Origin: a bacterium
GTDB lineage: Bacteria > Vulcanimicrobiota > JABDET01
NCBI GenBank assembly: GCA_021800275.1
Contig: JAJYZB010000013.1
Span: 516 to 64,515, forward strand
Direction of reading: 5' to 3'
DNA: 64,000 nt
Part shown: positions 1 through 64,000 of the stretch, one piece after another
How positions within the stretch are numbered: the stretch's first letter is position 1
Layout of the letters: each line of letters opens with the position of its first letter
Position numbers and translations under genes: made by a program
The notes under the pieces: generated by a model
The model's database searches: none
Seen by the model: only the letters and a program-made list of their open reading frames with translations
What the model was told of the DNA's origin: nothing

Positions 1-154
1 GAATCCCAATTTTATTATATATTTTGTTTATCACGCACTTTTCAGATTAGTAAATAGGCAGAGAACCTAGCTTCATAATATAGAATTATATCACATGACC
101 ATTAGTCCATCTAGCATCAATATGTAGATTTTTAGGTGAATTGTTAACAAAATG

Positions 155-1405
155 TTAATTAGACTTTTTAGAGTTTTTAGTTTTGGAAACAAGGCGCAGG
201 GCGATAGATTGAGGAAGACTCGCGTATTGGGCAGTGATTTGCGGTGGGAGATTTTTCTCGGCTTCAGGAGATACCTCCGGTTCAACCAGATCTGTTACAA
301 TGAAACCACATTTTTGGAATTCGGCGAAATAATCTCCTAATGTGCGGTGAAAAAAGAGCAGTTTATGCTCATAACTAGTGGGTAGAAACCAGAAAGGTTC
401 TCGACTGAAATAGTATCCTATGATCATGGATCCCCATTCCTCTTTTCTGGGGGCATCTACAGGGACCTGATGCCATCTTGTTCCAGAACCAGAAAAACAG
501 GGATGAGTAAACACAGTTACAATTCTGCCATCTGGCGCTAAAATACGCGCAAACTCTTGTAAGGCTCCTCTTATATCCTGGCAGTACATAAATACATTGT
601 TGCATACAATGGCATCCATGCTTTTGTCTTTTAAGAAGGGCATCCTGCTGATGGAGTCATGGATATATTGGATGCCTGCTGGCTCTGCTTTTTCTCGAAA
701 CTCTGCTTGCTCAAAAAGCTGCTTGGAATTCTCTACCCCGAATACTTTAGCTCCTTTTTGGGCTAACATTCGGGAGAGATATCCTTGTCCACAGCCTGCA
801 TCCAAAATAGTCTGCCCCCTCACTTCTCCAAGAAGGCGAAATAAAATCGGGTCAGTAAAATATCTTCTGGCAAAATCTCCTTGGTCTCCACAGATTTCTC
901 CCCATGTTTTTGCATTTTCATTCCAAATTTTTTCAACTATTTTGTCAGAAACTTTATTTTTTTCTACCAAGAAATTTTTTGGGAATGGCTGCTGCAGATA
1001 AGTTTCTTTTGATAAAAAGGAGGAGGGGATTTCTGTTTTATCGCTGTACTCCGCATAATCAATCCCTGGATGCCACAGGCCGCAGTAAGGGCATTGATAG
1101 TCCCAATAATATTTCCACCCCCAAAACTCGCAATTTTTTCGAACGGTGGATAAAGCGCATTTTTTGCAGAAGGGAACTTTTTCTTTAGGGCAAAAAGCTA
1201 AATCTTGAAAATGAAAGGGCTTGCCGCAGTGATCACATAAAAATCTCCAGTGGCGGGAACAGCGTGGAGCTTCACTCCCTAGATCAAAATCAGCAGGCAG
1301 ATCCAGATAATTCGGATTGTGATTTTTAATGAGAGAGCAGTACCAACATTTCAAGCAGGAATAAAAGTTCTGTGAAGAGAAGAACGATTCCTCTGTTATG
1401 CTCAA
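155..1405 (-). CDS. Cys/His-rich (Zn-finger-like) N-terminal domain fused to class I SAM-dependent methyltransferase
   Basis: SAM motif ILDAGCGQG and downstream LQEFARILAPDGR. N-terminal ~110 aa has 12 Cys (CWYC, CSRH, CDHC, CKKC, CPYC..H). The true start may be the TTG at 1354 (MKCWYC). Confidence 0.8.
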   Translation of the reverse strand: MSITEESFFSSQNFYSCLKCWYCSLIKNHNPNYLDLPADFDLGSEAPRCSRHWRFLCDHCGKPFHFQDLAFCPKEKVPFCKKCALSTVRKNCEFWGWKYYWDYQCPYCGLWHPGIDYAEYSDKTEIPSSFLSKETYLQQPFPKNFLVEKNKVSDKIVEKIWNENAKTWGEICGDQGDFARRYFTDPILFRLLGEVRGQTILDAGCGQGYLSRMLAQKGAKVFGVENSKQLFEQAEFREKAEPAGIQYIHDSISRMPFLKDKSMDAIVCNNVFMYCQDIRGALQEFARILAPDGRIVTVFTHPCFSGSGTRWHQVPVDAPRKEEWGSMIIGYYFSREPFWFLPTSYEHKLLFFHRTLGDYFAEFQKCGFIVTDLVEPEVSPEAEKNLPPQITAQYASLPQSIALRLVSKTKNSKKSN

Positions 1406-4253
1406 AGACTCACCTGATCAGAATATTGAAGCTCTGCGTGAAGAACTCCGTCTTCTCCTGAAAGAAAAAGCCATACTTTATGCTGATAATGAGCAGCCGA
1501 TCCGGCTTCGTGACGGGAAATTATCTGCCTGGATGTTTTACAGTTGGACTGTCTCTTTGACCTCCAGGGGAATTCAATTAGCAGCTCTTTGTTTATTGGA
1601 CAAATTGAGAGGATTTCGAGCTCCACAAATTGCGACGTTTGGCTATACAGGGATGCCTCTTCTCAGCGCCATCGTTCTTTTAGGAGAGGGAAGATATACA
1701 GGCATTTCGATTAGGGATGAGAGAAAAATCTATGGTTCCTGCAGACAAATTGAAGGTCCAGTGGACAAAAGAAAATCAGTTGTTTTAGTTGATGATTCTC
1801 TCAGCTCAGGCACTTCCATGATTAAGGGAGTTAAAGCTCTTGAAGAGGAAGGATTTGAGGTTGAGGGAGGAATATGCCTGGTTCATTTTCCCTGGAGAGG
1901 AGGAATGGAAAGAATGCAGGGGCTGGGATACCGAGTTGAGACCCTGTTTGATATATGGAAAGATCTGGAGATGCCTATTCCTGTTTATATTCCTGGATAC
2001 AAAAGAGCAGTCTCAGAAAAAGAAAAATGGTTAGATTTAAGGGTTGAGGATGGACTCCATCCCGCTCATGCAGCCCGCAGAGCCGCTGAAATTTATCTTT
2101 CTCAAAAAATGATCCCTCATCCTCCTCACAGGCTTGACCAGGAATATGATGCCAGAGGCGGCACTTTTATCAGCTTTCGTTATCGTGAAACGGATCACAG
2201 ATTGGTTAGAGATGGGTTCTGGCATTTCAATCCCGCAGATGCAGATCCTTGTAGAGATGTTATTTTAGCCACCATTAAAACAATTCATGTTTCCCGCGGA
2301 ACTCTTACTCTGGAAGAGCTTAAGAAATTGAAGATAGGCGTTACTTTTTTCAGCCCCCTGGAAAAGATTAGTCCCGGAAAATTAGATTTTTCTAGATACG
2401 GGATCGTGGCCCGCAGTCAGGCTTATGAAACTAAATTAGGGGGGGCTCTCCCTAATACAGAGGTTTATACCAATGAAGTGGAACAGTACCGTCATGCTCG
2501 AGTCAATAATGCGAAAATTTCCCCTTTCGAACCTCATGATCTTTTCCGACACGATCTGACCAAATGTGTAGAACCAGGGGAATACTGGCTGCCTTATGGA
2601 TTCCCGGAGAACAAATTGAATCAGTGGCCTCAAGATCAGACCATAGGTCAAATTCTCACCAGGCGCGCTCAGGAATATTTGTATTCTGCAGCAGGAAAAC
2701 CTCTGGCAGGGGAACCGATTCCTGAAAATCTTATTTCAGACCCTGTTTTTGCGGTTTCAGTGACCCTATTTCATAAAGGGATTATAGGCTGCGGGGTTAC
2801 CTGGGGGGATACCCTTGATGCTTGTATTGGCAAAGCGGCAAAGTATGCGTATCAAGATAAAAGATTTGCTCAGAAAAGAAAAGGGATCGCAGTGGAAGAG
2901 ATCAGTTTGTCAGTCTCGATTCTCCATGATAGAGAATGGTTAGGCGAGGTTTCAGAACAGAAAGCCGCGCGAAAAATGAGGAGAGGGTTGGATTCTCTTT
3001 CAGTTCAAAAAGGAAATTTAAAAGGTTTTTTTCTGCCGTATGTTCCTGTTTATTATAACTGGACAAAAGAACAGGTGGTCAAACAATTGATGAAAAAAGC
3101 GGGGATTGCTCAAGGGCCCTGTGTTTGGTCAACCTATAAAACAGAAAGCTGGCTGAGAAGAGGGAATCGAGTTTGGAAACTGTTGAATGGCTTCCCTGAT
3201 CGCTCTGGAGAAGGTTTCACCAGAGAAAATCTTCGAGAGCAAATTTTTCTATTAGGGAATTACATCAATCTCCACTCAATGGCAAGCGGATTTCCGACTT
3301 ATCTCAATTTGCCTGTTCAGGGTTTCATCAAAAAAAAGGGAACATCCGCGAGAATTCTTCATGCTTTAGAGGTCTTAGAGATCGCGGGCAGGATGATGCA
3401 GGAACCTTCCTGGCGGAAAACCGCTGTAAATGGGCTTTTATCTTGTCTTCAGTATCTTAAAGTTGAAAAGGGGGAAGCCAGATTATCTCTCCCTGGCCAG
3501 CCTGCTGCTCCTATGGCTGACTGCGTCCTTTTGACTGCTCTAGCAAATTCGGAAGATTCTCAACTGCATCAGGGTTATTTTCAAAATTTAGTAGTCAGGA
3601 TTAAAAACTTTTTTCAAGATGATGGAAGAATTTCTTATGCTCCAAAAGCAAGAGGATTTGAAACCGACCATGATTTTTTTACAGGATCAGCAATTTTGGC
3701 TCTGGCATCCTCAGTCAAAGCGACAGGAGAAATTGGCGACCTGAAAGGATTGAAAACTCAATTTGATTGGTTTAAACGCCGATTTCGAGCTCTTCATCCT
3801 TGGGGGATGGTGGGATGGCATCCTCAGGGATGGGGTGCGGTTTATTCGATTCTTAAAGAACCACAGTATGCCGATTTTGTTTTTGAAATAGCAGATTGGG
3901 CATTGGACTGGCAGCAGGAAAAAAGCGGTGCTTTTTTAATTGAGCTGCATCCTTATGGACCAAGTTTTCATACTCTTTTTATCGCAGAGGGAATAGCAGC
4001 TGCCTGGAGAGTGGCGCAGTTGGTTGGGGACAGATCCAGGCAGTCTAAATATGAAGCTTCATGTCAAAGCGCCATGCGTTTTTTAAGCCAGTTGATGATC
4101 TATCCGCAGGATACCTTCTGCATGCCTCAGCCGCATCTGGCAGTTGGTGGGGTAAGAGGGTGTCTTTCAACCTCTGAGGTTAGAATTGATTATGTGAGTC
4201 ATTCTCTTCTAGCGGCTGTTAAGTGTTTTGAGTTAACGTCTGGGTTGCTCTGA
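1398..4253 (+). CDS. Multidomain protein: orotate-PRTase-like domain + two AMMECR1-like domains + C-terminal alpha/alpha-toroid-like domain
   Basis: PRPP-binding loop VVLVDDSLSSGTSM and PyrE-like RDERKIYG. AMMECR1-like segments GGTFISF..LEELKKLKIGVTFF..YGIV..GGALPN and VSVTL..IGC..ISLSVSIL..RGLDSL..GFFLPYVP..W..EQ..QLMKKAG. Helical Trp-rich C-terminus ending GGVRG..EVRIDYVSH. Confidence 0.75.
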   Translation: MLKDSPDQNIEALREELRLLLKEKAILYADNEQPIRLRDGKLSAWMFYSWTVSLTSRGIQLAALCLLDKLRGFRAPQIATFGYTGMPLLSAIVLLGEGRYTGISIRDERKIYGSCRQIEGPVDKRKSVVLVDDSLSSGTSMIKGVKALEEEGFEVEGGICLVHFPWRGGMERMQGLGYRVETLFDIWKDLEMPIPVYIPGYKRAVSEKEKWLDLRVEDGLHPAHAARRAAEIYLSQKMIPHPPHRLDQEYDARGGTFISFRYRETDHRLVRDGFWHFNPADADPCRDVILATIKTIHVSRGTLTLEELKKLKIGVTFFSPLEKISPGKLDFSRYGIVARSQAYETKLGGALPNTEVYTNEVEQYRHARVNNAKISPFEPHDLFRHDLTKCVEPGEYWLPYGFPENKLNQWPQDQTIGQILTRRAQEYLYSAAGKPLAGEPIPENLISDPVFAVSVTLFHKGIIGCGVTWGDTLDACIGKAAKYAYQDKRFAQKRKGIAVEEISLSVSILHDREWLGEVSEQKAARKMRRGLDSLSVQKGNLKGFFLPYVPVYYNWTKEQVVKQLMKKAGIAQGPCVWSTYKTESWLRRGNRVWKLLNGFPDRSGEGFTRENLREQIFLLGNYINLHSMASGFPTYLNLPVQGFIKKKGTSARILHALEVLEIAGRMMQEPSWRKTAVNGLLSCLQYLKVEKGEARLSLPGQPAAPMADCVLLTALANSEDSQLHQGYFQNLVVRIKNFFQDDGRISYAPKARGFETDHDFFTGSAILALASSVKATGEIGDLKGLKTQFDWFKRRFRALHPWGMVGWHPQGWGAVYSILKEPQYADFVFEIADWALDWQQEKSGAFLIELHPYGPSFHTLFIAEGIAAAWRVAQLVGDRSRQSKYEASCQSAMRFLSQLMIYPQDTFCMPQPHLAVGGVRGCLSTSEVRIDYVSHSLLAAVKCFELTSGLL

Positions 4254-5015
4254 CTTATTTGTGCAAATTGGAGAACAGATCAGAACTGGATTTATGTTTG
4301 CTTTCAACTCCTTGATCTGGGGGCAGATTTTTTCTTTTTGGATCTCGCCAATGCGCTGCACAGGCATGATGCCTATTAAACTATTGGTTGCGAAAAATCC
4401 ATCGGCTGCCAGCGCTTCCTCAAGTGTTATCTCTCTTTCTTCCACAGGTATTCCCAATTGACTTGAATATTGAATTACTTTTGATCTTGCGATTCCTGGA
4501 AGGATCTTTCCATTTGCTGGAGGAGTGATGAGTTTTCTATGCGCAAAGATGAAAAAATTAGCTCTTGTGGTTTCTAGAATCTTCCCATCACGGGACACCA
4601 TTAAGGCATCATGAAAATTATTTTGAACAGCTTTTTCCCACAATTCTTCATAATGCTTACGGTTCGTGGTTTTGTAAGCTGCCAGGGGTGCAGGCTCAAC
4701 CACTGAAAGGGTCAGCTTCCATTCTCGCGGAAGTGATTTCGCTTCAAGAATTTGAATGAAAAATTCAGAATCAGGACAATAAGTTAGCCTGATTTTTTTC
4801 CTTCCTAATCCAGAAATTCCATTTTGGATGACTTTTATTATCTCGGAAGGATTAACGTCAATAGGGTAATTTAATTCTCTGCAGGAATTTTTTAGTCTGG
4901 TCCAGTGTTCTTCAAACAGAGCTGGAACTCCATTCACTGCAGAGAATGTTTCAAAAATTCCTTTCCCGTCAGGAAAGTCATCAGATGGCGGTAGATGTAT
5001 TTTTAAAGAGTTCAA
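4233..5015 (-). CDS. pabC: Aminotransferase class IV / 4-amino-4-deoxychorismate lyase
   Basis: GKGIFETF, EEHWTRL, YKTTNR (PLP Lys), ETTRANFF, ILPGIAR motifs; follows pabB. Start moved to the TTG at 5015 (ORF track extends to 5090). Confidence 0.8.
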   Translation of the reverse strand: MNSLKIHLPPSDDFPDGKGIFETFSAVNGVPALFEEHWTRLKNSCRELNYPIDVNPSEIIKVIQNGISGLGRKKIRLTYCPDSEFFIQILEAKSLPREWKLTLSVVEPAPLAAYKTTNRKHYEELWEKAVQNNFHDALMVSRDGKILETTRANFFIFAHRKLITPPANGKILPGIARSKVIQYSSQLGIPVEEREITLEEALAADGFFATNSLIGIMPVQRIGEIQKEKICPQIKELKANINPVLICSPICTNKSEQPRR

Positions 5016-6411
5016 AGAACGCTTTTCCTTTATCCAGAATTTCTTGATATTCCCCTTCAGCAGTAGAATCTGCCACAATGCCTCCTCCAACCGAAACGTG
5101 AGCCACTCTATCTTGAATGACTGCGGTGCGAATCGGCAGATTGAACATGAAATCTCCTGAAAACCCGATCCAGCCTAATGCGCCTGTATAAACCCCTCGA
5201 ACAACAGGTTCAATTTCAGCAATAATGCTCATGGCTTTCTTTTTAGGGGCACCGGTGATGGAACCTCCTGGGAAAACTCCTCGTAGAATTTCTCTTAATC
5301 CTGTTTTTGGATTTAATTTTCCTGAAACAGTTGAAACCAGATGGAATACGCTGCCACAAGTTTCAACCCGTGTTAAATCTTTGACTTGGATACTTCCTGT
5401 TTCACATACTCTTCCCAGATCATTTCTTTCCAGATCCACAATCATGAGGTGTTCAGCGCGATCTTTTTCAGATTGAAGCAGCTCATTCATGACAGTCGCT
5501 TCTTCTTCAGAATGAATTGGTTTTAGCTTTGTTCCTTTAATTGGGCAGGTTTCAATGAGTTTTCCCTTTTTTTTCAGAAAAAGTTCAGGGGATGCGCTTA
5601 AAATGAAATTTCTCCCTGTATTTAAACAGGCAGATAAAGCAGTTGGATGGGATGTCCTTAAGGTTGAATAAGCGTTCCATGGGTCTCCATTGAAAGGAAA
5701 AGAAAATCTTTGGGATAAATTCGCCTGGTAGATGTTTCCGCGCTTAATATGATCCATGATTTTATTAAAAGCCTGCGCGTATTCCCCCTGTGTAAAAGAA
5801 GTTGTGAAATAAGAATGTTCAACGTGTTTGCTCTTTTTGAATAATTGATTTTCCGACTCAACCTGTTGTTTAATTTTTGAGCGATTCTCTGGAAGTTTTC
5901 CTTTAGTCAGATGAGGAAGATCGAGAAAAGCGTGGTTGTTCTCAGGGATAGAGAATTTCAGGGAAAGTTTGGATTGGTGATCATAGATTGAGATTTTGTC
6001 GTGGAAAGCAAACCAGACGTCAGAAATCAATAGATCGTCCTCAGGCAGACAGGACAGGTTTTGCAAAGGGTATCCTAACTCATAACTCAAGAAGCCAAAT
6101 GCTCCCGGGGTAAAAAATTGATTTTCATCTAAAAATTCAGAATACCTGGTGCTGCACTGCAGAAGCAGATTTTCTAACACTTCCAGGGGTTCTCCTTGAA
6201 AAAAAGCAGCACCCTCCGGCTGGATAATTTTAATCAGGCTTCCTTTTGCTTCAAAAATTAAAAATGGGTCATGAGCAAGTACACTGTACTGCCCGTAGGT
6301 CCCGCTGAAGAAATTAGAGTCTAAAAAAGCAAAACCTGGATTTTGGGCTTGAGAGGAGCCGGAAATAATCCAATCTTCAGCGGACTGTTTTTTCCAGGAT
6401 TTTGCAGGCAT
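4981..6411 (-). CDS. pabB: Aminodeoxychorismate synthase component I (chorismate-binding, TrpE/PabB family)
   Basis: YQANLSQRF, SPELFL, PIKGT, KDRAEHLMIVDLERNDLGRV, FPGGSITGAPK; adjacent to pabC. Confidence 0.9.
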   Translation of the reverse strand: MPAKSWKKQSAEDWIISGSSQAQNPGFAFLDSNFFSGTYGQYSVLAHDPFLIFEAKGSLIKIIQPEGAAFFQGEPLEVLENLLLQCSTRYSEFLDENQFFTPGAFGFLSYELGYPLQNLSCLPEDDLLISDVWFAFHDKISIYDHQSKLSLKFSIPENNHAFLDLPHLTKGKLPENRSKIKQQVESENQLFKKSKHVEHSYFTTSFTQGEYAQAFNKIMDHIKRGNIYQANLSQRFSFPFNGDPWNAYSTLRTSHPTALSACLNTGRNFILSASPELFLKKKGKLIETCPIKGTKLKPIHSEEEATVMNELLQSEKDRAEHLMIVDLERNDLGRVCETGSIQVKDLTRVETCGSVFHLVSTVSGKLNPKTGLREILRGVFPGGSITGAPKKKAMSIIAEIEPVVRGVYTGALGWIGFSGDFMFNLPIRTAVIQDRVAHVSVGGGIVADSTAEGEYQEILDKGKAFFELFKNTSTAI

Positions 6412-7447
6412 CGATCATGGTTTTTGAATTTGTCGGTTGGCACCAGGTAAAAGCGTGCATTCCAGGTCTAAAAGTGTGGCAGCGTTCACAGTATGGGACT
6501 TCAGAAGAATTTTTGTAAGGATAATCCTGTCCTTTAACTCTTCCTAACAGGAAGTCCATAATCGTAGCTTGACTAGCCCATACCACATGGTGGGGATTGG
6601 TGTCTTCGATAGCATAAATGGCGTGCGCAGAAAAGTTTCTTCCTGGATGAAGCGGATCAGCAATACCCCATCCCCCTGTTTGTTTTTCCTGTGCCAGCCA
6701 TGATTGGCCCAGCACTCTTCCCTTTGGTGCTGTGATCATGCTTGGCGGAAAGGCAACGAAAAATTCCAGCAGATTTCCCATGGTTGCAAAGTCAACATGC
6801 AGAATTTTCGCATTGGAATGGAGTTTTCCTAGTAAAAACGCGGGCTTCTTTAAAAGAGAAATCGCCTGCCTGCGGGAGGTAATAGGTTTTTGTAAAGGAA
6901 TCATGGCTGCCTGAAGTTGAGTATTTATTTTTTTTATCATTTGAAATCTGGGATTCCACAAGACTTTAAATTTTCCAGCAAAAACTGCATAAATTCCTTT
7001 CTCATGCATTCTCTCTTTTAATAAATTCGTGCTGGATTTGAGGTGGTTTAGGTCGTCACTCAAGCTCTCCACACCTTCATTGATTTGGTTGAGTTCATAT
7101 TGAAACGCCTTCCTTGTAAAAGTATTCCCTTTTCTAGTCAGCACAAGGATTTTGGATGCCAGAATTCGAGTTCTATTTTGAAAGTCCTTGTGATAAGCAG
7201 CAGCCGCCTCAGAAGCTTCAAAAACAGGCTTTAGAACGTTTTGTGCTGTGGGTCTTTTTGATTTTTGAGAGTATTTTGTTCCGAAAAAGTTTGCCATTTG
7301 TTGGGCTGGTAAAAGAGGAGTTAACTGTTCCGCATCAATGATTTTAAACACGAGAAAAGCCGCTGCAGTCAGAAGAGCCGCGATAAATAATGTTCTTTTA
7401 AAACAATTTTTAATCATTATGATCCACATCATATTAAAAAAATTCAA
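6377..7447 (-). CDS. Hypothetical exported/membrane-anchored protein with coiled-coil region and a single CxxCH motif
   Basis: N-terminal hydrophobic segment LFIAALLTAAAFLVFKII, helical middle region, YCERCHTF near the C-terminus. Start uncertain (several Met in the first 11 codons). Confidence 0.6.
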   Translation of the reverse strand: MNFFNMMWIIMIKNCFKRTLFIAALLTAAAFLVFKIIDAEQLTPLLPAQQMANFFGTKYSQKSKRPTAQNVLKPVFEASEAAAAYHKDFQNRTRILASKILVLTRKGNTFTRKAFQYELNQINEGVESLSDDLNHLKSSTNLLKERMHEKGIYAVFAGKFKVLWNPRFQMIKKINTQLQAAMIPLQKPITSRRQAISLLKKPAFLLGKLHSNAKILHVDFATMGNLLEFFVAFPPSMITAPKGRVLGQSWLAQEKQTGGWGIADPLHPGRNFSAHAIYAIEDTNPHHVVWASQATIMDFLLGRVKGQDYPYKNSSEVPYCERCHTFRPGMHAFTWCQPTNSKTMIDACKILEKTVR

Positions 7448-7534
7448 AAAAAAGCTTTAGAATCCTCCCACTGAAACTTAAAAAAACACAGGATTACCCT
7501 TAAGATCGTGGAAATTAAATCAAGGGAGAATAGG

Positions 7535-9769
7535 ATGAATCTTGATTTAGCATTGAAAAAATACGAAAGAATGGTTGTGTTTAATCCTAAAGATGGAGAT
7601 TCCTATTTTGCGCTTGCCCTTCTTTATGATGCTAAACAGGATGGGATGCAAGCTGCAAAAACATTTCAAAGCGCCCTTGAACATTCTCCTAAAAGTTCCG
7701 CAGTTCGATTTTTTGATGGGTCTTTTTTGGCAAGATTTTCCAAAAAACTTGATCTGGCGGTTCATCAATGGGAAAAAGCCATTGAACTGGAACCTTCTAT
7801 TTTTGCTGATTTAGAGAAACTGATTCCTGAAGATGTCTCTTACCCTTTAAAAGAAAAACTCGCCGCCACTGTTGAGGTATTTGAGAAAGAAGCCGCGGCG
7901 TCTCCTGGCAGCGTTTTTCCTTTGTCCTGTCAGGGATTTGCGTATGGGCTTTGCAAAAGTCTCAAAGAGGGGATTTCTTTTTTTGATTCACACATGAAAG
8001 CATTGGGCAGCAACTCTGCTTCTCTTTATCTTTATGGGCTTCTTCTTTTCATGGCAGAAAGTTGGGACCCTGCCGCACGGACTTTTGAAAAAGTGCTTGA
8101 AAATGATAAAACGAAAATAGGCGCTTATTATTTTCTTTCTCTCTGCTATTTAAAAGCTGATAAATTATCCCAGGCTGTTCGCTGTCTGGAAAAGCTGAAG
8201 GACACAGATCCCTCTTATGAAAAAGGAATTTATCTGTTGGCAGAAGTTTATTTGAAACTGGGGCGGTATGAGCAGGCTGTTAAATTTTTACAGCAAATTA
8301 TTCAATTCAATCCCCAGGATTCAAAAGCCCATTTTATGCTGGGGCAGTGTTATCAGGAATTATATCGTCTGGATGAAGCGGAAAAGGCGTATAAACAATC
8401 TGTTCAGCTCCAGCCCGAGTTTAAGGAACCTTATTTCAATCTTGGGATGGTTTTGACCCGATTGGGAAAATGGAATGAGGCGATTGGAAGCTTGAAAGAA
8501 GCGGCTAAACTGAGTTCTAAAGATCCCTCTGTTTTTTATCACCTAGGGCTCACCTATAATCAGACTGGTTCTTTTGAAGAAGCCATTCATTCTTTTCAAG
8601 AGGCAATTTCGATTGAACCGGTTAAAACTCCGGTTGACTGTTATTTAGGGCTTGCTCTTGCTTATGAAAAGATTGATAATTTGATTTCTGCGATTGACAC
8701 TTACAAGAAAGTGTTAGAAAAAACAGGAGGTTCTTCACAGCAGGAATCTTATATACGGTATCATTTGTCTCTCTGTTATCAGAGATTAGGAGAATACTCC
8801 CTTGCCATGGAGCAGCTGGAAGAAGTTCTCAAATTGAATCCTCAAGATGGTTATGCTGCTTATAATCTTGGATCTGTTTATGCTCATTTAGCTCTTATGG
8901 GAAAAGCTCAGGATGCTTATTCCAAGGCATGTGAATTAAACCCTAATGATCTGTATGCGCATTTTAATTTAGGAGGTATTTTAGCTCGAGATGGTTTTGT
9001 GGCAGAAGCAAACGAGCAGTTTAAAAAAGCCCTTGAATTGACACCTAAAAATGATGCTGAATTAGCTCTTTATTCAACTCTTCTAGGTCAGATGGCGGTC
9101 AATATTGAAATAGCAAAATTAAATGCCAGATTGAAAGAGTCTTATTTTGAAACGGTAAAAGCCATTATTGGATGCCTGGATGCGAAAGATAAATATACAG
9201 CAGGTCATACCAATCGAGTTTCTGTGATTGCGGCAGAAGTGGGAAAAGTTTTAAACTTGTCAAAAGATGAAACCGATTCTTTAGCTATTGCCGCTGTCCT
9301 GCATGATATTGGGAAAGTTGGAGTTCCAGATGCCATTCTTTTGAAACAGGGAAAACTAACTGCTGAAGAGTTTCAAGTCATGAAAGAGCATCCTGTTTCA
9401 GGAGCGAAAATCTTGGAACAGGTCAGTTTTCCATGGACCCAGGTCGTCAATTATGTGAAACATCATCATGAGAGGTATGATGGTTCAGGATATCCTGATG
9501 GATTAAAAGGGGAAGAGATCCCGATCGGAGCAAGAATTTTATCGGTTTCTGATTTTTTTGATGCTCTGGCAACAGAGAGGCCTTATAAAAAAGCGTATCC
9601 TATTCCTATTGTGCTTGAGCAGGCTGAAATGCAGAAAGGTAAATCTTTTGATCCCGATGTTATCGCCGCATTAAAAAAAGCGGCTCCTCGGCTGGAAGCC
9701 CTTTATAAACCTGCAGAAGCTTTGACAGAACTACCGACCTGGGAATCTTCCCTTGTTGACAGCGCATGA
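7535..9769 (+). CDS. TPR-repeat protein with C-terminal HD-GYP cyclic-dinucleotide phosphodiesterase domain
   Basis: Long TPR array (e.g. AHFMLGQCY, PYFNLGMVL, AAYNLGSVY), then YTAGHTNRV, LHDIGK, HHHERYDGSGYPDGLKGEEIP, DFFDAL..RPYK. ATG 7535 follows AAGGGAG. Confidence 0.9.
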   Translation: MNLDLALKKYERMVVFNPKDGDSYFALALLYDAKQDGMQAAKTFQSALEHSPKSSAVRFFDGSFLARFSKKLDLAVHQWEKAIELEPSIFADLEKLIPEDVSYPLKEKLAATVEVFEKEAAASPGSVFPLSCQGFAYGLCKSLKEGISFFDSHMKALGSNSASLYLYGLLLFMAESWDPAARTFEKVLENDKTKIGAYYFLSLCYLKADKLSQAVRCLEKLKDTDPSYEKGIYLLAEVYLKLGRYEQAVKFLQQIIQFNPQDSKAHFMLGQCYQELYRLDEAEKAYKQSVQLQPEFKEPYFNLGMVLTRLGKWNEAIGSLKEAAKLSSKDPSVFYHLGLTYNQTGSFEEAIHSFQEAISIEPVKTPVDCYLGLALAYEKIDNLISAIDTYKKVLEKTGGSSQQESYIRYHLSLCYQRLGEYSLAMEQLEEVLKLNPQDGYAAYNLGSVYAHLALMGKAQDAYSKACELNPNDLYAHFNLGGILARDGFVAEANEQFKKALELTPKNDAELALYSTLLGQMAVNIEIAKLNARLKESYFETVKAIIGCLDAKDKYTAGHTNRVSVIAAEVGKVLNLSKDETDSLAIAAVLHDIGKVGVPDAILLKQGKLTAEEFQVMKEHPVSGAKILEQVSFPWTQVVNYVKHHHERYDGSGYPDGLKGEEIPIGARILSVSDFFDALATERPYKKAYPIPIVLEQAEMQKGKSFDPDVIAALKKAAPRLEALYKPAEALTELPTWESSLVDSA

Positions 9770-10688
9770 TTCTATGGATAAAGGCATGAACAGAAGAAAA
9801 TTAACCTTGTTTCTACTGATTACAGGTTGTTTAATCACAGCGTTTGCGGCATCATGCGGTTTTTTTCACCACAAAATTTATGCCCAGCTTTATTTTCCCG
9901 AAAAGAGCGCTCAGCTGCTGGTTCCAATAACAGTGTCAGTCACTCGATTAACTCCTTCAATTTTGATTTCAGATCTTGAAAAAGGAGATCCTAATCCAAA
10001 GAATCTTCTTCCTCTCTTCCCTGACAAAGGAACTTTTCCTCAGGTTTCAACGGGCGGCAAAACCATCTTCATTAATTTTAAAACCCCGCCTCCTGCTGAG
10101 GAAGCGCCGCTGCTTATTCCAGGTATTTTGGCCACATTTCAACAGCTTCCAAAGTATAAAGCCGTTTTATTTTCCGTGAATGGAAATCCTGAAACTCTGG
10201 GAGAAGGAGGGGTTGAGTTAGGGAGATTTTCTTTGAGGAAATTTTGGATTAATGATAATCTGGATCTGACTCCATTTCCTTATATGACGGGTGAGTATCA
10301 AAAAGGAATCGTTTATTTAGAGCTTAAGAGAAGTCATTATCTTGTCCCTGTAACCCTTCGATTTCCTGGCAATATTACGATAGAAAAGGCCGTGGCCGCT
10401 GCTATTTCCGAGTCTCCTGACAGCATGAGTTGGCTTTTAAAAACTCCTCTTCCCTCTGGATTTAAAATTTTATCCGTTTCACGTTCTCATGACGGAATCG
10501 TCAATATTGTCATTCATCCTTCGGGAAGCTCAAGGGGAAATACCCTCGCCAATAGGGCTCTGGCTTTGAGTTTTTGCGGAATTTCAGGAGTGAAAGATGT
10601 GCGAATTAGAGTGGGGACAGGAATTTTTAGTTGGAGACCCTTGCAAAGTAAGCCAAATTTTGTTAATATAGTAAGTAAGAATAAATAA
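9753..10688 (+). CDS. GerMN-domain lipoprotein-like protein
   Basis: Signal/lipobox-like FAASC. Two repeats each with YF/YL..LVPVT, and endings TFQQLPKYKAVLFSVNG / SFCGISGVKDVRI. Synteny with amidase-murI-rph mirrors the Bacillus racE/gerM/rph cluster. Confidence 0.6.
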   Translation: MLTAHDSMDKGMNRRKLTLFLLITGCLITAFAASCGFFHHKIYAQLYFPEKSAQLLVPITVSVTRLTPSILISDLEKGDPNPKNLLPLFPDKGTFPQVSTGGKTIFINFKTPPPAEEAPLLIPGILATFQQLPKYKAVLFSVNGNPETLGEGGVELGRFSLRKFWINDNLDLTPFPYMTGEYQKGIVYLELKRSHYLVPVTLRFPGNITIEKAVAAAISESPDSMSWLLKTPLPSGFKILSVSRSHDGIVNIVIHPSGSSRGNTLANRALALSFCGISGVKDVRIRVGTGIFSWRPLQSKPNFVNIVSKNK

Positions 10689-10844
10689 AAGTTGATTTGG
10701 AAGGAGGTTGTTCGCTCTGCCTGAGGTAGGCTCATTTACTTGGCGCTTGGGGAATTTTGGGGAAATAAGCGCTGGGCATGGGCAGCAAAAAGGCAGGAGC
10801 TTGACAGCTCTGAAAAAAACAATGATTTAACGAAGGGAGAGAGA

Positions 10845-12716
10845 ATGGGGAATAAAATCAGAAAAGTCATTTTTGGAATTATTTTCTGCCTGGCAGCCAG
10901 GACAGTGTTCTGCAGCCAGGTTCCGCAGCTGGTGGTTTATGGTCAACCTGTTGTGCTGTCAGGCATTAAGATTCAAAATAATTCTATTTATCTGGCAGCA
11001 GATAACCCGATCCTAAAGCAAATAGCCGCGATTTTAGGAGAAAAATTTAAGTACGACCCGTCACAGAACCAGATTATGGTGGTCAGCCATCACCACTACT
11101 CCTTTATTTTCCCATCAGGACTTGTTCTTCATGGAGTAGGGATCCCTTTTATTCCTCATCCTTTGTTATCCAGGGGTCAGTGGTATTATCCCTTAAACAG
11201 TTATGCCAGCGCTTTTCACGCAAGCCTTGTTTCAAGTCCAGAACAAAATCGTTGGTATCTTGATCCTACGATTTTGGGAATGGCTGTTGATTTCAAAAAG
11301 AATGCAGTGAAGTTAGAGGTTCACTCGTCTAATCGTATTGAACCAAATGTCAAGATTCACGCCAAGCAGCACGAGATTACAGGTAAAATTCCATCCGCTT
11401 TTCTTTCTTCAAAAGTGACTCCTCCGACTCCTCCGATTCACAGCTTTATTACAAAGATCTCCTTTTATCAATATCACGTTGCTCCGAACGTGGTTGGATT
11501 TGTGATCCATTTCCAACCTGGGACTGTAAATTGGAACCTGAAGTCTAATCATAACGGCACAAAGTTTTCCTTAAAGTTCTCATATACTGGAATCACTAAG
11601 GGCATCGCTGCTGTTAAGCAGCCCATTTTGAAACAACTGTTCCAGCCTCAACCCCAGCAGAAGCCTGTTGGTACAGTTTTAGCTCAGGCTCCTTCAACAG
11701 CTTATCCCCCACCTACCTCTTTGACTGGCATTCATTTTAAAACAGGGAAGAAAGGACAATTTGAGGCTGTAGTTAGGCTGTCTGGAAGCACTCCTTATGT
11801 GTGGCATCAATTGAAACCACCTGACAATCGTTTTTTTATTGATTTTCTGGATACTACTAAAAATGTTGAAAAAGGGTTGAGGTATAAGAGTTCTCTCTTA
11901 AACAAGATCAGACTTGCTCAATTTCAAGCTGCTCCTGTTCCAGTAACAAGACTGGTTTTTGCGCCTTATTCTCCTATTCATGTTTTTTTAAAAGACACCA
12001 GAAACGGTATAAGAATTTCTTTGTATCCAGTTCTTCAAAAAGTGGCTTTAAAAAATTTGGGAAATTTAACAGGGGAGGGTTTCACTTCAATTTTACCTGA
12101 AACAGCGCCTCTTGCTGCTTTTAAAAGAAATCATATTACAATTGCTCTGGATCCAGGACATGGAGGGGAAGACACCGGAGCCATTGGTCCAGGCGGTTTG
12201 GAAGAAAAAAATGTGACTCTGGATGTCGGATTGAGGCTGCGGGCTCTTCTTAAACAGGATGGATTTCATGTCGTGATGACCAGAACAACGGATACCGAAT
12301 GTCTGGGATATCAAGGCACTGCTGTGGCAGAGCTTCAGTGTAGAGCCAATGTGGCAAATTATGACCATGCTGCGTTATTTATGGCTATTCACATCAATGC
12401 TTCTTACTATCCCTGGGTTCACGGAGTATCAACTTGGTGGTATAAACCTATGGATAAACCGTTGGCTCAGTTTGTTCAAAATTCGCTTGCCAAACGTTCA
12501 GGATTTTTAAATTTAGGAATCCGAAAAGCGCCTTTTTATGTTTTAAGGCATACATTCATGCCTGCTGTTCTGGTTGAATTAGGATTTATTACGAATTTGA
12601 AAGACGAACATAAATTGGAAAATCCTGATTTTAGGGAAAAGTTAGCTGAAATTTTAAATCAGGGCATAGAGAATTACGTGCGAGCATCTCTGACACACAG
12701 CCATTCTAATTTTTAA
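10845..12716 (+). CDS. N-acetylmuramoyl-L-alanine amidase (Amidase_3) with AMIN-like domains
   Basis: IALDPGHGGEDTGA, EKNVTL, FMAIHIN, PAVLVELGFITN; AMIN-like NRFFIDF and TRLVF. Signal peptide after ATG 10845 (GGGAGA RBS). Confidence 0.9.
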   Translation: MGNKIRKVIFGIIFCLAARTVFCSQVPQLVVYGQPVVLSGIKIQNNSIYLAADNPILKQIAAILGEKFKYDPSQNQIMVVSHHHYSFIFPSGLVLHGVGIPFIPHPLLSRGQWYYPLNSYASAFHASLVSSPEQNRWYLDPTILGMAVDFKKNAVKLEVHSSNRIEPNVKIHAKQHEITGKIPSAFLSSKVTPPTPPIHSFITKISFYQYHVAPNVVGFVIHFQPGTVNWNLKSNHNGTKFSLKFSYTGITKGIAAVKQPILKQLFQPQPQQKPVGTVLAQAPSTAYPPPTSLTGIHFKTGKKGQFEAVVRLSGSTPYVWHQLKPPDNRFFIDFLDTTKNVEKGLRYKSSLLNKIRLAQFQAAPVPVTRLVFAPYSPIHVFLKDTRNGIRISLYPVLQKVALKNLGNLTGEGFTSILPETAPLAAFKRNHITIALDPGHGGEDTGAIGPGGLEEKNVTLDVGLRLRALLKQDGFHVVMTRTTDTECLGYQGTAVAELQCRANVANYDHAALFMAIHINASYYPWVHGVSTWWYKPMDKPLAQFVQNSLAKRSGFLNLGIRKAPFYVLRHTFMPAVLVELGFITNLKDEHKLENPDFREKLAEILNQGIENYVRASLTHSHSNF

Positions 12717-12851
12717 GGATTGACACGCCTTTCTACTTGCCAGAAGAAGGCAGACATTCTGTGGTCTGCTAATCTGGGCCGTCATAGGAGTTAAATCGCT
12801 GAATTTGCAGATTCGAAGGGTCAAGTGACTCGTGTGGCGAAACTGGAAATC

Positions 12852-13727
12852 ATGAAGATTGGCGCATTTGATTCTGGAGTTGGTGGTTTTACAGTTCTCA
12901 AGCCGCTTTTAAAACAAATGCCGAATCTATCGGTTGTTTATCTGGCTGACACAGCTCATGTCCCTTACAGCGGAAAAACACCGGAGGAATTGGAGATTAT
13001 TATTCGGAAGATTTTAAAGTTTTTTTTAGAAAAAAAGGTAGAGGCTGTTATTTTTGCCTGCAACACTTCATCAGCCCTTGTTCTGCCAAAAGTTCGCCCG
13101 TACTCTTTTGTCCCTTTTTATGGGGTTGTGGGTCCAGGGATTAAATCTGCTTTAAAAGCCACGCAAGGAAAGGGGATCGGAGCTGCAGCCAATGAAGTTA
13201 CCGCAAAAAGCGGGATTTTTAAAAAAATGATTCATGAAAAAGATCCCGCTATTCCTGTTTTTGAGCAGAGCTGTCCCGAACTTGTTTCTTTGGTGGAAAA
13301 AGGGGATCTTTCTTCTTCAAGAACAGTTTCTGCTGTAAGAGAATACATGAAGCCTATTCGAGGGAAGATTGATGCTTTGATTTTAGGGTGCACTCATTTT
13401 CCCTTCTTGAAGAAACAGTTTGAAGATTCTCTGCCTGACTGCGCAGTCATTGATCCAGCCAATTCTTTGGCAGAAGAGTTCGCTGAAGATTTTAAAAATA
13501 AAAAAGTTTATCATGGAATTGACTCTCGTCAAAAGTTGAATAAAGGGAATATTGTTTTTAATGAAGCCGTAAAAAATCATGAACTTTTTGTGACAAAACA
13601 ATCTCCTCATATAGAGGAATGGGCTGAAAAAGTCCTGGGTTGGAAGGTGAAGGCAGAACTGCTGGATCTTAAATTTATTCGCCCCTGGACTCCTGAGGAG
13701 GTCGTTTCTTGTGAAACCCCGAGTTGA
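12852..13727 (+). CDS. murI: Glutamate racemase
   Basis: [25 protein letters not shown] (both catalytic Cys present). Confidence 0.95.
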
Positions 13728-14433
13728 TGGAAGACTTCCTGATCAGGTCAGATCTGTTCGAATAACAGGAAACTATTTGAAACATCCTGAAGGTTCTTTT
13801 CTTATTGAAATGGGGGATACTAAAGTCATTTGCGCTGCCAGTGTCGAAGAAAAGGTTCCTCAGTGGATGAAAAGTCAAAATGTTCCAGGGGGATGGATTA
13901 CAGCAGAATATGGCATGCTTCCTGGTTCAACTCATACCAGAACACCTCGAGAATCAAACAGGACAAGCGGAAGAACTATGGAGATTCAACGTTTGATTGG
14001 GCGTTCGATTCGGTCAGTCGTGGATCTTTCACTACTTGGCGAGAGAACAATCTGGCTGGACTGTGACGTCATCCAGGCAGATGGCGGAACCCGGACAGCC
14101 GCGATTACAGGAGCTTTTGCGGCTTTGAGTCAAGCATTGAATAAACTCGCTGCCAAAGGACTTGTTTCTTCTTCTCCTATTAAAGATTCTGTTGCAGCAA
14201 TCAGTGTTGGAATGGTAAAAGGGGATATTCTTTTGGATTTAAATTATCAGGAAGATTCAAAAGCAGATGTGGATTTAAATTTAGTGATGACAGGTTCCGG
14301 GCAGTTTGTAGAAATTCAGGCGACAGGGGAGAGAAAAATTTTTTCGCATCAGGATTTGAAGCGGTTCCTTGATTTAGGGGAAAAAGGAATCAGAGAACTG
14401 ATTGAAATACAGAAAAAAGCGCTAACTGGCTGA
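13711..14433 (+). CDS. rph: Ribonuclease PH
   Basis: [50 protein letters not shown]. Confidence 0.97.
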
Positions 14434-14491
14434 GTTCACATTTTTTTAACAAAGTGTTAACTTGCTTGAAATGAAATCCAGGAAATTTCTA

Positions 14492-14520
14492 TGGACAGAT
14501 TCAGATTTTAGTGATACAAT
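14492..14520 (+). promoter_or_regulatory. Sigma70-type promoter of small protein A
   Basis: TGGACA (14492-97), 17 nt, TACAAT (14515-20) with extended -10 TG. RBS AAGGAGG before ATG 14552. Confidence 0.7.
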
Positions 14521-14551
14521 AAAAGTAATCTTTCAAAAGGAGGGATGCAGA

Positions 14552-14743
14552 ATGGCAAGCGCAGTCGGCGGAGGTGGAGGACCATCACCTGTAAAGGGAT
14601 TAGGAAATATTTATAATAGCCAGGGATCGCAGAATATTCAAAATGAGGCACAAACTGCAAATACAGTCGTGGATTCTTATCAGCAAGTGGCTCAGCAGGA
14701 CAGTCAGGGAAGTGGAAGTGGAAGTCAGCCTCAAGGTGGATAA
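14552..14743 (+). CDS. Small Gly/Ser/Gln-rich protein A (63 aa), paralog of 15090-15362
   Basis: Strong RBS, own promoter and terminator; 43-aa core shared with protein B. Confidence 0.85.
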   Translation: MASAVGGGGGPSPVKGLGNIYNSQGSQNIQNEAQTANTVVDSYQQVAQQDSQGSGSGSQPQGG

Positions 14744-14767
14744 TTTATTTGCGTGATCTTGATCAGT

Positions 14768-14830
14768 AAAAATCCTGTTTATTCTGTTTATAGCGATTTG
14801 TGTTAAACGGAATAAGCAGGAATTTTTTTT
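14768..14830 (+). terminator. Intrinsic (probably bidirectional) terminator
   Basis: 18-bp stem TCCTGTTTATTCTGTTTA / TAAACGGAATAAGCAGGA (2 G-U pairs), flanked by an A-run and a T8 run. Confidence 0.8.
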
Positions 14831-15023
14831 GTCAGCAGATTTGCTGCGGCTCCACTCTTCTTTAAATTCTTTGAATTTTCAATCAACTGCCGGTGCATAG
14901 GTTTCTCGCTGCGCGGTTTCTATACAGCTCCATTTTTTCGTAAATTCGTTGAACTTTCAATTAATTGGGTTAAATATTTACATTTTATTAACAGAAAGTT
15001 AATGCTTTTGAAACAAATGCTCA

Positions 15024-15052
15024 TAGACCTTTCTCTAGTTTGATGGTATAAT
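15024..15052 (+). promoter_or_regulatory. Sigma70-type promoter of small protein B
   Basis: TAGACC (15024-29), 17 nt, TATAAT (15047-52) with extended -10 TG. RBS GAGGAGG before ATG 15090. Confidence 0.7.
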
Positions 15053-15089
15053 AATAGCATCAAAATTGTTTTTTTAGAGGAGGTCCAAT

Positions 15090-15362
15090 ATGGGAGCCAT
15101 AGCAGGGATAGCTGTTTCAGCAATTGGTGGACTTTTGGGTGGCAGCAGAGGCGGCGGGGGAGCCAGCGCAGGTGGAGCTTCAGGACCGTCTCCAGTTACT
15201 GGATTAGGAAATATCTATAATAATGAAGGGACTCAGTCTGTTCAAAATGAGGCACAAACAGCGAATACGGTTGTGGATTCTTATCAGCAGATAGCTCAAG
15301 AGGACAGCCAATCTTCAGGTGGAGGGCGGTCTAACTCAGGCGCAGGGGTCCAGACAGGCTGA
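15090..15362 (+). CDS. Small Gly/Ser/Gln-rich protein B (90 aa) with N-terminal Gly-zipper-like hydrophobic segment
   Basis: Strong RBS; core GPSPVTGLGNIYN...QNEAQTANTVVDSYQQ shared with protein A. Confidence 0.85.
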   Translation: MGAIAGIAVSAIGGLLGGSRGGGGASAGGASGPSPVTGLGNIYNNEGTQSVQNEAQTANTVVDSYQQIAQEDSQSSGGGRSNSGAGVQTG

Positions 15363-15369
15363 TCTGGTT

Positions 15370-16287
15370 TTATGTGATTCCAGATAATAGAGCTTCCAGA
15401 TCCTTCTGATAGAGCAGGTATTTGTGGCTGCAGAAGGGGCAGGCAGCTTCTACTTTTCCCTGTTTTATCAGAATGTCTTGAATTTCTTTTTTTCCTAATG
15501 CCATTAAGATCTCTTTCAGCTTTTCTTTAGAGCAGCGGCATTTGAAATGCACCCTCTGCTTTCCTAAAATTTTGAATTCGAGTCCTCCTAAAGCTCTTTC
15601 AACTAAGCCTTCAGGTGTTTCCCCTTCCTGGATTAAATGACTGACATCTGATAGTTCTGCGGCATTTTTTTCAAGTTTTGGGATCAAAGACTTTTCAGCC
15701 CCTGGAAGCAGCTGCAGCAGAATACCACCTGCAGCAATGACTCCATCCCATCCTACTAAAACTCCCAGGGAAACAATTGCGGGGATCTGTTCAGAGGTGT
15801 AAAAGTAATAAACCAGATCTTTAGCAATTTCTCCAGAAATAATCGGAGTGCATCCAGTATAAGGTTTTTCCATGTCCAGATCATAAGTTACACAGAGGGA
15901 TCCCTGATTTCCAATAATGCCAGAAACATCTAATTTTTCCCAAGAATTTAAAGGAACATGGACATGAGGGTTTTTAGCATATCCTCTGACTTCTCCTTTA
16001 GCATTAGCATCAGCAATGATTCCCCCAACGGGTCCATCCCCAAAAATCCGCAGAGTAAGCGTTTCTTCTCCTTTTAGACAGGCGCCCATGAGAGCGGCTG
16101 CAGTGAGTATGCGCCCTACGGCTGCCGTAACTGTCGGGTAGATTTTGTGCCGTTCTCGGCATTCTTCGACCATACGGGTTGTTCGCGCAGCAAGAACCCT
16201 CACGTTTCCAGAGGAGTCTGTGGCTCTGGTTAGATAGTCAAAAGGGGGAATCAACTCACTGCTTTTAAGGCTTCTTCCTGTTCCCAT
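15370..16287 (-). CDS. hslO: Hsp33 redox-regulated chaperone
   Basis: GDGPVGGIIAD, GEVRGY, SEQIP, AGGILLQLLPGA; C-terminal Zn site CRC...CPFC. Confidence 0.93.
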   Translation of the reverse strand: MGTGRSLKSSELIPPFDYLTRATDSSGNVRVLAARTTRMVEECRERHKIYPTVTAAVGRILTAAALMGACLKGEETLTLRIFGDGPVGGIIADANAKGEVRGYAKNPHVHVPLNSWEKLDVSGIIGNQGSLCVTYDLDMEKPYTGCTPIISGEIAKDLVYYFYTSEQIPAIVSLGVLVGWDGVIAAGGILLQLLPGAEKSLIPKLEKNAAELSDVSHLIQEGETPEGLVERALGGLEFKILGKQRVHFKCRCSKEKLKEILMALGKKEIQDILIKQGKVEAACPFCSHKYLLYQKDLEALLSGIT

Positions 16288-17324
16288 TTCCTTAAACTTT
16301 CTGTTAATTCATTCAGATCTCCATCCATGATTTCTTGAACATTATGAAAGGAGGAGCCAAGACGATGATCTGTAATTCTATTCTGTGGAAAATTATAGGT
16401 TCTAATTTTTTCCGATCGTTCTCCTGTTCCTACCTGCTGTCTTCGTAAATTTCCCTGTTCTTCAATTTGTTTTCTCATTTTGATTTCATAGAGATGGGTT
16501 CTTAAAATACGCATGGCTTTTTCTCGATTTTGCCTCTGGCTCCTCTCATCCTGGCAGGCAACCACAAATCCAGTTGGAATATGGGTAATGCGAATGGCGG
16601 ATTCTGTTTTATTAACATACTGCCCACCTGCCCCTGATGCGCGGAAAGTATCAATTTTTAAATCGCTTTCTTGTATCACGACATCTACTTCTTCTGCTTC
16701 TGGAAGAACAGCCACTGTGGCAGTTGAGGTGTGAACTCTTCCCGATGATTCGGTGTCAGGAACACGCTGCACCCGGTGGACTCCACTTTCAAATTTTGTC
16801 AGGCTCCAGGCTTGTTTCCCTTGAATTGAAAAAACAGCTTCTTTGATCCCTCCAAGACCGGTTGAATTGACATCCATAAGTTCAGCTTTCCAGCCTTTTC
16901 GTTCAGCAAATCGGGTGTACATTCGCAGGAGTTGAGAGGCAAAAAGAGCAGCTTCTTCTCCCCCTGTGCCAGCGCGAATTTCCATCATCACATTTTTCCC
17001 CTCATTTGGATCGCGGGGAAGAAGGTAAGTCGTAAGCTCAAGTTCTATTTTTTGTTTTTTTTCGAGGAGAGTTTTTTTTTCAGAGTCAAGATAAGATTTT
17101 AATTCGTCGTCATCAGTTTTCAGCATGCTTTCAATTTCTTCCAGATCCTTCTCTATTTGGCGGTAAGACTGATAGGTATTGACTACTTCTTCAAGAGATG
17201 ATCTTTCTACTGACAGTTTTTTAACTTCTGCAGAATCAGTCAGCACTTCAGAAGAACAGAGCAGGGCTTCCAGCTCCTGACATCTTTTTTCAAGCAAATC
17301 TAATTTTGCGGAAAGAAAAAACAT
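16251..17324 (-). CDS. prfA: Peptide chain release factor 1
   Basis: EIRAGTGGEEAALF, RVPDTES (PxT motif), GAGGQYVN, IRTYNFPQNR. Confidence 0.97.
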   Translation of the reverse strand: MFFLSAKLDLLEKRCQELEALLCSSEVLTDSAEVKKLSVERSSLEEVVNTYQSYRQIEKDLEEIESMLKTDDDELKSYLDSEKKTLLEKKQKIELELTTYLLPRDPNEGKNVMMEIRAGTGGEEAALFASQLLRMYTRFAERKGWKAELMDVNSTGLGGIKEAVFSIQGKQAWSLTKFESGVHRVQRVPDTESSGRVHTSTATVAVLPEAEEVDVVIQESDLKIDTFRASGAGGQYVNKTESAIRITHIPTGFVVACQDERSQRQNREKAMRILRTHLYEIKMRKQIEEQGNLRRQQVGTGERSEKIRTYNFPQNRITDHRLGSSFHNVQEIMDGDLNELTESLRKWEQEEALKAVS

Positions 17325-17344
17325 ATTTTTTGAGTAAAAATTAG

Positions 17345-17752
17345 CTACTTAACCAAAGAATTTTTTTTTGCTGTTTTAGCTGCAGTTTCAGATTTTGCCG
17401 CAGATTCTTTTTGGGCAGGCGTTTCCTTTTTAGCCGCAGTTTCCTTTTTGGGAGGAGCTTCTTTTTTAACCGCGCTTTCCTTTTTAGGAGAAGACCCTTT
17501 ATCAGACCCTGTGTTTTTTACTGGGCTCTGGCTAGCCGTAGGAGTTTCTTCTTTTTTTCTTCTGTATTTAGCCGTAAATTTCTCGACTCTTCCTTCAGCA
17601 TCCACAATTTTCTGCTGTCCCGTAAAAAGAGGATGGCATTTTGAACAGATTTCTACTTTTAAGACTTTTTTCGTGGAATAAGAAGTAAAACTACTGCCGC
17701 AGGCGCATGTAACCTGCGCCTCAACGAATTCTGGATGAATTTTTAGCTTCAT
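17345..17752 (-). CDS. rpmE: 50S ribosomal protein L31 (Zn-binding type) with long Lys/Ala/Ser-rich C-terminal tail
   Basis: [24 protein letters not shown], then a ~70-aa low-complexity tail. Confidence 0.93.
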
Positions 17753-17756
17753 GAAG

Positions 17757-20700
17757 TTAGGTAATTCGAGATAACAGTATTCCTTCCTTCTTGCTGTCAG
17801 AACTTTTACTTTTAGAAATAAGGGATTCTAGCAGGAGGTAGATGACAGGAGTGATGTAAAGCGTCAAAACTTGCGAAACAATGAGCCCTCCAACAACAGC
17901 TAAGCCGAGGGGCTGCCTCGAAGATCCCCCTGCTCCTAAACCAAGAGCAATAGGAAGGGTCCCAAGAAGGGCTGCCATAGTGGTCATCATGATCGGTCTG
18001 AAGCGGATCAGGGAGCCTTGGTAAATCGCCTCTTCTGGAGTTTTTCCTTCATTTCTTTCAGCATTTAGAGCAAAATCAATCATCATAATTCCATTTTTTT
18101 TCACGATGCCGATCAACATGATCAAACCCACAAATCCATACACATCCAGGTCCTTGTGAAACAGCAGCAGAGTGAAGATTGCGCCAATGGCGGCTGGAGG
18201 AAGAGCTGACAGAATGGTAATGGGATGGATGTAGCTTTCATAAAGGATTCCAAGAATAATATAAATCACGAAAATAGTCATGAGGATCAGAATAGAAAGA
18301 CCTGACAGAGAGGATTGGAAAGCCTGGGCATTTCCTTGAAAGGAACCAGTGACTGTTGGAGATATAATTTTTTTTGCTGCGGCTGTAATGTCAGAGACTG
18401 CCTGACTGAGAGCATATCCTGGTTTGATATTAAAAGAAAGGGTGACAGAAGGAAACTGCCCAAAATGATTAACAGTTAAAGGACCAACCCCTTTTGTAAT
18501 TTTTGCCACTGCAGCTAGAGGAACAAGATTTCCATTTGAAGACTGCAGGTAAAGTTTAGAGAGCAGGTCAGGCCTTCTTTGGAATTTGGGTTCAACCTGC
18601 ATCACAACCCAGTATTCATTGGTTGGGGCGTAAATGGTTGAGATCTGTCCTTCTCCATACGCTAACTGTAAAGCATTTTCAATATCCTGGGGAGTAACTC
18701 CCAGGGCAGCAGCTTTATCACGGACGATGCTCACATTAGCCTGAGGGCTTGTGATGTATAAATCGCTTGCCACATCCTGCAGGATCGGGATCGTTTTCAT
18801 TTTTGCTTCTAGAAGTTCAGCATCTTTATAAAGAGTGTTCGTGTTAGGAGAAACGAGTGTGTATTGATAAAGACTCTGGGTTGCCATTCCTCCAACACGA
18901 ACAGGAGGAGGATTCTGGAGAAACACTTGCAGTCCAACAATAGGTGAAAGTTTTTTTCGGATTTCCTGCATCACAGTATTGATATTCGGGGTTTCTGTTC
19001 TGGGTTTGAGCATCAGAAAAAGGTGTCCTTCGTTTCCTGTTGCATTGGGTCCTCCTGCTCCAACACTGGACATGAATCGAGCCACATAAGGATCTTTTAA
19101 AATGATTTTATTGGCTTCCATCTGGTGATTGTACATACTGTCAAAAGAAATACTCTGAGCCCCCTGGGTAAATGCCATCAGCAGTCCTTCATTGCTGCTG
19201 GGAAGAAAACCTTTGGGGATAAGGTTGAAGTAATAAACTGTTCCAGCGGTCAAAAGGAAAAAAATGAAGAGGGTGATATATTGATGTCTCAGCGTAATTT
19301 TTAAAGTTTTCCCGTAAAAATTGCGCGCTCCCTCGAAAAATCGTTCAGTGATTTCATAAAATTGGCTTCTTTTTTTCAAACTGGCAGGTTTGATGAACCG
19401 ACTGCAGAGCATAGGGGTCAAGGTTAAAGAAACAAAACCGGAGACAAGAATAGCTGATGTGATCGTGAAAGCGAATTCATGGAGCAGCGCCCCTAAAATT
19501 CCTCCCATGAAAAGGATGGGAATAAAAGCAGCAACCAGGGAAAGAGTCATAGACAAAATTGTAAACCCAACTTCTTTCGCTCCATCCAGAGCCGCTTGAA
19601 TCGGGGGTTTTCCCATTTCAATGTGGCGTACAATATTTTCCAGCATGACAATGGCGTCATCTACCACAAAGCCCACAGAAAGGGTGAGCGCTAAAAGGGA
19701 AAAATCATCCAGAGTGTAGCCCATAAAATACATGACAGAAAAGGTTCCAATGATCGCGATCGGAAGAGCAAGAGCAGGAATTAAAGTGGCTGAAAGGTTC
19801 CGCAGAAACAAAAAAATGACCATAATCACAAGACACACAGCCAGCAGAAGCGTGAGTTTGACATCTGTGACGTCCTGCTGGATAGGAATTGAGTGGTCAT
19901 GCATCACTGTGAGCTGCACAGACTGAGGAATCTGTTTTTGGAGATGTGAAACCAGATTCACAATATTTTGACAGACGGTCACAATATTTGAATCAGGCTG
20001 CCTTAATACTGCTAAAGCCACTGTTCGAGAGAGTTTTCCATTAATTCCCGCCCAGGCCGCGATCTTATCTGTCTGGACACTGTTGACCGCTTTTCCGATC
20101 TGATATAATCGGATTGGAGATCCGTTTTGATAAGCGATAATCGCATTATTGTAAGGAGCTGCGCTGGTTAACTGTCCATTTGCCTGAACCGTAAAAGACT
20201 GATGATGCCCATAAAGGGTTCCAGTGGGAAGGTTCACATTTAAACTTTTAATAGAGTTTTCCACCTGGTTGATCCCTAATCCATAAGCAGCCATCAGATC
20301 TGGATTCACCTCAACTCTAACCGCATAGGTCTGTGAACCAAAAACTTCTACTTCAGCCACCCCATTGATCATGGAGATCTGCTGCCCTATCATGGTTTCA
20401 GCATATTCATCCACAGTAGATAAAGGAAGAGTTTTAGAAGTTAAAGCTAAAAACATAATCGGGGTTGACGCAGGGTTAACTTTGTTGTAAGTAGGTGGAC
20501 TCGGCATTCCTGGAGGCAGCAGAGGCTCTGCTCGAGAAATAGCTGCCTGCACATCCTGGGCTGCTGAATCAATGCTGCGGCTTAAACTAAAAGTCAGGGT
20601 GATCTGTGTTGAACCTAATGCGCTGGTAGAGGACATGGAATCAAGTCCAGCTATGGTTGAAAACTGTTTTTCAAGAGGTGTGGCAACAGCAGAAGCCATG

Positions 20701-20873
20701 GTCTCAGGGCTTGCCCCAGGGAGACTTGCAGAAACTACAATCGTAGGAAAATTTACATTGGGGAGTTCTGCAATCGGGAGTTTTTGATATGCCATGATCC
20801 CTAAAAAAACGATTCCGATCATGATTAAAGAAGTCATGACAGGGCGTTTAATACAGAGATCGGTAAAATTCAT
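17757..20873 (-). CDS. RND efflux permease (MdtB/MdtC-like)
   Basis: 1038 aa; [55 protein letters not shown]. Confidence 0.93.
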
Positions 20874-22072
20874 TTTTGGATGGAGACTTTGGCTCCAGGG
20901 AAAAGATTCAACTGTCCATCTGTAACCACGGTCTCCCCTAATTTTAAACCTTTATTAATGACTGTTTCCCCTTGATAAGTTTCCCCTGTGACAATAGGAT
21001 TGACCTGTACGGTATGATCAGGAAGAACAACAAAAACAAAAGATCCATTTTGCCCATACTGCACAGCTTGAGAAGGAACAACAAGAGCCTGAACACTTTT
21101 GAGGATCAATTTTACATTGATAAATTGTCCAGGCCAGAGGAGTTCTTTTTGATTTTGAAAGGTTCCTCTTAATTCAATGGTTCCTGTAGATGAACTAACC
21201 GTATTGTTCATAAAACTGAGAATCCCTTTTGTTGAGGCAGAGCTTCCTTGTGGGGACGCAAAAACAGTCAGGCTTTGGACTGCCATATCATGTTTGATTT
21301 CAGAGAGGTTCTGTTCAGGGATAGAAAAAGAAACGTAAATCGGCTGCAGCTGATTAATTTGAACCAGGATAGAACTATTAGCTGTAATTAAATTTCCCGC
21401 GCGGATTAAAATAGCCCCTGTTTTCCCATCAATTGGGGAATGAATGTAGCAGTAAGATAGATTCACTGCTGCGTTTTGGACTGCTGCTTTATCAGCTTTA
21501 ATCGCTTTTTCAGCGGTTTTTATGGCTGCCTGATCCGCTAGAACTGCAGCTTTTCCTGTAAGGGCATTGGTCCTCATCTGATCATACTGTTCTTTGGAAA
21601 CATAATTTTCTTGCAGCAGAGTTTTGTATCGTTTGGCTTCAATTAGATTGTATTTTTCCTGTGCTGTATCTTTCTGGAGTTCAGCTTCTGCTTGTTTGAA
21701 GGCAGCTTGATCTTTTCCCAGATTGGCTCTGGTCTGCTGCAGCGCGATTTCAAAAGGGAGAGGATCAATTTTAAAGAGCAGCTCCCCTTTTTTGACCCTG
21801 TCTCCTTCCTTAAAGTAAACTTCTGTCAGTTTTCCCGTAACTTGTGACTGCACAGAGATGGTTGAAATGGCCTCTGCATTTCCAATAGCAGAGAGTTCAT
21901 GGGGGATCATTTTCTTTACAGCAGAAGCGGTTTTGACCAGGGCGGTTCTCTGGTGTTTGTCGACTGGTTTTGGATTGTTCCCGCTTTTGGAACAAGAAGA
22001 AAAGAATACAGCGGGGAAAAAAATAAAAATGATTAACCGCAGAGAGAGAGATTTTTTGAAAAGATCAGTCAT
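20870..22072 (-). CDS. RND periplasmic adaptor (MdtA-like lipoprotein)
   Basis: Lipobox-like FSSC, FKEGDRVKKGELLFKID, IHSPIDG, LWPGQF; coupled to the RND permease. Confidence 0.92.
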   Translation of the reverse strand: MTDLFKKSLSLRLIIFIFFPAVFFSSCSKSGNNPKPVDKHQRTALVKTASAVKKMIPHELSAIGNAEAISTISVQSQVTGKLTEVYFKEGDRVKKGELLFKIDPLPFEIALQQTRANLGKDQAAFKQAEAELQKDTAQEKYNLIEAKRYKTLLQENYVSKEQYDQMRTNALTGKAAVLADQAAIKTAEKAIKADKAAVQNAAVNLSYCYIHSPIDGKTGAILIRAGNLITANSSILVQINQLQPIYVSFSIPEQNLSEIKHDMAVQSLTVFASPQGSSASTKGILSFMNNTVSSSTGTIELRGTFQNQKELLWPGQFINVKLILKSVQALVVPSQAVQYGQNGSFVFVVLPDHTVQVNPIVTGETYQGETVINKGLKLGETVVTDGQLNLFPGAKVSIQK

Positions 22073-22125
22073 GTTTTCTTTCGAAATATTTCGAGGAATT
22101 AATAGTTTGTCCTTCTAAGTTTTTG

Positions 22126-23364
22126 TTACTTCGGTCTGACTGCGGCGCAGGCGAATTGATTGGGATTTAGATACTGTTCTGCTAATCTCTGGACTTCTGC
22201 AGCCTGCACTATCTCAATTTTTTTCGGATATTGATTGGCTGCTCTCCATCCCGAACCCAGCATTTCATAGCGCGCGAATCTTAAGGCCTGGTTTGATTTT
22301 TTCTGGCGCGCGATTTCATACAGACCGATTAAGTATCTTTTAGCCCTTTGAAGCTCATCTTCAGAAGGAGGAGCTTGTTTCAATCTCCAGATCTCTTCCA
22401 GCAAACCTTCTTTAGCCTGGGCTTCTTTTTCAGGAGAAGTTCCCATATACGTTTTTAAAATTCCGTAATCTAAAACAGCTTCATATCTCGAACCAACAGA
22501 ATATGCCAGTCCTTTTTTGTCTCGCAGCTCGACAAATAGTCTTGCTCCCATTCCTGATAAAACTCCATTTAAGACTTCAAATGAGAAGCGATCCTGATCC
22601 GTTGCTGATGGGGCTAGAAATCCAATGGAAACTGCTAACTGCCGCTTTTCTCGTTCTTCCACAATTTCTTTTTTCTTATCTCCATTTTCAGAGGGGAGGT
22701 TCAGTTTTGGCAGCTTTTTTTTAGGGAGGGCTTCAAGGAGAGGATAAACTTTTTTCTGGACTTCATCCGCTGAAAAATCTCCCACAATTGAAAAAATTAA
22801 GTTGTTGGGATGATACCAGGTTTGATGCCAAGAAAGGAGATCCTTTTGGTTAAGGAGCTGAATTAGTTCAGGAGTCCCTTTGATTGGAAAGCGGTACGGG
22901 TGATGGGAAAAAAGAGAGCTGTCGCAGAGTTCAAGGCAGCGGGAATAAATTTCGTCTCTGCTTTCCTGAATTTCAGCTAAAACAATTTGTTTTTCTTTCT
23001 CCACTTCCAAAGGGGGGAAAGTTGGATGAAAAAGAGGATCTAAAAATAACTCTAGAGCTTTATCTAAATGTTTTGCCAGGACAGAAGTGTAAGCTCCAAA
23101 AGCGTCTTTGTCAGTGAAAGGAATCATGACTGATCCAATCGCTTCTGCTTTGAAGGCAAGCTCTTCCGCTGAAAAGTTTTCAGTTCCTTTTAACAGAACT
23201 TTCTGAGTTAAATAAGTGATCCCATTTTGTTTTTCATTTTCATGTCTAACCCCTCCTTTAAAATAGGCGCAGAATGAAACAATAGGGGTAGAATGATTTT
23301 CTTCAATTAAAAGAACAGATTTGTTGGGCAGTTTTATTTTTTTTGTTCCTCTGCGGTTTCTCAT
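22126..23364 (-). CDS. M16 peptidase, non-catalytic subunit
   Basis: M16 fold motifs (GARLFVELRDKKGLAYSV); HxxEH is replaced by YLTQK. Confidence 0.85.
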   Translation of the reverse strand: MRNRRGTKKIKLPNKSVLLIEENHSTPIVSFCAYFKGGVRHENEKQNGITYLTQKVLLKGTENFSAEELAFKAEAIGSVMIPFTDKDAFGAYTSVLAKHLDKALELFLDPLFHPTFPPLEVEKEKQIVLAEIQESRDEIYSRCLELCDSSLFSHHPYRFPIKGTPELIQLLNQKDLLSWHQTWYHPNNLIFSIVGDFSADEVQKKVYPLLEALPKKKLPKLNLPSENGDKKKEIVEEREKRQLAVSIGFLAPSATDQDRFSFEVLNGVLSGMGARLFVELRDKKGLAYSVGSRYEAVLDYGILKTYMGTSPEKEAQAKEGLLEEIWRLKQAPPSEDELQRAKRYLIGLYEIARQKKSNQALRFARYEMLGSGWRAANQYPKKIEIVQAAEVQRLAEQYLNPNQFACAAVRPK

Positions 23365-23367
23365 GGC

Positions 23368-24648
23368 TTAACTCCGAGTGTGGTATAAAATTTCGCTGCA
23401 GTTTTCTTTTGAAAAGTATTTTTGCGCAGCTGTTTGGATCTGCTCAGGTGTTACCTTGAAATAGTTTTCAACCATTTTCTCTGCCAGGGTATAATCTCCC
23501 AGCATTTCCCAATAACCCAGAACTCTTCCCTGTCCTTCGACTGTTTCTTGAGAAAAAATGTATCCTGATTCTGCCATCTGCTTGACTTTTAAAAGTTCTT
23601 CCTGAGAAACTAGTTCTTCCTGGAGTTTTCGAATCTCCTCCCAAACTCCTTTTTCAGTTTGAGCGATGTTTTTGTCTTCAAGCACGGCGCTGAAAAAGAA
23701 AAGCCCTGGATGCTGCTGGGCAAAAATGCCGGCTTCGATATTATCAACAAGTTGTTTTTTTTCTTTTAAGGTCAAATTTAATCGAGAACTTCTTCCTTCT
23801 CCTAAAAGGGTTCCTATTAATCGAAGGGTGTAGTAATCTGGATGAATGGCATTTGGAACGTGGAATCCTATCTGCAGCCAGCTTCTAGCAATATCCCCTG
23901 TCATTTCTTGAATTCGGAATTCCTGCTGCTGTGGCTCTTCCTCAAATTGGATTTTTTCCTCCCCTGACGGAATATCTCGAAGGGCCGCTTTAATTTTCCG
24001 AATGGTTCCAGAGGGATTGACATCTCCTGCAATCGTAACAAACATCTGGTTCGAAGTATACCATTTTTGGAAATAAGAGATTAAATCCTGGCGCGTTAAT
24101 TGAAGAAGAGATTCTTCAAACCCTATAATGGGTCTTCCATAAGGATGTTTTTTGTAGGCTAGAGCCAAGAGCTTTTCAAAAGCAAAAGATTCAGGCCTGT
24201 CTTCATACATTTTCAACTCTTCAATAATAACCTTGCATTCTTTTTTCAGTTCAGTTTCGTCAAAAGTGGAGTTTAAAAGAGCATCAGATTGAATTTCCAG
24301 GGCGGCATCCAGGTATTTCGAAGGAAGGACGATCCAGTAGCAGGTCGTTTCGAAATCGGTAAAAGCATTCATGTATCCGCCTTTTGCATGGATTTCTTTA
24401 GCGATTTCTCCGACCATTCTTTTTTTGGTTCCTTTGAACAGCATATGTTCGATAAAATGGGAGATTCCAGCGATAGGATTGGTCTCATAAATCGAACCGA
24501 CCCTGACCCAGATGGAAATAGACACTACAGCAGATGACTCTGACCGCTTCACTAGAATTTTGATTCCATTTTTCAGAGTATCCTCTGTAATGCGGGATGT
24601 CACAGGGGCAGCTGGTTGAAGAGTCAGTTGTTCATTCATCATGTTCAT
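23368..24648 (-). CDS. M16 peptidase, catalytic subunit
   Basis: GISHFIEHMLFKGT (HxxEH), NAFT, HPYGRPIIG, SSRL. Confidence 0.92.
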   Translation of the reverse strand: MNMMNEQLTLQPAAPVTSRITEDTLKNGIKILVKRSESSAVVSISIWVRVGSIYETNPIAGISHFIEHMLFKGTKKRMVGEIAKEIHAKGGYMNAFTDFETTCYWIVLPSKYLDAALEIQSDALLNSTFDETELKKECKVIIEELKMYEDRPESFAFEKLLALAYKKHPYGRPIIGFEESLLQLTRQDLISYFQKWYTSNQMFVTIAGDVNPSGTIRKIKAALRDIPSGEEKIQFEEEPQQQEFRIQEMTGDIARSWLQIGFHVPNAIHPDYYTLRLIGTLLGEGRSSRLNLTLKEKKQLVDNIEAGIFAQQHPGLFFFSAVLEDKNIAQTEKGVWEEIRKLQEELVSQEELLKVKQMAESGYIFSQETVEGQGRVLGYWEMLGDYTLAEKMVENYFKVTPEQIQTAAQKYFSKENCSEILYHTRS

Positions 24649-24763
24649 AAAAATTTGTCAGGGAGTGATTATTCTATAATGAGCTGCTTAAATCCCTTTT
24701 TCTATGAATAAGCATTTAAAGATAAAGGGGAAAAAAAAAGTTCAACGAATAAAATAAATGCGA

Positions 24764-24840
<77 letters not shown>

Positions 24841-24967
24841 GAGTCAACCCCTATCCCAATTGGTCCCGTATTTTAAAAAATAAAATTCAATCGTTATTCC
24901 CTGAAGGAATTTTTCAAAAGAATTCGAAAGAACACAAAATTATTAAATTTTTCAAAAAAAGGAGGTA

Positions 24968-27900
24968 GTGATGAAACAAACCAACCAACATTTGCTTCAT
25001 CAAGTCGAAGAGCCTGGAAGGGTCGAAGATCCTGGAAGGAAAACCAAAAGGAGCAGGAAAAGAAAAGGGAACCTCAGGCAAGTTCTTTTCGTTTTCACGC
25101 TTCTCGCGTTTTTTGCGTCGTCGTTCCTGCCTGCATTCGCCAGTATTACCCTGGGAAGTTTGACAGGTAGAGTCGTCAATAAAACAACCGGCAAACCGGT
25201 TGCCAATGCTTTTGTGGTGGCAAAAGGATTAGGACAAACTTTCACCTCCACAACAGATACAACAGGTTATTTCTCTTTCGTGGATATGGAACCAGGAACC
25301 TACACTTTAAAGATCAGCCGAGTCGGCTATCAAACCATTACAGTAACAGATATTCCTGTAACCGCGAACAGCACTGTTTATGAATCGTATAAACTGGCGA
25401 CAGCGGTTTATCATGTTAAAGGGATTACAGTCAGCGGGTATCAAAGCCAGACAGTGAACCCCAGAGAAACCATGACTTATTATCAGTTTACTAAACATGA
25501 GTTAACTCAGTTTCTTCCTGCAGTTGCAAGCTTAGGGACTGAAGGACTTTTGGATTATTTTCCAGGAGTTGTAAACTATACAGCCACCAGTTCATTTGCT
25601 TTAGCCGGACCCCATGTCCGCGGTGGAAGCGGGTTTGGAACAGTTTATGCTCTTGACGGGATTCCTTTGAATAATACGACATTTTTTAATGATTTAGGAA
25701 CTGTAGGATTGACCACTGGGTTATCTGATTATCAGTTTTATCCAGGAATCTATCCTGTGCAGTATGGAAATGGAGCTGATGGATATCAGAATACCATTGT
25801 CCCTGAAGGGTTTGGAAAACTTCATGGGTCACTCCAATTTTCTTATGGTTTCTGGCTGGATTCAGGGGAAAATGCTCCTATTATTAATGATACAACTGGT
25901 CAAATTGTGGGAGCCAGCAATCTTCAACCTCCTAATCCCGATATTTGGAACCTGCAGCTTTCAGGTCAGGCGCTCAATAATAAACTTCATTATTACTTGA
26001 ATTATGTGTCAGATATGGGTGGAAATTCAGGATTGAATCCTACGCTTCCAGCTGCTGATATTCAAGCCCTAACGTATGAAGGACAAGGAGGAACCACTTA
26101 TCTCCATGTTTATAAAGATGGAGTTTTAAATTTAAATTATGATTTAAATATGAGCAACCAGTTGCAGTTTTTGTATTTCAGCGGATTTGATCAATTTGCT
26201 TATGAAACAGGCTGTCCTGGGGGTACTGGTCCAGGAACTTGTTTTACTCCTCCACTGCCTGCGACTGAATCCAGTTTTACTGTAGCTGCTCCCTATATTC
26301 GGCAGCATTATGATCTGGAAAGTTTAGGTTATACTCATCATTTTTCACCAGGGAAAGCTATGACATTCCGAATGTGGCAGTTTAATGATGAACCGGATCA
26401 GTTCTCGCCATCAGTTCTGGATGGGTTTTATACCCAGGATAACATCAGCAGATCCACAGCAGCCCGATTAGATTTTCACCTGCAGTTAAATCCAAAGAAT
26501 ACAGTGGTAGTTGGAGGTCAATACATTTATGATGCCAACGATGTTCATGCTTATTTAACAGGTGAAGGAGGAGCTTTTTTAGCTTTCCTTACTTCTGTCC
26601 TTGGTCAAAGCACACGATCCAATGCCAATACCCAGAACTCTTCTCTCTGGCTGAATGATGAATGGACCCCAACCCCAAAATGGGATATTAATGCAGGACT
26701 TCGCTGGGATCAAATGAAGTATCAGCCTTTGTGTGGGGCTGGAATCCTGACCCAGGCGAACTGTCAGCCTTATGCAGCCCTTACTTATACCGGTTTTGCA
26801 CCGGATCAGACGATTAATACGGCTGCTGATACAGCCGGGCTTTTCACGAACTGCACTCCTATTGGGAATGTATGTGTGGATAATAATTTGAGCCCCTCTT
26901 TTGTGCAACCTCGAATTTCAGCTTCTTATAGGCTGACTCATGCTTTTACAGTTAAAGCAGGATGGGGTGAATTTGCGACTTTTGCTCCTGCTGGAAATGT
27001 GGATTTTACCTCTCAGTTGTGTTCTTCCGGAACAGGAGCTTCAAGCTTTAGCCCTTGTCTTCCTGGAACAGAACCCAGTGTGGCATTAACAACTGCTGGA
27101 AATGTGGCTCAGAGCGGGAATGACTATGATCTTTCTTTTGAATACATGCTGAATAAGAACAGCTATATCAAAGTCACTCCATACTATAAAACTGTTCAGA
27201 ACCCCTTGATCTTCTCTTATGTTCCTCTGGCTGCAACAGGCGGAACCACCAATGCTTCAAGCCTTACATCCAAAGGAATTGAACTTGTGCTGCATACTCG
27301 AAATTGGCATGGGATCAGCGGTACTTTAAATTACACCCATAATCAAAGCACAATTATCGGAGATCCGGAATACACGGTATTTCTAGTTCCAAATTTTTCC
27401 CTCTCCAATTCTATTAGTGGACTTGCGATCAGTCAGCCCAATGCACTTGCCACTGCTCCTACTCTTTACAATCAAGTTAATTCAGCTGCCATTAATGCGG
27501 ACTGGAATATTCCTAATACAGTGAACCTCCTCTTAAATTACACGACACCAAACAAGAAATGGGAATTTGCTCCTACTATTACTTGGGCAAATGGGGAGCC
27601 TTATGGACTTGGCGCAGCTAATCTTCAGGCACTTTATGCAAATCTTGTGGCTGCTTGCGGCGCATGCGCAGGGGACGTTCCGGCTAGTGGAAACTACAAT
27701 CCACTGAATGAAAAACTTCCCAATGGATTTTTATCTCCCAATGTTTTAACAGGGGATCTGGCGATTACTTATAACCAATCCAAGAATTTCAATGTCACAT
27801 TCCAGATTTTCAATCTCTGGAATGCAGACACCCTTCTTGGCGAAAACTCTTCAGCAACCATTGGAACTTTTATGGCTGCTCTTGGTTATCCCTATTCTCC

Positions 27901-27988
27901 TGATTTCTCCCCTTTGAATGGGAAGTATGCTCCAGCAGGTTTCCAGACCATCCGCCAGTACTACATCACCACTACTTTCCACTTCTAA
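24968..27988 (+). CDS. TonB-dependent receptor-like outer-membrane protein with N-terminal carboxypeptidase-regulatory-like domain
   Basis: Signal peptide ending AFA; GSLTGRV..PGTYTLKISRVGY domain; plug-like HVRGG..YALDGIP; INAGLRWD, QPRISASY, FQIFNLWN; terminal aromatic F. RBS GGAGG. Confidence 0.85.
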   Translation: MMKQTNQHLLHQVEEPGRVEDPGRKTKRSRKRKGNLRQVLFVFTLLAFFASSFLPAFASITLGSLTGRVVNKTTGKPVANAFVVAKGLGQTFTSTTDTTGYFSFVDMEPGTYTLKISRVGYQTITVTDIPVTANSTVYESYKLATAVYHVKGITVSGYQSQTVNPRETMTYYQFTKHELTQFLPAVASLGTEGLLDYFPGVVNYTATSSFALAGPHVRGGSGFGTVYALDGIPLNNTTFFNDLGTVGLTTGLSDYQFYPGIYPVQYGNGADGYQNTIVPEGFGKLHGSLQFSYGFWLDSGENAPIINDTTGQIVGASNLQPPNPDIWNLQLSGQALNNKLHYYLNYVSDMGGNSGLNPTLPAADIQALTYEGQGGTTYLHVYKDGVLNLNYDLNMSNQLQFLYFSGFDQFAYETGCPGGTGPGTCFTPPLPATESSFTVAAPYIRQHYDLESLGYTHHFSPGKAMTFRMWQFNDEPDQFSPSVLDGFYTQDNISRSTAARLDFHLQLNPKNTVVVGGQYIYDANDVHAYLTGEGGAFLAFLTSVLGQSTRSNANTQNSSLWLNDEWTPTPKWDINAGLRWDQMKYQPLCGAGILTQANCQPYAALTYTGFAPDQTINTAADTAGLFTNCTPIGNVCVDNNLSPSFVQPRISASYRLTHAFTVKAGWGEFATFAPAGNVDFTSQLCSSGTGASSFSPCLPGTEPSVALTTAGNVAQSGNDYDLSFEYMLNKNSYIKVTPYYKTVQNPLIFSYVPLAATGGTTNASSLTSKGIELVLHTRNWHGISGTLNYTHNQSTIIGDPEYTVFLVPNFSLSNSISGLAISQPNALATAPTLYNQVNSAAINADWNIPNTVNLLLNYTTPNKKWEFAPTITWANGEPYGLGAANLQALYANLVAACGACAGDVPASGNYNPLNEKLPNGFLSPNVLTGDLAITYNQSKNFNVTFQIFNLWNADTLLGENSSATIGTFMAALGYPYSPDFSPLNGKYAPAGFQTIRQYYITTTFHF
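25004..25039 (+). repeat. 18-bp tandem duplication in the N-terminal leader (VEEPGR VEDPGR)
   Basis: GTCGAAGAGCCTGGAAGG GTCGAAGATCCTGGAAGG (1 mismatch). Confidence 0.8.
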
Positions 27989-28009
27989 TCTCGAACCGCG
28001 AATAAACTC

Positions 28010-28046
28010 AAAGCCCTGCAGATTTGAGCCTGCAGGGCTTTTTTTG
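28010..28046 (+). terminator. Intrinsic terminator after the TonB-dependent receptor
   Basis: AAAGCCCTGCAG-loop-CTGCAGGGCTTT followed by a T-run. Confidence 0.9.
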
Positions 28047-28244
28047 TTCTTAAGTTTTCAGTCTATCAATCAAAGGATAAAAAATGCAAAATAAGCTGAT
28101 ATTTAATGCGCTGCTTGAGCAAAGTCAAGAAACAGACAAATGGAAGCCAGATTTTCAATCTCTTGAAATGATTTGATTCGGGAGTATTACGAAACATTTA
28201 GAAATAAAAAAAGATTTTAAATTTTCTCTCCGAAACTTATAATC

Positions 28245-29289
28245 ATGAAAAAACTCCCTATCGGCCTCCAAAATTTCGAGGAACTCAGAACAGAAAACTA
28301 TTACTACGTGGATAAAACTCCGTTTATTAAACAATTGGTGGAAGGAGGAAAGTATTACTTCTTATCCAGACCCCGACGATTCGGAAAATCTCTTTTCCTC
28401 AATACCCTGAAACACGCTTTCTCCGGCAGCAAAACCTTATTCGATGGTCTGTATCTTGAGAACAACTGGGACTGGAATGTAAAACACCCGGTGATTCACA
28501 TCTCGTTCGGCTCAGGAGTAATAGAAGACGAAAAATACTTAGAAAGAAGAATTCAGCAGATTTTAAAAGATAATGCGGAGAATTTAAATTTAACTTTTAA
28601 AGAGGAGTATGATAACCGCTATTTTTTCATTCAACTGATTCGGGAAGCCTGCAGAAAGTACGGCCAGAAAGCAGTGGTTCTGGTGGATGAATATGACAAA
28701 CCGATCCTGGACAGCCTCACTCAGAAAGAAAAAGCTGTAAAAATGAGGGGGAAAACCCTGCGGATACACAGAAAAAGAACTCCTTGATTATCCTAACAAA
28801 GAAGTTAAGATCTCACTTACAGACGCTGTGCTGGATTACCTCAGTCAGAAATTCATAGAAAAAGAAAGAAACATCGAAAAACTTTACAAAATCTTCATTG
28901 AAAACCAGATTCAAGCTTTAAAAGATTTATTTCACAGTTTTTTTGCTTCTATTCCCTACGAATGGTACACGAAAAACAACCTGGCTTCTTATGAAGGGTT
29001 TTACGCTTCCCTTGTTTATGCTTATTTCGCTGCTTCAGGATTAAACTGCACAGTGGAAGATTCCACTTCAAAAGGAAAGCTGGACATGGGAGTCTTTTAC
29101 AAGAACAAAGCTTATCTTTTTGAATTTAAAGTTGTGGAACTGGAGCCAGAAGGAAAAGCTTTAGAGCAAATCAAGCAGAAGAAATACGAGGAGAAGTACC
29201 GTGGGGAATATGAGGAGATATATCTCATTGGAATTGAGTTCAGCGCCAGAGAAAAAAATGTCGTTCTTTTTGAATGGGAAAAAGTTTAG
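28245..29289 (+). pseudogene. AAA-ATPase-like + PD-(D/E)XK nuclease gene with large internal deletion and frameshift
   Basis: N-part KKLPIG..YYVDKT..LSRPRRFGKSL..LVDEYDKP ends ~28750. C-part resumes in another frame at ~28783 (LDYPNKEV..EGFY..GKLDM..FEFK..ALEQIK.KKY). The middle of the family sequence is absent here. Confidence 0.8.
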
Positions 29290-29291
29290 CT

Positions 29292-29852
29292 TTATTCATC
29301 CGATTTAAAAACATCTTCCAGGACAAGGGTGAAGCCAGGTAAAAGAAAAGATTCTATAACCTGACCCCTTTTGTAGATCCCTTTCTCTTGAAAAGCTTCC
29401 CCCTCTAAAATAAAGACAGAAATGGTTTCAGTGTCAGGGTCCACAATCCAGTACTCTTTAACCCCATACTTTTCATAGATCCCTTTCTTTTTGATGGTAT
29501 CTCTCTTCTTATCTCCAGAAGAAAGGATTTCAATCACGAAATCAGGAGCCCCCTGAACATTGGCTTCTGTCAGGATGGATCTGCGCTCATTTGAGATGTA
29601 AAGAAGATCAGGCTGCACAATGTCATATTGAGATAAGACCACATCAAAAGGAGCATTATAAACTTTCCCTAAAGGATGGGTTTCAACCCATTGACAGAGT
29701 CGAAATTCAATTTCTCTTGAAATTTCCTGGTGTTTTCTGAAAGGGGAAGGGGACATCAGAAGTTCTCCATCCAGAACCTCTGCCCGAACTTTTTCAGGGA
29801 GCTGACAGTAATCCTCATAAGTGTATTTCCTTTTTTCATGAAGAACAGTCAT
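29292..29852 (-). CDS. Uma2/DUF820-family restriction-fold endonuclease
   Basis: TYEDY..EVLDGEL.MSPSP..HQ, VQPD, GAPDFVIEILS, YEKYGVKEYWIVDP; RBS AAGGAG. Confidence 0.9.
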   Translation of the reverse strand: MTVLHEKRKYTYEDYCQLPEKVRAEVLDGELLMSPSPFRKHQEISREIEFRLCQWVETHPLGKVYNAPFDVVLSQYDIVQPDLLYISNERRSILTEANVQGAPDFVIEILSSGDKKRDTIKKKGIYEKYGVKEYWIVDPDTETISVFILEGEAFQEKGIYKRGQVIESFLLPGFTLVLEDVFKSDE

Positions 29853-29889
29853 TTTTCTGCATCTCCTTTCTATGTTAACAGACCCCTGT

Positions 29890-29910
29890 CAAAAATTTGT
29901 CAAATTTTTG
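29890..29910. promoter_or_regulatory. Perfect palindrome (possible operator) upstream of the Uma2 gene
   Basis: CAAAAATTTG-T-CAAATTTTTG, overlapping tandem TTGACA hexamers on the minus strand. Confidence 0.45.
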
Positions 29911-29969
29911 CCTCGGTTCCAACATTATCATATCATAAAACAAAGGGAAATTCAAGAAAAAATAAAGTT

Positions 29970-30065
29970 TCCTGGCTGAATGAAAAAGTCTATAACCCCT
30001 TTGACATCCTTTTATTCCTCCGAGAAAAACAGTTTCGCTCTTACTGGTTTGAAACAGGAACTCCA
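29970..30065 (+). pseudogene. Displaced 32-codon internal fragment of an AAA-ATPase/PD-(D/E)XK gene
   Basis: Translates SWLNEKVYNPFDILLFLREKQFRSYWFETGTP, the YNP..YWFETGTP signature missing from 28245-29289. Confidence 0.75.
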
Positions 30066-30580
30066 ATTGTCACGATCCCTGCTCACCAGCGTTATTACTA
30101 GACAGAGAGCTGGCAGAAAGCTGAAAAATAGGCAGATAAGGATGTCTAAAAATGCGGTCTTTTTAAGTTTTCGTCTGTTCAGGAGTTAATGAAAAGTGTA
30201 GAGCATCATCGCAAAAAAAATAAAAAGCGTTGATGTTTGTTTTGTCCACTTCTAAAAAACTTGACGTTTAACTCCAAACGTCATATAATAAAATCTCACA
30301 CTTCTGTCCGATAAAAATTCTGCCCCATTTCTTGTTCTGAGAGGTGGTCAGACCTCCTGTCCGCCAATCTGCAGCAGAATAAATTGACAGGGGGTCTCTG
30401 TAGATCCCACATTATCCCGCTAATTCTTCTTGCTGCAGTGATTGCCCAGATACATGGATTCTAAAATATCCTAGCTTTTTAGTTTCTGCAGAACTTCTGA
30501 AAGGGTGTAGGTTTTATTCGTAATAGAATGCTTAATGATTTTTAACAGGATTTTGATCTCTGGTGCTAAAAGATTAAAGT

Positions 30581-30688
30581 ATGCAATTGACACTCACAGA
30601 GTATATTAATGGGTCCATGGCTAAAGCTGTTTACAAAAAATTAGAAGATGGAACCTACGTTGGCAGGATACCTTCCTGTAAGGTTTAA
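30581..30688 (+). pseudogene. Truncated HicB-family antitoxin (N-terminal 35 aa)
   Basis: Manual translation MQLTLTEYINGSMAKAVYKKLEDGTYVGRIPSCKV*; resembles the LTxYI..AM..A.Y.KLEDG...G.IP.C.G HicB N-terminus. Confidence 0.65.
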
Positions 30689-30715
30689 TAATTTTAAGAT
30701 TGCCTGCTGTTCTTC

Positions 30716-30829
30716 TCAAATTGCCAGCCTCACGAACTGTTCAACTGAATAGCCGAGTATTTTTGCAAACTGCGCGGCGCGCCCTGGGCTGACCATTTTC
30801 CGCGCTTTCTCAATATCACAGAGATGAGT
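30716..30829 (-). pseudogene. Fragment of XRE/HigA-type HTH antitoxin-like regulator
   Basis: Manual translation THLCDIEKARKMVSPGRAAQFAKILGYSVEQFVRLAI*; no start codon, N-terminus missing, premature stop. Confidence 0.6.
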
Positions 30830-30897
30830 CGGTAAGAGGATTGACGACAAGATGATGTTCCCCCATGGTAAGATGATTTATGACTTGATTCGTTGTG

Positions 30898-30925
30898 TTG
30901 ATTTTCTTAAGTATTCTGGTATAAT
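30898..30925 (+). promoter_or_regulatory. Sigma70-type promoter, likely giving a leaderless mRNA
   Basis: TTGATT, 16 nt, TATAAT with extended -10 TG; ATG 30933 lies 7 nt after the -10; no SD. Confidence 0.55.
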
Positions 30926-30932
30926 ATAATTA

Positions 30933-31514
30933 ATGAAAGATTTAGATGCTGGAAAAGATTGGAAAAAGAAGATCGCAGAACTTGAAGAAATAAAAAATCC
31001 TTTTGAAAGACTTATAAAGTTCATGTCTCATTTAACACAGGCATTATCCCTGCAGAACATTCGTCCGGTTATTACAGGAGGGCATGCCGTTGAATTTTAC
31101 ACTTCAGGGGGATATGTGACAGGGGATATTGACCTGGTTTGCGGCAGTCGAGAAGCTGTTGGAAATCTTCTTGAACAGGCAGGATTCAAAAAAAGAGGGA
31201 GATACTGGCATCATGAGGATTTGGATCTTTTTGTGGAGGTCCCTGGAGAGGCTCTAACTGAGGGTGAAGAAAAGCATCTTACCTGTGTTGAATTTGAGGG
31301 TCAGTCTATCTATTTTATTGGGGTCGAAGATATTTTGCAAGATCGGTTAAATGCCTGTGTTCATTGGAAATCAGATGAGGACTGCCGCTGGTCAAAAGAA
31401 CTTATGCTGATTCACAAAGACTCCATTGATTGGGAATATTTAAAGGAAAGATCCATGGAAGAAAAGACAATGGAAGCGTTTAAAAGATTTAAGAAGGAGC
31501 TCCATTTGTCGTGA
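30933..31514 (+). CDS. Pol-beta-superfamily nucleotidyltransferase (DUF6036/AbiEii-like)
   Basis: VITGGHAVEFY..YVTGDIDLV (GG..DxD), GVEDILQDRL, IDWEYL. Confidence 0.75.
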   Translation: MKDLDAGKDWKKKIAELEEIKNPFERLIKFMSHLTQALSLQNIRPVITGGHAVEFYTSGGYVTGDIDLVCGSREAVGNLLEQAGFKKRGRYWHHEDLDLFVEVPGEALTEGEEKHLTCVEFEGQSIYFIGVEDILQDRLNACVHWKSDEDCRWSKELMLIHKDSIDWEYLKERSMEEKTMEAFKRFKKELHLS

Positions 31515-31744
31515 GAAGAGTTGAATACCACGCCTTTTTAGAAGAAAAGAAAAAGAAGATCATTGAAAACATTCATATTTTAGTTGAGTTGAAAAAACGA
31601 GAAATCTCCCGAAGGGTTCGTGATCCAAGGAAATTAGAAGCCCTTATTCAGGTTGATCTGCAGCGGTATCAGAAGTGGGTAGAAAGAGGAGTTTTAGAAA
31701 AAATCTCTCCGCGCCATTTTAGAATTCATTTTGATAAATTGTAA
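31511..31744 (+). CDS. Small basic hypothetical protein with wHTH-like C-terminus
   Basis: GTGA overlap with the NTase stop, upstream AAGGAG; ends WVERGVLEKISPRHFRI. Confidence 0.6.
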   Translation: MRRVEYHAFLEEKKKKIIENIHILVELKKREISRRVRDPRKLEALIQVDLQRYQKWVERGVLEKISPRHFRIHFDKL

Positions 31745-31955
31745 GCTGGTTGGCACATCAAACAGTTCGTTGCTTTGACACAAAAATGACTCTATAAAGC
31801 CATTTGCTTACCCAGTTTTCTTGACCTGTATTTTCCTTAAATTTTTTCCCTCAATACGACCTATTTTTGACAGATTTTTGCGCTTCTTGTGTTAGACTGA
31901 AAACAGTTGATTTCAGCCTTAAAATCTGCTACAATAAAGGAGGTAAAAAACAGTC

Positions 31956-32726
31956 ATGCAGAACACTTTTAAAATTTACGAAAATTTAAGACAGACCTTT
32001 GGAGATGAACCTGCAAGGGTGCTGACAGTTACTATTGGTCAGGTTTATGAAGATTTGGCTAATGTCGTGACAAAAGTGGAATTTAACGAACTGAAAGAAG
32101 TTGTAAGAGAGTTGGCAGAAGCTCAGAAGCGAACTGAACTCAAAGTGGAGGAGTTGGCAGAAGCTCAGAAGCGAACTGAACTCAAAGTGGAGGAGTTGGC
32201 AGAAGCTCAGAAGCGAACTGAACTCAAAGTGGAGGAGTTGGCAGAAGCTCAGAAGCGAACTGAGGAAACGGTAAGACAGCTTGTGACTGGCATAGATGAT
32301 GTAAAAAAACAGTTAGGCGGTCTTTCCGCAGATGTAGGCTATGGACTTGAAGATAGATATCTTCCTCTCATGAAACCTTTTGTTTTGCATCAGTACGGCG
32401 CTCAACTCCCCACCACTGCTCAAAGGAAATTCATCCTTTATCCTAACGGGAAAAGAGATGAAGTGAATTTTTATTTAGAAGGGGAATTAAAAGGGGAAAA
32501 AGTTTATTTTATAGGAGAAGCAAAAACAAAGCCAGGGAAAAAGGATGTTGAACAATTTAATGCTGTGTTGAAGCGTTTAAAAGTTCATTTCAATGCTGAA
32601 GTGAAAGGGTTTATGGTGGGGTATCTTTTCCCTCCAGAAGTGGAGGACTATGTAAAAGAAGAGTATCCTGAGATTGATTTATTCAAGACTTATGAGATTG
32701 AGGAGATTGCCCGAAAAGCTTCTTGA
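31956..32726 (+). CDS. Coiled-coil repeat protein with C-terminal PD-(D/E)XK-like domain
   Basis: ([14 protein letters not shown])n repeats, then VGYGLED, EVNFY, FIGEAK; RBS AAGGAGG. Confidence 0.75.
32109..32263 (+). repeat. Perfect 42-bp in-frame tandem repeat, ~3.7 copies
   Basis: Unit GAGTTGGCAGAAGCTCAGAAGCGAACTGAACTCAAAGTGGAG, identical at nucleotide level. Confidence 0.95.
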
Positions 32727-32800
32727 ATTTGATTTAGACAGTATTTAAATGGGACAGAAGGTAGTTTTGTGGAGGGGTCTAATAAAGAAATGGTTGAAAA

Positions 32801-33832
32801 ATGGAATTTGGTTTTTTAAATGGTGATGGGCCTTCTTCTCTTCTGGTTTTGTCCAGTCGCATTCGAATTGCCCGAAATTTGAAAGATTATCCTTTCCCTT
32901 ATAGAGCCACTGAAACTCTCAGAAAAGAGATTCTGGGAAAAATTTTTCAGGTAGTTCAATCTGAAGAATCGCTCAAGATTTTACAGTTTATAAATTTGGA
33001 TGAATTTCAGAATCTTGAAAAGCAGGTTTTGCTTGAAAACCATCTGGTAAGTCCAAATTTTATTCAAGACAGTAAAGGAAAAGGAATTTTCTTGCATCTT
33101 CCTACCACTATCAGCATGATGGTGAACGAAGAAGATCACCTGAGAATTCAGTGTTTAACATCAGGATTAGATCTGGAAAAAGGATGGGAAGTTTTAAATA
33201 AGTTAGATGATCTTTTAGAAAGTCATTTGTCTTTTGCTTTTAACGAGTCCTGGGGGTATTTGTCCGCTTATCCAACCAATTTGGGAACAGGACTCAGGGC
33301 TTCTGTGCTGCTGCATTTGCCTGCTCTCGTCTTTCTTCAGGCAATGCCTGGTTTAATTCAATCTTTAAATCAAATGGGAATTGTTGTTCGCGGATTTTAT
33401 GGAGAAGGAACAGAATCTCAGGGGTATTTCTTTCAGATTTCGAATGCATTTTCCATTGGACATTCAGAGGAAGAGATCGTGACTCGGATTTCTACGGTGG
33501 CTGGGCAAGTGTTGCATCAAGAATTGGAGTCCAGGGAAAGGATGAAAAAGAACCAGCCTGAATTAATTGTGGACCGCATCTGGAGAAGTTTTTCCGTCCT
33601 TAAATCTGCTAGATTGATTAATTCCGCTGAGGCAATGGAACACCTGTCACTGACTAGAATGGGGGTTCAAATGGGGATTCTTCCTCACATTCCAGCTAAA
33701 ACTTTGAATGAACTGATGAGGATGACTCGATCCGCTAATCTGCAGAAAGAGCTGAAAGAAGAATTGGATGCCTTAAAAAGAGATGGAATGAGGGCTGATT
33801 ATTTAAGAAGTTTGCTGGCAGGTTTTTCATAG
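32801..33832 (+). CDS. mcsB: Protein-arginine kinase McsB (ATP:guanido phosphotransferase family)
   Basis: LSSRIRIARNL, MVNEEDHLRIQ, PTNLGTGLRASV, VRGFYGEGT, FQISN; directly upstream of clpC. Confidence 0.9.
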   Translation: MEFGFLNGDGPSSLLVLSSRIRIARNLKDYPFPYRATETLRKEILGKIFQVVQSEESLKILQFINLDEFQNLEKQVLLENHLVSPNFIQDSKGKGIFLHLPTTISMMVNEEDHLRIQCLTSGLDLEKGWEVLNKLDDLLESHLSFAFNESWGYLSAYPTNLGTGLRASVLLHLPALVFLQAMPGLIQSLNQMGIVVRGFYGEGTESQGYFFQISNAFSIGHSEEEIVTRISTVAGQVLHQELESRERMKKNQPELIVDRIWRSFSVLKSARLINSAEAMEHLSLTRMGVQMGILPHIPAKTLNELMRMTRSANLQKELKEELDALKRDGMRADYLRSLLAGFS

Positions 33833-33924
33833 GATCTGGCGCCCAAGCCGTAAATTCAATTCTGACTAAGAAGGCATTTTTTTGCAGTCGTGGAAACTTT
33901 CAATTACTGATGAGGAGGTAGATT

Positions 33925-36405
<2,481 letters not shown>

Positions 36406-36427
36406 ATATTTGGAAACAGTTTATGGT

Positions 36428-36456
36428 TTGTAATTCTGCCGTCAAAGGATTAAAAT
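36428..36456 (+). promoter_or_regulatory. Sigma70-type promoter, likely leaderless, for 36463 ORF and radA
   Basis: TTGTAA (36428-33), 17 nt, TAAAAT (36451-56); ATG at 36463. Confidence 0.5.
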
Positions 36457-36462
36457 AAGATT

Positions 36463-36846
36463 ATGATGTCAGGGAAGTTGCATATTGGCTCTCTACGATT
36501 TGTAAAAATTGGAAAACCTACAAACCAGCCTATGGTCGATCCCAAGTTGGCAGAATCTTTAATTGAGCATGGTATGCCTAAAGATCAGGTCATTTTGAAT
36601 ATCAATGAATTAAGAGAAAAAAACTCCGAAAAAAAATTAATTGGGAAGAGTTTTTATCATTTTCATCAGGAGTATGGAGATAAATGCATTGATAATTTCA
36701 ACAGTGGAACTCCACGTCCTGGAGGATACGGACAAAGCGCTGCATTTGTAAACAACGGAATGATCACTTTAACCACTTTTGCAGGCAGCAGGACTCAATT
36801 TATTTCACAGGATAAAAATGGGATTATTCGAGTGCAGTACTTTTAA
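36463..36846 (+). CDS. Hypothetical protein (127 aa)
   Basis: Fills the gap between clpC and radA, ending 3 nt before the radA ATG; no motif recognised. Confidence 0.6.
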   Translation: MMSGKLHIGSLRFVKIGKPTNQPMVDPKLAESLIEHGMPKDQVILNINELREKNSEKKLIGKSFYHFHQEYGDKCIDNFNSGTPRPGGYGQSAAFVNNGMITLTTFAGSRTQFISQDKNGIIRVQYF

Positions 36847-36849
36847 CGA

Positions 36850-38190
36850 ATGTCCTCTTTAAAAACAGTTTTTATTTGCCAGAGCTGCGGAAATCAAAGC
36901 CCTAAATGGCAGGGTAGATGCCCTGACTGCGGCTCCTGGAATAGTTTTGTAGAAGAAGGGGTTTATAAAACTTCTCCTCATATTCTTTCTGAATCCACCC
37001 CTTCTGAGCCTGTTCTCTTAGACCATGTTTTAGAGGAGGTAGAACGAATTCCAACCTTCCAAGAACTGGATCGAGTTCTTGGTGGAGGTTTTGTGCAAGG
37101 GGCTTTGATTTTGGTAGGAGGCGCTCCAGGGGTTGGAAAATCAACTTTGCTGCTGCAGGCTTCTTATGCTGCAGCCGAGAGAAAAAAAGTGCTTTATATC
37201 AGCGGGGAAGAATCAGAGCAGCAGACAAAATTAAGAGGAGGGAGACTGGGTCTAAAAAGCTCTAATCTTCTTATTGCGCATGAGATTTCTCTGGATGTGA
37301 TTTTATCCCATTTGAAAAAGATTAAGCCTGCTGTAGCTGTGATTGATTCCATTCAGACCGTGTACAAAAGCGATTATAATCAAGCCCCTGGAAGTGTAAC
37401 TCAGGTTAGAGAATGCGCCGGAGAACTTCAGAGATTTTGCAAGCAGTCAGGCACAACCATTGTGCTGGTTGGACACATTACAAAAGAAGGGAGTATAGCT
37501 GGACCCAGGGTGTTAGAACACATTGTTGATGTGGTCTTGTATTTTGAGGGGGAGAACCATCATTCTTATCGGATTTTAAGGGCATTTAAGAACAGGTTCG
37601 GGAGCACTCAAGAAGCTGGCATCTTTGAAATGACGGCAGGAGGGCTGGCAGAGGTTCAAAATCCCTCGGGTTTATTTTTACAGTCTAGAGTTGACTCTCC
37701 TGGTTCTGTGGCAGTCCCTGTTTTAGAAGGGCAGAGGGCTTTATTGATGGAAGTTCAAGCTCTTGTCACTCATTCCTGGTACGGAATCCCTAAAAGAACT
37801 GCTGCAGGGGTGGATTTGAATCGGATGGCGATGATTCTAGCTGTTCTTGAAAAAAGATGCGGCTTAAAATTGGGACAGTCAGATGTGTATTTAAATGTGG
37901 CAGGGGGAATGAAAATAAAAGAACCTGCCATTGATTTAGCCGTGGCTGCTGCTGTTATTTCAAACACGAAAGATCGGGTAGTTCCACAGGAATGGGTTGT
38001 TTTTGGAGAGATCGGGCTTGGCGGGGAGGTCAGGGCTGTCCCTTTTGCTGAAGAACGAGTCAAAGAGGCGGCCAGAATCGGATTTAATAAGGTTTTTCTC
38101 CCAAAAACAAACTGTTCTTTAGTTTCAAATCCATCTGGCATTACTCTTGTTGGAATTACGAAAGTGCAGGAATTTTTATGCAGTTTTTAA
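36850..38190 (+). CDS. radA: DNA repair protein RadA/Sms
   Basis: CQSCG..CPDC Zn finger, GAPGVGKST, KNRFG, Lon-like C-terminus GEIGLGGEVR. Confidence 0.96.
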   Translation: MSSLKTVFICQSCGNQSPKWQGRCPDCGSWNSFVEEGVYKTSPHILSESTPSEPVLLDHVLEEVERIPTFQELDRVLGGGFVQGALILVGGAPGVGKSTLLLQASYAAAERKKVLYISGEESEQQTKLRGGRLGLKSSNLLIAHEISLDVILSHLKKIKPAVAVIDSIQTVYKSDYNQAPGSVTQVRECAGELQRFCKQSGTTIVLVGHITKEGSIAGPRVLEHIVDVVLYFEGENHHSYRILRAFKNRFGSTQEAGIFEMTAGGLAEVQNPSGLFLQSRVDSPGSVAVPVLEGQRALLMEVQALVTHSWYGIPKRTAAGVDLNRMAMILAVLEKRCGLKLGQSDVYLNVAGGMKIKEPAIDLAVAAAVISNTKDRVVPQEWVVFGEIGLGGEVRAVPFAEERVKEAARIGFNKVFLPKTNCSLVSNPSGITLVGITKVQEFLCSF

Positions 38191-39254
38191 AGCTTTTGTT
38201 CGCTCTTTTTTTTATTTTTTTAGGAGGATTGACAGGGTATTTGTTTTCTCACCTGCTCAATCATTGGGATTACGTTTCTCAAAGTCGAACGATTGGGATT
38301 TTGCAAGATTTTGTTTTGACCTCAGCAGGGATTCTGGTTGGGTTTCTTATTTCGCCTTATTTTTTTACCTGGTTTTTGAATATTATGGAAAGTCTGACAA
38401 AAGGGCTGGAAAAACTCTCAATGGTAGAAATTACAGCTCTGGCAGGAGGAGTGGTTTTTGGATTGATTGTTTCTTCTTTTATTGTCTATCTAATGGACTC
38501 ATTTCTTTCATCTTTTCTGCGAAGTTCCTCAGGAATGAATCTTATCAGGCCTTTTTTTATCATCTTTTCCACCCTGTTTTGCACTACTCTGGTTGTTATG
38601 ATCACGACGCGCCTGCCGATGTTTGGGAAAGGATTCAAGCAGAAAGGAGCTTCTCCCAAAATTTTAGATTCTAGCGCCATTATTGATGGAAGAATCGCAG
38701 ATACGATTGAAACTGGATTCACAGAAGGAGGAATTTTAGTTCCTAAATTCGTTTTGGAAGAGATCCAGAAAATTGCAGATTCTGCCGATCCTCTGAAAAG
38801 AAACCGTGGAAGAAGGGGTCTGGACATTTTAAATCGTATGCGCCAATCGAAGTTGTTTAACATCCAAATTATGGAAAAGGATTTTCCTGATGGGGATGTG
38901 GACGCTAAACTGATTCTCCTGGCTAAAGAAATTCAGGGAGCTATTGTTACGAATGATTACAACTTAAACAAGGTGGCTCAATTTCAAGGAGTTCAAATTT
39001 TAAATATCAATGACCTGGCTCAAGCTTTAAAACCAGTAGTTCTGCCAGGGGAGGAAATTAATGTCCAGGTTATTAGGGAGGGAAAAGAGTATGGACAAGG
39101 GGTCGGTTATCTGGATGATGGGACAATGATTGTTATTGAAAACGGCAAAAAATACATTGGAGATTTTATCGAGGTGGAAGTTTCCAGCATTCTTCAGACC
39201 TCTGCTGGGAAAATGATCTTCGCAAAGCCCAAAGCTTCACTGTCAGGAAGCTGA
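38178..39254 (+). CDS. Membrane PIN/TRAM-domain protein (YacL-like)
   Basis: N-terminal TMs; LDSSAIIDGRI, RGRRGLDIL, TNDYNLNKVA, QGVGYLDDGTMIV, LQTSAGKMIFA. Confidence 0.92.
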   Translation: MQFLKLLFALFFIFLGGLTGYLFSHLLNHWDYVSQSRTIGILQDFVLTSAGILVGFLISPYFFTWFLNIMESLTKGLEKLSMVEITALAGGVVFGLIVSSFIVYLMDSFLSSFLRSSSGMNLIRPFFIIFSTLFCTTLVVMITTRLPMFGKGFKQKGASPKILDSSAIIDGRIADTIETGFTEGGILVPKFVLEEIQKIADSADPLKRNRGRRGLDILNRMRQSKLFNIQIMEKDFPDGDVDAKLILLAKEIQGAIVTNDYNLNKVAQFQGVQILNINDLAQALKPVVLPGEEINVQVIREGKEYGQGVGYLDDGTMIVIENGKKYIGDFIEVEVSSILQTSAGKMIFAKPKASLSGS

Positions 39255-39377
39255 AACTTTCTCTTTTACAGTTTCAGACTGCTGCTTGTCTTTCAGGTCT
39301 TTTTCTCCGCAGCATTTCGAAGAAATTTCTTTTTTCTCATCCGGTCCTTTTTTCTTAAACCATCCGCTGACACACAT
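39243..39377 (-). CDS. Unannotated 44-aa small protein (MCVSGWFKKK...KCCGEK...)
   Basis: Manual translation; AAGGAG 9 nt before ATG 39377; own promoter upstream. Confidence 0.6.
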   Translation of the reverse strand: MCVSGWFKKKGPDEKKEISSKCCGEKDLKDKQQSETVKEKVSAS

Positions 39378-39411
39378 TTTTGTCATCTCCTTTTAAACAA
39401 TCTCTGTTTTC

Positions 39412-39440
39412 ATTCTACACGATTTTAAAAGAAAATGCAA
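39412..39440 (-). promoter_or_regulatory. Sigma70-type promoter for the 44-aa sORF
   Basis: Minus strand TTGCAT, 17 nt, TAGAAT. Confidence 0.6.
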
Positions 39441-39464
39441 GTCTTGTGTGTGTTAAATTTCAAA

Positions 39465-41156
39465 TCAGGTAAACAGTTCGGCTAAAATATAAAAAGAAGT
39501 TTCCTTTTTGATTTTAATCTTGACTTTTTCTCCGATTAAATTTCCAGCATTAGAAACTTCCATGATTTTTCCGCTGCAAAAAGAGATTCCGTTTTGAAAA
39601 TTGAGAGGATGGGTATCCTGAATTTCAACTTCCAGATCGTTTTCTATTCTAAAGGGAGGCAGGTATTCTTGAATGTCTTTGGATTGGTCCCAGCGCAGAG
39701 AAAATTTTTCGATGTGGAATCTCGGATCGACCTGCAGGAAAATTTTTTTTTCAATTTTCTGATGCAGCGTCTCAATTTTACTCCCTTCCATGCCTGCCAG
39801 AAGCACTGAAACCTGGGGGTGAGCAGTAATCAGAACAGCATCGCTCTTTTCATGGGAAGCGTTTTGGAGAATTTCTCGCTCTACTTTGACAGCTACTGTC
39901 TCTGGGGTCAATACTCTCCCACTGCCTGAACAGTAAAAGCAGTCTTCTCTTAAAAGTCTGTCCAGATTTTTGGCAGAGCGCTTTCGTGTCATTTCAACCA
40001 GTCCCAGCCCTGTGATTCCAAGGATGGTTGTTCTAATGCGATCTGGCTTTAAACCTTCCTCCAAGGTCAGCAGCAGTTTTTCTTTGTCTTCTTTTTTGTC
40101 CATGTCAATAAAATCCACGATAATAATTCCTGATAAATCCCTCAGTCGTATCTGCCGAGAAATTTCAACTGCGGCTTCTAAATTTGTCTCTAAAACAGTT
40201 TTCTGGAAAGAATGGGAACCAACATGTTTTCCTGTATTCACGTCTATAACTGTCAGAGCCTCAAGTGCATCAATAATCAGGTACCCCCCTGAAGGCAGCC
40301 AGACTTTGCTTTTTAACAGTTTTTCAATTTCTGCATCTATCCCGTACTGTTCAAAAAGAGATTTCGTCCCTTCATAATAAAAAATTCGATCGGTAAGCCT
40401 TGGATTGATTGTTTTGGCGAACTCCACTGTTTTTTCAAAAATTATTTTTGAATCAACGAGCACTTTGTGAATGTCTTCGGTAAACAAGTCCCGAAGCGCT
40501 CGATCAATTAATTCTGAATCCTGATGGATCAAAGTTGGGGCTTTGGTCTTTTTTGACTGTTTCGAAATTTCTTTCCACAGTTCAACCAGGAAATCTATTT
40601 CTTGCTTTAGCAAGTTTTCTTCTTTGAATTCTGCTGCTGTTCTTATAATGACTCCCATATCAGGAGGTTTCAGCTTGTTAACTGAATTTTTTAATCTTTC
40701 TCTTTCGGAGTGCGATTCAATTTTCCGTGAAATTCCAATATAATTAGAAACAGGGAGAAGGATGAGATATTTCCCAGGAAGAGTGATATGGGTCGTCACT
40801 CTCCCTCCTTTAGTCGAGATTGGCTCTTTTACCATTTGAACCAGAGTTTCCTGACCTTGTTTGAAAATATCTTGAATTGTATTTTTTTTCTTTTTTTTCC
40901 CCGTGTCAGTTAGTTCTTCATGCAGATGACCAGGAAGGGCATCGTCTAAACAAAGGAAAGCATTTTTTTCAGTTCCAATGTCCACGAAAGCAGCCTGCAT
41001 GCCAGGAAGGACATTGACAATTTTCCCTTTATAAATGTTTCCAACCATTCGCTCTCCTCGGGCAAAAAAAATTTCAACAATCTTCCCATTTTCCAGGAGG
41101 GCTGCTCGATCTTCCAGAGCATCGGATGAAAATAAAATTTCTCGGGAAGCAGTCAT
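39465..41156 (-). CDS. Rne/Rng-family ribonuclease (RNase G-like) with C-terminal TRAM-like extension
   Basis: VGNIYKG..VLPGMQAAFVDIG (S1), VIDVNTG, RQIRLRDLSGIIIVDFIDM, GLVEMTRKR, CFYCSGSG. Confidence 0.92.
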   Translation of the reverse strand: MTASREILFSSDALEDRAALLENGKIVEIFFARGERMVGNIYKGKIVNVLPGMQAAFVDIGTEKNAFLCLDDALPGHLHEELTDTGKKKKKNTIQDIFKQGQETLVQMVKEPISTKGGRVTTHITLPGKYLILLPVSNYIGISRKIESHSERERLKNSVNKLKPPDMGVIIRTAAEFKEENLLKQEIDFLVELWKEISKQSKKTKAPTLIHQDSELIDRALRDLFTEDIHKVLVDSKIIFEKTVEFAKTINPRLTDRIFYYEGTKSLFEQYGIDAEIEKLLKSKVWLPSGGYLIIDALEALTVIDVNTGKHVGSHSFQKTVLETNLEAAVEISRQIRLRDLSGIIIVDFIDMDKKEDKEKLLLTLEEGLKPDRIRTTILGITGLGLVEMTRKRSAKNLDRLLREDCFYCSGSGRVLTPETVAVKVEREILQNASHEKSDAVLITAHPQVSVLLAGMEGSKIETLHQKIEKKIFLQVDPRFHIEKFSLRWDQSKDIQEYLPPFRIENDLEVEIQDTHPLNFQNGISFCSGKIMEVSNAGNLIGEKVKIKIKKETSFYILAELFT

Positions 41157-41159
41157 TTT

Positions 41160-43553
41160 TTACACAACATCAACCTTGAAATTTTTTCCTTCCCAATGGT
41201 TGGCATTTGTCCAAAAAAAAGTGAAAAGGATGGGGGAGTTTTGATTTCTGGTTGTGGGAATGTCAAGGTAATCTATGCCGAGAGCGGTGGAGCTAGATCG
41301 GGAATCATAACAGGTTATCCAGCCGTCTTTAGACCAGTGCAAGGTAAAAGCAGCTTCTGCCAGAATTCTTAAAGTGGTCCCTTTTTGAACAGATTTTGGC
41401 TGTCTGTTGAATTTCCAAACTTCCAGCGAGTTAGGTTTCTTGTTTTTCCAGTATCGTTCCGCGATTAAAGGAATAAAATCGTAAACTTGTTTATCTCTGA
41501 CAGATCTTAATAGTTTAATATACTCTGCATGCGCCCACATTAAAGGCATGGCAGAACCAGTGGGTCTTCCTAAAAATAGCTTTAAACGGGGTTTGTCTTT
41601 TTCATCCCAAACCTGCTCAGGCAGCAGTCCAGTGGCACTGGAAAATCCTTCGATTGCTTTGATATAAGGGTTGACATCTCTGCCGCAGGCTAATTCATAA
41701 TGACCTCTTTCGCCGGTTAAAAGAGGCCAAGCTCTTCCTCTGCCTGTCCCTGTATAAGGACCCCCATCTTCTCTTTGTCCGTACCCATCATGATTATATC
41801 TCCGCCAACAGGAACCGTATGGGGTTTCGACTTTTAATATCGCGTCAATCACTTTAAGCGAGTCCTCGATAATAGGATCCCCAGGTTTTCTTATTCCGTA
41901 GCGGACCAGTTCTAAAAAACCCGGATCTACGACTTCTTTTGCGGGAAATTCCCACTGTTTTCCAGGAGCGCGGTTTCGAATTGGCAGAGTTCCTTGATTT
42001 GGATCCTCTAATGGTCTTGAGTCCTCAGGACTGACTGGAAGAATGCGAATATAATGTTTGGGGATCCCTCGGACAAGAGTTCCCTGGGTTGTTACAGTCC
42101 AGTCTTCAATGTGACACTCTAAAAAATCCGCATATTCCAGAATAAATTGGGCTGTTTTTAAATCTCCTTTTTCGCGCGCGAATTCAGAGGCGCAGAACAG
42201 AGACGCAATATTGGCGGCCAGAGTTGAAGGAGAATACCCGCTGTTTTCCTCCCATCGTTCTTGAGGAGTGCAGGGTCCTTTTGTGATGAGATATTTTGCC
42301 CCGCTTAAGATGACATGGTATGGATCAAAATTTTTCAGCCCATTTTCTTGCTTCAATTTCCATGCCAGTATAATGGGGAATGCAGATTCATCCAGTTGTA
42401 CTCCTTTCCAGTAAGGTTCGCCATTGATCCAAAAATTCTGATAAAATCCCCCATCTGATTCCTGTGTGCAGGCTAAATAAATCAATGATCTGAGAGGAGT
42501 CGAGAGGTTCCCAGAAGCTAAAAGTGCGGACGCGCTGTTTACCATGTCTCTTGTCCAAACCAGATGGTATCCGCCTAAATCTTCATCTCCTTTAGCTTCT
42601 CCCCATGGGATACTGAGAGAAGCGATCATGGCTCCTGGATATGTTTTGTCTTCATGGGCTAGAAGCAAACTGTGGCTGGTGGAGTAAAGTTTTCCTTGGT
42701 CATGTGAGAACTGTTTTAGAGGAATGACATGATTTACTGCACGAACCCACTGCTCGACAAATCGTTCTCTGAGTTCTTCGTATGTGACCCCAAGTGACTG
42801 GAATAGTTGAGTTACTGCAGCCTCTAAATTGTGTCCAAAAGCAAGAGCAAGAGTAAATTCCTTATGTTCTGAAAGATCCAGTTCCCCAGTTAGAGCAATG
42901 TTTCCGTTTTCAGCAGAGTCAAACTGCCAGTCCATTTGCATATTTTTTTTCAGATCTTGCCAGCCGTCCGTCATTCCAACATATCCGCAGGACCGTTTTA
43001 GAAAGGGAATTGTCCCTCCGAAAGCCAGCCAGGTTATCCCCTTATTTGCAACTAGAATTTCTCTTCCCGAAACTTCGCAGACATATCCATTGTTTCCCCA
43101 TCCCCCAATTTCCAGGTGAGGGGCTAAAAGAGAGAAAACATGAAGATTTTTAAGGGTCTGAGAGCTGCCTGAGAGTTTCGTATGTATCAGCAGGACGGAT
43201 TGATGAGGATTGACGATTACTTCTTTTTCAATTTGGAAATTTCCCTTTGGATCTGAATTGATTAATTTCATGCCTAGAACATGCTCCTGCAGATATTCGG
43301 TTTTTGTTCGCGATAAATGCCGCTCATCAACAAAAAAACTTTTGCCATCAGTAAATAAGAACTGTAGATCTCGAATTTGCGGATGGTCAATGGTTGGATA
43401 ATAAACTTCATTTACAATCCCGGATGAAATCGTAAACCAGACCTTGCTTCCGGCAAAATAGGAGGTTCCGATTCCGTCTTTTGCGCTTCTAGTCCAGCGA
43501 GGCGGAATTCCTGGCCCGCCTGAGGCTGGAAAATTATTTTTTAAATCAGCCAT
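41160..43553 (-). CDS. Glucoamylase / glucan 1,4-alpha-glucosidase (GH15 with glucodextranase-type N-terminus)
   Basis: ASLSIPWG, GGYHLVWTRD, QLDE, QERWEE, RYNHDGYG, LPEQVWD, PLMWAHAEY. Confidence 0.9.
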   Translation of the reverse strand: MADLKNNFPASGGPGIPPRWTRSAKDGIGTSYFAGSKVWFTISSGIVNEVYYPTIDHPQIRDLQFLFTDGKSFFVDERHLSRTKTEYLQEHVLGMKLINSDPKGNFQIEKEVIVNPHQSVLLIHTKLSGSSQTLKNLHVFSLLAPHLEIGGWGNNGYVCEVSGREILVANKGITWLAFGGTIPFLKRSCGYVGMTDGWQDLKKNMQMDWQFDSAENGNIALTGELDLSEHKEFTLALAFGHNLEAAVTQLFQSLGVTYEELRERFVEQWVRAVNHVIPLKQFSHDQGKLYSTSHSLLLAHEDKTYPGAMIASLSIPWGEAKGDEDLGGYHLVWTRDMVNSASALLASGNLSTPLRSLIYLACTQESDGGFYQNFWINGEPYWKGVQLDESAFPIILAWKLKQENGLKNFDPYHVILSGAKYLITKGPCTPQERWEENSGYSPSTLAANIASLFCASEFAREKGDLKTAQFILEYADFLECHIEDWTVTTQGTLVRGIPKHYIRILPVSPEDSRPLEDPNQGTLPIRNRAPGKQWEFPAKEVVDPGFLELVRYGIRKPGDPIIEDSLKVIDAILKVETPYGSCWRRYNHDGYGQREDGGPYTGTGRGRAWPLLTGERGHYELACGRDVNPYIKAIEGFSSATGLLPEQVWDEKDKPRLKLFLGRPTGSAMPLMWAHAEYIKLLRSVRDKQVYDFIPLIAERYWKNKKPNSLEVWKFNRQPKSVQKGTTLRILAEAAFTLHWSKDGWITCYDSRSSSTALGIDYLDIPTTRNQNSPILFTFFWTNANHWEGKNFKVDVV

Positions 43554-43556
43554 TAA

Positions 43557-43961
43557 TTATCCATTTTTCTCTTTATTTGATTTTAATCCTATTTTCAGGT
43601 TCCCTGACAAAGTGGCTCCTTCTGAAACAACTAACCTTCTGGCTTCAGCATTACCGATTAAACTGCCGCTTTGGCTTAATAGGATTCGGCCGACAGCTTT
43701 CACGTTTCCTTCGACAATTCCTTCAATCACAATGTCAGTAGCAGAAAGGTCTCCTTTTACAAAGCCTTTTTCTCCCACCGAAATGTTTCCTCTGGTCAGT
43801 ATTTCTCCTGAGAAAACATATTTTTGATTGAAAACTCGACTGTCCAGTGCAATTGTTTTTCCGCAGTTTGGGCAGGTAGCAGTAATAGCTTTTGTCGGGC
43901 GAACAATTTCTTCGCAGCAAAAAGGGCATTCAATATGAGAGATGGAAGGAATTTCAAGCAT
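43557..43961 (-). CDS. Bactofilin (polymer-forming) with N-terminal Zn-ribbon
   Basis: CPFC...CPNC followed by beta-helix repeats VIEGIVEGNV, LIGNA, LVVSEGATLSG. Confidence 0.8.
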   Translation of the reverse strand: MLEIPSISHIECPFCCEEIVRPTKAITATCPNCGKTIALDSRVFNQKYVFSGEILTRGNISVGEKGFVKGDLSATDIVIEGIVEGNVKAVGRILLSQSGSLIGNAEARRLVVSEGATLSGNLKIGLKSNKEKNG

Positions 43962-43968
43962 TCATAAC

Positions 43969-44454
43969 TTATAATTTAAGACCTAGGCTTGCTTCAACTG
44001 GAGTTTTTCCAGAAACATTAACTGCTACTCTGGAGGATGAACTTTCTTTTTCCGCAGAAGATTTAATTCCAATTTCACAGTGACCTGTTAGAGTTGCTCC
44101 TTCTTCAACCACCAGTTTTGCAGCTTTAACATCTCCTATCAGTCGGGATGTGCTTCTCAGTTCCACTTTGTCCTGGGATGTCACATTTCCAGTTACCGAC
44201 CCTTCAATATAAATTGACCCTACTTTAATTTCAGCTTTTACTTTTGCATCTTTACCTACATAAAGGGAACCAGAAGTATTGATTTCTCCCTCAAATCCTC
44301 CCTCGATTTTTAAAGATTTTTCAAAGGAAAGGGATCCTTTGAAATGTGTGTCAGAGCTCAATATAGTGGATACTTGTTCAGACATCGTTTTTGATACCTC
44401 CTGTTTTCCGCTTGAAATCTCTATGATCTGGTTTTCTTTTCTCTTTCCCAGCAT
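43969..44454 (-). CDS. Bactofilin (polymer-forming cytoskeletal protein)
   Basis: THFKGSL..LKIEGGFEGEI..IEGSVTGNV..LIGDV..LVVEEGATLTG; RBS AAGGAGG. Confidence 0.9.
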   Translation of the reverse strand: MLGKRKENQIIEISSGKQEVSKTMSEQVSTILSSDTHFKGSLSFEKSLKIEGGFEGEINTSGSLYVGKDAKVKAEIKVGSIYIEGSVTGNVTSQDKVELRSTSRLIGDVKAAKLVVEEGATLTGHCEIGIKSSAEKESSSSRVAVNVSGKTPVEASLGLKL

Positions 44455-44548
44455 GCCAACCTCCTTGTCGAAGTTTTATAAAACTATTGTATCAGATTTA
44501 GAAAAATAATGCAACGATTTTTTTTAAAAACCTGTAGATTAGCTGCAG

Positions 44549-47407
44549 TCAGTTCTCGTCAGAGTATAAAAGAGTTACAGGAAAATGGAGAAAAAGAGTT
44601 TTAAAAGTCAGAGTTTCCAGTTTTTCACCTGTATAAAGATGGGTCCAATGCAAGGAGGTTTTTGTGGGTATTATTAAGCTGGTTTTTTCACGACAGAGGG
44701 GAGCTTCTTTCTCTATTCTTGCCACCATGTTTAAAAAACGAGGAACAGCAGCAATGATTCGAGTTCCTTTGTAGGTCCGCATAAAAGCAAAAACATGATC
44801 TTTAATAGGTCCAGCCGCTTTCAATGGTAGATAGTCCCCTTTTTGAAATAGCTCAGAATGAGATCTCCTGAAATTCAATGTTTTATAGGTCAGATAGAGT
44901 TTCATTTTGTCGTTATCCAGATATTCTACCAGGTTTTTTGTCAATCTCTTTTGACTGCTGGGTTTTGATTTTTTTATCTGAGCTAGAGCTTTTATGTTTT
45001 TTAAAAAATCAACAGGTCTTCGGTTATCCGGATCAACCAGCGAAAAATTCCAGAGTTCTGTTCCTTGATAGAAATCTGGAACCCCTGGAGCAGTCATTTT
45101 AAGAAGAGCTTGAGATAAGGCATTAATCGATCCGTACAGAGCGACTCTTTTTACAAATTTTTGGAAGAGAGACAAAAAGTTATTTTTAGGAGTTTTCTTT
45201 AAGCAGCGGGTAATGAAATCTTTAACCCCTGTTTCATAAGCCTCATCTGGATTGATCCAGTTTGTATGGATTTTTGCTTCTCTCAGAGCTTTTACTATGA
45301 AGCCTTGAATCCTGGCAGTTATTTCTTCATGTGTTTTCCGATCAGGGAGATTGGCGGGCCAAATACTTAAAAGGCTCTGATAAAAAAGGTATTCTTCATT
45401 TTTGTCAGGGATCTCTTCTCCGCTGTTCCAATTTTTTTTTGAAAAATTAAAGCGGTGAAATCTTCCAAGGACTTCATTCCACTCTTCAGGCATTTCAGAA
45501 AGCACATTTAATCTAGCTCTGGCATCTTCGCTTCTTTTGGTATCATGGGTTGAAGTGGTATTCAAAGAATGGGGATAATTTTTCAGTTTATGCTGATTCC
45601 AGCGATCAAATTCAGATGAGGCAGATCCTAATTTCCATGGGTCCCCACCAACTTCATTGAGTGAAAGAAGAGGATAATAGCGGTAAAACGCTGTATCCTC
45701 CATCCCTTTTGCCATGATTTGACTGGTCAGCTGCTGAAATTTCATAACAAATTCCAGATGTTCAGAATTTTCAGGAGATCCGAATGGAGGCTCTAAAAGG
45801 AGAATCTTTTCAATAAAATTAAAAATCGAAGGGCTGACTGTTGGATTATGTTCTGCAGCCCAGAGAGCAGCCTGTTTAATTCGCATTTTTTCCTCTCTGG
45901 TGTAAGCATCTTTTTCGTTTTTATAAGTTCTGTAAACGGGGAAATAAGCCATGACTTCTCTTAAAGCAAAACGCAAAGTTTCAAGAGTAAAGTCTCTTGA
46001 CCACCGATTCTGCTTTGCGATTTTATTCAATCGAACAGCCAGCATGTACAGCTCGCTCGCCATTTGTGTCAGCAGAAACAGTTTTTTAGAGGTGGCAGCA
46101 TGCGTAAAAAAATTGCTGGATACATGGGTAAAATCCAGGTAAAAACGTGTTAACCTGCCAAGCCCGTCAGGATGAATAAAAAGTTTGTTAGAAAAATTTA
46201 GAAAATCATATCCTGTGGTCCCATGAACAGGCCATTTAGGATTTAACTTTTCTTGTGTCGTTAAGATTTTCTCCACGACCACATAAAAGGGTTTATCTGA
46301 AGAAATGGGTGGCAGAGACTGCAGGTGCTCCGAGCAGCCTTTTTGAAGCTGCTGTAGATAGGCATGAGGATCATATAATCCATCCACGTGATCGATTCGA
46401 AATCCAGCCGCATCTCCTTGTAACACCAGATCAAAAGCCAGCTTATGGAGAGCATTAAAAACCTCAGGTTTTTCCACGCGAATCGCGGCAAGAGAATTGA
46501 TATCGAAAAAGCGTCGGTAATTGATCTCATCTGCTGCCACTCCCCAGTAGCATAAATGAAAGGCTTGAGCATTTAACAAATCTTCCAAAATATTGAAGCT
46601 TTCGGGAACGCCTTTTTCTCCATTGATTCTTAAAATCTGATTATTGAGAAGAGCTGTAAATGTTTGATCCTGTTCATGCAGGCCAGCGATCCTTTTTTTT
46701 ATAACCTCTTTTTCACGCTGTCGTTCTCTCAGCTTTTCTTCATCTCGTTCCACTCTTTCAGGAAGATAGTTCAGAGCGGTTAAAATGCTTTCCAGCTCAA
46801 TTGTCCCAGGGTCAGTCTCGCCTCGTTCCAATTTTATCTTTTCCAATACAGGAGTTAAAATCGTCACATAACTTTTTGGAGCAAGAGGAAAAATCAGCGA
46901 TCCATACTGTATGGAAAACCCTCCATTTTCATAATTGAGAGCGATGCCTTGATTTTCTAGGACTTTCCCATAAGGCTCCCCGAGGAAGGGAAGAAGAATT
47001 TTATTCAACATATTGTGAACAGGGGGCTCCCAGTTAATATCAAAATAGTCTGAATAAGGAGAGCTGGGTCCATTTTCCAGAACACTATACCACCACTGAT
47101 TGCCAGCGTGATCCACTGCCATATGATTGGGAACCAGATCCAGGATCAATCCCATATTATGTTTTTTTAAGACTGCTGTCAAATTTTTGAAATCTTCTTC
47201 TGAACCACATTCTGGGTTTAATTTTTCATGATTGATTATATCATATCCATGCTGGCTGCCAGGCTTGGCTTCAAAAATTGGGGATGAATACAGATCCGTA
47301 ATTCCGAGATCCGATAGATAAGGAATAATTTTTGCAGCATCAGAAAATTTAAATTTTTTATTAAACTGAACCCGGTAGGTTGAAATCGGAATCCGCAGCA
47401 TCACCAT
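44549..47407 (-). CDS. treY: Malto-oligosyltrehalose synthase (GH13)
   Basis: STYRVQF, DLVPNHM, INYRRFFDIN, RIDHVDGL, VEKIL, STHDTKRSED, PGVPDFYQG, SLVDPDNRRPVD. Confidence 0.95.
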   Translation of the reverse strand: MVMLRIPISTYRVQFNKKFKFSDAAKIIPYLSDLGITDLYSSPIFEAKPGSQHGYDIINHEKLNPECGSEEDFKNLTAVLKKHNMGLILDLVPNHMAVDHAGNQWWYSVLENGPSSPYSDYFDINWEPPVHNMLNKILLPFLGEPYGKVLENQGIALNYENGGFSIQYGSLIFPLAPKSYVTILTPVLEKIKLERGETDPGTIELESILTALNYLPERVERDEEKLRERQREKEVIKKRIAGLHEQDQTFTALLNNQILRINGEKGVPESFNILEDLLNAQAFHLCYWGVAADEINYRRFFDINSLAAIRVEKPEVFNALHKLAFDLVLQGDAAGFRIDHVDGLYDPHAYLQQLQKGCSEHLQSLPPISSDKPFYVVVEKILTTQEKLNPKWPVHGTTGYDFLNFSNKLFIHPDGLGRLTRFYLDFTHVSSNFFTHAATSKKLFLLTQMASELYMLAVRLNKIAKQNRWSRDFTLETLRFALREVMAYFPVYRTYKNEKDAYTREEKMRIKQAALWAAEHNPTVSPSIFNFIEKILLLEPPFGSPENSEHLEFVMKFQQLTSQIMAKGMEDTAFYRYYPLLSLNEVGGDPWKLGSASSEFDRWNQHKLKNYPHSLNTTSTHDTKRSEDARARLNVLSEMPEEWNEVLGRFHRFNFSKKNWNSGEEIPDKNEEYLFYQSLLSIWPANLPDRKTHEEITARIQGFIVKALREAKIHTNWINPDEAYETGVKDFITRCLKKTPKNNFLSLFQKFVKRVALYGSINALSQALLKMTAPGVPDFYQGTELWNFSLVDPDNRRPVDFLKNIKALAQIKKSKPSSQKRLTKNLVEYLDNDKMKLYLTYKTLNFRRSHSELFQKGDYLPLKAAGPIKDHVFAFMRTYKGTRIIAAVPRFLNMVARIEKEAPLCREKTSLIIPTKTSLHWTHLYTGEKLETLTFKTLFLHFPVTLLYSDEN

Positions 47408-48336
47408 GATTCTCTTTCAACTTCAGGTCGTTTTCTCTCGTCATCTTTTGGGCGAGCGAATAAGTGCAGCGCTTTTTCTTTAAAAGGGGATACTTCTTCT
47501 GCCCATCTGATTCTTTTTTTTATCCAGCCGTACATGACGAAGAATAGAACCAGATCCAATAGTAATCCAACGATCACATAAGGTGGATGAGCCATCACTG
47601 AAAAGAGCATAAAATCCCAAAGTCCATGGGAAAAAGCGCCTAGCGCAAACCACTTGGTTAAATCTTTGCGTTCCTCAGGATGATATATACCCCTGGCTAT
47701 GCCATACCCCCAGAAACTGGAAAAGAGGACATGAGCTGGAACAGCCACCAGAGCTCTGATAAAAATTGCTTTCCATCCAAAAATAAATAGATAGCCAATA
47801 GTTTCAAAAGTGGCAAACCCTAAAGCTGCAGCAGAAGAGTACACAATTCCATCTATCGGCTCATTCAGGTCAGGACAATCATAGATCGAATTAGCTGTAT
47901 TTTGCAGCACAGGAAGTTCCTCATTTTTATTCTGTCTGAATTTTCGAATCAGGGAATCTACAGGCGCTGGAAGTTTAATGACAAATATGGGCTGCAAATT
48001 CTTGTTTTGAATTTTTAATTTTGGCGCAAGAACTTTGACTACAGCTAAAAATTTTACAAATTCTTCAATAGGTCCAATAATAAAAAAACAGATGACAAAC
48101 AACAAAGGGATCGGCACCAGTGCTAACTGGTTGTTATTGGGATTGAAACCCAGCAGGAGTTCTAATGCGATGGCTTCTATAATAGCTGCCATAAAAGAGA
48201 AGGCTGCCCCCCAAACAAATGTTTTTAAAACAAGCTTTTTGGGTTCAGGTTCATAAACATCCAAATGATAAACGTACCAGAGCCAAAAAATCCCTGGAGC
48301 CATTCCAATTATCAGTATGAATAATGGATTTCCCAT
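47401..48336 (-). CDS. prsW: PrsW-family intramembrane glutamic protease
   Basis: D..EPEP, GPIEEFVKF, NEPIDGIVY, LGFATFET, PAHVLFS, HGLWDF. Confidence 0.85.
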   Translation of the reverse strand: MGNPLFILIIGMAPGIFWLWYVYHLDVYEPEPKKLVLKTFVWGAAFSFMAAIIEAIALELLLGFNPNNNQLALVPIPLLFVICFFIIGPIEEFVKFLAVVKVLAPKLKIQNKNLQPIFVIKLPAPVDSLIRKFRQNKNEELPVLQNTANSIYDCPDLNEPIDGIVYSSAAALGFATFETIGYLFIFGWKAIFIRALVAVPAHVLFSSFWGYGIARGIYHPEERKDLTKWFALGAFSHGLWDFMLFSVMAHPPYVIVGLLLDLVLFFVMYGWIKKRIRWAEEVSPFKEKALHLFARPKDDERKRPEVERESW

Positions 48337-48682
48337 GGCAAATGATTTAAAGCAGAATTATCTAAATAATGCTATTATTCCTCTGCTGAACGAGAGATTG
48401 ACATGTTAAAACATAAAGCAGTAATTGTAGGAAAAGGAGAGAAGAGTATCATTGTGCTCAATGAATCCAGAGCTGCAGTAAAAACTTGCAGAGACTATCA
48501 GGATAGAAAATACTTGTCTTCCATTGAAGCCGCGCAGGGGGCTCGAGGTATCAGTTAGATTTAGGTGCGAAAAAGATAAACTTTCGTGTGCTTCAGAGCC
48601 AGTGTGCGGCTAAAAGTCCCCAAGGACGTGGTGAAGAAAATCAATAAGATTTTTGTAGTTAGAAGTAAAGGAGGTTATTGAA

Positions 48683-51058
48683 ATGATAAAACAGCCGCAG
48701 TCTGTAAAAGAACCCCTGTCTGAGAAAGAATTAAATCAAGTCAATGCTTACTGGAGAGCAGCCAACTATCTTTCTGTGGGTCAGATCTATCTGCGTGACA
48801 ATCCTTTATTAAAAGAGCCCTTAAAAAAAGAACATATTAAACCTCGTCTTTTAGGGCACTGGGGCACAACTCCTGGTTTAAATTTTATTTATGCCCATTT
48901 GAACAGAATTATTAAGAAATACGATTTGAATATGATTTATATAACAGGACCAGGACATGGGGGACCAGGATTAGTGGCTAACACTTATCTTGAAGGGACT
49001 TACAGTGAATTTTATCCAAATGTTTCCCAGGATGAAGAGGGGTTAAAAAAACTTTTTACTCAGTTTTCTTATCCTGGAGGGATTCCAAGTCATGTGGCTC
49101 CTGAAACTCCAGGGTCAATTCATGAAGGAGGGGAATTGGGATATTCTTTAGCCCATGCTTATGGCGCTATTTTTGACAATCCTGATTTATGGGCAGCGTG
49201 TGTGGTGGGAGATGGAGAAGCTGAAACAGGTCCACTGGCAGGAAGTTGGCATTCTAATAAGTTTTTAAATCCAGTGAGGGATGGAGTGGTTCTGCCTATT
49301 CTCCATTTGAATGGCTATAAAATTGCAAATCCTGCGGTGTTAGCTAGAATCAGCAGAAAAGAATTGGAAGAACTTTTCCGGGGATATGGCTATTCTCCTT
49401 ATTGGGTTGAAGGACAGGATCCGCTCCACGTTCATCAGGTCATGGCTGAGGTTTTAGATCAAATCGTAGAAAAGATACGAGACATTCAAGCAAGAGCCAG
49501 GAAAGAAGGGGAGACAAAAAGACCTGAATGGCCCATGATCATTTTTAAGACTCCAAAAGGATGGACAGGTCCAAAAATAGTGGATGGGCTTCCTGTTGAA
49601 GGGAGTTTTAGGGCTCACCAAGTTCCTGTTTCAGATTTAGAGAAAAAACCTGAACATTTAAAAATTCTTGAGGAATGGCTTAAAAGTTATCGCCCCCAGG
49701 AGCTGTTTGAGGAATCAGGAAAATTAAAAAAAGAGTTGTCCACCTCAGCCCCTCAAGGAAATTCTAGAATGGGAGCCAATCCTCATGCCAATGGCGGGAT
49801 TCTGCTAAAGGATCTCAGACTGCCGGATTTTACGCAGTATGCAGTTAAAGTAGAAGATCCAGGCAGAGCATCAGCAGAAGGGACCAGAATTTTAGGAAAG
49901 TTTGTCAGGGATATTTTAAAACAAAATCCTGAAAATTTTAGAGTTTTTGGACCGGATGAAACAGCTTCTAATCGTTTAGATGATCTTTTTGAAGTGACCA
50001 ATCGGGTCTGGATGGCTGATCTTGATCCACGGGATCAACATCTTTCTCCTGATGGAAAAGTGATGGAAGTTTTAAGTGAGCATTTAATTGAAGGCTGGCT
50101 TGAGGGGTATCTTTTAACTGGAAGGCATGGGCTTTTTTCCTGCTACGAAGCTTTTATTCATATTGTGGATTCCATGTTTAATCAATATGCAAAATGGTTG
50201 AAAGTCTGCCGTGATATTCCGTGGAGAAGACCTATCTCTTCTTTAAACATTCTTTTAACTTCTCATGTCTGGAGGCAGGATCACAATGGGTTCAGTCATC
50301 AAGATCCAGGATTCATTGACCATGTGGTTAATAAAAAAGCTGACATTATTCGGGTTTATCTTCCTCCTGATGCCAATACTCTTTTATCAGTGGCTGATCA
50401 CTGTTTTAAAAGTCGAAATTATGTGAATGTGATTGTGGCGGGGAAGCAGCCTGAGCTGCAGTGGCTGGATATGCCTGAGGCGATCAGACACTGCACTTCA
50501 GGGTTAGGAATTTGGGAATGGGCTTCTAATGATAAAGACGGGGAGCCGGATCTGGTTATGGCATGCGCTGGAGATGTGCCAACCCTTGAAACTTTAGCAG
50601 CCGTTAAAATTTTAAGAGAACTGGCTCCAGAGTTGAAAGTTAGGGTAATCAATATTGTGGACTTAATGACCCTTCAGCCTCAGAGTGAACACCCTCATGG
50701 GTTGAATGACAAAGATTTTGATGATTTGTTTACGAAAGATAAACCGATCATCTTTGCTTTCCACGGCTACCCCTGGCTGATTCACCGCTTAATATACAGG
50801 AGAACCAATCATAACAATCTGCATGTTCGAGGGTACAAAGAAGAAGGGACCACCACAACTCCTTTTGATATGGTGGTTTTGAATGAGATGGACCGATTTC
50901 ACCTAGTTAGGGATGCTGCAGATCGAGTTCCTGCTTTAAAATCTAAAGCCGCTTATTTAAAACAGTTTGTTCGGGACAAGCTTTTAGAACATAAAGAGTA
51001 TATTAGAGAACATGGGGAAGATAGGCCTGAAATACAAAACTGGAAGTGGGAAGATTAG
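48683..51058 (+). CDS. xfp: Xylulose-5-P/fructose-6-P phosphoketolase
   Basis: [59 protein letters not shown]. Confidence 0.96.
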
Positions 51059-51067
51059 GTTGAGAGG

Positions 51068-52210
51068 ATGAGAAAAGTCAGGATAGGATTTTTAATTTTA
51101 ATTGGTCTTGCTGCATTCGTTTACATTGTTTTTTATCTGTTTAAAGTTTTTTTTAAACCTCATTCTAAAGCCCTTGTTGTTTATGGAAATATTGAAGCCA
51201 CAACCGTTAATTTAAGTTTTCAGATTCCAGGGTTGATGATTAAGAGATTAGCCAGGCAGGGAGAATTTATTCGAAAAAGGGAAGTAGTTGCCCTTTTAGA
51301 TACAAGTTTATTCAAAAAGCAGATAGCAGAACAAAAAGCCGATGTGCGAGCTGCAAAATGGGCTTTAAAAGAGCTTCTGCGCGGATCGCGGACTGAAGAT
51401 ATTGCTCAGGCAAAAGCTCTGGAACAGCAGAAAAGGTTTGCCCTTAAAGAATTACTGCGAGGTTCCCGTACTGAGGATATTGCTCGAGCAAGAGAAGCTG
51501 CAGTTCAGGCAAAAGTTTCCATGTTAAGAGCTGAAAGTGAGTATCACCGAGAAAAACAGCTGTATCTTCAGGGATTTATTTCGGCTCAGGATGAGATTAA
51601 TGAAAGAGCTTCTTATAGAACAGCTCTCATGGATTATAGACAAGCAGAGGAGTATTATAAAGAGGTTTTGAAAGGGCCTCGAATTGAAGATATTCAGCAG
51701 GCTGAACAAGCGCTGAAACAGGCAGAAGAAAATTATAAAGAAGTTTTAAAAGGTCCAAGGATTGAGGTGATTCAGCAAGCCAGAGCTAATTTGAAAGCAG
51801 CAGAAGCCCTTTTAGCTCAATCTGAAATTAATCTGGGATATGCGACTCTGCGGTCCCCGCTGTCAGGGATCGTTTTAAGCAGAGATTCTGAAGCAGGAGA
51901 ATATCTTTATGCAGGAACACCGGTTGTTACTGCAGCGAATTTAAGTCAAGTCTGGCTCAGGGGATATGTAGATGAAGCAGATTTGGGGAAAATTAAATAT
52001 CATGAACCTGCAGAAGTGATGACAGACACATACCCTGGAAAAGTATTTAAGGGATGGGTGGCTTTCATTTCTTCAGAAGCTGAATTCACGCCTAAGACTG
52101 TCCAGACCAGAAGAGAAAGAACAACTCTGGTTTATCGTGTTAGAATTGACGTGAATAATCCTGGATTTGTTTTAAAACCTGGAATGCCTGCAGAAGCGAA
52201 GCTCTATTAA
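51068..52210 (+). CDS. HlyD-family adaptor of ABC exporter (YbhG-like)
   Basis: N-terminal TM, YGNIEA, long hairpin with internal repeats, AEFTPKTVQT..LVYRV..LKPGMP. Confidence 0.9.
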   Translation: MRKVRIGFLILIGLAAFVYIVFYLFKVFFKPHSKALVVYGNIEATTVNLSFQIPGLMIKRLARQGEFIRKREVVALLDTSLFKKQIAEQKADVRAAKWALKELLRGSRTEDIAQAKALEQQKRFALKELLRGSRTEDIARAREAAVQAKVSMLRAESEYHREKQLYLQGFISAQDEINERASYRTALMDYRQAEEYYKEVLKGPRIEDIQQAEQALKQAEENYKEVLKGPRIEVIQQARANLKAAEALLAQSEINLGYATLRSPLSGIVLSRDSEAGEYLYAGTPVVTAANLSQVWLRGYVDEADLGKIKYHEPAEVMTDTYPGKVFKGWVAFISSEAEFTPKTVQTRRERTTLVYRVRIDVNNPGFVLKPGMPAEAKLY

Positions 52211-53133
52211 TGGATGCAATTTCTGTTTCTTCTGTTTCTAAATCTTTTGGAACGATTCAGGCTGTGAAAGAATTGTCATTTTCAGTTCCATCTGGAGAGA
52301 TTTTTGGACTGGTAGGTCCTGATGGTTCTGGAAAAACAACAACCATGCGCATGCTGACAGGGATTATGCTTTCTGACTCAGGAACAATCAGAGTGCTGGG
52401 AAAAGAGATTGGGCTTCACTCAAAAAGCGCTAAAGATGAAATCGGTTATATGAGTCAGAGATTTGGTCTTTATCCTGATCTCACGGTTATGGAGAATCTT
52501 CGTTTTTTTGCGGATCTTTACGGAGTTTCTCGAAAAGAAAGAGAGTCCTCATCTGAAAGACTTTTAGAATTCAGCAGACTGTCTCTTTTTAAACATCGTC
52601 CGGCAGGGAAACTTTCGGGAGGAATGAAGCAGAAACTCGGGTTGATGTGCGCTTTAATTCATACCCCAAAAGTTTTATTTTTAGATGAACCAACGTTTGG
52701 CGTGGATCCAGTGTCTCGATACGATTTCTGGCTGATCCTTTATCAGCTTTTAAAAGAGCATGTTACTATTTTCGTTTCTACCGCTTATTTGGATGAAGCT
52801 GAACGATGTGGACGTGTTGGATTCATGCATAAAGGAAGTTTATTAAGAGCTGATTCGCCGGAGAATTTAAAAGCAGGGTTGACCGAAAAAATTTTAGAGT
52901 TGGAATTAAAAGAAAACAGGCGCGCTGCTGCTGTTCTCCAAAATGAGTTTGGGTCTCGTTCTGTCAGCGTCTATGGAGGGAGAATTCATATTGCAGTCAA
53001 AGATTACGAAAAAACTTCGGAGACAGCTTTAAACCTCCTTAAGGCGCAGAACATAAAGGTGGACGCAGTGAGACAAGTGCCTCCCAGTCTTGAAGATGTG
53101 TTTGTCGCCACCCTTTTATCAGCTCGGAATTAA
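52210..53133 (+). CDS. ABC transporter ATP-binding protein
   Basis: GPDGSGKTT, LSGGMKQK, LDEPT. Confidence 0.93.
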   Translation: MDAISVSSVSKSFGTIQAVKELSFSVPSGEIFGLVGPDGSGKTTTMRMLTGIMLSDSGTIRVLGKEIGLHSKSAKDEIGYMSQRFGLYPDLTVMENLRFFADLYGVSRKERESSSERLLEFSRLSLFKHRPAGKLSGGMKQKLGLMCALIHTPKVLFLDEPTFGVDPVSRYDFWLILYQLLKEHVTIFVSTAYLDEAERCGRVGFMHKGSLLRADSPENLKAGLTEKILELELKENRRAAAVLQNEFGSRSVSVYGGRIHIAVKDYEKTSETALNLLKAQNIKVDAVRQVPPSLEDVFVATLLSARN

Positions 53134-53134
53134 A

Positions 53135-53908
53135 ATGGATGATTACAGTGTGGTGGTCACAAATTTAACGAAGCGGTTTGGCAGCTTCACAGCTGTGGAT
53201 CATTTAAATTTAAAGGTTGTGAAAGGGGAAATTTTTGGGTTTTTAGGACCGAATGGATCAGGCAAATCCACAACCATTCGGATGCTGTGTGGAATTTTGA
53301 ACCCAACAGAAGGAACAGCCATTGTCGCAGGGCTGGATTTAGCGACCATGGCTGAAAGGATTAAATCCAACATTGGTTACATGAGCCAGAAATTTTCTCT
53401 TTATGAGGATTTAACAGTTGAACAAAATTTAAATTTCTGGGCAGGGATTTATAAAGTTGATCCTCAGTTAAAAGAGAAACGGAAAAACTGGGTGATTCAA
53501 ATGGCGAATTTAGAAGAGCAGAGAGAACGAATTACAGGAACTCTGCCTGTTGGATGGAAGCAGAGATTAGCTTTTGGATGTTCTATTTTGCATGAACCCC
53601 CTGTTCTTTTTTTAGATGAGCCCACATCAGGAGTGGATCCTCTTTCTCGAAGAGATTTCTGGAATTTAATTCAGGAGCTGGCAGCAAAAGGGATGACAAT
53701 TTTTGTGACGACTCATTATATGGATGAAGCGGAGTACTGCGATCGTCTTGGGTTGATTTATATGGGGAAGCTGATTGCTTTAGGCTCTCCTGAAGAATTG
53801 AAAACAAACTATTTTAAAAAAGAATTCCTTGAAAATAAAGAAATTACGCGCCCTTCTTTAGAGGATGTATTTGTTTCTTTAATTCGAGAAATGAGGGGGG
53901 ATTCTTGA
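53135..53908 (+). CDS. ABC transporter ATP-binding protein
   Basis: GPNGSGKST, LPVGWKQR, LDEPTSGVDP, TTHYMDEAE; ATG 53135 lies 1 nt after the previous stop. Confidence 0.92.
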   Translation: MDDYSVVVTNLTKRFGSFTAVDHLNLKVVKGEIFGFLGPNGSGKSTTIRMLCGILNPTEGTAIVAGLDLATMAERIKSNIGYMSQKFSLYEDLTVEQNLNFWAGIYKVDPQLKEKRKNWVIQMANLEEQRERITGTLPVGWKQRLAFGCSILHEPPVLFLDEPTSGVDPLSRRDFWNLIQELAAKGMTIFVTTHYMDEAEYCDRLGLIYMGKLIALGSPEELKTNYFKKEFLENKEITRPSLEDVFVSLIREMRGDS

Positions 53909-55038
53909 AGTTCGGGAGACTTGCAGCAGTAGCGCGAAAAGAATTTCTGCATCTTCTGAGGGATTGGAGAAGTCTTGTGACAGGAATCGGGATTCCGCTT
54001 TTTATGCTTTTTATGTTTGGATTTGCTCTTTCATTAGATGTTGATCATGTTTCAACAGTGGTCTGGGATCAAAGCATGACCCATCAGAGCAGAGATTTAA
54101 TCAGCCGTTTTGCTGGTTCCCGTTATTTTTCACTGATTGGATTTGTAAATAATTATAAGGCGTTGAAACAGGATATTGATAAAAGAAAAGTGATGATGGG
54201 ACTGGTCATTCCAATAGGATTTGCCGAAAAAGTAGAGTCCGGGCAAAAGGCAAGGGTGCAGGTTATTTTAGATGGGAGTGATGCAAATACAGCCAGTATT
54301 ATTTTAGGATATGCAAATGCCATTGTTCAGGGGTATTCAGCAAAAGTTCAGCTGAAGTATTTAAATCGTTATGGGGAACAGCCTGCTGTTGGACAGGCTG
54401 AATTAGATCCTGTTATCTGGTTTAATTCGAACCTGGAATCCAAGTATTTTTTAGTGCCCGGGTTAATTGTATTGATCATGATGGTCATAGGAACTCTTTT
54501 AACTTCATTAACCATTGCGAAAGAGTGGGAAAATGGGACAATAGAGCAGCTTCTTTCATCCCCTGTTACTCCTTTTGAAGTGGTGGTGGGAAAATTTATC
54601 CCTTATTTCTGTTTAGGGATGTTTGATATGATCATCTGTTTAGCAGTCGGTGTTTTTGTTTTTCATATTGCTTTTCGCGGCAGCCTTCTTTTATTTTTTC
54701 TCCTGTCCGGACTTTATTTAAGCGGAACCCTTGGGACAGGGATGTTAATCAGTATCCTGACCAGAAAACAGTTGAATGCCAATCAAGTGGCAATGATGGT
54801 CTCATTTCTTCCTTCTTTTCTTTTGTCAGGTTTTGTTTTTCCTGTTTCCAACATGCCGAAAATTCTCCAAGCCATTACTTATCTGGTTCCTGCCCGCTAC
54901 TTCATTATTGTGGTTCGAGGGGTTTATTTAAAAGGTGTTGGCATCCGATCACTCTGGCTTCAGTCTTTATTTTTACTTCTTTTTGCGGGAATCACTTTTG
55001 CCGCTTCTCTTCACTTTTATAAAAGGAGACTCGAATGA
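53905..55038 (+). CDS. ABC-2 exporter permease (YbhS-like)
   Basis: KEFLHLLRD, ILDGSD, KEWENGTIEQL, LSGFVFP. Confidence 0.92.
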   Translation: MKFGRLAAVARKEFLHLLRDWRSLVTGIGIPLFMLFMFGFALSLDVDHVSTVVWDQSMTHQSRDLISRFAGSRYFSLIGFVNNYKALKQDIDKRKVMMGLVIPIGFAEKVESGQKARVQVILDGSDANTASIILGYANAIVQGYSAKVQLKYLNRYGEQPAVGQAELDPVIWFNSNLESKYFLVPGLIVLIMMVIGTLLTSLTIAKEWENGTIEQLLSSPVTPFEVVVGKFIPYFCLGMFDMIICLAVGVFVFHIAFRGSLLLFFLLSGLYLSGTLGTGMLISILTRKQLNANQVAMMVSFLPSFLLSGFVFPVSNMPKILQAITYLVPARYFIIVVRGVYLKGVGIRSLWLQSLFLLLFAGITFAASLHFYKRRLE

Positions 55039-56171
55039 AACGGTTTGGACCTTTAAAAGAAGTCGCAGTTAAAGAATTTATTCAGATTTTTCGAGATCCT
55101 GCCTCCATTCGAATGCTTTTTTTAATGCCTTTTCTGCAAATTTTACTTTTTGGATATGTCGTGAATTTGAATGTCAATCATATCCCCCTTGCCGTATTTG
55201 ATTTGGATAACAGCAGGCAGAGCAGAGCTCTAATCTCCCGATTTTTGGACTCCAAATATTTTGATGCTGCTGCTTATGTTAAGACAAACCATCAGGTTGT
55301 CCGATTAATTAATCAGTTTAAAGTAAAAGGAGTGCTGAAATTTGATCATGGATTTGGAGGAGATATTGTCGGAAGACAAACAGCTCCTGTGCAGTTGATT
55401 TTAGATGGGACCATTTCAAATTCTACCGGGATTACCTTGAATTATGCGACTCAAATTGTTCAGGAATACAATGATTCACTTCAAAAAAGAGAAGAGTGGG
55501 AATTTCCTTCCAAAATTCCTCCCCCTGGTGGAGTGATAATGGATCCAGTGGCATGGTTTAATCCAAACCTTAAAACGCGTTACTATTATCTCCCTGCTCT
55601 TGTGGGTTTAATTGTCATGACTTCAACTGTTACTCTTGCCAGCATGGCTGTTGTTAGAGAAAAAGAGATAGGTACTATTGAGCAAATTTTGGTGACTCCA
55701 ATTTCTAAGCTCCAGTTTATTCTTGGGAAAACAATCCCTTTTGCTCTGATCGGGCTTTTCAGCGCAGCAGTTACCACAGCTGTCTCGGTTTTCTGGTTTC
55801 ATGTTTCAATACAGGGGAGTGTTCTTCTTTTATTTTTTGGCACTGTGCTTTTTATTCTCTGTACTCTTGGAGCAGGACTTTTGATTTCAACCATCAGTCA
55901 GACGCAGCAGCAGGCAATGCTGATCTCGTTTTTATTTCAGAATCCATTTATGCAGTTTTCCGGGTTTATTTTTCCAATCTCTAATATGCCTAAAATTGTG
56001 CAGTGGTTTTCGTACCTGAATCCGCTCCGCTATTATTTGTACATTCTTCGCGGCGTTTTTTTAAAAGGGATTGGAATCAGTATTTTATGGGGGCAATTTT
56101 TAGGATTAACGATTTTAGCTTTTGCAATTCTGGGACTTGCTGTCATGAGATTTCAAAAAACGGTTGGATAA
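55035..56171 (+). CDS. ABC-2 exporter permease (YbhR-like)
   Basis: KEFIQIFRD, REKEIGTIEQ, QTQQQAM, NPLRYY. Confidence 0.92.
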   Translation: MKRFGPLKEVAVKEFIQIFRDPASIRMLFLMPFLQILLFGYVVNLNVNHIPLAVFDLDNSRQSRALISRFLDSKYFDAAAYVKTNHQVVRLINQFKVKGVLKFDHGFGGDIVGRQTAPVQLILDGTISNSTGITLNYATQIVQEYNDSLQKREEWEFPSKIPPPGGVIMDPVAWFNPNLKTRYYYLPALVGLIVMTSTVTLASMAVVREKEIGTIEQILVTPISKLQFILGKTIPFALIGLFSAAVTTAVSVFWFHVSIQGSVLLLFFGTVLFILCTLGAGLLISTISQTQQQAMLISFLFQNPFMQFSGFIFPISNMPKIVQWFSYLNPLRYYLYILRGVFLKGIGISILWGQFLGLTILAFAILGLAVMRFQKTVG

Positions 56172-56255
56172 TAGGAGGGAGCCTCTTTGTCTGCGTACGA
56201 GGCATAGGATAATTAAGAAGGAATTAAGAATCAGATTTGGAAAAAATTTGAATAC

Positions 56256-56945
56256 ATGAGAAGACAGATCCCCATGCTCATTGTTTTCCTTTCTGGCATG
56301 GTGATGATCCTGGCTTATTTTTTTCCTGAAATTCCTTTTATTCGAGGGGTTATTCCCATTTTTTTAAATTGGGGAAGAATTGCATTAACCTGCGGCATGA
56401 TTTTAGGAATTATAAATCTGCTTCACAGCAATTTTAAGAAAGTGGCGTTGAAGTCCCCTGGATGGATCTACAGCTTTATTCTGCTGATCAGTTTTGCAGC
56501 AACGTTCTATTATGCGATTCCTTATCATGTCGTTTTTGAAGCAGGACGCTGGATCTCAATCAAAGGAACGGATGTTGGAACAACAGGATTTAAGATTTTC
56601 ACTTATGTTTATACTCCGCTATCTGCGACTATGTTTGCTCTGATCGCTTTTTACATTGCTTCTGCAGCTTTCAGAGCCTTTCGAGCTAAAAATATAGAGG
56701 CATCTCTCTTGATTCTTTCGGCTGTTGTTGTGATGCTGGGTTCTATTCCTTTTGTTCCTCCTGTTTTTTTCTGGCTCTCTAATGAAATTCAGGAGTATCC
56801 GATGACTGCTGCAATGAGAGGTATTTTGTTCGGGGTAGCCGTTGGAGTCGTGTCTTTCAGTGTTAAGATTTTAATAGGAATTGATCGATCTTATTTTGGC
56901 GGAGAGATAGAGGAGGACCATGGAAGCTCTTCTGAACCATCTTAA
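56256..56945 (+). CDS. Uncharacterised polytopic membrane protein
   Basis: ~6 hydrophobic segments; ATMFALIAFYIASAAFRAFR motif; ends GIDRSYFGG. Confidence 0.75.
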   Translation: MRRQIPMLIVFLSGMVMILAYFFPEIPFIRGVIPIFLNWGRIALTCGMILGIINLLHSNFKKVALKSPGWIYSFILLISFAATFYYAIPYHVVFEAGRWISIKGTDVGTTGFKIFTYVYTPLSATMFALIAFYIASAAFRAFRAKNIEASLLILSAVVVMLGSIPFVPPVFFWLSNEIQEYPMTAAMRGILFGVAVGVVSFSVKILIGIDRSYFGGEIEEDHGSSSEPS

Positions 56946-57771
56946 AAGCATTGATCGAAGGATAATTTTTTTGATTCTTTTTGTTTTAATTGTTTTTAGT
57001 TTTCTTTTCCCTCAAAAATTGAAAGTTCCAATTGAACCTTCTGTAAAAAAAGCTTATCAGACTTTAAAGGCTTTAAAACCAGGGGATCTGGTTCTGATTT
57101 CTTTTGATTATGGGCCAGCCACAATGCCTGAAATTCATCCTGCTGCTGTGGCAATGATGCGTCAGTTATTTCATGAGCATGTTAAAATTGCGATGATGAC
57201 TTTGTGGAATGAAGGGCTGCCCATGATCCAGGATGCCATTCGAGAAGTGTGTGTCCCTTTAAAAGAAAAGCCAAATGTGGATTATGTGAATTTTGGTTTT
57301 AAATATGGGGGATTAACAGGAGCCAGCGTGATCACAGAGTTAGGGAAAAATATGAAAAATGTATTTCCTGTTACCAATGATGGGGTTTCTTATAATAAAG
57401 TTCCTTTGTTAAAAGGGATTAGAAATTTAAAAAAATTTAAACTCTTGATCTCTTTATCAGCGGGTTATCCAGGGACCGTTGAATATATTCAGTATGAGGA
57501 AGGAGTTTATCATGTCCCTATTGTTGCCGCTGTTTCAAAAGTGATGGCTCCTTCTATCTTCCCTTTTTTGCAGTCAGGGCAGTTAAAAGGGCTTTGTTCT
57601 GGGCTGCTGGGAGCTGCCGAATATGAAGAACTGGTTCATCATCCAGGATTTGGACTGACCGGTTTGTTTGCTCTGTCTGTTTCTCAAATGGTGATTCTTT
57701 TTTTTATTCTGCTTGGGAACGTCATTTATTTTGGAGAAAAGTTTTATGAAAAGAGGAATCTTGAAAAGTGA
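56920..57771 (+). CDS. Uncharacterised membrane protein with extracytoplasmic alpha/beta domain
   Basis: N- and C-terminal TMs flanking SFDYGP..EIHP, DYVNFGF..GG, PFLQSGQL.GL..GLLGAAEYE; RBS GAGGAGG. Confidence 0.75.
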   Translation: MEALLNHLKSIDRRIIFLILFVLIVFSFLFPQKLKVPIEPSVKKAYQTLKALKPGDLVLISFDYGPATMPEIHPAAVAMMRQLFHEHVKIAMMTLWNEGLPMIQDAIREVCVPLKEKPNVDYVNFGFKYGGLTGASVITELGKNMKNVFPVTNDGVSYNKVPLLKGIRNLKKFKLLISLSAGYPGTVEYIQYEEGVYHVPIVAAVSKVMAPSIFPFLQSGQLKGLCSGLLGAAEYEELVHHPGFGLTGLFALSVSQMVILFFILLGNVIYFGEKFYEKRNLEK

Positions 57772-58412
57772 GCCACAATCCATGGATTTGGGTTTCTGCT
57801 CTTTTGACTCTGGCCGTTTTTACTTTTCTCATAAAAGATAATGTTTTTTACAGGACTGCAGAACATATTTTTGTTGGAGTTTCTGCTGCCTGGCTGTTTG
57901 CCACTTATTTTCAATCTGATATTATTGAGGATATGCTCTTAAAAGCTTTTCCGGGGTGGTTTCATCAACCCGGAGCCCCGAATTATTTGGTATTAGGGGG
58001 AGGGGTCATCGGACTTTTAATTCTTCTCCGTTTAGTTCCAGGAATTAACTGGATTTCGAGATGGGGGGTCGCTTTTGTGGTTGGATTTCAGACAGGACTG
58101 CAGCTCTATACAGCCATTAAAGCATGGATTTTAGCGCAGTTAAAAGCCACACTCCTTTCTTTTTATGTGGCGGGACATATTCGTGAGACTATTAAAAATT
58201 GGATTCTAGTCAGCGGCACGTTCAGCAGTTTGTCTTATTTTTATTTTTCTAAAGAACAGAAAGGATGGTTTGGCGGATTAACCCGAGTTGGGATCTGGTT
58301 TTTAATGATTGGATTTGGAGCTTCTTATGGAGCAACTGTTATGACTCGCATCAGTATTTTGCTGGGAAGGATTTATTTTTTGCTTTCGACCTGGTTAGGA
58401 GTGGTGCATTGA
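57768..58412 (+). CDS. Uncharacterised polytopic membrane protein
   Basis: LTLAVFTFLIKDN..YRTAEHIFVG, SYFYFS, GIWFLMIGFGASYG.TVMTR; overlaps its neighbours by 4 nt. Confidence 0.75.
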   Translation: MSHNPWIWVSALLTLAVFTFLIKDNVFYRTAEHIFVGVSAAWLFATYFQSDIIEDMLLKAFPGWFHQPGAPNYLVLGGGVIGLLILLRLVPGINWISRWGVAFVVGFQTGLQLYTAIKAWILAQLKATLLSFYVAGHIRETIKNWILVSGTFSSLSYFYFSKEQKGWFGGLTRVGIWFLMIGFGASYGATVMTRISILLGRIYFLLSTWLGVVH

Positions 58413-58732
58413 AAAATCAGGAGCCCAGATCTTTTTGGGAGAGGACTAAAAGAGAGATCCAGAATGGGTTTTCTCTGCCTGAAAAAACGAAACCCGAAGA
58501 GGAAAAGTTTATTTCTGAAATTGTTTCTCGAGCTGAAAAGTATGGTTTAAACGTTCCCTTAATGATTTTTTTGGAAGGGCTGACCCCTTTGTATCGAGTC
58601 ACTGCCAGTTTATTGAAAGGACTTGAACCCTTTGCTGATTTTTTTTTCCCTTTGGAGAGCTATCAGAAGTTGATAAATTTTTTGGAAAATCGAGAAAATT
58701 TAGAAAAACTTAAGAATAAACTTGATCCTTGA
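58409..58732 (+). CDS. Small hypothetical protein, fourth gene of the membrane module
   Basis: TTG at 58409 overlaps the upstream TGA and is preceded by AGGAG; PLMIFLEGLTPL..LENRENLE. Confidence 0.65.
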   Translation: MKNQEPRSFWERTKREIQNGFSLPEKTKPEEEKFISEIVSRAEKYGLNVPLMIFLEGLTPLYRVTASLLKGLEPFADFFFPLESYQKLINFLENRENLEKLKNKLDP

Positions 58733-58780
58733 AAATCTTTCAGAGGAACCCAAAGCCCAGAATTGAATTAAATTTCTGTT

Positions 58781-59659
58781 ATGGTGATAGAAAAGCCTAA
58801 AATAAAAGATTATTTTGAAATGATTCGGATTCAGGAGTCCCTATTGGCTCTTCCTTTTGCTTATATGGCTGCTTTATTAGCAGCAAATGGCAAGATCATC
58901 CTTTGGAGTTTCTTCTGGATTACGGCTGCATTTTTATCAGGTAGAACGATTGGGATGAGTTTAAATCGTTTGATTGACAAGAATCTGGATGCTTTGAATC
59001 CTAGAACTTCGGGAAGAGCTCTTGTGATTGGAAGCATAAAGCCGATAGAGGTTTGGAGCTTGATCGGGATATCTTTGTTAATTTTTGTCCTTTCCTGTTT
59101 CTTTTTAAATCCGCTCTGCTTATATCTTTCTCCTCTGGCTGTTTTTATTTTGTGGGGACATACGTATTTAAAAAGATTTACCTGGCTCTGCAGCGCAGGG
59201 GTTGGGCTTGTTTTAGCCATGGCTCCTGTTGGAGCCTGGATTGCTGTTACTGGTTCTATAGGATTCATTCCTCTACTGCTGGGTGGAGCTGTTTTGTTTT
59301 GGGTGACAGGTATTGACATTTTTCATCGTTCAAAAGATTATAATTTTTATAAGCAGGTAGGGCTTTATTCCATTCCGCGGAAATTTGGGATTGAAAAGGC
59401 TTTGTGGATCAGCGTGTTTTTGCATATCGCGACCATTCTTCTTCTTGCTCTTGTGGGCATTTTTGCGCACCTGGGTCTGTTTTATGGACTCGGCCTTCTG
59501 TTAGTGTCCCTGCTTTTAATTTATGAACATGCCCTTGTTTGTGCATCGGATTTCTCTGGTTTTGATCAAAACACCTGGTTTAAAATCAATGCTTTGATCA
59601 GTATTCTTGTATTTATTTTTACTGCCGCCAGTTTTTTGCCCTGGAAATCGTTTTTATGA
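58781..59659 (+). CDS. UbiA-family aromatic prenyltransferase (MqnP/UbiA-like)
   Basis: MSLNRLIDKNLDALNPRTSGR, YLKRFTW, APVGAWIAV, SIPRKFG. Confidence 0.88.
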   Translation: MVIEKPKIKDYFEMIRIQESLLALPFAYMAALLAANGKIILWSFFWITAAFLSGRTIGMSLNRLIDKNLDALNPRTSGRALVIGSIKPIEVWSLIGISLLIFVLSCFFLNPLCLYLSPLAVFILWGHTYLKRFTWLCSAGVGLVLAMAPVGAWIAVTGSIGFIPLLLGGAVLFWVTGIDIFHRSKDYNFYKQVGLYSIPRKFGIEKALWISVFLHIATILLLALVGIFAHLGLFYGLGLLLVSLLLIYEHALVCASDFSGFDQNTWFKINALISILVFIFTAASFLPWKSFL

Positions 59660-60255
59660 GCTATGTGGTTGGAATCACAGGAGCCAGCGGAGCTCCCTAT
59701 GCTCAAACTCTTCTCCGCTATTTTTATCAGAAGAAGATTTCCACCCATCTTCTCTTGACAAAAGCGTCTCTGCAGGTTATTAAGGAAGAAATTGATCTCG
59801 AGTTTGGCCCATCCCCTCAAGGCTGGAGGAAAGGGCTTGAAAAAATGATTGGCAGAGAGTATTTCAAACATATATGTCTTCATGATTTAGAGGACTGGCA
59901 TTCTCCTCTTGCCAGCGGCTCGTATAAAACAGATGCCATGATTATTATTCCCTGCAGTGTTCACACGCTTTCAGCTATTGCCACAGGACAGTCCAGCAAT
60001 CTCTTGGAACGGAGAGCTGACATCATGCTGAAAGAGAAAAAAACACTGGTGATTGTTTTTAGAGAGATGCCTTTAAATTCTATTCATTTAGAGCATTTGC
60101 TCAAATTGAGCCAGATGGGAGCTCATGTTCTTCCTGCAGCTCCAGGTTTTTATCATCATCCTAAAACCATTCAAGAGATGGTGGATTTTGTTATTGGAAG
60201 AGTTCTGGATGTGCTGGAAATTCCGAATGCTCTCTATAAAAGGTGGGGCGAATAG
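59656..60255 (+). CDS. ubiX: Flavin prenyltransferase
   Basis: VGITGASG, ASGS, PCS, NLLERRAD..LKE, REMPL, PAAPGFYH. Confidence 0.93.
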   Translation: MSYVVGITGASGAPYAQTLLRYFYQKKISTHLLLTKASLQVIKEEIDLEFGPSPQGWRKGLEKMIGREYFKHICLHDLEDWHSPLASGSYKTDAMIIIPCSVHTLSAIATGQSSNLLERRADIMLKEKKTLVIVFREMPLNSIHLEHLLKLSQMGAHVLPAAPGFYHHPKTIQEMVDFVIGRVLDVLEIPNALYKRWGE

Positions 60256-60273
60256 GGCTTTATTGATTCATTT

Positions 60274-62547
60274 TTAAAGCCACTTCAGCAGTTTGTCAGG
60301 AGTGATAGGGAGATCTCGAATCCTGATCCCTGTGGCATGATATACTGCATTGGCAGTGGCTGCAGCCACACCTGTGATCCCGATCTCGCCTAATCCTCGA
60401 ACTCCAAGTGAATTGAAGCGTGGATCGGGTTTATCAATGAAGTCTGCTTCAACAGCCGGGGAATCTGCCATAACCGGAATCAGATAATCGCATAAGTTAT
60501 CTGTGACCACTCTTCCTGTTCTGGGATCGTAAACTGTTTTTTCATGGAGCGCCATTCCTATTCCCATGATCATCCCTCCAATGGCTTGACTGCGAGCTGT
60601 TTTCTGGTTTAAAATCCTGCCAACATCAAAAACTCCGACCATTCTTGTGACTCGAATTTGACCTAGCAGCGGATGGACTTCCACCTCTGCAAACTGCGCT
60701 CCATGCGATTGCACTGTATATCCTTCTGCAGAATTATCAGGTTTTACAAAACTTTCTCCTTCAATATGGGAGAGGTTGTTTCTTTTTAGGATCTCTTCAA
60801 AAATTTCTGTTTTTGAAGGGTCATCTTGATAGACAAGTTTTCCATCTGCCGCATGAATTTTCTCTAAAGGGAGATGGTAAAGACAGGATGATGAGTCTTT
60901 GATGGAAATGTGGATCAAGGCTTCTATCGCTTTTTCTGCTGCTGATTTAACGGCTGGTCCTACACTGGCAGATGTCATAGAACCTCCTGAAACTGGAGCA
61001 GGAGGGTAGGATGAATCTCCGAGTTTAGAAACGATTCTATGGGGAGAGATCCTTAAAACTTCTGCTGCTATTTGTTTCATCGTGGTGTAGGTGCCTGTTC
61101 CCAAGTCTTGAGTCGCGCTTAATACCTCAGCCGTTCCATCTGATAAGATTTTTACTTTTGCTGCTCCCGGAGAACGAACTCCAGGGAACATTGCTGTCGC
61201 CATTCCAAGACCAACGAGAAAGCCTTTTCTTTTCATGGTTTTTGGTTTTGGATTTCGCTCTTTCCATCCGAAGATTTTAGAGCCGAGTTCATAACATTCT
61301 TTAATATGACTGTTTGACCAGGGTAGTTCCTCTTCAGGGCTTTTATCAGAAAGGTTGTTCAGTCGGAGTTCAATCGGATCTAAGTTTAAAGTGTATGACA
61401 GTTCATCCAGCAGAGATTCCAGAGCAAAAAGACCGGTGCATTCTCCAGGAGCCCGCATGAATGTTGGAGTTCCATGATTCAGGCGCACGACTTGATAGGA
61501 AACCAGGAGATTGGGGCAAGAGTAGATGCTCTGGGTTGGTCCTCCTGCAGCTTCTAAGAAATCATCCAGAAAAGAGGTTTGGGTGATCGTGTGATGTTTG
61601 ATGGCAGTGAGCTTTCCTTGTTTGGAGGAGCCTATGGATAACTCTTGATGGGTGGCCGGTCGGTGTCCAACTCCTGCAGCCATTTGGCTTCTAGATAGAA
61701 CGACTTTGACAGGGCGTTTCAGATGCATGGCTGTCATGGCAGCAAGCAGGGTATGGGGCCAGACAAATCCTTTGCAGCCAAATCCGCCCCCGACGAAATG
61801 GGAGATGATTCGCACTTTCTCTCTAGGAAGTCCAAGGGCATCAGCCACGACATTTCTCGCTCCTACCACCCACTGCGTAGATTCATAAAGGATCAGGTTA
61901 TCTCCATCCCAGACAGCGGTGCATGCGTGGGGTTCCATAGGATTGTGGTGTTCCACAGGAGTGGTGTAAACTGCTTTGAGCTGAACTTCTGTATTTGAAA
62001 AAGCTTTCTCAAAATTTCCTCTTATGACAGGAAGAGGGGTTCCCCAATTGTTGTCAGGGAAATAGGAATAAGGCAGCTCTTCTTCTGAATCAAGGGCAGA
62101 TCTTTCCTCTTTGCAGATGACTTTTATAAGACGGGCTGCTTCTTGAGCGATTTCGAGAGTTTCAGCAGCAGCTAGTCCGACATACTGTCCTGCATAATAA
62201 ATTTTTTTATCCTGGAGCGGGAATCTCCCTTCAGCCAGTTTTGTCGCGGTTCCAAAATCGTTTTGAATCGGGAAGATTTTTTTAGCATTTTCATGGGTCA
62301 GAATGAACAAAACTCCTGGAAGTTTTTCGGCTGCCTCAACCTCAAGTTTGATAAGACTTCCACTGGCAGCAGGACTGACAATAGGAACTCCATAAACCAT
62401 TCTCTCCAGCGGAAAATCAGCGGCGTACCGAGCTTTTCCTGTGGTTTTTAATTCTCCATCAGCCCTGTCTAAAGGAGCTCCTATCCACTGGACTGCCTTT
62501 GCCATTGTAGATTCTTTTGCTTTAGGTTCATTTATTTTGAGTGTCAT
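60274..62547 (-). CDS. Xanthine-dehydrogenase-family molybdopterin-binding subunit (PaoC/YagR-like)
   Basis: HHNPMEPH, VGGGFGCK, MRAPGE, QDLGTG, SGGS, GVRGLGEIG, RIRDLPIT. Confidence 0.93.
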   Translation of the reverse strand: MTLKINEPKAKESTMAKAVQWIGAPLDRADGELKTTGKARYAADFPLERMVYGVPIVSPAASGSLIKLEVEAAEKLPGVLFILTHENAKKIFPIQNDFGTATKLAEGRFPLQDKKIYYAGQYVGLAAAETLEIAQEAARLIKVICKEERSALDSEEELPYSYFPDNNWGTPLPVIRGNFEKAFSNTEVQLKAVYTTPVEHHNPMEPHACTAVWDGDNLILYESTQWVVGARNVVADALGLPREKVRIISHFVGGGFGCKGFVWPHTLLAAMTAMHLKRPVKVVLSRSQMAAGVGHRPATHQELSIGSSKQGKLTAIKHHTITQTSFLDDFLEAAGGPTQSIYSCPNLLVSYQVVRLNHGTPTFMRAPGECTGLFALESLLDELSYTLNLDPIELRLNNLSDKSPEEELPWSNSHIKECYELGSKIFGWKERNPKPKTMKRKGFLVGLGMATAMFPGVRSPGAAKVKILSDGTAEVLSATQDLGTGTYTTMKQIAAEVLRISPHRIVSKLGDSSYPPAPVSGGSMTSASVGPAVKSAAEKAIEALIHISIKDSSSCLYHLPLEKIHAADGKLVYQDDPSKTEIFEEILKRNNLSHIEGESFVKPDNSAEGYTVQSHGAQFAEVEVHPLLGQIRVTRMVGVFDVGRILNQKTARSQAIGGMIMGIGMALHEKTVYDPRTGRVVTDNLCDYLIPVMADSPAVEADFIDKPDPRFNSLGVRGLGEIGITGVAAATANAVYHATGIRIRDLPITPDKLLKWL

Positions 62548-62575
62548 GTTTTTCTACTATTTAAGATCATTTCAC

Positions 62576-63565
62576 TTATTCTTTTTTTGTTTTTGATGCT
62601 AGACTGAGGGCATGGAGTATCACCCGTTTAGCCAGTTCAACTTTAAATTCATTATCTTTTTTTGGTTTTGCCCCTTTGAGAGCAGTTTCTGCGCAGGTTT
62701 GAAAAAGTTTTTTAGAAGGGGTAGAATGGTGCAGCAGTTTTTCTGCTTCCGGAACACGCCAGGGCTTTACAGCAATTCCTCCTAAAGCAATGCGCGCTTT
62801 TTGGATTTGGTTTTGATTGAACTCCAGAACCACAGCCGCAGAAACTAAAGCAAACTCATAAGAAGATCGGTCTCTGACTTTCAGATAGCAGGTTCTGGTG
62901 CCTTCAGGAAGTTCTGGCAGATCCACTGCTGTGATGATCTCAGCAGGCTCAAGAGCTGTTTCTTTCCAGGGGGTGTTTTGTGGAAGAAGATAAAATTCGG
63001 TGATAGGCACAGTTCTTTTCTCCTTTTTTCCCTCTAGAACGATTTGGGCATCAAGGGCAGCAAGAGCCACACACATATCAGAAGGGTGTGTGGCTGAACA
63101 TGAATCGCTGATTCCAAGCACTGCATGGCTGCGGTGGTATCCATGTTCTGCTGAGCACCCGGTTCCAGGATTTCGTTTGCTGCAGGGAGAGATTCCATCC
63201 CTGAAATAAGTGCAGCGGGTGCGCTGCATTAGATTTCCCCCCACAGTCGCTTGATTTCTAATTTGGGGGGAGGCTCCAGAAAGAATGGCTTGAGATAAAA
63301 CTGGATACTCTTTTTGAATAGAAGGATGAAAAGCCAGATCACTGTTTCGAACTAGAGATCCAATTCTGAACCCTCCTGAGGGGAGAGTTTCAATTTGATT
63401 CAATGGGAGGGATTGAATATCCACGACAGCCGCAGGGTTCATGATTTCAAGGCGCATCATATCAATCAGATTTGTTCCTCCAGCCAGAATCACAGCCCCT
63501 GGTTCTTGAGTCAGATGAGAGGCTTCCTGAAGAGTTTTGATCCGGTGATATCTAAAGGGTTTCAC
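62576..63565 (-). CDS. Xanthine-dehydrogenase-family FAD subunit (PaoB/YagS-like, 4Fe-4S Cys insert)
   Basis: LAGGTNL, GASPQIRNQATVGGN, RC.YF..C.KR..G.GC...C.ATHPSD, KVRDRSSYEFA. Confidence 0.93.
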   Translation of the reverse strand: MKPFRYHRIKTLQEASHLTQEPGAVILAGGTNLIDMMRLEIMNPAAVVDIQSLPLNQIETLPSGGFRIGSLVRNSDLAFHPSIQKEYPVLSQAILSGASPQIRNQATVGGNLMQRTRCTYFRDGISPCSKRNPGTGCSAEHGYHRSHAVLGISDSCSATHPSDMCVALAALDAQIVLEGKKEKRTVPITEFYLLPQNTPWKETALEPAEIITAVDLPELPEGTRTCYLKVRDRSSYEFALVSAAVVLEFNQNQIQKARIALGGIAVKPWRVPEAEKLLHHSTPSKKLFQTCAETALKGAKPKKDNEFKVELAKRVILHALSLASKTKKE

Positions 63566-64000
63566 GAGTGGGAAGCCTTTTGAGGATTGAGAAGTTTTTG
63601 GTTCTCAAGAACTTCTTGGACAGCAGTCAGAATATTTGGATAAGCGCCGCAGCGGCAGAGGTTTCCACTCATCCCTTCTTTGATTCCTTCAGTGGTTCTT
63701 TCCCAGGGTTCATTTAAAAAACCTGCGGCAGATAGGATCTGTCCTGGTGTGCAGTATCCGCACTGCAGCGCATCATGTGAAATAAAAGCCTTTTGGAGAG
63801 GATGAAGAGAATTGGAAGAAGACAGTCCTTCAATCGTTGTGATTGACTTTTGGTCTGCTGATGCAGCCAGAATCAGACAGGAGTTGACCCGCTTCCCATC
63901 TAGAAGAATGGTGCAGGTTCCACACTGTCCGTGATCACATCCTTTTTTTGTGCCTGTCAAGTGGAGCTCTTCCCGAAGGAGATCCAGAAGAGTTGTTCTG
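63562..64000 (-). CDS. (2Fe-2S) subunit (PaoA/YagT-like), 5' end outside the window
   Basis: RTTLLDLLRE..TGTKKGCDHGQCGTC..NSCL, QCGYCTPG, NLCRC. Confidence 0.93.
   Translation of the reverse strand, partial: RTTLLDLLREELHLTGTKKGCDHGQCGTCTILLDGKRVNSCLILAASADQKSITTIEGLSSSNSLHPLQKAFISHDALQCGYCTPGQILSAAGFLNEPWERTTEGIKEGMSGNLCRCGAYPNILTAVQEVLENQKLLNPQKASHS

Follow-up and report, generated by a model that had tools for sequence, protein, structure and literature searches.

The window, as the whole 64,000-nucleotide stretch analysed is called here, carries a 951-aa open reading frame at 1398..4253 (+), which is present in the list of open reading frames and starts with ATG. The original prediction had given this same frame, and both motifs that it quoted lie in the translation, VDDSLSSGTS at residues 131–140 and RIDYVSH at residues 929–935. 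Four domains follow one another along the fusion protein, all encoded on the + strand: an OPRT-like type I phosphoribosyltransferase (PRTase) domain (residues 1–204; 1398..2009), a divergent AMMECR1-like unit 1 (residues 205–408; 2010..2621), an AMMECR1 unit 2 (residues 409–599; 2622..3194), and an (alpha/alpha)6 barrel (residues 600–951; 3195..4250).

At 155..1405 (−), divergent to the fusion gene, lies the gene for a 416-aa protein formed by a Cys-rich N-terminal part and a class I SAM methyltransferase; its full-length relatives, at about 37% identity, adjoin the fusion gene in two other loci (L031 and L032). Behind it, as the next gene on the methyltransferase's strand, an X-P-E repeat gene occupies positions 1–453 (−) of contig C17. 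This gene is opposite in strand to the fusion, lies just left of the window and is broken by the contig end; it probably continues onto contig C30. The pabB and pabC genes also adjoin the fusion gene in convergent orientation, and homologues of them occur in none of the 55 fusion loci compared.

The fusion protein belongs to a real, rare bacterial family with a fixed architecture. A sequence search returned at least 219 homologues at E ≤ 0.001, mostly full-length, and the best 120 of these at least 219 showed 89–99% query coverage and 41–61% identity. Among about 185,000 species genomes, 55, drawn from several phyla, carry the gene, and it is missing from all 40 relatives of the source genome that were compared; most members come from MAGs carrying the labels Acidobacteriota, Actinomycetota and Pseudomonadota. 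The original prediction had proposed collecting homologues and had named an ordinary PyrE joined on by an assembly error as one way in which it might fail. This candidate explanation was rejected because full-length homologues are plentiful and 55 species genomes carry the gene. One homologue of 1370 aa (P0153) has an additional APH-type kinase domain. A literature search found no paper on this PRTase-AMMECR1-barrel fusion.

The PRTase domain was assigned from matches to the NCBIfam pyrE model TIGR00336 (residues 37–174, E 4.1e-12) and to human OPRT 2wns (residues 76–192, E 9.6e-10), the latter reaching E 4.2e-15 with the family profile. Its PRPP loop, VVLVDDSLSSGTS (residues 128–140; 1779–1817, +, from the translation), has the hydrophobic strand and acidic pair followed by S-S-G-T-S, in keeping with the S/T-x-G-x-T/S pattern of type I PRTases and with the intact domain originally proposed. 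Among the aligned homologues, D132 and G138 are kept in 41 of 41 and D133 in 40 of 41, and R106 and K110 of the flexible loop never vary (41/41 each); such conservation of D132, D133, R106 and K110 indicates that the PRTase residues are under selection. In OPRT, the flexible-loop residues matching R106 and K110 act in catalysis. The Pfam Pribosyltran model PF00156 scores the window's protein at 21.6 bits, under its cut-off of 26.3, and a precomputed PF00156 match exists for some homologues. Assignment as a PyrE equivalog was considered and rejected, since TIGR00336 gives 46.2 bits against a cut-off of 106.8 and the genome has a separate OPRT-like gene, on contig C28, which scores higher (62.4 bits). 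The domain shares with PyrE/OPRT the type I fold as judged by sequence, the PRPP loop and the R106/K110 pair, but differs in falling far under the pyrE cut-off, in carrying about 750 additional residues and in having Phe164 (40/41) aligned at the Arg of the human OPRT 'DR', an Arg that presumably binds orotate.

The two divergent AMMECR1 units that had been placed at residues 220–600 were borne out by matches to that family. AMMECR1 is conserved from archaea to humans, where it is a disease gene. Unit 2 scores 66.8 bits against PF01871 (cut-off 25), and its model (pLDDT 95.4) superimposes on PH0010 1vaj with Z 19.6 and an rmsd of 2.7 over 184 residues, followed by MM0484 1zq7 (Z 15.6) and ST0229 1wsc (Z 13.5). 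Unit 1 is better conserved than any other part of the fusion protein and has the motifs RDGFWHF and GGALPNT; it stands at the Pfam cut-off: PF01871 gives 24.5 bits in a longer piece and 25.5 bits when the unit is scanned alone. It matches PF01871 at E ≤ 0.01 in 34 of 42 family members, and a unit-1-only profile matches 1vaj in register (E 0.0021). In structural alignment of the joint two-unit model, all AMMECR1 chains aligned to unit 2, and the two units gave no significant match to each other (hhalign E 0.28).

The Cys of the RGChG motif, which together with DxRa characterizes AMMECR1 proteins, was proposed to be catalytic by Balaji and Aravind (PMC2034487). As judged from alignment, both units of the fusion lack this predicted catalytic cysteine. 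In unit 1, R271 is invariant (41/41) and an equally invariant Gly273 (41/41) occupies the Cys place, with the DxRa counterpart absent from the alignment to 1vaj. In unit 2, the same alignment puts I462 at the Cys place, in a column composed of L20, V11, I6, F2, P1 and A1, and the Arg place holds R in only 16 of 41 sequences; the DxRF motif is kept (D487 35/41, R489 39/41, F490 34/41). The fusion therefore resembles the family in the fold and DxRF of unit 2 and in the register of unit 1, and is unlike it in having tandem units, neither keeping the Cys. A literature search found no established reaction for AMMECR1. Membership in the AmmeMemoRadiSam system (TIGR04335/04336/04337) was tried and rejected: TIGR04335 gives 56.2 against a cut-off of 99, and there is no Memo or TIGR04337 gene near the fusion. 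The absence of Memo and radical-SAM partners from the window had been remarked at the outset; the genome's set sits on contig C28, with a canonical AMMECR1 (PF01871, 162.8 bits), a TIGR04337 radical SAM (264.4 bits) and a weak Memo-like TIGR04336 match of 22.3 bits, under cut-off.

The C-terminal region, first described as a helical toroid, is modelled as such: residues 596–951 form an (alpha/alpha)6 barrel with pLDDT 95.7. Its best structural match is the GH76 enzyme 6shm (Z 26.5, rmsd 2.9 over 301 residues), followed by 4z4j (Z 26.1) and 5zig (Z 25.9), the cellobiose 2-epimerase entries, and it matches no Pfam family. The overall fold is shared with GH76 mannanases, AGE-type epimerases and isomerases (cellobiose 2-epimerase, YihS) and type II terpene cyclases, with Z from 26.5 to about 20 over 280–325 residues. 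In contrast to this likeness, which is one of overall fold, barrel identity is 8–16% and the matches form a flat series that favours no single family. Conserved barrel residues include R652, R795, W802, W807, Q839, E864, D905, GGVR 917–920, R929, D931 and H935. The barrel family also appears in AMMECR1+barrel proteins of 500–660 aa, and in the Atlas it falls in a cluster in which 85% of members have an Asp/Asn beta-hydroxylase domain. In other peptide-linked proteins, AMMECR1 units and the barrel likewise appear together as one module.

Comparison of neighbourhoods, as the original prediction had proposed, revealed a recurrent partner of the fusion. In 38 of the 55 loci, two uniform criteria detected an acidic low-complexity gene near the fusion gene and on the same strand, comprising 20 loci with tandem X-Pro-Glu repeats (type B) and 18 with a protein of about 150 aa, "ELPEGGEGGGGG" (type A); these partner classes are also named X-P-E and ELPEGG repeat proteins. 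Type A partners, found with a purpose-built HMM, lie directly upstream on the same strand in 18/55 loci. In a rapidly built tree (42 rows), the enzymes accompanying them cluster together in a single clade (SH-aLRT 100) spanning three phyla, whose partners carry 'ELPEGGEGGGGG...EIxELP' motifs. This HMM found nothing credible in the 2.46-Mb source genome. Type B was defined as an ORF with at least 6 P[ED] in 60 aa and at least 25% acidic residues. Such ORFs lie within 2.6 kb of the fusion gene on its strand in 20/55 loci, and farther out in the same loci the definition is satisfied by 1 of 9,061 ORFs. In the source genome it picks out 3 of 25,842 ORFs, of which two are probably opposite ends of the same repeat gene, beginning about 1.4 kb from the start of the fusion gene. 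Both criteria failed in 17 loci; seven of these have looser acidic repeats by eye, and the other ten, some of which end at a contig edge, have no acidic repeat gene by eye.

The partners share features beyond composition. In the X-Pro-Glu/Asp units, X is variable and the Pro and acidic residue are constant, and type B partners of distant loci have a common N-terminal [KR]V..PF motif. The two partners at locus L011 gave NHLP-leader matches below cut-off (TIGR04509 20.8, cut-off 34; TIGR03793 20.3, cut-off 50.9); NHLP, IniB_NTERM and most leader-like matches likewise fall under curated cut-offs. Other partners gave only low-complexity or below-cut-off leader matches, and the window's repeat partner gave no match to the leader-family profiles.

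Peptide-maturation enzymes recur around the fusion as well. TIGR03975, a B12-dependent 'RiPP maturation radical SAM C-methyltransferase', adjoins it in 8/55 loci from several phyla, with scores of 643.7 and 520.1 bits against a cut-off of 281.85. Genes for 2OG-Fe(II) oxygenases are near it in 5+2 loci, LanB-N-like genes in three and an MvdD-type pre-ATP-grasp gene in one; YcaO was absent from the scanned neighbours. At locus L013, the fusion is closely followed on its downstream side by a PRTase-PQQ propeller gene. These loci resemble proteusin/NHLP-type RiPP clusters in having TIGR03975, 2OG oxygenases and LanB-N-like genes in some cases, and partners in which a repetitive core comes after an N-terminal region. 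However, they differ in that partner leader matches stay below cut-off, the core consists of extended, acidic X-P-E arrays instead of a short peptide, and the window locus has no B12 radical SAM. A literature search on proteusin/NHLP-type clusters found no PRTase, AMMECR1 or barrel enzyme described there. Beside the window's fusion there is no TIGR03975, LanB-N-like, 2OG oxygenase or pre-ATP-grasp gene, and the source genome has no orthologues of the cluster-type radical SAM, 2OG oxygenase or LanB-N genes; its three TIGR03975 genes show 29–32% identity to the fusion-linked ones and sit on other contigs.

The label of candidate new enzyme and the four-domain architecture of the original prediction are upheld by the domain matches and homologues. 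Its further idea, a self-contained pathway acting on a base or aromatic amine, finds no support in loci where acidic repeat genes accompany the fusion in 38/55 cases and peptide-maturation enzymes recur. Linkage to acidic repeat genes suggests instead an undescribed protein modification. With a probability somewhat short of even, the fusion is a cytoplasmic four-domain enzyme acting on, or with, the genetically linked acidic repeat protein; it may mature such proteins, possibly with PRPP as the donor. The repeat protein would be the substrate, and the barrel and the AMMECR1 units, which have the RAGNYA fold, would hold it. The PRTase might, at lower confidence, transfer a 5-phosphoribosyl group from PRPP onto the repeats, most likely to the constant Glu/Asp carboxylate, given that X is the variable position and Pro and the acidic residue are fixed. 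Where a locus has them, the neighbouring methyltransferases, B12 radical SAM C-methyltransferases and 2OG oxygenases would contribute additional modifications. In its boldest form, a hitherto unknown post-translational modification by PRPP-dependent phosphoribosylation of Glu/Asp carboxylates or hydroxylated Pro in ribosomally made X-Pro-Glu proteins, with the degenerate AMMECR1 units and barrel as a peptide-handling module, the proposal is improbable. Type I PRTases use nitrogen nucleophiles, and we know of no precedent for a carboxylate or peptide acceptor. The near-neutral charge of the domains (family medians +1, −2, +2 and −4) counts against the repeat-protein reading, as the enzyme as a whole has no basic face that would suit an acidic partner. 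The 17 loci that fail both partner criteria, the opposite strand of the window's repeat gene, the sub-cut-off leader matches and the source genome's lack of cluster-type maturation genes also speak against it.

Other explanations fit parts of these data. The PRTase-like domain could be a PyrR-type sensor of PRPP or nucleotides, leaving the AMMECR1-barrel module or neighbouring enzymes to modify the repeat protein. The module does occur without a PRTase in related proteins, the Pribosyltran model remains under its cut-off, and the nearest Atlas models include PRTase-like domains fused to PilZ and PQQ beta-propellers. However, R106 and K110 are invariant alongside the PRPP loop, and the loss of the predicted catalytic Cys from both AMMECR1 units leaves no obvious other catalytic centre, making a sensor rather unlikely. 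A self-contained small-molecule enzyme, as first proposed, is also a doubtful choice. In that case, the PRTase would ribosylate a free base or aromatic amine, and the nucleotide would be remodelled by the AMMECR1 units together with the barrel, which might work as, for example, a sugar isomerase, epimerase or hydrolase. The repeat genes would then have no connection with it or belong to the output of one gene cluster. Intact PRPP-binding residues in an OPRT-like domain, the sugar-acting nearest folds of the barrel, the kinase domain of P0153 and the adjoining pabB and pabC are all compatible with it. Against it stand the convergent orientation of these two genes and their lack of counterparts at other fusion loci, the low pyrE score, Phe164, and the fact that only repeat proteins and peptide-maturation enzymes recur beside the fusion.

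Least probable, and very unlikely, is a conflict or toxin-antidote pair in which a nucleotide-directed effector is countered by the polyanionic repeat protein as inhibitor or nucleic-acid mimic. A very patchy distribution, a two-gene cassette co-inherited across phyla and an AbiEii-like gene adjoining locus L017 would suit such a pair. PADLOC, however, yields only a PRPP-loop match (E 0.051), the neighbours are of biosynthetic rather than defence type, and the N-terminal motifs followed by long repeats make the partners look like precursors, not compact inhibitors.

In this family, a degenerate AMMECR1 pair is fused with a PRPP-using domain and with a barrel resembling those of sugar enzymes, and gene linkage across phyla ties it to very distinctive acidic, proline-periodic repeat proteins. 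A vague idea of a nucleotide-modifying enzyme thereby becomes a two-protein question involving the enzyme, the repeat protein and PRPP. If the repeat proteins are modified, the family would enlarge peptide natural-product and protein-modification chemistry by a new class of enzyme, perhaps also by a novel glycosyl-type modification, and would inform studies of the AMMECR1-barrel families at large. If phosphoribosylation also proved true, acidic-peptide handling would provide the first biochemical context for the orphan AMMECR1 domain.

The sequence at window positions 1398-4253 (+) is a single ORF of 951 aa with an ATG start, upstream of which just 11 further codons are open (open frame of 962 aa). 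Its translation carries both motifs read from it in the original prediction, the PRPP loop VDDSLSSGTS (residues 131-140) and RIDYVSH (residues 929-935), and its G+C content (0.42-0.45) is close to that of its flanks (0.38-0.43). Searches with the whole protein returned 219 proteins at E ≤ 0.001, and the best 120 align over 89-99% of its length with 41-61% identity. A survey of 185,579 species, with one genome per species, found 77 stretches matching the search patterns, and 55 of these encode a relative of the fusion protein. These 55 loci belong to Acidobacteriota, Actinomycetota, Pseudomonadota, Chloroflexota, Thermodesulfobacteriota, and Eremiobacterota/Vulcanimicrobiota. With full-length homologues so plentiful, an assembly chimera, the objection foreseen in the original prediction, was rejected. 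Among shorter proteins matching query residues 1-410, a search for stand-alone or split N-terminal halves gave 44 matches, nearly all of them fragments or frameshifted pieces of the fusion family, with ordinary PRTases as the two weakest. The gene is absent, at E ≤ 1e-20, from 40 relatives of the window's genome (one sharing its genus, one its family, and 38 its phylum). The fusion gene is accessory, rare, and scattered in its distribution. Databases name its products [quoted passage not shown] or "hypothetical protein", and neither the fusion nor the acidic repeat proteins encoded beside it are described in the literature searched.

The N-terminal domain (residues about 1-204) is related to orotate phosphoribosyltransferases (OPRT). 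The NCBIfam pyrE model TIGR00336 matches residues 37-174 with E 4.1e-12 and 46.2 bits, below its cut-off of 106.8, and Pfam Pribosyltran gives 21.6 bits, under its cut-off of 26.3. Human OPRT (2wns) is matched with E 9.6e-10 from the single protein and 4.2e-15 from the family profile. R106, K110, and D132 are invariant in 41 aligned homologues and D133 is present in 40, which places the PRPP loop and flexible loop under selection. Because the genome holds another OPRT-like gene, on contig C28 (62.4 bits), the fusion protein is not the housekeeping PyrE. The nearest Atlas models of the PRTase part include PRTase-PQQ-propeller proteins. At locus L013, a 535-aa protein encoded directly downstream of the fusion gene (12808-14412, +) combines a second OPRT-like PRTase with a PQQ-type beta-propeller.

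The central portion contains the two divergent AMMECR1-like units that had been predicted, one clear and one borderline. Unit 2 (residues about 409-599) is clearly an AMMECR1 member, scoring 66.8 bits on the Pfam model; in a predicted structure of residues 205-605 (pLDDT 95.4), it superimposes on PH0010 (1vaj) with Z 19.6 and an rmsd of 2.7 over 184 residues, followed by 1zq7 (Z 15.6) and 1wsc (Z 13.5). Unit 1 (residues about 205-408) is a borderline member by sequence. It reaches 24.5 bits on the same Pfam model within a longer piece and 25.5 bits alone, 34 of 42 fusion-family members match that model here at E ≤ 0.01, and a profile made from unit 1 alone matches 1vaj in register (E 0.0021). 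The two units have a common order of secondary-structure elements in the model, and their comparison by hhalign gave no significant match (E 0.28). All AMMECR1 chains aligned to unit 2 in this joint model, so unit 1 is assigned mainly by sequence. The window's own genome also holds a canonical AmmeMemoRadiSam-like set on C28 (70164-71103 and 78643-79656; L061, L071, L072), with an AMMECR1 protein of 162.8 bits, an adjoining weak Memo-like match of 22.3 bits (cut-off 26), and a TIGR04337 radical SAM protein of 264.4 bits about 8 kb off. Such Memo-AMMECR1 systems are reportedly treated by Burroughs et al. in 2019.

According to Balaji and Aravind (PMC2034487), the AMMECR1 family is defined by an RGChG motif, whose Cys is proposed to be catalytic, and a DxRa motif. 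In contrast to these canonical proteins, the place of the Cys is occupied in unit 1 by an invariant Gly273, inside the motif RDGFWHF, and in unit 2 by Leu, Val, or Ile; lacking the motif Cys, neither unit is a canonical AMMECR1 catalyst. Unit 2 retains DxRF, with D487 in 35, R489 in 39, and F490 in 34 of 41 homologues, and unit 1 is the best conserved region of the whole fusion protein.

The helical toroid of about 340 aa predicted at the C-terminus is borne out by modelling. Residues 596-951 have no Pfam match, and their predicted structure (pLDDT 95.7, pTM 0.95) obtained 98 PDB matches at E ≤ 0.001 with Foldseek, led by GH76 mannanases, AGE-type isomerases/epimerases, and type II terpene cyclases. 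An exhaustive VIA search placed GH76 6shm first (Z 26.5), ahead of cellobiose 2-epimerases (Z 26.1 and 25.9), followed by a flat list down to about Z 20, with identities of 8-16% throughout. As modelled, the domain is an (alpha/alpha)6 barrel without an assignable family. At E ≤ 0.001, a profile search with the barrel retrieved 2,363 cluster representatives, whose top 150 are mostly the fusion family or its fragments. Others among the 150 are proteins of 500-660 aa that join one AMMECR1 domain to the barrel, making this pair a recurring module. One further barrel protein, P0153 (1370 aa), has an added C-terminal APH-type kinase domain, and the barrel is also listed in an Atlas cluster in which 85% of the members carry an Asp/Asn beta-hydroxylase domain.

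The main new result concerns the acidic repeat genes that lie beside the fusion gene. At many loci, a same-strand ORF without a Pfam match ends 50-250 nt ahead of it. Eleven of these upstream ORFs are detectably related to one another, each with two copies of the motif P-(N/Q)-E-L-P-E-G-G-E-G-G-G-G-G ... E-I-x-E-(L/F)-P, each copy followed by a helix. An HMM built from nine of these type A proteins, and then rebuilt, detected one upstream of the fusion gene in 18 of the 55 loci; in the window's own genome it matched coiled coils only (E ≥ 0.002). Other loci carry type B partners instead, which consist of tandem X-Pro-Glu/Asp arrays such as PETPEIPE..., PERPEFPELPE..., SEVPDH..., ERPERPDIIE..., PEVGPEIGPE..., and VEVAPE.... 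A uniform rule (at least six P[ED] dipeptides per 60-aa window, with D+E of at least 25%) identified type B ORFs within 2.6 kb of the fusion gene in 20 of the 55 loci, always on its strand. The same rule selected one of 9,061 six-frame ORFs in flanks farther out and three of 25,842 ORFs in the window's own genome. The two types together account for 38 of the 55 loci; by eye, further acidic repeats were recognized in seven (L012, L030, L031, L032, L037, L038, and L045), and none in the remaining ten, some of which are truncated where their contig stops.

An N-terminal [KR]V..PF motif recurs among type B partners from distant loci. The two partners at L011 match NHLP-leader models below cut-off (TIGR04509, 20.8 bits against 34; TIGR03793, 20.3 bits against 50.9), and the N-terminus of the L008 partner scores 28 bits on Pfam LigA (cut-off 25.3). 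The type B repeats themselves match just the proline-periodic region of a streptococcal surface protein model, a low-complexity match. At L007, a Pfam "Collagen triple helix repeat" match at 8762-9751 (-) is the antisense of a P-E-x repeat gene on the + strand; automatic annotation of such loci may therefore pick the wrong strand.

Two of the three type B matches in the window's own genome lie at C17:1-471 (-) and C30:149695-150189 (-). The former is encoded on the strand of the methyltransferase gene that adjoins the fusion gene. It begins 216 nt downstream of the methyltransferase and is truncated by the start of C17, which places it just left of the window, whose first position is C17:516. 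The latter starts at the extreme end of C30 and terminates in a stop codon. Comparison of the terminal 300 nt of C30 with the opening 300 nt of C17 revealed 64 shared 31-mers that are absent from all other contigs, and the strands fit the order C30 then C17, suggesting that the two pieces are one repeat gene split by the assembly. This gene would be followed on C30 by a second methyltransferase gene (250 aa), and it is divergent from the fusion gene, whereas the repeat genes of the 55 loci are co-directional with it. Near its 3' part on C30 are also encoded a 334-aa Cys-rich protein with a coiled-coil tail (L069:454-1458, +) and a 298-aa protein with repeats that appear Sel1-like by eye (L069:1459-2355, -).

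A maximum-likelihood tree of 42 rows, built by a quick rather than a careful search, omits 14 of 56 enzymes whose loci lack an ORF reaching 850 aa. Within it, every one of the 14 enzymes paired with a type A protein falls in a single clade (SH-aLRT 100) whose members come from Actinomycetota, Acidobacteriota, and Pseudomonadota; three with Asp/Ser/Thr-rich repeat partners form a separate clade; and the type B enzymes, the window's among them, are paraphyletic. Enzyme clades thus follow partner type and not taxonomy, as expected of a cassette moving and evolving together, although the tree is supporting evidence and not proof, because kinship alone also produces clusters. In keeping with mobility, an ISKra4-family transposase gene (L008:19307-20602, +; 283.9 bits) closes the row of cluster genes at L008.

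When 991 ORFs taken from the window and the 55 loci were compared with one another by blastp, no family of neighbouring genes extended beyond seven loci, and clustering of small ORFs yielded mostly antisense or alternate-frame artefacts. The reading that the fusion gene stands alone was nevertheless rejected, since the partners are low-complexity, fast-evolving, and often masked by longer antisense ORFs. A gene for a B12-binding radical SAM protein of about 640 aa adjoins the fusion gene in 8 of the 55 loci: directly downstream on the same strand in L048, L050, L051, and L055, in the same operon-like row in L008 and L009, convergent in L016, and divergent in L023. For two of these neighbours, the match to TIGR03975 ("RiPP maturation radical SAM C-methyltransferase", cut-off 281.85) amounts to 643.7 and 520.1 bits. 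PF13640-type 2OG-Fe(II) oxygenases (5 + 2 loci), LanB-N-like proteins (three loci), TP_methylase-like proteins (four to five loci), and an MvdD-type pre-ATP-grasp protein (L031) are also found beside it, and L031 and L032 encode full-length relatives of the window's methyltransferase at about 37% identity. Orthologues of the cluster-type genes (radical SAM, 2OG oxygenase, LanB-N, and TP-methylase) were sought in the window's own genome, and the search turned up just TIGR03975 paralogues on other contigs. Three score over the cut-off (C31:27962-29809, C11:78590-80422, and C31:1-1416; L064-L066), and the paralogues are 29-32% identical to the radical SAM proteins beside the fusion gene elsewhere.

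Within the window, the methyltransferase (416 aa; 155-1405, -) is divergent from the fusion gene. Its listed TTG start (1405, -) and the fusion-gene ATG (1398, +) overlap by 8 nt on opposite strands, so either each gene contains the other's promoter or the methyltransferase start is placed at the wrong site. Convergent with the fusion gene are a PabC-like class IV aminotransferase (4233-5090, -), below NCBIfam cut-offs, and a pabB/trpE-like chorismate-binding enzyme (4981-6411, -), which scores 328.6 bits on pabB TIGR00553 (cut-off 328.4); the two ORFs overlap by about 110 nt. Beyond them lie an ORF of 356 aa (6377-7447, -) that Pfam, NCBIfam, and PADLOC all leave unmatched, a gene for a 753-aa protein (7508-9769, +) that combines numerous TPR repeats with an HD-GYP-type HD_5 domain at its C-terminus, and then genes for a Germane-domain protein and an Amidase_3 protein.

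Across the partners, X is variable, whereas Pro and an acidic residue return at constant intervals. PMC2034487 describes the AMMECR1 (RAGNYA) fold as one that binds nucleic acids, nucleotides, or peptides. Together with the kept PRPP site and the recurring AMMECR1-barrel module, these features lead us to propose the repeat protein as the substrate of the fusion enzyme. On this view, holding the repeat protein would fall to the AMMECR1 units and the barrel, and transfer of phosphoribose from PRPP onto it would fall to the PRTase, with Glu/Asp carboxylates as the most plausible acceptors. We know of no precedent for a type I PRTase with a carboxylate acceptor. A complex prediction for enzyme residues 25-951 and repeat-protein residues 14-86, scoring 0.01 and 0.02 against a mark of 0.32, is neutral on binding, and a basic enzyme surface for the acidic partner was rejected, the domain net charges being near neutral.

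Three other readings are less likely. The PRTase-like domain may act as a sensor. Another alternative is a free-base acceptor, as in the original prediction, yet Phe164 (40 of 41 homologues) sits opposite the Arg of the OPRT "DR" motif, which we take to be orotate-binding. The window's pabB/pabC-like pair probably serves ordinary pABA/folate synthesis, and none of the 55 loci has a homologue of either gene. Enzyme and repeat protein might also form a toxin-antidote pair, a reading that would accommodate their joint inheritance; a PADLOC search of the fusion protein found nothing beyond a PRPP-loop match (E 0.051), and the neighbours at several loci are of peptide-maturation type. The original prediction is partly right, in its architecture and novelty; its base or aromatic-amine substrate and its self-contained pathway are not supported. 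The reading we find most likely is that the fusion protein is a candidate enzyme, not described before, that matures acidic repeat proteins.

Follow-up and report, generated by a model that had tools for sequence, protein, structure and literature searches.

The window analysed here, a stretch of 64,000 nucleotides from the genome (G000) of an uncultured lineage known from mine drainage and sediment, carries two short genes, A and B, which each encode a Gly/Gln-rich microprotein (Table 1). Both open reading frames are present, and 35 of the 43 residues in their shared core are identical, which bears out the paralogy proposed in the first-pass annotation. As that annotation also stated, Cys, Trp and Phe are absent from both proteins; in A, Gln and Asn together make up 25% of the residues and Gly 21%. 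Direct reading of the sequences agrees, furthermore, that neither protein has a Sec-type signal: the N-terminus of A is a polar, Gly-rich tail, and B has no basic n-region. What had been missed is that the first 18 residues of B form a hydrophobic small-xxx-small (glycine-zipper) segment. This zipper occurs only in B and is found neither in A nor in the orthologue from the sister species of the same genus (G001), and both of these genes also lack a 66-nt extension present in B. Beyond the missing zipper, A has no hydrophobic stretch.

Table 1. Features of the A/B locus, in window coordinates.
Feature	Position	Strand	Description
Putative operator of A	14435..14462	+	TTCACA-N5-TTAACA-N5-TTAACT, 11-bp period; 16/18 positions
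Promoter of A	14492..14520	+	TGGACA, 17-bp spacer, TG-n-TACAAT; 10/12 matches
Shine-Dalgarno of A	14539..14543	+	GGAGG, 8 nt before ATG; read directly
Gene A	14552..14743	+	63 aa; Gly-rich N-tail, core, Gly/Ser/Gln C-tail with QGG end
Conserved core of A	14579..14707	+	residues 10-52
Intrinsic terminator of A	14760..14834	+	long hairpin plus T-run
41-nt direct repeat, two copies	14849..14889, 14927..14967	+	78% alike; each with TTGAA-N2-TTCAA
Putative operator of B	14977..15004	+	TTTACA-N5-TTAACA-N5-TTAATG; 15/18 positions
Promoter of B	15024..15052	+	TAGACC, 17-bp spacer, TG-n-TATAAT; 10/12 matches
Shine-Dalgarno of B	15079..15083	+	GGAGG, 6 nt before ATG; read directly
Gene B	15090..15362	+	90 aa; N-terminal extension, core, Gly/Ser C-tail
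N-terminal extension of B	15090..15182	+	residues 1-31; hydrophobic glycine-zipper at residues 2-18
Core of B	15183..15311	+	residues 32-74

Over the 43 core codons, A and B differ by 18.0 synonymous and 10.0 non-synonymous changes under the Nei-Gojobori method (dN 0.106, dS 1.46, ratio 0.07), and the core codons of A and its G001 orthologue give a dN/dS of 0.05, compared with 0.11 for the neighbouring rph gene. Ratios of 0.05-0.07, and not near 1, indicate purifying selection on the protein and exclude chance, in line with the selection already suspected from the sequence. As such, A and B are clearly genuine protein-coding genes under purifying selection. Contigs from four DNA runs are identical to the window and thus revealed no population variation; among 8 listed runs, no RNA run was found.

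The pair has no assignable family, which had been the earlier impression as well. Specifically, Pfam and NCBIfam models return zero families at E <= 10 for either protein, PHROGs gives no match, the best hit of a PDB profile search is a designed TPR protein at E 6.2, and in the ESM Atlas B reaches a best feature score of 0.83, under the 0.9 level, with no usable match for A; a confident match to a characterised family was found in none of these resources. One match was obtained among 1.84 billion representatives, B itself was the only member among 93 candidates from a 5.8-billion protein index, and JGI metagenome contigs contained 0 relatives among 235 pattern matches. Within the phylum, the family occurs in 2 of 401 genomes, both of one genus, and weak matches elsewhere (G004, G005, G023, G024, G033 and G039; E 0.0035-0.68) proved to be unrelated low-complexity frames. 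The G001 orthologue of A lies in the same synteny, murI-rph-[A]-hslO-prfA, and B is not present in that species. A is the syntenic ancestral copy, and B is an extra copy in the present species that has gained a hydrophobic glycine-zipper N-terminus; its absence from the sister species implies that B is dispensable for the genus.

Expression signals accompany each gene, largely as first described. Extended -10 promoter-like sites with 17-bp spacing and a TG before the -10 element precede both genes, in a region where a promoter scan found 6 sites against 2.4 +/- 1.8 in shuffles, and the Shine-Dalgarno sequence is strong in each case. The proposed terminator of A is supported by a hairpin of -31.8 kcal/mol (z = -6.13) that 0 of 200 shuffles equalled; after B, no convincing terminator was found (z = +1.4).

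The functional unit begins further upstream than the first-pass annotation had placed it, at the operator that starts at position 14435. This element (G000:C17:14950-14977 in genome coordinates; repeat family D2) consists of three TTAACA-like repeats, is conserved upstream of the G001 orthologue and has a second D2 copy, 73% identical, upstream of B. The operator ends 29 bp before the -35 element in A and 19 bp before it in B, which brings the operator of B one helical turn nearer to its promoter; by eye, the last repeat likewise stands 29-30 bp from the -35 in A_G001 and in three promoters of Fam2, a second small protein family discussed below. Scans of G000 retrieved 12 matches at 16 or more of 18 positions, against 2 in the reversed genome, and 36 against 7 at 15 or more, and in G001 18 sites with at most 2 mismatches were found against 3 in the control. 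The operator marks about 20 intergenic loci in G000. Of 26 operator loci, 7 were called intragenic, one of them the operator of B itself, through a spurious overlapping open reading frame. Operators are kept in both species upstream of A, Fam2a, the Gly-zipper gene C8:71522, C8_280, C10_286, C29_271, C32_425 and fliK2, yet synonymous sites between G000 and G001 are saturated. G008 belongs to a different family within this phylum; its genome has about 199 copies of the element, at about 100 loci, compared with 23 in the control, and this abundance suggests that a global regulator may bind there.

The layout of the element points to a type of binding protein. According to PMC3367932, SARP operators are typically heptamer repeats in 11-bp units, and SARP/OmpR-type operators more generally comprise two to three direct repeats of this unit length that overlap the -35 element or lie upstream of it; the A and B sites, with three 11-bp direct repeats on one helix face, resemble them. 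The TTAACA-N5-TTAAC of the A/B operator can also be read as TTAA-N7-TTAAC, the form given for the full CtrA site in PMC3692519. Unlike SARP-, CtrA- and OmpR-type operators, the repeats here are AT-rich, the centre is often palindromic (TTAACA-N3-TGTTAA), sites occur in both orientations with respect to the gene, and the binder is only a candidate. Nine Trans_reg_C proteins are encoded in G000; four SARP-type receiver proteins, among them the one at C8:105353-107623, and five OmpR-type regulators are present, and one 756-aa SARP-type protein is divergent from the target C8_211, with an operator between them. Most likely, an OmpR/SARP-type winged-helix protein, whose identity is here put forward as a candidate, would serve as activator: it would bind the three TTAACA repeats 11 bp apart and, once bound, would turn on the extended -10 sigma-70-type promoter lying 29 bp (A) or 19 bp (B) downstream. 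At fliK2 the operator is close to the start codon, at a distance of about 5-65 bp, which fits promoter overlap and not class-I activation.

A and B are microproteins confined to one genus and belong to a lineage-specific regulon, and the other genes that carry the operator place these proteins in context. In both species the operator adjoins a fliK-flhB_C-flgF-flgG-flgJ_N-fliA operon, whose products carry FliK-like, FlhB_C, FlgF, FlgG, Rod-binding and FliA/WhiG domains. An SLT gene inside the fliG..flhA cluster is a further target, and an SLT-fliK-flgE-like locus matches the operator at 15 of 18 positions; a gene beside a G004 operator was rejected as an SLT homologue (BLASTP E = 11). Flagellar genes are not the sole targets of the operator: it flanks many non-flagellar loci and was not found at the flagellin genes of G001, one of which has a sigma-28-like promoter instead. 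One operator is flanked on one side by the gene for an M50-HlyD protein of 877 aa, which has GNAT and T2SSF/GspF-like neighbours. This module is tied to A and B by co-regulation only. Other targets encode a GH76 glycosidase, a Phage_lysozyme2 (phage-tail-lysozyme-like) protein and an HExxH protein, all of which should act outside the cytoplasm.

These three belong to a larger group of some 15-20 orphan targets, mostly signal-less, with a high content of Gly, Gln, Asn, Ser and Thr, and nearly all with Gly-rich N-termini. Of the 24 genes flanking 26 site loci, 17 exceed the genome's 90th percentile for G+Q+N+S+T (Mann-Whitney p = 4e-9), and of the 15 genes with at least 4 Gly within the first 12 residues, 8 have an upstream operator score of at least 14, a score reached by 68 of all 2584 genes (Fisher p = 8e-10). 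Both p-values are overstated because the tests were designed post hoc on crude ORF calls with paralogues included. Among the small proteins of the regulon, Fam2 is a second Gly/Gln-rich family with a glycine-zipper that shares the operator. Its distribution is as narrow as that of A and B, with 2 proteins found, but it shows no detectable homology to them (hhalign probability 0.84%) and gives an AF2 model with a mean pLDDT of 47.6, too poor for a structure search. The operator-bearing gene C8:71522 matches Gly-zipper_Omp at 25.4 bits, against a cut-off of 25.

These zippers raise the question of whether A and B might be the two components of a membrane-active, bacteriocin-like or aggregating glycine-zipper peptide system, as in CdzC/CdzD of Caulobacter or class IIb bacteriocins. 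In PMC5380434, a glycine-zipper of small hydrophobic residues is the stressed feature of CdzC/D; the zipper of B is built in the same small-xxx-small manner, and Fam2 and C8:71522, with GxxxG-type zippers under the same operator, extend the parallel. CdzC and CdzD are also small and very highly expressed, as the strong expression signals predict for A and B, and aggregation or membrane insertion would be a plausible role for either pair. However, the conserved ancestral copy is precisely the one without zipper or hydrophobic stretch, and G001 carries A alone. The core is polar and helical, not hydrophobic, no immunity-like or ABC/HlyD type I exporter gene adjoins the pair, and the search for PCAT exporters found no Peptidase_C39 in the 98%-complete genome. 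On balance, a bacteriocin-like pair is improbable.

The first-pass annotation had offered type III substrates as one inference and recommended a look for export genes. That search recovered a flagellar set in G000, with one full FHIPEP (FlhA) gene inside the flagellar cluster, a second FlhA match, to a soluble FlhA_C-FliG_N fusion, and a single secretin; an injectisome (SctV, SctC, SctN and others) was not found. Flagellin_N and Flagellin_C had no match in G000. G001 and G002 encode five flagellins each, which makes an assembly gap the likelier cause of their absence in G000 and speaks against a flagellin-less export machine. T6SS/eCIS and T4SS were likewise set aside, as sheath and gp25 and, respectively, VirB4 were not found in the genome. 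A type-III-like substrate gains circumstantial support, and no more than that, from the operator common to the flagellar operon and from the signal-less co-targets, and the more specific needle or HrpA-pilin identity is not supported. A and B do resemble T3SS needle proteins (MxiH/PrgI, T3SS_needle_F) and HrpA in size, in the missing signal peptide and in polar helical character, but they have no Pfam match at E <= 10, and AF2 predicts for A, at a low-confidence mean pLDDT of 55.7, one helix spanning residues 23-53 and not the helical hairpin of needle proteins. For polymerising needle, pilus or appendage subunits, or a Q/N-rich functional amyloid, one could still cite the high predicted expression, the Gln/Asn- and Gly-rich composition of A without Cys, Trp or Phe, a helix whose heptad pattern might allow packing and a regulon linked to a type III export apparatus. 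Against these stand the missing needle and pilin matches, the missing injectisome and a family confined to one genus when the export apparatus is widespread. With ordinary flagellins in the sister species, the undescribed appendage once suggested is not supported either, and polymer or amyloid subunits are quite improbable.

What is shared with flagellar genes, the M50-HlyD-GspF module and the signal-less proteins is the operator, and this makes export of A and B by a non-Sec route the most likely reading: at a probability of roughly 35%, they would be exported independently of Sec or be located at the surface, each with a single amphipathic helix. The core of A shows a 3-4 heptad pattern through I29, A33, A36, V40, Y43 and A47, seen by eye, and the conserved core could form this helix and pair with itself or a partner, with the Gly tails remaining flexible. 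The proteins might leave the cell through the flagellar type III apparatus or through the co-regulated M50-HlyD-GspF module and function on the surface of the cell or in the matrix around it; the glycine-zipper of B may fix the protein in a membrane or cause it to aggregate. Flagellar type III systems can secrete non-flagellar proteins, as do those of Campylobacter with proteins of the Cia/FlaC/FspA type. A and B are likewise signal-less, polar and Cys-free, with a disordered N-terminus and an operator common to flagellar genes; they differ in having no sequence relation to these proteins, in an export that is so far a prediction, and in an operator that lies at many non-flagellar loci and not at flagellins.

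The same co-regulation with the fliA operon is also compatible with a life inside the cell. A and B could be abundant disordered regulators or adaptors of the same developmental or motility programme, for example a small factor whose single helix binds a regulator or chaperone in the manner of FlgM-type anti-sigma factors, or a protective hydrophilin, and their size, disorder, single conserved helix and acidic, polar composition would suit such proteins. The neighbourhood of the pair is, furthermore, one of housekeeping genes (rph, hslO, prfA and rpmE), with export machinery not encoded nearby. A cytoplasmic role is harder to reconcile with co-targets expected to be extracellular, such as the GH76 and lysozyme-like enzymes, and with the hydrophobic zipper at the N-terminus of B, which a soluble regulator would hardly carry; nor was FlgM or any other Pfam or NCBIfam match found at E <= 10. 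This alternative is somewhat less likely than export.

The C-termini bring up one more comparison. Pup is a disordered protein of about 64 aa in which a helix lies between a Gly-rich N-terminus and a Gly-Gly at the C-terminus, and A is similarly organised; A, its orthologue and two Fam2 proteins all end in QGG, which could mark A as a Pup- or UBact-like conjugatable tag. However, the GGQ/GGE end of Pup and UBact is present neither in A nor in B, B ends in QTG and the third Fam2 type also lacks the GG end, no Pup_ligase (PafA/Dop) was found in the genome and no Pup Pfam match was obtained, and proteasome genes are not adjacent to A and B, all of which makes a conjugatable tag extremely improbable.

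Returning to non-Sec export, the preferred reading can be extended to the whole regulon. The Gly-rich N-termini of A, B and about a dozen operator-linked signal-less orphans, the GH76, lysozyme-like and HExxH proteins included, might constitute a new type of export or processing signal. The set would then be the secretome of an unrecognised pathway, activated by a SARP-type receiver and served by an RRE-M50-HlyD-GNAT-GspF-like module and/or the flagellar type III gate, with A as its smallest and most abundant cargo or matrix component. This broader proposal is speculative and rather unlikely to hold in full. The Gly-rich, partly hydrophobic N-termini of many regulon proteins could serve as leaders and in that respect recall those of RiPPs. 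RiPP cores, by comparison, are far smaller and less polar than A and B, which also have neither a Cys/Ser/Thr-rich core nor adjacent modification enzymes.

By themselves, A and B amount to yet another family of orphan microproteins, and their value lies in where they lead. What is new is a compact, conserved operator that ties together flagellar basal-body and fliA genes, an M50-HlyD leader-protease and export-adaptor module and low-complexity, signal-less proteins with Gly-rich N-termini. If the proteins of the regulon are exported, they define the cargo of a non-classical secretion route and supply a signal that can be tested for it; the widespread RRE-M50-HlyD family would also gain a candidate function. 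Without export, the regulon still presents a case of a SARP-type receiver regulator outside actinomycete antibiotic clusters. A smaller element of the locus is the 41-nt direct repeat between the two genes, which among 4 genome matches with at most 2 substitutions is confined to the A/B locus.

The two Gly/Gln-rich paralogs A and B are a real pair of orphan microprotein genes. They are best placed in a newly recognized group of Gly-rich proteins without Sec-type signals, which is defined by a shared operator and has links to genes for flagellar and M50-HlyD export. Their cores (A residues 10-52, B residues 32-74) are identical at 35 of 43 positions, and over the 43 codons 18.0 differences are synonymous and 10.0 non-synonymous (dN 0.106, dS 1.46, ratio 0.07); the ratio is 0.05 for the A core against its orthologue in a sister species of the same genus (G001) and, for comparison, 0.11 for rph next door. 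The argument for protein-level selection that the first-pass annotation drew from synonymous third positions is correct, and A and B encode proteins under strong constraint. The expression signals it described hold up as well: both promoter-like sites have 17-bp spacers and TG-extended -10 boxes, a GGAGG Shine-Dalgarno sequence lies 8 nt (A) or 6 nt (B) upstream of ATG, and A has its own terminator, a very stable hairpin with a T-run (-31.8 kcal/mol, z -6.1). For B, no convincing terminator was found (z +1.4). Cys, Trp and Phe are absent from both proteins, as had been stated; overlooked was a hydrophobic small-xxx-small (glycine-zipper) segment at B residues 1-18, which A lacks. DNA contigs from four sequencing runs are identical to the window, and no RNA dataset is listed as containing it.

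Locations of the genes, operators and associated features (C, contigs of this genome; L, extracted loci)
Feature	Location	Strand	Remarks
rph	window 13711-14433		upstream of A
Operator of A	window 14435-14462		three TTAACA-like hexamers, 11-bp period; ends 29 bp before -35
Gene A	window 14552-14743	+	63-aa ORF
41-nt direct repeat	window 14849-14889 and 14927-14967		78% alike, 78 bp apart
Operator of B	window 14977-15004		three TTAACA-like hexamers, 11-bp period; ends 19 bp before -35
Gene B	window 15090-15362	+	90-aa ORF
hslO	window 15370-16287		downstream of B, convergent
Ribosomal protein L31	window 17345-17752	-
Fam2 locus, this genome	C28:363573-364411 (L003 1348-2198)	-
Fam2 locus, G001	L011 981-2381
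32-aa ORF and M50-HlyD operon	C10:38770-42746 (L084 271-4247)		ORF just downstream of operator
Low-complexity operator-linked proteins	C30:92613-93257; C29:85381-86193; C32:88653-89927
SARP-type receiver genes	C8:105353-107623; C12:24126-26396; C28:397011-399158; C30:139249-141165		weak Trans_reg_C
FlhA/FliG_N-like fusion	C22:2684-4915 (L035)	-	744 aa

A count of paralogs and neighbors, proposed earlier as a check, gives exactly two copies in this genome (2.46 Mb, 33 contigs, 98% complete) and one in G001. The latter, of 64 aa, keeps the order murI-rph-[gene]-hslO-prfA and abuts hslO with no space for a B copy, so A is the ancestral syntenic gene and B an extra copy. The promoter and operator were carried over with B, whose 5' end has been lengthened by 66 nt. 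Across 1.84 billion protein representatives the family profile has one match, a 64-aa protein near-identical to the G001 gene, and a search of a word-indexed set of 5.8 billion proteins recovered just B itself. One locus turned up among GTDB species genomes and none among JGI metagenome contigs; 2 of 401 genomes sampled phylum-wide match, both from this genus, and no match was found in G002 (another genus of the family, 67% complete). No usable match came from Pfam, NCBIfam, PHROGs, PDB sequences or the ESM Atlas, in line with the earlier view that no family can be assigned. The neighbors are housekeeping genes (upstream a GerM-like protein, an amidase, murI and rph; downstream hslO, prfA, rpmE and an RND pump), and the function is therefore to be sought via regulation. 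Ribosomal protein L31, encoded nearby, ends in a Lys-, Ala- and Glu-rich tail of about 70 aa.

Alignment of the DNA upstream of A, B and the G001 gene reveals conservation extending well past the promoter, into the triple-hexamer operator, whose distances to the -35 boxes of A and B differ by one helical turn. The same triple repeat precedes the genes of a second, unrelated Gly/Gln-rich small-protein family (Fam2) in both species, with spacer lengths at these promoters read by eye. Scored over 18 positions, sites with at least 16 matches number 12 in this genome and 2 in its reversed sequence, and those with at least 15 number 36 and 7; G001 has 18 sites with up to two mismatches, against 3 with the pattern read backwards. 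Sites occur in either orientation, often centered on the palindrome TTAACA-N3-TGTTAA. Despite saturated synonymous sites, the operator is kept between the two species at the orthologues of A, Fam2a, the glycine-zipper gene C8:71522, C8_280, C10_286, C29_271, C32_425 and fliK2, a fliK-like gene heading a flagellar operon. The element predates the A/B family: triple TTAACA sites also number 14 in G002 (control 1) and, in other families of the phylum, 7 in G004 (control 0), about 199 in G008 (control 23) and 0 in G005 and G012 (controls 0). The G008 elements are often perfect GTTAACA-N4 arrays, and the regulon appears massively expanded in that lineage. Additionally, the A-B spacer holds the 41-nt direct repeat, each copy enclosing a TTGAA-N2-TTCAA palindrome; it is confined to this spacer (two of the four genome matches with 2 substitutions allowed are these copies) and may be a second, B-specific regulator's site.

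The 36 matches in this genome collapse into 26 loci, of which crude gene calls (longest-ORF calls outside the window) place 19 between genes. Seventeen of 24 flanking genes exceed the genome's 90th percentile for Gly+Gln+Asn+Ser+Thr, against an expectation of about 2.4 (Mann-Whitney p = 4e-9). Operator scores of at least 14 occur at 8 of the 15 genes whose products carry four or more Gly within residues 1-12, and at 68 of 2584 genes overall (Fisher p = 8e-10); both tests were framed after the pattern was seen and include paralogs, so they indicate strong association rather than exact probabilities. The seven site-less genes comprise the second gene of the Fam2 operon and six ordinary proteins, at least three with N-termini that we read as Rossmann-type. 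The majority of targets fall in no Pfam or NCBIfam family. Those with domains are FliK-like, FlhB_C, FlgF, FlgG, Rod-binding and FliA/WhiG proteins in one operon, an SLT transglycosylase whose gene comes first in SLT-fliK-flgE-like within the fliG..flhA cluster, a PilZ protein adjoining a pilin-like gene, a GH76 glycosidase and a Phage_lysozyme2 protein (each Gly-rich at the N-terminus and lacking a Sec signal), and an HExxH protein with C-terminal glycine-zippers. Three further operator-linked proteins are strikingly low in complexity: one of 215 aa with about nine 11-residue SGLNTAGNAxS repeats, one of 271 aa with Lys/Glu/Gly repeats and a poly-Met C-terminus, and one of 425 aa rich in Gly and Met. 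Fam2 itself comprises orphan Gly/Gln-rich helical proteins of 101-123 aa in tandem (two copies here, three in G001), some with an N-terminal glycine-zipper and several ending in QGG, beside GNAT, TonB_C and AsnB-like genes; homology to A/B is not detectable (hhalign probability 0.84%).

Several operator-linked proteins have domains directed at cell walls or polysaccharides yet no Sec signal, and their N-termini are Gly-rich like those of A and B. The most economical reading is thus that all of them use one route of non-Sec export or processing. Two candidate routes lie beside operator sites. The first would be the flagellar type III apparatus: a 16/18 site lies beside its fliK-flhB_C-flgFG-fliA operon, and a weaker 15/18 site precedes SLT in its gate cluster fliG..flhA; A and B presumably resemble Campylobacter flagellum-secreted proteins. 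The second would be an M50-HlyD-GspF module, whose operon lies across the operator from fliK2 and encodes a GT9-like protein, an 877-aa M50-HlyD protein, GNAT and a GspF-like protein. This operon is preceded by a 32-aa ORF with a strong Shine-Dalgarno sequence and a Cys-Cys pair, possibly the substrate peptide that the module lacks. T6SS/eCIS, T4SS and C39-type exporters were not found in this genome.

The structural models of A and Fam2 are both of low confidence. From a three-sequence alignment, AlphaFold2 predicts one helix in A (residues 23-53, mean pLDDT 55.7) between disordered Gly-rich tails; A as a whole is 21% Gly and 25% Gln+Asn. Directly inspected, the hydrophobic residues I29, A33, A36, V40, Y43 and A47 are spaced 4-3-4-3-4, which would give one amphipathic coiled-coil-like face of about 2.7 heptads, preceded by the invariant GPSxVxGLGNIYN. 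In the explanation that we favor, with a probability of about 0.35, A and B would be exported or surface-associated, the helix would pair with itself or a partner, and B would be a membrane-anchoring or aggregating variant. The main rival, that they are cytoplasmic disordered regulators or adaptors of the same program, is somewhat less probable. A bacteriocin-like role is unlikely, as the ancestral A has no zipper and exporter and immunity context are absent. Slightly less likely still is the needle, HrpA-pilin or amyloid subunit first envisaged, for which family, fold and injectisome support are all missing. What we take to be a resemblance of A to Pup suggests a Pup-like tag, but the genome has no ligase and this is very improbable. 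The Gly-rich N-termini might act as an export signal.

The operator also points to candidate regulators. Its three repeats in 11-bp units match the classical operator form of SARP regulators (PMC3367932), and TTAACA-N5-TTAAC, if taken as TTAA-N7-TTAAC, equally fits the full CtrA site (PMC3692519). The genome encodes nine Trans_reg_C winged-helix proteins, of which five are OmpR-type and four are large receiver proteins of SARP type; these four are candidate TTAACA-binding activators. The operator separates the SARP-type gene on C8 from the target C8_211, which is transcribed divergently from it, and an OmpR-type regulator and its kinase adjoin the pilin/PilZ site.

No flagellin match was found in this genome, though full basal-body, export-gate and fliA genes are present. 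A filament-less export machine was considered and dropped: G001 and G002 carry five flagellin genes each, so their absence here probably reflects multi-copy genes lost in an assembly gap. The operator is absent from the G001 flagellin promoters, one of which is sigma-28-like. Elsewhere in the genome, a soluble protein fuses an FlhA cytoplasmic domain (FHIPEP 455-656) to a FliG_N-like domain, and its gene adjoins ShlB/POTRA two-partner-secretion genes.
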